Of a stretch of DNA of 15,380 nucleotides, positions 1-15,380 are shown in pieces. Within the stretch, counting starts at the first letter, position 1; the number at the start of each line of letters is the position of its first letter. The stretch is from NCBI GenBank assembly GCA_037381445.1, contig JARRQT010000087.1, positions 1-15,380 on the forward strand, in the 5' to 3' direction. Origin of the DNA: Calditrichia bacterium (GTDB lineage Bacteria > Calditrichota > Calditrichia > RBG-13-44-9). The translations under genes and the position numbers were made by a program. Under the pieces are notes generated by a model. The model was not told where the DNA came from. It saw nothing but the letters and a program-made list of their open reading frames with translations, and ran no database searches.

Positions 1-795
1 GGCGAGGTCTGGAACGATATGAAAATATCCGGGACAGTGAAGAATATTGTTTCGCAGCAAAAAGTTATCGGTCAGCCGACTACCATCGATATCAATGGCA
101 CGCGAAGAGATCAGGCATCAGTCAGGCTGTCGGGTGTTCTGGATTATCTGGAAGAAAAGCCCCGGGAGAAAATCGAATTAAATCTCAGCCGCATGCCGCT
201 GTCAAATGTGAAGTTGACTGATTTCGCCCTGCTTCCCTATAAAATCAATCACGGCAGCGGACAGACCGACGCCGTCATGCAATTTGATGGAAATGATTTT
301 GCCACGAATATCAAGTTCGAGGCAAGCAGTCTGAAATTTGATTTTTCTGAGAAGCCGGCTAATATGAACCAGCGGTTGCTGGAGATCAGCCGCTCCATCG
401 TTTCGGCCATTCAGACAATTGATTTCACAGCGGTCGCACGTCAGGTTGACGGAAAATTTGGTTTTTCCATCAACAGCAATCTGGACAACCTGATCGCCGG
501 CAAAATGAAAGATATCGTTTCCGGCGAAGTTGTTAAGGCCCGGGACCAGTTGCAGCAGCGGGTGCAGCAACAGGTGGAGCGGTACCGCAGTGAAACCGAT
601 AAATTGATTGCCGCCCAGCGGCAGGAGCTGGAAAATCGGCTCCAGCAGGTGCAGGAGCAGATCCAGAAGCAGCAAGCTGAATTGGAGAAAAAACGCAAGG
701 AAATCGAAAGCCGTATTGAACAGACAAAAAAGGATCTGCAAAAGAAGCTGGAAGAAGAAACCAAGAACAGGCTGAAAGACATCTTCAAGAAATAG
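1..795 (+). CDS. C-terminal part of a TIGR03545-family-like protein (AsmA-like beta region followed by a long coiled coil); 5'-truncated by the window edge
   Basis: Frame +1 is open from base 1 (GEVWND precedes the listed Met) to TAG at 793-795. Beta-rich segments, then SINSNLDNLI, then a Q/E/K-rich heptad tail ending LKDIFKK; this is the architecture I recall for TIGR03545 proteins. Confidence 0.6.
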   Translation, partial: GEVWNDMKISGTVKNIVSQQKVIGQPTTIDINGTRRDQASVRLSGVLDYLEEKPREKIELNLSRMPLSNVKLTDFALLPYKINHGSGQTDAVMQFDGNDFATNIKFEASSLKFDFSEKPANMNQRLLEISRSIVSAIQTIDFTAVARQVDGKFGFSINSNLDNLIAGKMKDIVSGEVVKARDQLQQRVQQQVERYRSETDKLIAAQRQELENRLQQVQEQIQKQQAELEKKRKEIESRIEQTKKDLQKKLEEETKNRLKDIFKK

Positions 796-1084
796 GCCGA
801 GGACATTAAATATATCGACCGGCAAATTAAAACCGGCCGTACATTTGGCATATAAGATTTCGACAGTCCTATCATATCAAAAATATTCAGCCTTATTCCT
901 AAACCCGCGAATTGGATTAATGCGCGAATACCGGCACGTCCGGAAAAACCGGCTTTGCCTTGTCCGGCTGCTGTATCCTTCCGGAATTTCACCGGACAGC
1001 ACCCTCCCTGAAGGAACCTCATTAAAAATAAATTGTTAATATCATGTAATCGATTTGCCAGCTTTTATGATGTCGAAAACATTT

Positions 1085-1105
1085 TTTATGATACTTCATC
1101 ATAAA
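1085..1105. promoter_or_regulatory. Palindromic operator candidate upstream of sdhC (TTTATGAT-N5-ATCATAAA)
   Basis: Perfect 8-bp inverted repeat with a 5-nt spacer; an extra TTTATGAT half-site at 1064-1071; lies 11 bp upstream of the candidate -35. Confidence 0.5.
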
Positions 1106-1116
1106 TAAATTTATCG

Positions 1117-1145
1117 TTGCAAACTTCAACATAAATCAACATATT
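1117..1145 (+). promoter_or_regulatory. Candidate sigma70 promoter of sdhCAB
   Basis: TTGCAA (1117-1122)-N17-CATATT (1140-1145) in an AT-rich intergenic region. Confidence 0.4.
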
Positions 1146-1261
1146 CATCCCCCTGCGCCGGCAGCATCAAAAAAGCAGGAAGCTTTGGACACTGGTTTTA
1201 AGGAAAATTTTCGAGCATTTAATTCCGCCTGTTTTACTGAATATTAAAAAGGTAAGAGATC

Positions 1262-1957
1262 ATGTCATACACTCCGTTGAAATCACTCTTGTTCAGCAGT
1301 ATTGGAAGAAAGGTTGTCATTGCGATCGCGGGTCTAACGTTCTTTTTCTTTCTGATATTTCATCTGCTGGGAAATCTCATCATCATTTTAGGGAGCGGGC
1401 ATCTATTTAACGCTTATTCCCATGCGCTGGTTAGTTTGGGTTACCTTCTCTATCTTGTAGAAATAGTCTTATTTGTTGCCTTCTTTTTCCATTTTATACT
1501 GGCCGCAATTATTACCCTGAAAAACAGCCAGTCCCGGCCATACGGTTACAAAATGGCCAAAAGTGCGGGTGGGCCAAGCAGGGAAACCATCTCTTCCCGA
1601 ACAATGATTTATACAGGCGTAGTGGTCCTGGTGTTTGTGGTGCTGCACGTTATCACCTTCAAATATGGTCCCGGCATTGCACAGGGTTACGTCACGACCC
1701 TCGACGGCCAAAAGGTGAGAGACCTCTATCGTCTGGTTATCGAAGTATTCAAAAACAAATGGTTTGTGATCTGGTATGTGTTTTCGATGATTTTTCTGGG
1801 GTTCCATGTGCGTCATGCATTTTGGAGCGCTTTTCAATCCCTGGGGGCCAACAACCAGCGCTGGACACCCATCCTCTTCTGGGTAGGAACATTTTTCGCC
1901 TTCTTTTTGGGAATCGGTTTCCTGCTCATTCCGTTATGGGTATACTTTGTTCTGTGA
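1262..1957 (+). CDS. sdhC: Succinate dehydrogenase/fumarate reductase cytochrome b subunit (single di-heme membrane anchor)
   Basis: SSIGRKVVIAIAGL start, five hydrophobic segments with His residues (FHLLGN, FHFI, LHVITF, FHVRHAFWSAFQSLG); directly upstream of sdhA. Confidence 0.93.
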   Translation: MSYTPLKSLLFSSIGRKVVIAIAGLTFFFFLIFHLLGNLIIILGSGHLFNAYSHALVSLGYLLYLVEIVLFVAFFFHFILAAIITLKNSQSRPYGYKMAKSAGGPSRETISSRTMIYTGVVVLVFVVLHVITFKYGPGIAQGYVTTLDGQKVRDLYRLVIEVFKNKWFVIWYVFSMIFLGFHVRHAFWSAFQSLGANNQRWTPILFWVGTFFAFFLGIGFLLIPLWVYFVL

Positions 1958-2053
1958 TTTGATCGATATCCGATTGAAATAAAAATGAAAACAGATGTGA
2001 TGCTGCCGGTTCTTGAGATGCCGGGCTGCTAAGCTAATCGAGGAGAAATTATA

Positions 2054-3997
2054 ATGATATTCAATGGAAAAATTCCCGAAGGCGATCCCCTGAACGGCCG
2101 GGTTCCGGAAGGCCCGATTGAAAAACGCTGGGAAAAATGGAAGAATGAATTGTCACTGGTCGCCCCGGCGAATAAGAAAAAGCATACCATCATTGTGGTG
2201 GGCACTGGTCTTGCCGGCGCTTCGGCGGCAGCATCCCTGGGAGAGCTTGGCTATAATATCAAGAGTTTTTGTATTCAGGATTCGCCGCGACGGGCCCACA
2301 GTATTGCCGCTCAGGGCGGGATAAATGCCGCTAAGAATTATACCAATGACGGTGACAGCGTGTGGCGGCTGTTCTATGATACTGTGAAAGGCGGTGATTT
2401 CCGGTCCCGGGAATCAAATGTCTACCGTCTGGCAGAGTTGAGTACCGAAATCATAGATCAGGCGGTGGCGCAGGGTGTGCCCTTTGCCAGGGAATATGGG
2501 GGACTTCTGGCGAACCGTTCATTTGGCGGCGCCCTGGTTTCCCGGACTTTTTACGCCCGCGGGCAGACCGGCCAGCAGTTGCTGCTAGGGGCATATGGGG
2601 CATTATTGCGGCAGATTGATTCCGGTAAGATCAGGATATTTCCACGACGTGAAATGCTCGACCTGGTCGTCATTGACGGGAAGGCCCGCGGCATCGTCAC
2701 ACGTAATCTGGTAACCGGCGAGATAGAGTCCCATGCCGGCGAGGCGGTAATCCTGGCCACGGGCGGATATTCCAATGCCTATTATCTTTCCACCAATGCA
2801 AAAAATTCCAATGCCACCGCGGCATGGCGCTGCTATAAGCGGGGCGCCTATTTTGCGAATCCCTGCTATACTCAAATCCACCCCACCTGTATTCCGGTAT
2901 CGGGGGATTATCAATCGAAACTGACTTTGATGAGCGAAAGCCTGAGAAATGACGGCCGGGTCTGGGTACCCAAAGAAAAGGGCGATGACCGCCGCCCTAC
3001 AGAAATCTCTGAAGATGAGCGGGATTATTACCTGGAACGGAGATATCCCACCTTCGGTAACCTGGTTCCCCGTGATGTGGCTTCCCGCGCCGCCAAAGCG
3101 GTATGTGATGAGGGAAGGGGTGTCGGCGAAACGGGACGCGCGGTTTATCTGGATTTTTCGGACGCCATCCGCGATAACGGGGTCGAGTACATTGAGGAGA
3201 AATACGGCAATCTTTTCGAGATGTATGAACGCATAACCGGCGAAAATCCCTATAAGGTTCCCATGCGAATATATCCTGCCCTGCACTACACCATGGGAGG
3301 TCTGTGGGTAGATTATAATTTGATGAGCAATATACCGGGGTTGTTTGTGCTTGGTGAAGCCAATTTCTCGGATCACGGCGCGAACCGTTTGGGAGCCAGC
3401 GCCCTGATGCAGGGGTTGGCAGACGGCTATTTCGTGATACCCTACACCGTGGGAGATTATATTGCCAGGGAAAAACCGGAAAAGGTGAGTGAAGATCATG
3501 ATGCCTTTAAGGAATCCGAGAAGGAAGTGAAGGAAACAACCCGGCGGCTGCTCTCGGTGAAAGGCAAGAAAACCGTGATGGAATTCCATCGGGAACTGGG
3601 GCATCTTTTGTGGGATAATGCCGGAATGTCCCGTTCCGAAAATAGCCTCAGGCATGTGCTGGAGAAGATCCCGGAGTTGAAAGAAGATTTCCGCAAGAAT
3701 ATTTTGGTGCCAGGGGAAGCGGATGACTGGAATAAATACCTTGAATATGCCGGACGGACAGCGGACTTTCTGGAATTGGGCGAGCTCATCGCCCTGGATG
3801 CGCTGAATCGTGATGAGTCCTGCGGCGCCCATTTTCGGGAGGAGCATGAGACTCCTGACGGAGAAGCCCAGCGCGATGATTCGAATTTTAGTTATGTCGC
3901 AGCCTGGGAATATGCGGGGAAGGATAAAATCCCCATTCTTCACAAAGAGCCGCTGAAATTTGAATATGTGGAGCCCAGTCAACGGAGTTACAAGTAA
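2054..3997 (+). CDS. sdhA: Succinate dehydrogenase/fumarate reductase flavoprotein subunit
   Basis: FAD-binding VVGTGLAG, covalent-FAD His motif [40 protein letters not shown] and [18 protein letters not shown] upstream. Confidence 0.97.
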
Positions 3998-4007
3998 GGA
4001 GATGATG

Positions 4008-4769
4008 ATGGCGAATAATAACATGAATCTGAAACTGCGAATCTGGCGTCAGGCGGGACCCGATAAACCGGGCAAACTCGTTGACTATACCCTGGACAAT
4101 GTTTCACCGGATATGTCATTTCTGGAAATGCTGGATGTATTAAACGAAGAACTTATGAAGAAAGGCGAAAATCCGGTAGAGTTCGAAAGTGACTGCAGGG
4201 AGGGAATATGCGGCAATTGCGGATCGGTTATCAATGGGATCCCCCATGGCGGGCAGCACCGGACCGCGTCCTGCCAGCTGCATATGCGGCATTTTAGGGA
4301 TGGTGATACCATCACCATTGAGCCGTTTCGGGCAAAGGCATTCCCGGTAATAAAAGATTTGGTAGTAGACCGCAGCGCTTTTGATCATATCCTCAAAAAA
4401 GGCGGGTATATTTCGGTAAACACCGGAAGCGCTCCCGATGCTAATCTTCTGCCTGTGGCCAGGGAAGTGGCGGATCAGGCCATGGATTCGGCAGAGTGCA
4501 TTGGTTGCGGCGCCTGCGTGGCAGCTTGTCCCAATGCCTCGGCCTCGTTATTTGTCTCTGCAAAAATATCTCACCTTGCCCGTCTTCCCCAGGGCCAGCC
4601 GGAAAGAAAGCGGCGTCTGATACGGCTGATGGAGCAAATGGATGAAGAGGGATTCGGGAACTGCTCGAATCAGGCGGAATGCGAGGCAGTGTGCCCCAAA
4701 GGGATTTCGATAGCCAATATTGCCAAAATGCGGAGAGAGTATTTTAAAGCCCTGCGCGGCGGGGAATAA
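4008..4769 (+). CDS. sdhB: Succinate dehydrogenase/fumarate reductase iron-sulfur subunit
   Basis: [10 protein letters not shown] (2Fe-2S), [12 protein letters not shown] and [12 protein letters not shown] motifs. Start moved to ATG 4008 because AAGGAG (3996-4001) overlaps the sdhA stop; ATGs at 4002 and 4005 are alternatives. Confidence 0.95.
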
Positions 4770-4797
4770 AAAAAGCTGGCCGATAGCTCCGGCCAGC
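4768..4797 (-). terminator. Intrinsic terminator of hup, between the converging sdhB and hup genes
   Basis: GCTGGCCG-N7-CGGCCAGC perfect stem (4775-4797) with an A7 run at 4768-4774, which is a U-tract on the minus strand. Confidence 0.75.
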
Positions 4798-4824
4798 CCA
4801 AAAAAACAAGAAATTGGGTATTGC

Positions 4825-5094
4825 TTAGAACATATCTTTCAAACCTTTGCCTGGCCTGAAAACCGGAGCTTTGCGTGCCGGGATGTTGATCTTTTCACCG
4901 GTACGGGGATTGCGAGCTTCGCGTGCGGGACGCTGGATAACTTTAAATGATCCAAAACCAACTAAATTAACAGAGCCATCCTTTTTCAGTTCGTCTGTTA
5001 CTGTTTCCAGAAAAGCATCTAGGAATGCGTTGGAGTCTTTTCTGCTTTTTCCGATCTTCGTGGACAGAGCATCAACTAATTCTTTACGATTCAT
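4825..5094 (-). CDS. hup: DNA-binding protein HU
   Basis: MNRKELV start, VNLVGFGSF, ARNPRTGEKINIPARKAPVFRPGKGLK signature; AAGGAGG RBS. Confidence 0.96.
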   Translation of the reverse strand: MNRKELVDALSTKIGKSRKDSNAFLDAFLETVTDELKKDGSVNLVGFGSFKVIQRPAREARNPRTGEKINIPARKAPVFRPGKGLKDMF

Positions 5095-5150
5095 ATCGGC
5101 CTCCTTCTTAAGATAAATATAAAGATAAAGTTAAATATAATAGCTGCGTT

Positions 5151-5179
5151 AATTTGTTAAAATAAGCGGAAAATGTCAA
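5151..5179 (-). promoter_or_regulatory. Candidate sigma70 promoter of hup
   Basis: Perfect TTGACA (5179-5174)-N17-CAAATT; the -10 is weak. Confidence 0.4.
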
Positions 5180-5243
5180 GGGGAAAAAACTAATAATTTA
5201 AGGTTTTTGGGGCTAAAATAGGGGTTTGGAGGCCTTTTGCGCA

Positions 5244-5273
5244 CAAAGAGGAGTGAAAAATCACTCCTCTTTG
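5244..5273 (-). terminator. Terminator-like hairpin ending the fliS-flgM transcript
   Basis: 13-bp perfect inverted repeat CAAAGAGGAGTGA-N4-TCACTCCTCTTTG, 16 nt after the flgM stop; U-tract is short. Confidence 0.75.
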
Positions 5274-5289
5274 AAAAGGGTGTATTGCG

Positions 5290-5598
5290 CTAAATATTTT
5301 TATCGAGTTTACCGCCCTGAAAAATCCCCCGGAAGTTGGGAGATTGCGTGATGCGGTCGGCAACTACACTCAGGACTTCATCTTTGTCGTAAAATTTTTC
5401 CTCGATCCGTTTGGTAATTTCTTCGATTCGTTCGGGCGTCAGGTTGGAACTGGATTTGGACAATGCTTTCGCCTCCTTGGAAAGCTCAACTTTATCGGCA
5501 TCTTTTTCTTTTTCCACCGATTTTACGTTATTGGCCTTCTTCACATTGGTGATGAAATTTAACTTACTTATTTCATTAACTTTCATTGGAGTCACCAT
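5290..5598 (-). CDS. flgM: Anti-sigma28 factor FlgM-like protein
   Basis: About 100 aa with a low-complexity N-terminus, DKVELSKEA motif, then ERIEEITKRIEEKFY...VADRI, matching the FlgM pattern D.V.lS..a...RV..IK..I..G.Y...iA.ki. The true start may be ATG 5586. Confidence 0.75.
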   Translation of the reverse strand: MVTPMKVNEISKLNFITNVKKANNVKSVEKEKDADKVELSKEAKALSKSSSNLTPERIEEITKRIEEKFYDKDEVLSVVADRITQSPNFRGIFQGGKLDKNI

Positions 5599-5604
5599 CC
5601 CTGT

Positions 5605-6018
5605 TTATATCGTTTTGTAGAATGTTTCTTGACTATTCACCTGTTTTTTGTAATTCTTCAAAAAACTCTTTCCCTGATTTGCCTGACCCATTTTTTCCTT
5701 CAGTACTAACTTCTTATATTTCATAATATCGAACGTTTTTTTATCAACTTTAGCCAGATTTTCCATTTTCTTCTGAAATTTGCCGTTTATCAGGTTCTGC
5801 TCTTCGCCGGAAAGCCCTGCATTTTCCAAATCTGACAAATGATTTTTCAAATCTGCCAGGGCTGCTATTTTCTCCTCGCGCTTTTGCAGGATTTCGTTAT
5901 ATCCGCTGAGGTCATCCTGTTCCAGTAATGGAATTCCTTTTTCGGAAAGCAGTTCAATCTCTTCGAGAATTTCAAAGGCTTCATTAATCCGGTCTTCAAT
6001 CTCTTTTGTCATATTCAC
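5605..6018 (-). CDS. Flagellar export chaperone, FliT/FlgN-like helical protein
   Basis: 137 aa, apparently all-helical, LLEQDDL...ILQKREEKIAAL pattern and C-terminal Tyr (FLKNY); lies between flaG and flgM. FliT versus FlgN cannot be resolved by eye. Confidence 0.6.
   Translation of the reverse strand: MNMTKEIEDRINEAFEILEEIELLSEKGIPLLEQDDLSGYNEILQKREEKIAALADLKNHLSDLENAGLSGEEQNLINGKFQKKMENLAKVDKKTFDIMKYKKLVLKEKMGQANQGKSFLKNYKKQVNSQETFYKTI
5726..5752 (-). promoter_or_regulatory. Internal sigma28 promoter upstream of flgM
   Basis: TAAA-N15-TTCGATAT; the extended -35 CTAAAGTT is identical to that of the flagellin 2 promoter. Confidence 0.55.
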
Positions 6019-6021
6019 GTC

Positions 6022-6420
6022 TCAGTATCGCACATCTATTTCAATACCCTGCATTTGGAACGACTTCTTCATCTCATTAATATTTTCGACAGATTTCAGA
6101 AAAGCTTCAGGAGGAATTTTGCGAATAACTTCCCCTGAAACCGGATCCAGGACCTTAATGACGATCCTGTTTGACGATTCGTTCACCTCAAACTGAATAT
6201 TAACACCTGCACTCTTCAGCTTATTTCCCACTTCCCTGGCAATTTCAAACATTTTGGGATAGTCGACCTTTATTATCTCTTCCTCAATATTCACCGGTTT
6301 ATTCGCTTTGGCTTCATGGGTCATTGTCTGTTGCTGCTCTTGTTCAGGAGGCTTGACGGAATGCGAAGAGATAGACCATCCCGCCGGATTGTGTTTGTCT
6401 TTCACTGAATAAACTTCCAT
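6022..6420 (-). CDS. flaG: Flagellar protein FlaG
   Basis: IQFEVNESSNRIVIKVLDPVSGEVIRKIPPE is the FlaG signature. Start set at ATG 6420, which has an AAGGAG RBS; the longer ORF overlaps fliD. Confidence 0.9.
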   Translation of the reverse strand: MEVYSVKDKHNPAGWSISSHSVKPPEQEQQQTMTHEAKANKPVNIEEEIIKVDYPKMFEIAREVGNKLKSAGVNIQFEVNESSNRIVIKVLDPVSGEVIRKIPPEAFLKSVENINEMKKSFQMQGIEIDVRY

Positions 6421-6436
6421 GTTTATTCTCCTTAAA

Positions 6437-7858
6437 TTAATAGGATACAAATCCTCCCTGCATTAGGCTTCCCAGCGATGCATACTGAGATGAATACATA
6501 TTGTAAGCAGCCTGCAATTGAGAAAATTGCTGCCGGTAGCTTTCAATTTTCCGGTCAACAAGATCCTCCAGTCTGCTGATTCGGGTATTTATCATGTTGA
6601 TGTTACCCTGGTATACACTTTTTCGCTTTTCAATGATGCCATCCGCGCTGGTATATGAATCCAGAAAATCCACAAAACGAGTGGCCATACCGTCGGCGGA
6701 ATTGAAAATTGCCGAAACCTGATCGAGATTTCCCTTAAGGTTTTCTTCCAGTTTGCCGGAATCGGAAATACTTAATTTCCCGTATCTGTCTGTGGTAATG
6801 CCAATCTGAGCCAGCATCGTTAAGCTGCCGTCCGCCAGGCCGGTAACCGGTTGAGTGAGAAGTGTGCGCATCTGCAGCTTCAGATTACTGACGGCAAAAT
6901 CGCCGCTTAATGCTGAACGCTCATAGGTGGTGGTGTTGATCTGAGTATTGGTTTGAATGAAACTCATGACATCATTATAGGCAGTCACAAAATCTTCGAT
7001 ATTTTTTTGGATGCTTTCCACATCATTGTCCACATTGAGCGTGGCGGGTGATTCTCCCGCCGCATGCGGTTTCTGAAGTGTGAGGGTGAGTCCGCCAATG
7101 GCATTTTCAATGGTGTTTGAATTTCGTTCGATGCTAATGCCATCCACTGTAATCCGGGCGTTCAATTCGGAAGAGTCATAAACATAGCCGCCGGAATTCC
7201 CGCTCATGGCAGTACTGTCATTCATTCCAAGATTCGCAAGAAAGGTGCCCGTAATATCGGTCAGATTCATTTCAAAATCCGCTCCGGTTTCTTTGGAAGT
7301 AAATACCAGGCGGGCAGTAGAATCCGTATCATTGACAACTGAGGCTCTGATACCAATATCGGCGGTATCATTGACGGCAGAAACGACCCGGTTAATAATC
7401 GTTTCGTTATCTTCCTCCCCAGTGATATCAATAGAAACCTGCTGCGGGGTTCCGTTAACTGAGATTTCGAAAGAATGTGTTCCTGCGCCAAGACTAGTGG
7501 CGAGATCTGTTCCGGCCAGACTGAATTGGTTACTGATAATTTTGTCTGCTTTTGCCAGTTGGGAAATGAATACTGTGTGTGAAGTAGGGGTTGCTGTCGA
7601 GGTGGTGGTAACTGTCATATAGGACTCGTCGCTCACGGTCGATATTTTATTCCCAAAAATAGATGTCGTTCCGCTGCCCGACAATTTTTTCATCGCGGAC
7701 TGAAGCGCATCAAGCTTTTTCTTCAGGTCGTTGAAAATAGATATGCGATTGTTAATGCCGCTCCTCTGAGTTTCGAGCTGCCTGATGGGTTGTTCCTCAA
7801 GCGTACGATAACTTTGCAGCAAACTTTCGATACTTCCTGAACCTACTCCCGAGATCAT
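6437..7858 (-). CDS. fliD: Flagellar filament cap protein (HAP2)
   Basis: SGVGSG N-terminus, ISQLAKA, LVFTSKETG, NARITVDGISIERNSNTI, FVTAYND, LAQIGITT..G.L and the C-terminal YRQQFSQL coiled coil. Confidence 0.95.
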   Translation of the reverse strand: MISGVGSGSIESLLQSYRTLEEQPIRQLETQRSGINNRISIFNDLKKKLDALQSAMKKLSGSGTTSIFGNKISTVSDESYMTVTTTSTATPTSHTVFISQLAKADKIISNQFSLAGTDLATSLGAGTHSFEISVNGTPQQVSIDITGEEDNETIINRVVSAVNDTADIGIRASVVNDTDSTARLVFTSKETGADFEMNLTDITGTFLANLGMNDSTAMSGNSGGYVYDSSELNARITVDGISIERNSNTIENAIGGLTLTLQKPHAAGESPATLNVDNDVESIQKNIEDFVTAYNDVMSFIQTNTQINTTTYERSALSGDFAVSNLKLQMRTLLTQPVTGLADGSLTMLAQIGITTDRYGKLSISDSGKLEENLKGNLDQVSAIFNSADGMATRFVDFLDSYTSADGIIEKRKSVYQGNINMINTRISRLEDLVDRKIESYRQQFSQLQAAYNMYSSQYASLGSLMQGGFVSY

Positions 7859-7880
7859 CGGTTCTTTCTCCGTTTAATAT

Positions 7881-8219
7881 TTATGAAAGGTTAAACGCTT
7901 TTGCCCAGGTATTGCGTAATTCCTCCAAAATCTGGATAGACTCATCAAATTTATTTTTATAGAGACAATCCTGGCAATAACGATATAGTCTGAAAAGTCC
8001 TAAGGAAATTTCCTGGTAATCGAAGTTCAATGCGGATATTAATTCTGTAATGACTTTATTGGCTTTTGAAATATCATTTTTCTTTATTGAAACCAGGGCC
8101 AGATCATATAGCCTCAAAATGAGCTCGGTTGGATTCAGATTCAGAATCTCATTTTGCTGGTAAGTTGAAATAACTTTATTTTTCATGTAGGGTTTGCGGT
8201 ATGCCAATGCTGTATTCAT
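7881..8219 (-). CDS. fliS: Flagellin export chaperone FliS
   Basis: YQQNEIL..P.ELILRLYD, ITELISALNF, LFRLYRY and LEELRNTW motifs. Confidence 0.9.
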   Translation of the reverse strand: MNTALAYRKPYMKNKVISTYQQNEILNLNPTELILRLYDLALVSIKKNDISKANKVITELISALNFDYQEISLGLFRLYRYCQDCLYKNKFDESIQILEELRNTWAKAFNLS

Positions 8220-8247
8220 ATGAATCGAACTCCCTTTCGATTTGAAT

Positions 8248-8277
8248 ATTATCGTGTAAATGACCCGTTAAAATCAA
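8248..8277 (-). promoter_or_regulatory. Candidate promoter for fliS-fliD-flaG-fliT-flgM
   Basis: TTGATT-N18-GATAAT (sigma70-like) directly after the flagellin 2 terminator. It overlaps a sigma28-like -10 (CACGATAA) that lacks a TAAA at 15 nt. Confidence 0.35.
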
Positions 8278-8282
8278 CAGGG

Positions 8283-8313
8283 AAGAAGTCCTCTCCGTTA
8301 AAGAGGACTTCTT
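8283..8313 (-). terminator. Terminator hairpin after flagellin 2
   Basis: AAGAAGTCCTCT-N7-AGAGGACTTCTT 12-bp perfect stem, 7 nt after the stop codon. Confidence 0.75.
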
Positions 8314-8320
8314 TTCCCGG

Positions 8321-9178
8321 TTATCTGAATAACTGTAACAAGTTATTCGGTGCTGCATTTGCCTGCGCTAGCTGCGTGGTGGACGTTTGCTGGAGTATCT
8401 GGAGTTTGGTTAGTTCCAGTTGCTCCTTGGCAATGTCGGCATCCACAATGCGGCTGGAAGCAGCGTCCGTGTTAGTAATGGCAACCTGTAAATTGGCTTC
8501 CTTGTAATCCAACCGTTGCATTTTAGCACCAATGTCCTGCAATTCGGAACTCACACTGGTAATCGCAGTATTCACGCTGCTCAGGAAATTGGCCATGCTG
8601 GTGGCGTCCGCCAGAGAAGCGGAATCAATTCCGTTCAGACCCAGCGCATCGGAAGTGAGATGTGTGTTGTTCAGGCTGACTGTGATGGTAGATGCGGTTG
8701 CATCATCGGTTAATCCAACCGTCCAGCTCACATTATTCAATCCGTCACTTCCCAGCAGCTGCGTTCCGTTGAATTGTGTTTCCCCGCCGATTGCCTCAAT
8801 TTCTTCCAGCATATCAGTGATTTCGTTCGCCAGCGCATCTCTTTCCGATGTGCCATAGGAACCGTTACCGGCCTGAATGAGCTTTTCCTTAATTCCCACC
8901 AGAATTTCGTTGATGTTGTGCAAACCACCTTCCGCCACTGAAAGCACATTCTTGGCTTCACCGACATTGTTCAATGCCTGGCCAAGCGAACGAGAGCGGG
9001 CGTTGAGCTTTGTGGCCAGTGTGTAACCGGCCGGATCGTCCGCCACTGAATTAATTCTTTTCCCCGTAGACAACCGTAACTGATGCGTTCCGATTTTGCT
9101 GTTGATCGTGTTCAAGGCGTTAAACGCATTGAGCGCGCCAACATTGGTGTTAATCCGAGAGCCACTGTAAAAAGCCAT
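8321..9178 (-). CDS. fliC: Flagellin (paralog 2), short D0/D1-type, 285 aa
   Basis: RINTNVGALNA, RLSTGKRINSVADDPAG, ETQFNGTQLL, IGAKMQRL, SRIVDADIAKE and QILQQ...LAQAN...LLQLFR. Confidence 0.97.
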   Translation of the reverse strand: MAFYSGSRINTNVGALNAFNALNTINSKIGTHQLRLSTGKRINSVADDPAGYTLATKLNARSRSLGQALNNVGEAKNVLSVAEGGLHNINEILVGIKEKLIQAGNGSYGTSERDALANEITDMLEEIEAIGGETQFNGTQLLGSDGLNNVSWTVGLTDDATASTITVSLNNTHLTSDALGLNGIDSASLADATSMANFLSSVNTAITSVSSELQDIGAKMQRLDYKEANLQVAITNTDAASSRIVDADIAKEQLELTKLQILQQTSTTQLAQANAAPNNLLQLFR

Positions 9179-9184
9179 AACTTT

Positions 9185-9229
9185 ACCTCCTTGTATGTTT
9201 ATTTAATCATTTCAGGCATCCATGCCTGA
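9185..9229 (-). promoter_or_regulatory. CsrA-binding leader of flagellin 2 (hairpin-loop GGA plus SD GGA)
   Basis: TCAGGCA-TGGA-TGCCTGA hairpin (9229-9212) displays ATGGA; SD ACAAGGAGGT at 9194-9185. Confidence 0.75.
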
Positions 9230-9247
9230 TTTAGTTGCCTACTATAA

Positions 9248-9274
9248 TAATCGTCTGGTAATTTGGGAACTTTA
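9248..9274 (-). promoter_or_regulatory. Sigma28 promoter of flagellin 2
   Basis: TAAA-N15-GACGATTA versus the consensus TAAA-N15-GCCGATAA. Confidence 0.8.
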
Positions 9275-9356
9275 GTTTTTTCCAAATCCTTGTCTGAGAA
9301 TTCCTGCCTGTTGAGCGAAAGCCACAGAAGAGGATTCGAGAGGATGACGTCCCTAT

Positions 9357-9390
9357 AAAAAAAGAGGCCACCTCAAAGGGCGGCCTCTTT
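9357..9390 (-). terminator. Intrinsic terminator after flagellin 1
   Basis: Minus strand reads AAAGAGGCCGCC-CTTTGA-GGTGGCCTC followed by T7. Confidence 0.8.
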
Positions 9391-9405
9391 CAGTGGCTTT
9401 TGGTG

Positions 9406-10260
9406 CTACCGGAACAAGCTCAGGACGCCTTGGGGGGCTGCGTTAGCCTGAGCCAATTGGACAGTCGATGTCTGCTGCAGAATTTGAAGCTTGGTCAACT
9501 CCAATTGTTCTTTGGCGATATCGGCGTCCATAATACGACTTTTTGCTGCATCCGTGTTGGTGATGGTAATCGACAGGTTCTGCTCTTTGAAATCCAGACG
9601 CGAAACTGCCGCACCAATCTTCTGCAATTCGGAACTTACGCTCGATATTGCAGAATCAACGCTACCCAGCAGTGCTGCGTTATTGGTCGAGATTGTTGCG
9701 GAATCAATACCGCTCAAACCCAGACTTGCAGAATCGAGGGCGGTACCGGTAAGATCCACAGAAAGTGTTGAAGCTGTTCCGTCATCAGTGAGACCAACAG
9801 TCCAGGACCTTGAAGAACTTAGTCCGGTCGAGCCCAGCAATTGCGTACCGTTAAACTGGGTTTCAGTTTCAATCGATCCGATTTCATCCAGCATGTCGTT
9901 GATTTCCTGGGCAAGAGCATCCCGTTCGGCGGTACCATAAGAACCGTTACCGGCCTGTATGATCTTCTCCTTGATGCCGACCAGAATTTCATTGACATTG
10001 GACAATCCGCCTTCCGCCACGGATAACACATTCTTCATCTCACCGGCATTGTTTAACGCTTGGGTCAAACTGCGCGAACGCGCTTCCAGTTTTTTCCCCA
10101 GCGTATAGCCGGCGGCGTCATCGGCAACGCTGTTGATGCGTTTGCCGGATGCCAGTCTCATCTGAATGGTACCCATTTTGGAATTAATACTGTTGAGGGC
10201 GTTGAACGCATTTAACGCGCCAACATTGGTGTTAATGCGGGATCCAGAATAAAAAGCCAT
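9406..10260 (-). CDS. fliC: Flagellin (paralog 1), short D0/D1-type, 284 aa
   Basis: Same flagellin motifs as paralog 2. Start set at ATG 10260 (MAFYSGS, identical to paralog 2, with an ACAAGGAGGT SD) instead of 10305. Confidence 0.97.
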   Translation of the reverse strand: MAFYSGSRINTNVGALNAFNALNSINSKMGTIQMRLASGKRINSVADDAAGYTLGKKLEARSRSLTQALNNAGEMKNVLSVAEGGLSNVNEILVGIKEKIIQAGNGSYGTAERDALAQEINDMLDEIGSIETETQFNGTQLLGSTGLSSSRSWTVGLTDDGTASTLSVDLTGTALDSASLGLSGIDSATISTNNAALLGSVDSAISSVSSELQKIGAAVSRLDFKEQNLSITITNTDAAKSRIMDADIAKEQLELTKLQILQQTSTVQLAQANAAPQGVLSLFR

Positions 10261-10264
10261 AACA

Positions 10265-10301
10265 ACCTCCTTGTTTTGTGGTTTTTGAGAATCCCTTCTC
10301 A
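10265..10301 (-). promoter_or_regulatory. CsrA-binding leader of flagellin 1
   Basis: TGAGAA-GGGA-TTCTCA hairpin (10301-10286) displays AGGGA; SD ACAAGGAGGT at 10274-10265. Confidence 0.7.
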
Positions 10302-10389
10302 TCATGACAGTCTGAGTAATTTGGGAAGAACAGCGACTGCCAGCCGTAACTTCCTATGTCATAGACCAGTGAAACATTTCTAATTTATA

Positions 10390-10416
10390 CTATCGGTACT
10401 TTTTATATGGACTTTA
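10390..10416 (-). promoter_or_regulatory. Sigma28 promoter of flagellin 1
   Basis: TAAA-N15-ACCGATAG, 9 nt downstream of the glycosyltransferase stop. Confidence 0.85.
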
Positions 10417-10425
10417 GGAAAATTT

Positions 10426-12183
10426 TTATGATACCGTGCTGCAATATTCAATAAGCTTTTCCAGCTGTCCTGTTTTGGCATAAAGTCCGCCGAGCAGCTT
10501 TCTGATCCGGGCTGAATGTTCCGGAAAAAGGCCCAATGCTTTATGCAATACTTCAATGGCCTTTTGAAACTCCCGGGATTTGATGTATACCGCGGCGAGT
10601 TTATAATGGGTATCCCAGATATGCCTGTTCTTTTCCAGCGCTTTCAGGAATAGATCCACCGCTGCCGATAAATTGCTTTCTTCCAGCGCCAGAGTACCCA
10701 GGCTATCTAAAATGATCTCATCTGCATACCGATTATTCACTCCCCAATCCAAAAATCTGCCGGCCAATGCCCGGTCATTCAATTTGGTTGCCAGGCCCCC
10801 TAGCATTTTTATGGCTGAAGTGGGATGGTCGAAATGATCCATTTTGTCTGCGAAGAAACTCAGCATATCAGATATCCGATCAGCGGGCCAATCAATATTC
10901 TGTATGCTGAAAATCCATTTTTCCAATAATGATGATGAAAACTTGTCCGCCGTTTTGAAATAAATAATCCCATGTTCAAGAGCGCTGGCAAAATCCTTTA
11001 AGGCATAATGGTACAGTGTCAGCCGGACTTCGATGGTTTGCGCTGAAAAGTCTTTATCACTGCTCAGTTCTGAAAAAGGGATATCTGCATTTTTCCAAAG
11101 CATTTCCAGATGGTAGATGGCTTCCTGCCAGTTGCCCGTTTTGGCATGGCATTCCGAAGCCAGGAAATAGCCGGCTCGCTGGCTGGGGGCAATTTTAAGA
11201 GAATCCGAGACATAGTGAAGCGCCTGTTCATAGTCACAGGCTTTATATAATTCTTCGGCAATGATCAATAGAGCGCTTGATACAATATTCACCGGCAATA
11301 TATTGAATTCAATGGCCTTTTTCAGATGATCGATGCCGCGTGCCTGCTCCTTCATTAATATATATGTTCTGCCAAGTTGAAAATGGGCATAGGCATTATT
11401 GGGATTGTTTTTTAGCTCCTCGCGAAGAAGGTCCAAATTCCGCTCAATTTTTTTCCGGATGATATCAGCATCCTGGGCATACCCGAGATGTTGAATAATG
11501 ACATCCAAGTTTTTAAAACGTGCCCCGGCCCGCACCAGGGAGGGCGCAATCTGTTCATGCACTTTTCCCTCGAATTGCACGCCGTCGAGTTTCCTGAATA
11601 ATCTGGGATAGGGCATATCGTGGTAGTCCTTACCGAGAACGCCCGATTCGTTACTCCGGACCTTCAACTGATATACATCGGCATCACCCGAACGGACCGC
11701 TTTCAGAACGGTGTTATGATACGGCTTGTGCAGTCTTTCATCGGCGTCCAGATAGAGAATCCAGGGGCAGGTTGTCTTGCTCAGGGCGAAATTGCGGGCA
11801 GCAGCGAAATCTTTCTTCCAATCATAATGAAAAACTTTTGCAGCATAGTCCAGGGCAATATCCACGGTTTTATCTTCACTTCCGGTGTCAACAATGATGA
11901 TTTCATCCACCAGTTCCTGGACGCTTTTTAGACAATCCGCCAGAAAGTGTGCCTCGTTTTTAACAATCATACATAAGGAGATGGATGACGGATTTTTTTC
12001 AGGGAAGATCTTCTTGAGCATTTTTTCGATTTCAGCTCCGCTCCATCCTAATAGCCCGGAAATTTCATCTACTGTTAATCTTTCATAGAAATACAGACCC
12101 AGTACCATCCTGTCTTGTGAAGACAGCTTTTTCAATTTCCCCATGAGAATATCAACCTCAGGTTTAAGATGATGCCTGTTCAA
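10426..12183 (-). CDS. GT2-family glycosyltransferase with C-terminal TPRs (probable flagellin glycosyltransferase) and an N-terminal sigma28 region-4-like domain
   Basis: SLCMIVKNE, VDTGSEDKT, DFAAARN, WILYLDADE (DxD), FEGKVHEQ, IQHLGY and KIERN, then TPR motifs (NPNNAYAHFQLGRTY). TTG start with GGAGAGG RBS. Residues ~13-60 resemble FliA region 4. Confidence 0.9.
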   Translation of the reverse strand: MNRHHLKPEVDILMGKLKKLSSQDRMVLGLYFYERLTVDEISGLLGWSGAEIEKMLKKIFPEKNPSSISLCMIVKNEAHFLADCLKSVQELVDEIIIVDTGSEDKTVDIALDYAAKVFHYDWKKDFAAARNFALSKTTCPWILYLDADERLHKPYHNTVLKAVRSGDADVYQLKVRSNESGVLGKDYHDMPYPRLFRKLDGVQFEGKVHEQIAPSLVRAGARFKNLDVIIQHLGYAQDADIIRKKIERNLDLLREELKNNPNNAYAHFQLGRTYILMKEQARGIDHLKKAIEFNILPVNIVSSALLIIAEELYKACDYEQALHYVSDSLKIAPSQRAGYFLASECHAKTGNWQEAIYHLEMLWKNADIPFSELSSDKDFSAQTIEVRLTLYHYALKDFASALEHGIIYFKTADKFSSSLLEKWIFSIQNIDWPADRISDMLSFFADKMDHFDHPTSAIKMLGGLATKLNDRALAGRFLDWGVNNRYADEIILDSLGTLALEESNLSAAVDLFLKALEKNRHIWDTHYKLAAVYIKSREFQKAIEVLHKALGLFPEHSARIRKLLGGLYAKTGQLEKLIEYCSTVS

Positions 12184-12205
12184 TTTTGCCTCTCCGGATT
12201 TCAGT

Positions 12206-12451
12206 TTAGAATCTCACGTTCAGTAAATTTTTCAGATGTCTGGCGGCCTGGATCAGGTCGGTTCTATGAAACACAACCGCAGATTGATTCTGCTCGCGCA
12301 CCCGATCAATTAATTCCAGCCGGTAAATTGTGAGGGAGGCCGGAGCCTGAATTCCCAGTTGAACTTTGTTGTTATCGATATTAATTACTTTAATGGAGAT
12401 GTTATCTCCGATTACAATGTTTTCGCCTAACTTCCTTGTTAGTACCAACAT
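12206..12451 (-). CDS. csrA: Translational regulator CsrA (FliW-binding long form)
   Basis: MLVLTRKLGENIVIGDNI...VQLGIQAP...IYRLEL, with a C-terminal extension containing EQNQSA as in FliW-paired CsrAs. Confidence 0.96.
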   Translation of the reverse strand: MLVLTRKLGENIVIGDNISIKVINIDNNKVQLGIQAPASLTIYRLELIDRVREQNQSAVVFHRTDLIQAARHLKNLLNVRF

Positions 12452-12486
12452 ATTACACCTTCCATGGTTTGAATGTTCGCATCCTG

Positions 12487-12903
12487 CTAGTTTATTGCAT
12501 AAGAGACCGGTAATTCCTCAGGTGTCAGGATGACTTGTTTCCCTTCCTTTACCGAATAATCAATAATGATAGGCCCTTTCAGGTTAACAGTCATTTTCCC
12601 ATCTTCGCCTTTCAAAGTAACCACACAGAATAAATCGGCCAGCGTTTCCTTCGAGTTCAGTTCTTTGCTTAATTTCGGGGGAAAATGCTCAAGATACTCC
12701 TTTTTCACCAAAAGCGGATTCAGCACCGGAAATCCAAATTCTTCTTTGTCCAGCGAAATCAGCCAGCGAAAAGGTTCGGAATCTTCATCATTAATAATGA
12801 TGAATTTTTTATAATCCTCAAATCCAATAATTCCCTGCGGGAAATGTATGATGTTTTCTTCCGAAACCTCTAATTCGCCAAATTGCCGGGTTACTACTTT
12901 CAT
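12487..12903 (-). CDS. fliW: Flagellar assembly factor FliW
   Basis: TRQFGELEV, IHFPQGIIGFE, PFRWLISLD, FPVLNP and MTVNLKGPIII; adjacent to csrA. Confidence 0.95.
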   Translation of the reverse strand: MKVVTRQFGELEVSEENIIHFPQGIIGFEDYKKFIIINDEDSEPFRWLISLDKEEFGFPVLNPLLVKKEYLEHFPPKLSKELNSKETLADLFCVVTLKGEDGKMTVNLKGPIIIDYSVKEGKQVILTPEELPVSYAIN

Positions 12904-12992
12904 TCAATCATTCTCCGTTTCTGTTCAAACTGAAGTTTTGCAATTCAAATGCCAGAAGGCGAATACATTCACGCCTGTAATTCAACCGTTTA

Positions 12993-13021
12993 TTTATAAT
13001 ACAATTATCACGTCCTGGCAA
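12993..13021 (-). promoter_or_regulatory. Sigma70 promoter of fliW-csrA-glycosyltransferase
   Basis: TTGCCA-N17-TATAAA (5/6 and 5/6 matches) in the 176-bp flgL-fliW gap. Confidence 0.65.
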
Positions 13022-13079
13022 ACTCCCGTCCCGACTTTTTTATTCACTTTTTCGACAGGAGCGGAATAAATTTCGACAC

Positions 13080-13973
13080 CTACTGCATGTAATCGACCAG
13101 CGAAATGTTCAGTGTCTTGGCCAGAACCTGAAGCGCTGTCTGCAATCCGGTCTCCTCCGTTTGCAAATCCGTGATTGCCTTGGCCGCGTCAGTATCCTGA
13201 ATATCAGAAAGAATCTGCTTCAACTTCAGATCCTGCGTTTCATATTGCCGGGCAAACATATCGAAGCGGTTAATTTTTGCCCCCAAATTGGCACTCTGTT
13301 CCAGAATTTGATTTTGAGAACTGTCCACAGCGGCCAGTAAACCGCGCACCGCGTCCCCATCCTGTGCGCGAAATGCATCGCGCAGGTCAATTAAGGTCTG
13401 AAATATATCCGTACTGCCGGCAAAGGTGTCTTCTCCCGTAATGTTATATTTTTCAATTTTATTCTCGCCGATTTCCACCTTCAGTGATCCGCTGGTGCCA
13501 TCGGCATTCTGGCTGACCACGGTTCCGTCAGGGGATAGGACAAAGGGCGATTGCGTGGTGTTGGTGCCGCCAAAAACATATCGCCCCTTAAAGGTGGTAT
13601 TGGAAATATCAACCATTTGTTTGAGCATCTGATCGATTTGTTCCGCGAAGGCATTCCATTCATCAGGACTCAAACTGTCGGAACCCTGAACAGTTAATTC
13701 CTTGACATGGGCCAGGACATCGGTTGCATCGTTCAGCGCCTGGGCGGTAATGCTCATAAAATCGACAGCATTCTTCAGATTGTCCTGAAACTGCGCCATC
13801 ATTTTCAGGGATTTGTTAAATTTCATGACCTTCTCAATATTCTCTGGATCATCGGAGATCTGGTTTATCCGTTTCCCGGTCGCCAGATTCCGCTGCAGTG
13901 TATAAATACGTTCCCGGGAATTGTTTATTCTGCTCAGGAGATTCTGCACACTGTAATTCTGAGTGATTCTCAT
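13080..13973 (-). CDS. flgL: Flagellar hook-associated protein 3
   Basis: MRITQ, LATGKRINQISDDP, NTTFKGRYVFGGT, LGAKINR and C-terminal ISLVDYM. Confidence 0.96.
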   Translation of the reverse strand: MRITQNYSVQNLLSRINNSRERIYTLQRNLATGKRINQISDDPENIEKVMKFNKSLKMMAQFQDNLKNAVDFMSITAQALNDATDVLAHVKELTVQGSDSLSPDEWNAFAEQIDQMLKQMVDISNTTFKGRYVFGGTNTTQSPFVLSPDGTVVSQNADGTSGSLKVEIGENKIEKYNITGEDTFAGSTDIFQTLIDLRDAFRAQDGDAVRGLLAAVDSSQNQILEQSANLGAKINRFDMFARQYETQDLKLKQILSDIQDTDAAKAITDLQTEETGLQTALQVLAKTLNISLVDYMQ

Positions 13974-14040
13974 GACGGCATCCCTGCTGATTTAGTTTTC
14001 ATTAACTGCAATATTCATCAGTAATATCTTTTTAAAAATA

Positions 14041-15380
14041 TCAGACCATGTTGATGATGGTCTGCATCATTTCATCCACTGCACCCACCACTTTGGCGGC
14101 CGCTTCAAAAGAGCGCTGGTATTTTATAAGGTTTGTCATTTCTTCATCCAGCGATACTCCTGAGGCTGCATCGCGCTGGTTGGAAATCTGCTGCTGCAAC
14201 AATTCCTGGCTTTGCCGGGTATTCTGTGATTTCTGAATTTCGATTCCCAGACTGTTGATGGCGCCGGTATAAAAATCGTCCAGGGTCTGGCTGCCGCCGT
14301 TAAACATTTTTTGATTCCGGATATTGGAGATGGCAATCGCAACTTCACCATTCCCGGGAGTACCATCTACCGAGCTGGCAATATTGGAAACATCGTCCAT
14401 GATCTCCCGGGAAATATTGATGGTTCCGGCATCCGTGCCGGTGAAGAAATCAATGCCGGCGCTGGGTGTGGGCGGATCGCCTACTGGCAGTCTCTGTCCT
14501 GCTGAGTGGAGCCGGTTCACTTCGGTAACAAGATTGGAGGACAGCGTATCCAGTTTATCAAGCATGCCGGGAATGGTCTTGTTGTACATTTCCAACATGC
14601 CCCCGAGCCGGCCATACTGAACATCAGCAGTTTTTCCGTTAGAATCCATGAGCTGCAGCCGGATCTGAACGCCGTCATTAATGGTCTTGGCAGAGATGGC
14701 TTTGGCCTCCACGCCGGACACCAGATTCATCCCCTCGGTATTCACTGTGAGTTGCCCGCGTTGGTCTTCCGTATAGGTGATTTTGACATATTCAGAAAGC
14801 TTATCCAGCAGCAGGTCTCTCTGGTCGCGCAGGTCGTTAGCTTTGCCGGTGCTGATTTCTGCAGTGGTAATCTGCCGGTTGAGGTCCGCGATTTGCCCTG
14901 TGAGCTGATTTACCTGGTCTACGGCTGAGAGGGTATCGTTACGAATGGATTCCTGCATCGAAGCCAGTTGTTCATCTTTCCGGTGAAAAGCATCCACCAG
15001 ACTGATGGCCTTCTGGCGCAGCGTGCTGCGGATAGCCGTGTTTTCCGGATCGGCAGCCAGGTTACTGAATTCAGAAAAGAAATCGGTCATCAGATTTCCG
15101 ATTCCGGTTTCATCGGGTTCCTGCATAATCGATTCGAGCTGGGTGTAAAGATTCTCTTTGACCGTCGCATTTCCCAGGGAAAATGAGGTCTGGCGGTACT
15201 GGGCATCCAAAAGGCCGTCCCGGACCCGGACAATCTGCTCGCTTCTTACACCCAGGCCCAGCTGCCCCTGGGGAAGCTGCATGGGATAAGCTGCCTTGTT
15301 TTCTACCCGCTGCCGCGAAAAACCAGGGGTGTTCACATTGGCTATATTATGGCTGGTGATATCCATGCCCAGCCGGCTGG
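14041..15380 (-). CDS. flgK: Flagellar hook-associated protein 1; 5'-truncated by the window edge
   Basis: ITSHNIANVNTPGFSRQ, NDLRDQRDLLLDKLS and SGVSLDEEMTNLIKYQRSFEAAAK. The frame stays open (SRLG) upstream of Met 15366 to the window end. Confidence 0.96.
   Translation of the reverse strand, partial: SRLGMDITSHNIANVNTPGFSRQRVENKAAYPMQLPQGQLGLGVRSEQIVRVRDGLLDAQYRQTSFSLGNATVKENLYTQLESIMQEPDETGIGNLMTDFFSEFSNLAADPENTAIRSTLRQKAISLVDAFHRKDEQLASMQESIRNDTLSAVDQVNQLTGQIADLNRQITTAEISTGKANDLRDQRDLLLDKLSEYVKITYTEDQRGQLTVNTEGMNLVSGVEAKAISAKTINDGVQIRLQLMDSNGKTADVQYGRLGGMLEMYNKTIPGMLDKLDTLSSNLVTEVNRLHSAGQRLPVGDPPTPSAGIDFFTGTDAGTINISREIMDDVSNIASSVDGTPGNGEVAIAISNIRNQKMFNGGSQTLDDFYTGAINSLGIEIQKSQNTRQSQELLQQQISNQRDAASGVSLDEEMTNLIKYQRSFEAAAKVVGAVDEMMQTIINMV

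Follow-up and report, generated by a model that had tools for sequence, protein, structure and literature searches.

A sigma28 region-4-only protein encoded beside fliW in one order of Calditrichota, a possible FlgM decoy that looks joined to a glycosyltransferase in a single assembly

In textbook accounts of flagellar regulation, FlgM is relieved by export through the finished hook. HsbA of Pseudomonas aeruginosa, a known cytoplasmic antagonist of FlgM, is a STAS-domain protein and is unrelated to sigma factors. It is reported to sequester FlgM and release FliA, and its gene is located near flgM (PMC5085249); it is phosphorylation-controlled and is not a sigma fragment. Relief of FlgM inhibition by export is likewise reported (PMC3861889). 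In the alphaproteobacterial general stress response, a sigma-like domain of PhyR that is not itself a sigma factor is described as binding the anti-sigma factor NepR and thereby freeing the sigma factor (PMC4598750). As described, PhyR mimics an ECF sigma factor and carries a receiver domain besides its sigma2- and sigma4-like subdomains.

The small protein of this study is encoded next to the fliW-csrA pair of a Calditrichia bacterium, in the window (the whole stretch of 15,380 nt that was analysed), which lies at the very beginning of contig C87 of its genome. It resembles PhyR in being a sigma-like domain without DNA-binding determinants, for which binding to an anti-sigma factor is proposed here, and it resembles HsbA in the proposed sequestration of FlgM and the location of its gene near flgM. 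Unlike PhyR, it consists of region 4 only, is derived from sigma28 and forms a single domain of 81 aa without a receiver, sensory or sigma2-like part; unlike HsbA, it is a sigma fragment. The closest likeness is to region 4 of FliA and WhiG, which gave the best sequence matches, share the fold and have FlgM-contact positions that are largely kept, but the small protein lacks regions 2 and 3, its -35-reading residues are not conserved, and its relatives are only 59 to 129 aa long. Literature searches, with most subscription journals outside their coverage, turned up no account of a protein made of region 4 alone and encoded next to fliW. The stand-alone region-4 family is new as far as the literature was searched, and it is well delimited.

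The features of the window are the following.
10426 to 12183, minus strand: joined frame of region-4 piece and GT2-TPR glycosyltransferase, open, with a TTG start
12189 to 12195, minus strand: ribosome-binding-site-like GGAGAGG before the TTG start (from sequence; P0008 is called from the same start)
11998 to 12183, minus strand: residues 1 to 62 of a stand-alone sigma28 region-4-only protein (Sigma70_r4 match, comparison with P0008, four-helix model)
11997 to 12000, minus strand: junction, where 137 bases of public contigs are absent and the sides overlap by 3 bases
10426 to 11997, minus strand: body of the flagellin-adjacent GT2-TPR glycosyltransferase (Pfam; P0153)
12206 to 12451, minus strand: csrA, copy of the flagellar cluster (Pfam CsrA)
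12487 to 12903, minus strand: fliW (Pfam)
12940 to 12954, minus strand: sigma54-type promoter-like site upstream of fliW (pattern search)
9406 to 10305 and 8321 to 9178, minus strand: flagellin genes 1 and 2 (Pfam Flagellin_N/C)
10391 to 10416, minus strand: sigma28-type site preceding flagellin gene 1 (pattern search)
9249 to 9274, minus strand: sigma28-type site preceding flagellin gene 2 (pattern search)
5727 to 5752, minus strand: sigma28-type promoter-like site ahead of flgM, located within the gene before it (pattern search)
5290 to 5586, minus strand: FlgM-like anti-sigma factor, proposed partner (sub-cut-off profile matches, C-terminal pattern, upstream sigma28-type site)

The original prediction described a sigma region-4 domain fused to the N-terminus of the glycosyltransferase. 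Within the window this description is accurate: the TTG start and the GGAGAGG at 12195 to 12189 are present 22 nt past the csrA stop, and the frame is open from the region-4 piece into the GT2 domain (residues 69 to 203), with TPRs after it (Pfam). Residues 1 to 67 match Pfam Sigma70_r4 above the cut-off (25.8 versus 24.1 bits; E 7.4e-6; profile positions 2 to 37 of 50). The two flagellins are likely substrates of the glycosyltransferase, judging by gene position only. The cluster is bordered by genes resembling succinate dehydrogenase/fumarate reductase (by eye; 1262 to 4769, plus strand) and by an HU gene (4825 to 5094, minus strand), which also lies beside the flgM-like gene in the remnant loci that were read. 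Two cluster proteins, encoded at window positions 5605 to 6018 (minus strand) and at L103:2395-2895, had no convincing family match; the latter, upstream of flgK, is retained in several flagellum-less genomes of genus g9.

Public contigs from four runs (X1 to X4) were aligned to window positions 11300 to 12800. X4 does not span the junction, and X2 and X3 represent one sample from a different study than X1. All three (X1 record 4, X2 record 5 and X3 record 10) align in two pieces, stepping from contig coordinate 442 to 577, 1390 to 1525 and 7978 to 8113, respectively, with a 3-base overlap. This corresponds to 137 extra bases between window positions 11999 and 12000, a figure derived from the coordinates of the paired alignment pieces and not from the letters of the insert. 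The X1 contig is otherwise identical to the window (0 other letters) and may be its source; the X2 and X3 contigs are about 95% identical to it. The 137 bases had no match in the metagenome contigs searched and no convincing trace elsewhere in the window's own genome. The distance from csrA to the glycosyltransferase core is 223 nt in the window, 343 to 471 nt in 15 relatives and 121 nt in L014; adding 137 to 223 gives 360 nt, which is within the range of the relatives.

The missing bases can be assigned by comparison with two protein records from a near-identical strain. P0008 is a stand-alone protein of 81 aa; up to residue 62 it differs from the window at two positions, and a 19-residue tail of its own follows. 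P0153 is a glycosyltransferase of 547 aa, 93% identical, which starts at its own Met 24 residues earlier with a basic N-terminus. The window assembly thus lacks the last 19 codons and the stop of the small gene, whose product is about 81 aa when intact, and the start and 24-residue basic N-terminus of the glycosyltransferase. Together these would account for 132 of the 137 bases, and 5 bases would separate the two genes. We conclude with high confidence that two separate genes, encoding an approximately 81-aa sigma28 region-4-only protein and a 547-aa GT2-TPR glycosyltransferase, look joined because 137 bases are missing from this assembly.

The same architecture was sought in related genomes and did not recur. 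In the best 16 orthologous glycosyltransferase loci (L002 to L017), the region-4 piece is a separate gene with its own stop in 15, is missing in L014 and is fused in none. The glycosyltransferase is an ordinary family member (132 proteins at E<=1e-100) and resembles other flagellin-adjacent GT2-TPR glycosyltransferases; among 122 homologues the region-4 profile matched the window's own protein and none of the other 121. Fused forms were found neither among proteins of near length nor among longer proteins at E<=1e-12, both of which are weak evidence. A 658-codon frame in G028 was considered as a second fusion and was rejected, since the region-4 piece of that locus is encoded by a separate frame of 99 codons that ends in a stop. 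The orthologues in L002 to L017 and P0153 start with a Lys/Arg-rich tail of about 20 to 35 residues; the glycosyltransferase of G005 lacks this tail, and G005 also lacks the small gene.

The sigma-r4/GT2/TPR fusion is therefore not supported as a biological architecture by the 16 loci, the 122 homologues or the three spanning contigs. Absence from all relatives is an outcome that the original prediction itself named as refuting the fusion. A genuine functional fusion coupling flagellin glycosylation to FlgM, or a private in-frame deletion as its weaker form, would agree with the frame that stays open across the junction, with the 585-aa protein that is on record and with a gap flanked by only a 3-base overlap, which would be below the usual assembler k-mer. 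It is nevertheless highly unlikely: the 585-aa form is recorded from one contig only, one of the three spanning contigs has the extra bases and no other difference, and the small gene persists in genomes that have lost the glycosyltransferase. Since rare variants do not survive into contigs, a sub-population could carry a true deletion, but the joined frame is more probably an assembly error. Taken separately, a private deletion in the strain or a sub-population is improbable, and a selected, functional fusion is extremely so. With the fusion unsupported, the gating of flagellin glycosylation by FlgM export, one of the roles originally suggested, is unsupported as well; the small gene persists where the glycosyltransferase and the flagellins are gone. 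The case cautions that when an in-frame domain fusion is seen only once, in a metagenome-assembled genome, a short gap can be its origin.

The model of the small protein has four helices, at residues 8 to 18, 22 to 33, 38 to 45 and 49 to 63 (pLDDT 78.5), and superposes on region 4 of WhiG and Aquifex FliA at 0.8 to 0.9 Å over 54 columns. WhiG and FliA were among the best structural matches, tied with other region-4 domains including those of ECF sigma factors (VIA against 7lq4_A: Z 10.2, rmsd 3.6, 68 aligned; against 1rp3_G: Z 9.8, rmsd 3.5, 67 aligned). Foldseek returned no match to the model at E<=0.001, and the ESM Atlas gave generic Sigma70_r4 clusters only. By sequence, the nearest solved proteins were also WhiG and FliA (hhalign, 95.8%). 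The FliA profile TIGR02479 was matched at 31 bits, versus a cut-off of 189.6, over positions 168 to 216 of 224; regions 2 and 3 are absent. The prediction of a FliA-type region-4 domain without sigma regions 2 or 3 therefore holds for a single-domain protein of 81 aa.

The family alignment comprised 66 rows, chosen by a profile that favours the conserved motif. Leu30 (66/66) and Glu34 are invariant, and the invariant core is common to three families. Recognition-helix positions 46 to 51 and 53 to 55 have entropies of 3.0 to 4.0 bits, versus 0 to 0.85 bits in FliA of the order, where the exposed residues of this helix do not vary among 30 sequences. At the counterparts of the -35 readers S224 and Q228, the family has entropies of 3.2 and 3.4 bits. 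A Lys before the first helix of the helix-turn-helix, conserved in FliA, is mostly Glu or Asp in the family, and the mean net charge of residues 37 to 58 is -1.8 versus -0.2 in FliA. The last helix has been lost in shortened members of genera g2 and g9. The original prediction that the -35-reading helix is replaced thus stood in part: the conserved reading residues are gone, but the helix itself is still predicted (residues 49 to 63) and its apolar pattern is kept.

Positions 199, 203 and 213 are reportedly the sites of FlgM-insensitive alleles in Salmonella; literature searches gave no confirmation, and these sites were not used as evidence here. For sigma28 of P. aeruginosa, the reported FlgM contacts in region 4 are L187, I191, L200, A203, L204, Y206 and L210 (PMC12784957). 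According to the same report, L204R weakens FlgM binding from 2.2 to 422 nM and two region-2 changes give 6.4 and 9.6 nM, indicating that region 4 carries most of the FlgM affinity; L204 is reported to touch neither DNA nor RNA polymerase (PMC12784957). By alignment, the seven contacts map to positions 13, 17, 26, 29, 30, 32 and 36 of the small protein, all of which lie in the part retained even by g2 and g9 members without the last helix. The L204 hot spot corresponds to the invariant Leu30. Five of the seven positions are strongly kept; position 13, the counterpart of L187, varies, and in place of Tyr206 most members have Phe. The seven are conserved above average (p ~0.004) but not above other apolar positions (p 0.11).

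The FlgM-like protein scored below the cut-offs of Pfam FlgM (19.3 versus 25 bits) and TIGR03824 (19.7 versus 40.75 bits), and a PDB sequence search with it returned no FlgM chain. Its C-terminal two-helix pattern is conserved (Ile57 in 30/30, Ile61 in 29/30 and Ala76 in 28/30), with a residue spacing matched by eye to the residues reported in PMC12784957. FlgM remains the most plausible, putative partner, as originally proposed, with the contact positions largely kept and the small gene retained beside the flgM-like gene. Other orders carry short FlgM-like frames of 55 to 65 aa with the C-terminal helices only (L101:8139-8330 and L106:7562-7735), located 1.3 to 1.9 kb downstream of a conserved fliA.

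The survey covered 86 Calditrichota genomes, 37 of the window's order (the window and 36 others) and 49 outside it. Apart from the window's own genome, 32 of 36 members of the order carry the stand-alone small gene, and it was found in none of the 49 outside, a count that leaves aside 13 weaker matches. Short-frame matches outside the order were rejected as a sigma fragment at a contig end in G072 and as an ECF piece in G085; the match in G078 contains internal stops. Four genomes of the order lack the small gene: G005 and G025 are true losses, the contig of G031 ends in csrA, and G014 is 85% complete with fliW also missing. When 1.84 billion representatives were searched with the family profile, 50 proteins scored at E<=1e-10, almost all of them 59 to 129 aa long; several short matches of this search lie outside the phylum. 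FliW has the same range, being present in 36 of the 37 genomes of the order and in none of the 49 outside; the small gene is present in 33 of the 36 FliW-bearing genomes, and in all 33 with both it lies no more than about 410 nt downstream of fliW. The csrA gene is present twice in genomes with a window-type cluster and once, away from fliW, in remnant genomes.

Nineteen genomes of the order lack a window-type flagellar cluster (15 without a flagellin match and 4 with flagellins elsewhere). FlhA had no match in 11 of the cluster-less genomes and only weak partial matches in 4. Kept among the 19 are fliW in 18, the small gene in 17 and the flgM-like gene in 17. In these remnant loci the upstream csrA copy and about 6 kb of genes downstream of the small gene have been lost, and the usual order is fliW, small gene, flgM-like gene, hup. 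The small gene lies within 1 kb of the flgM-like gene in 15 of the 19, versus more than 6 kb in flagellated genomes. G029 shows an apparent intermediate of the loss, in which a degenerate csrA-like frame still separates fliW from the small gene (L057:1216-1458). The FliA orthologue was found in 34 of the 37 genomes of the order (64 to 86% identity to the window's). In a FliA tree built from 30 of the order's 37 genomes and two outgroups, remnant genomes make up a supported g2+g9 clade and also occur in family f3 and as G003, which sits on a long branch. These scattered positions suggest that the flagellar cluster was lost at least two times, probably three or more, if it is ancestral. dN/dS of the small gene was 0.10 to 0.28 in 7 of 8 flagellum-less pairs, in four of which dS was saturated; the eighth, the close pair G024/G036, has 4 non-synonymous and 0 synonymous changes. 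The small gene almost certainly represents a conserved, order-restricted family under purifying selection, with a region-4 fold and without conserved -35-reading residues.

Retention is not universal. G025 keeps fliW, flgM-like and FliA without the small gene, and the flagellated G005 has lost it and keeps fliW, on a contig that ends before flgM. Of the 10 genomes of family f4, which belongs to another order, only one has flagellin, whereas all 10 have FliA together with a short FlgM-like match and none has the small gene, indicating that FliA and FlgM can persist without it. Across the phylum, a FliA/WhiG-type sigma factor is present in 82 of 86 genomes and flagellin in only 52. In other orders, many of the flagellated genomes have a second, more divergent FliA. 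One lineage of FliA thus seems to serve a purpose other than flagella. A second fliA-like match in G033 (C34:208794-209375) contains two internal stops.

Promoter-like sites were located with a sigma54 consensus and a sigma28 pattern that was tuned after a first search round. The sigma54-type site before fliW was present in 14/14 flagellated and 10/16 remnant loci parsed, compared with 0.1% of shuffles, and probably drives fliW, csrA, the small gene and the glycosyltransferase gene. The parsed set covers 30 of 36 fliW loci; among the others, G018 has the site and G025 does not. The site is absent from five remnant loci that have the small gene (G024, G027, G036, G033 and G034). The sigma28-type site before the flgM-like gene was present in 15/15 flagellated and 13/16 remnant loci (28/31), compared with 0.4% of shuffles. 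It lies in coding sequence in flagellated genomes and in non-coding DNA in remnants, and its survival there suggests that the FliA-FlgM loop may still be live in remnant genomes. In four loci (L156, L158, L159 and L166, from G000, G001, G008 and G012), a gene resembling ATP synthase epsilon (by eye) starts 14 nt past the end of a sigma28-type site and is a candidate non-flagellar FliA target.

We infer the expression, promoter use, partner and direction of effect of the small protein as follows. It would be made together with FliW from the sigma54-type promoter and would present to FlgM the same region-4.1 groove by which FlgM ordinarily holds FliA. By binding the C-terminal helices of FlgM it would titrate FlgM, and some FliA would be freed without FlgM export. 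The decoy would matter most in relatives that lack the export apparatus and still keep FliA and a sigma28-driven flgM. That the small protein is such a sigma mimic, and that it sets a minimum or a threshold of FliA activity that does not depend on exporting FlgM, is tentative, at slightly under an even chance. More doubtful, though possible, is the wider scheme of an order-wide FlgM decoy that arose from a duplicated, DNA-blind sigma fragment and links the sigma54 and sigma28 tiers without secretion, with decoy, FlgM, FliW and FliA surviving flagellar loss as a four-gene circuit for a non-flagellar regulon.

Other partners would explain parts of the same evidence. The position within about 410 nt of fliW in 33/33 genomes, the identical range of FliW and the single unlinked CsrA kept by remnant genomes all fit a partnership with FliW, CsrA or another operon member, for example as a flagellin stand-in that acts as a FliW sink and frees the remaining CsrA in flagellin-less cells; yet the fold is nothing like flagellin, the conserved face is the one that FlgM uses on FliA, and G005 and G025 keep fliW without the small gene, which leaves this partnership rather unlikely. 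The last helix of region 4 is part of the flap-tip pocket, and it is missing from the g2 and g9 members. This loss, and the match of invariant Leu30 to a residue reported to make no RNA polymerase contact (PMC12784957), weigh against binding to the beta-flap of RNA polymerase, or to FliA itself, by which the protein would compete with or remodel the sigma28 holoenzyme. Such a role, of much the same low likelihood as a FliW or CsrA partnership, would suit the entire four-helix fold being kept, with region 4 described as a main RNA polymerase contact via the beta-flap (PMC4598750).

It is very unlikely that the protein regulates by binding DNA through its helix-turn-helix, or that it supplies region 4 to a sigma factor split into two halves: the modelled helix-turn-helix geometry is retained in most members, but the recognition helix varies freely compared with FliA of the order and is absent from some members, and the replaced Lys and the negative charge of residues 37 to 58 point the same way. 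Losses in G005 and G025 and shortening in g2 and g9 would be expected of a functionless fliA remnant carried between retained genes, an explanation that is only remotely likely given dN/dS well below 1 in 7/8 flagellum-less pairs, the invariant core across three families and the keeping of the gene while both flanking blocks were deleted.

If the FlgM decoy reading is true, sigma mimicry would extend from ECF sigma factors and PhyR to group 3 sigma factors by way of a minimal protein of 60 to 85 aa. The family would then offer a direct test of how FliA stays active in cells that are unable to export FlgM.
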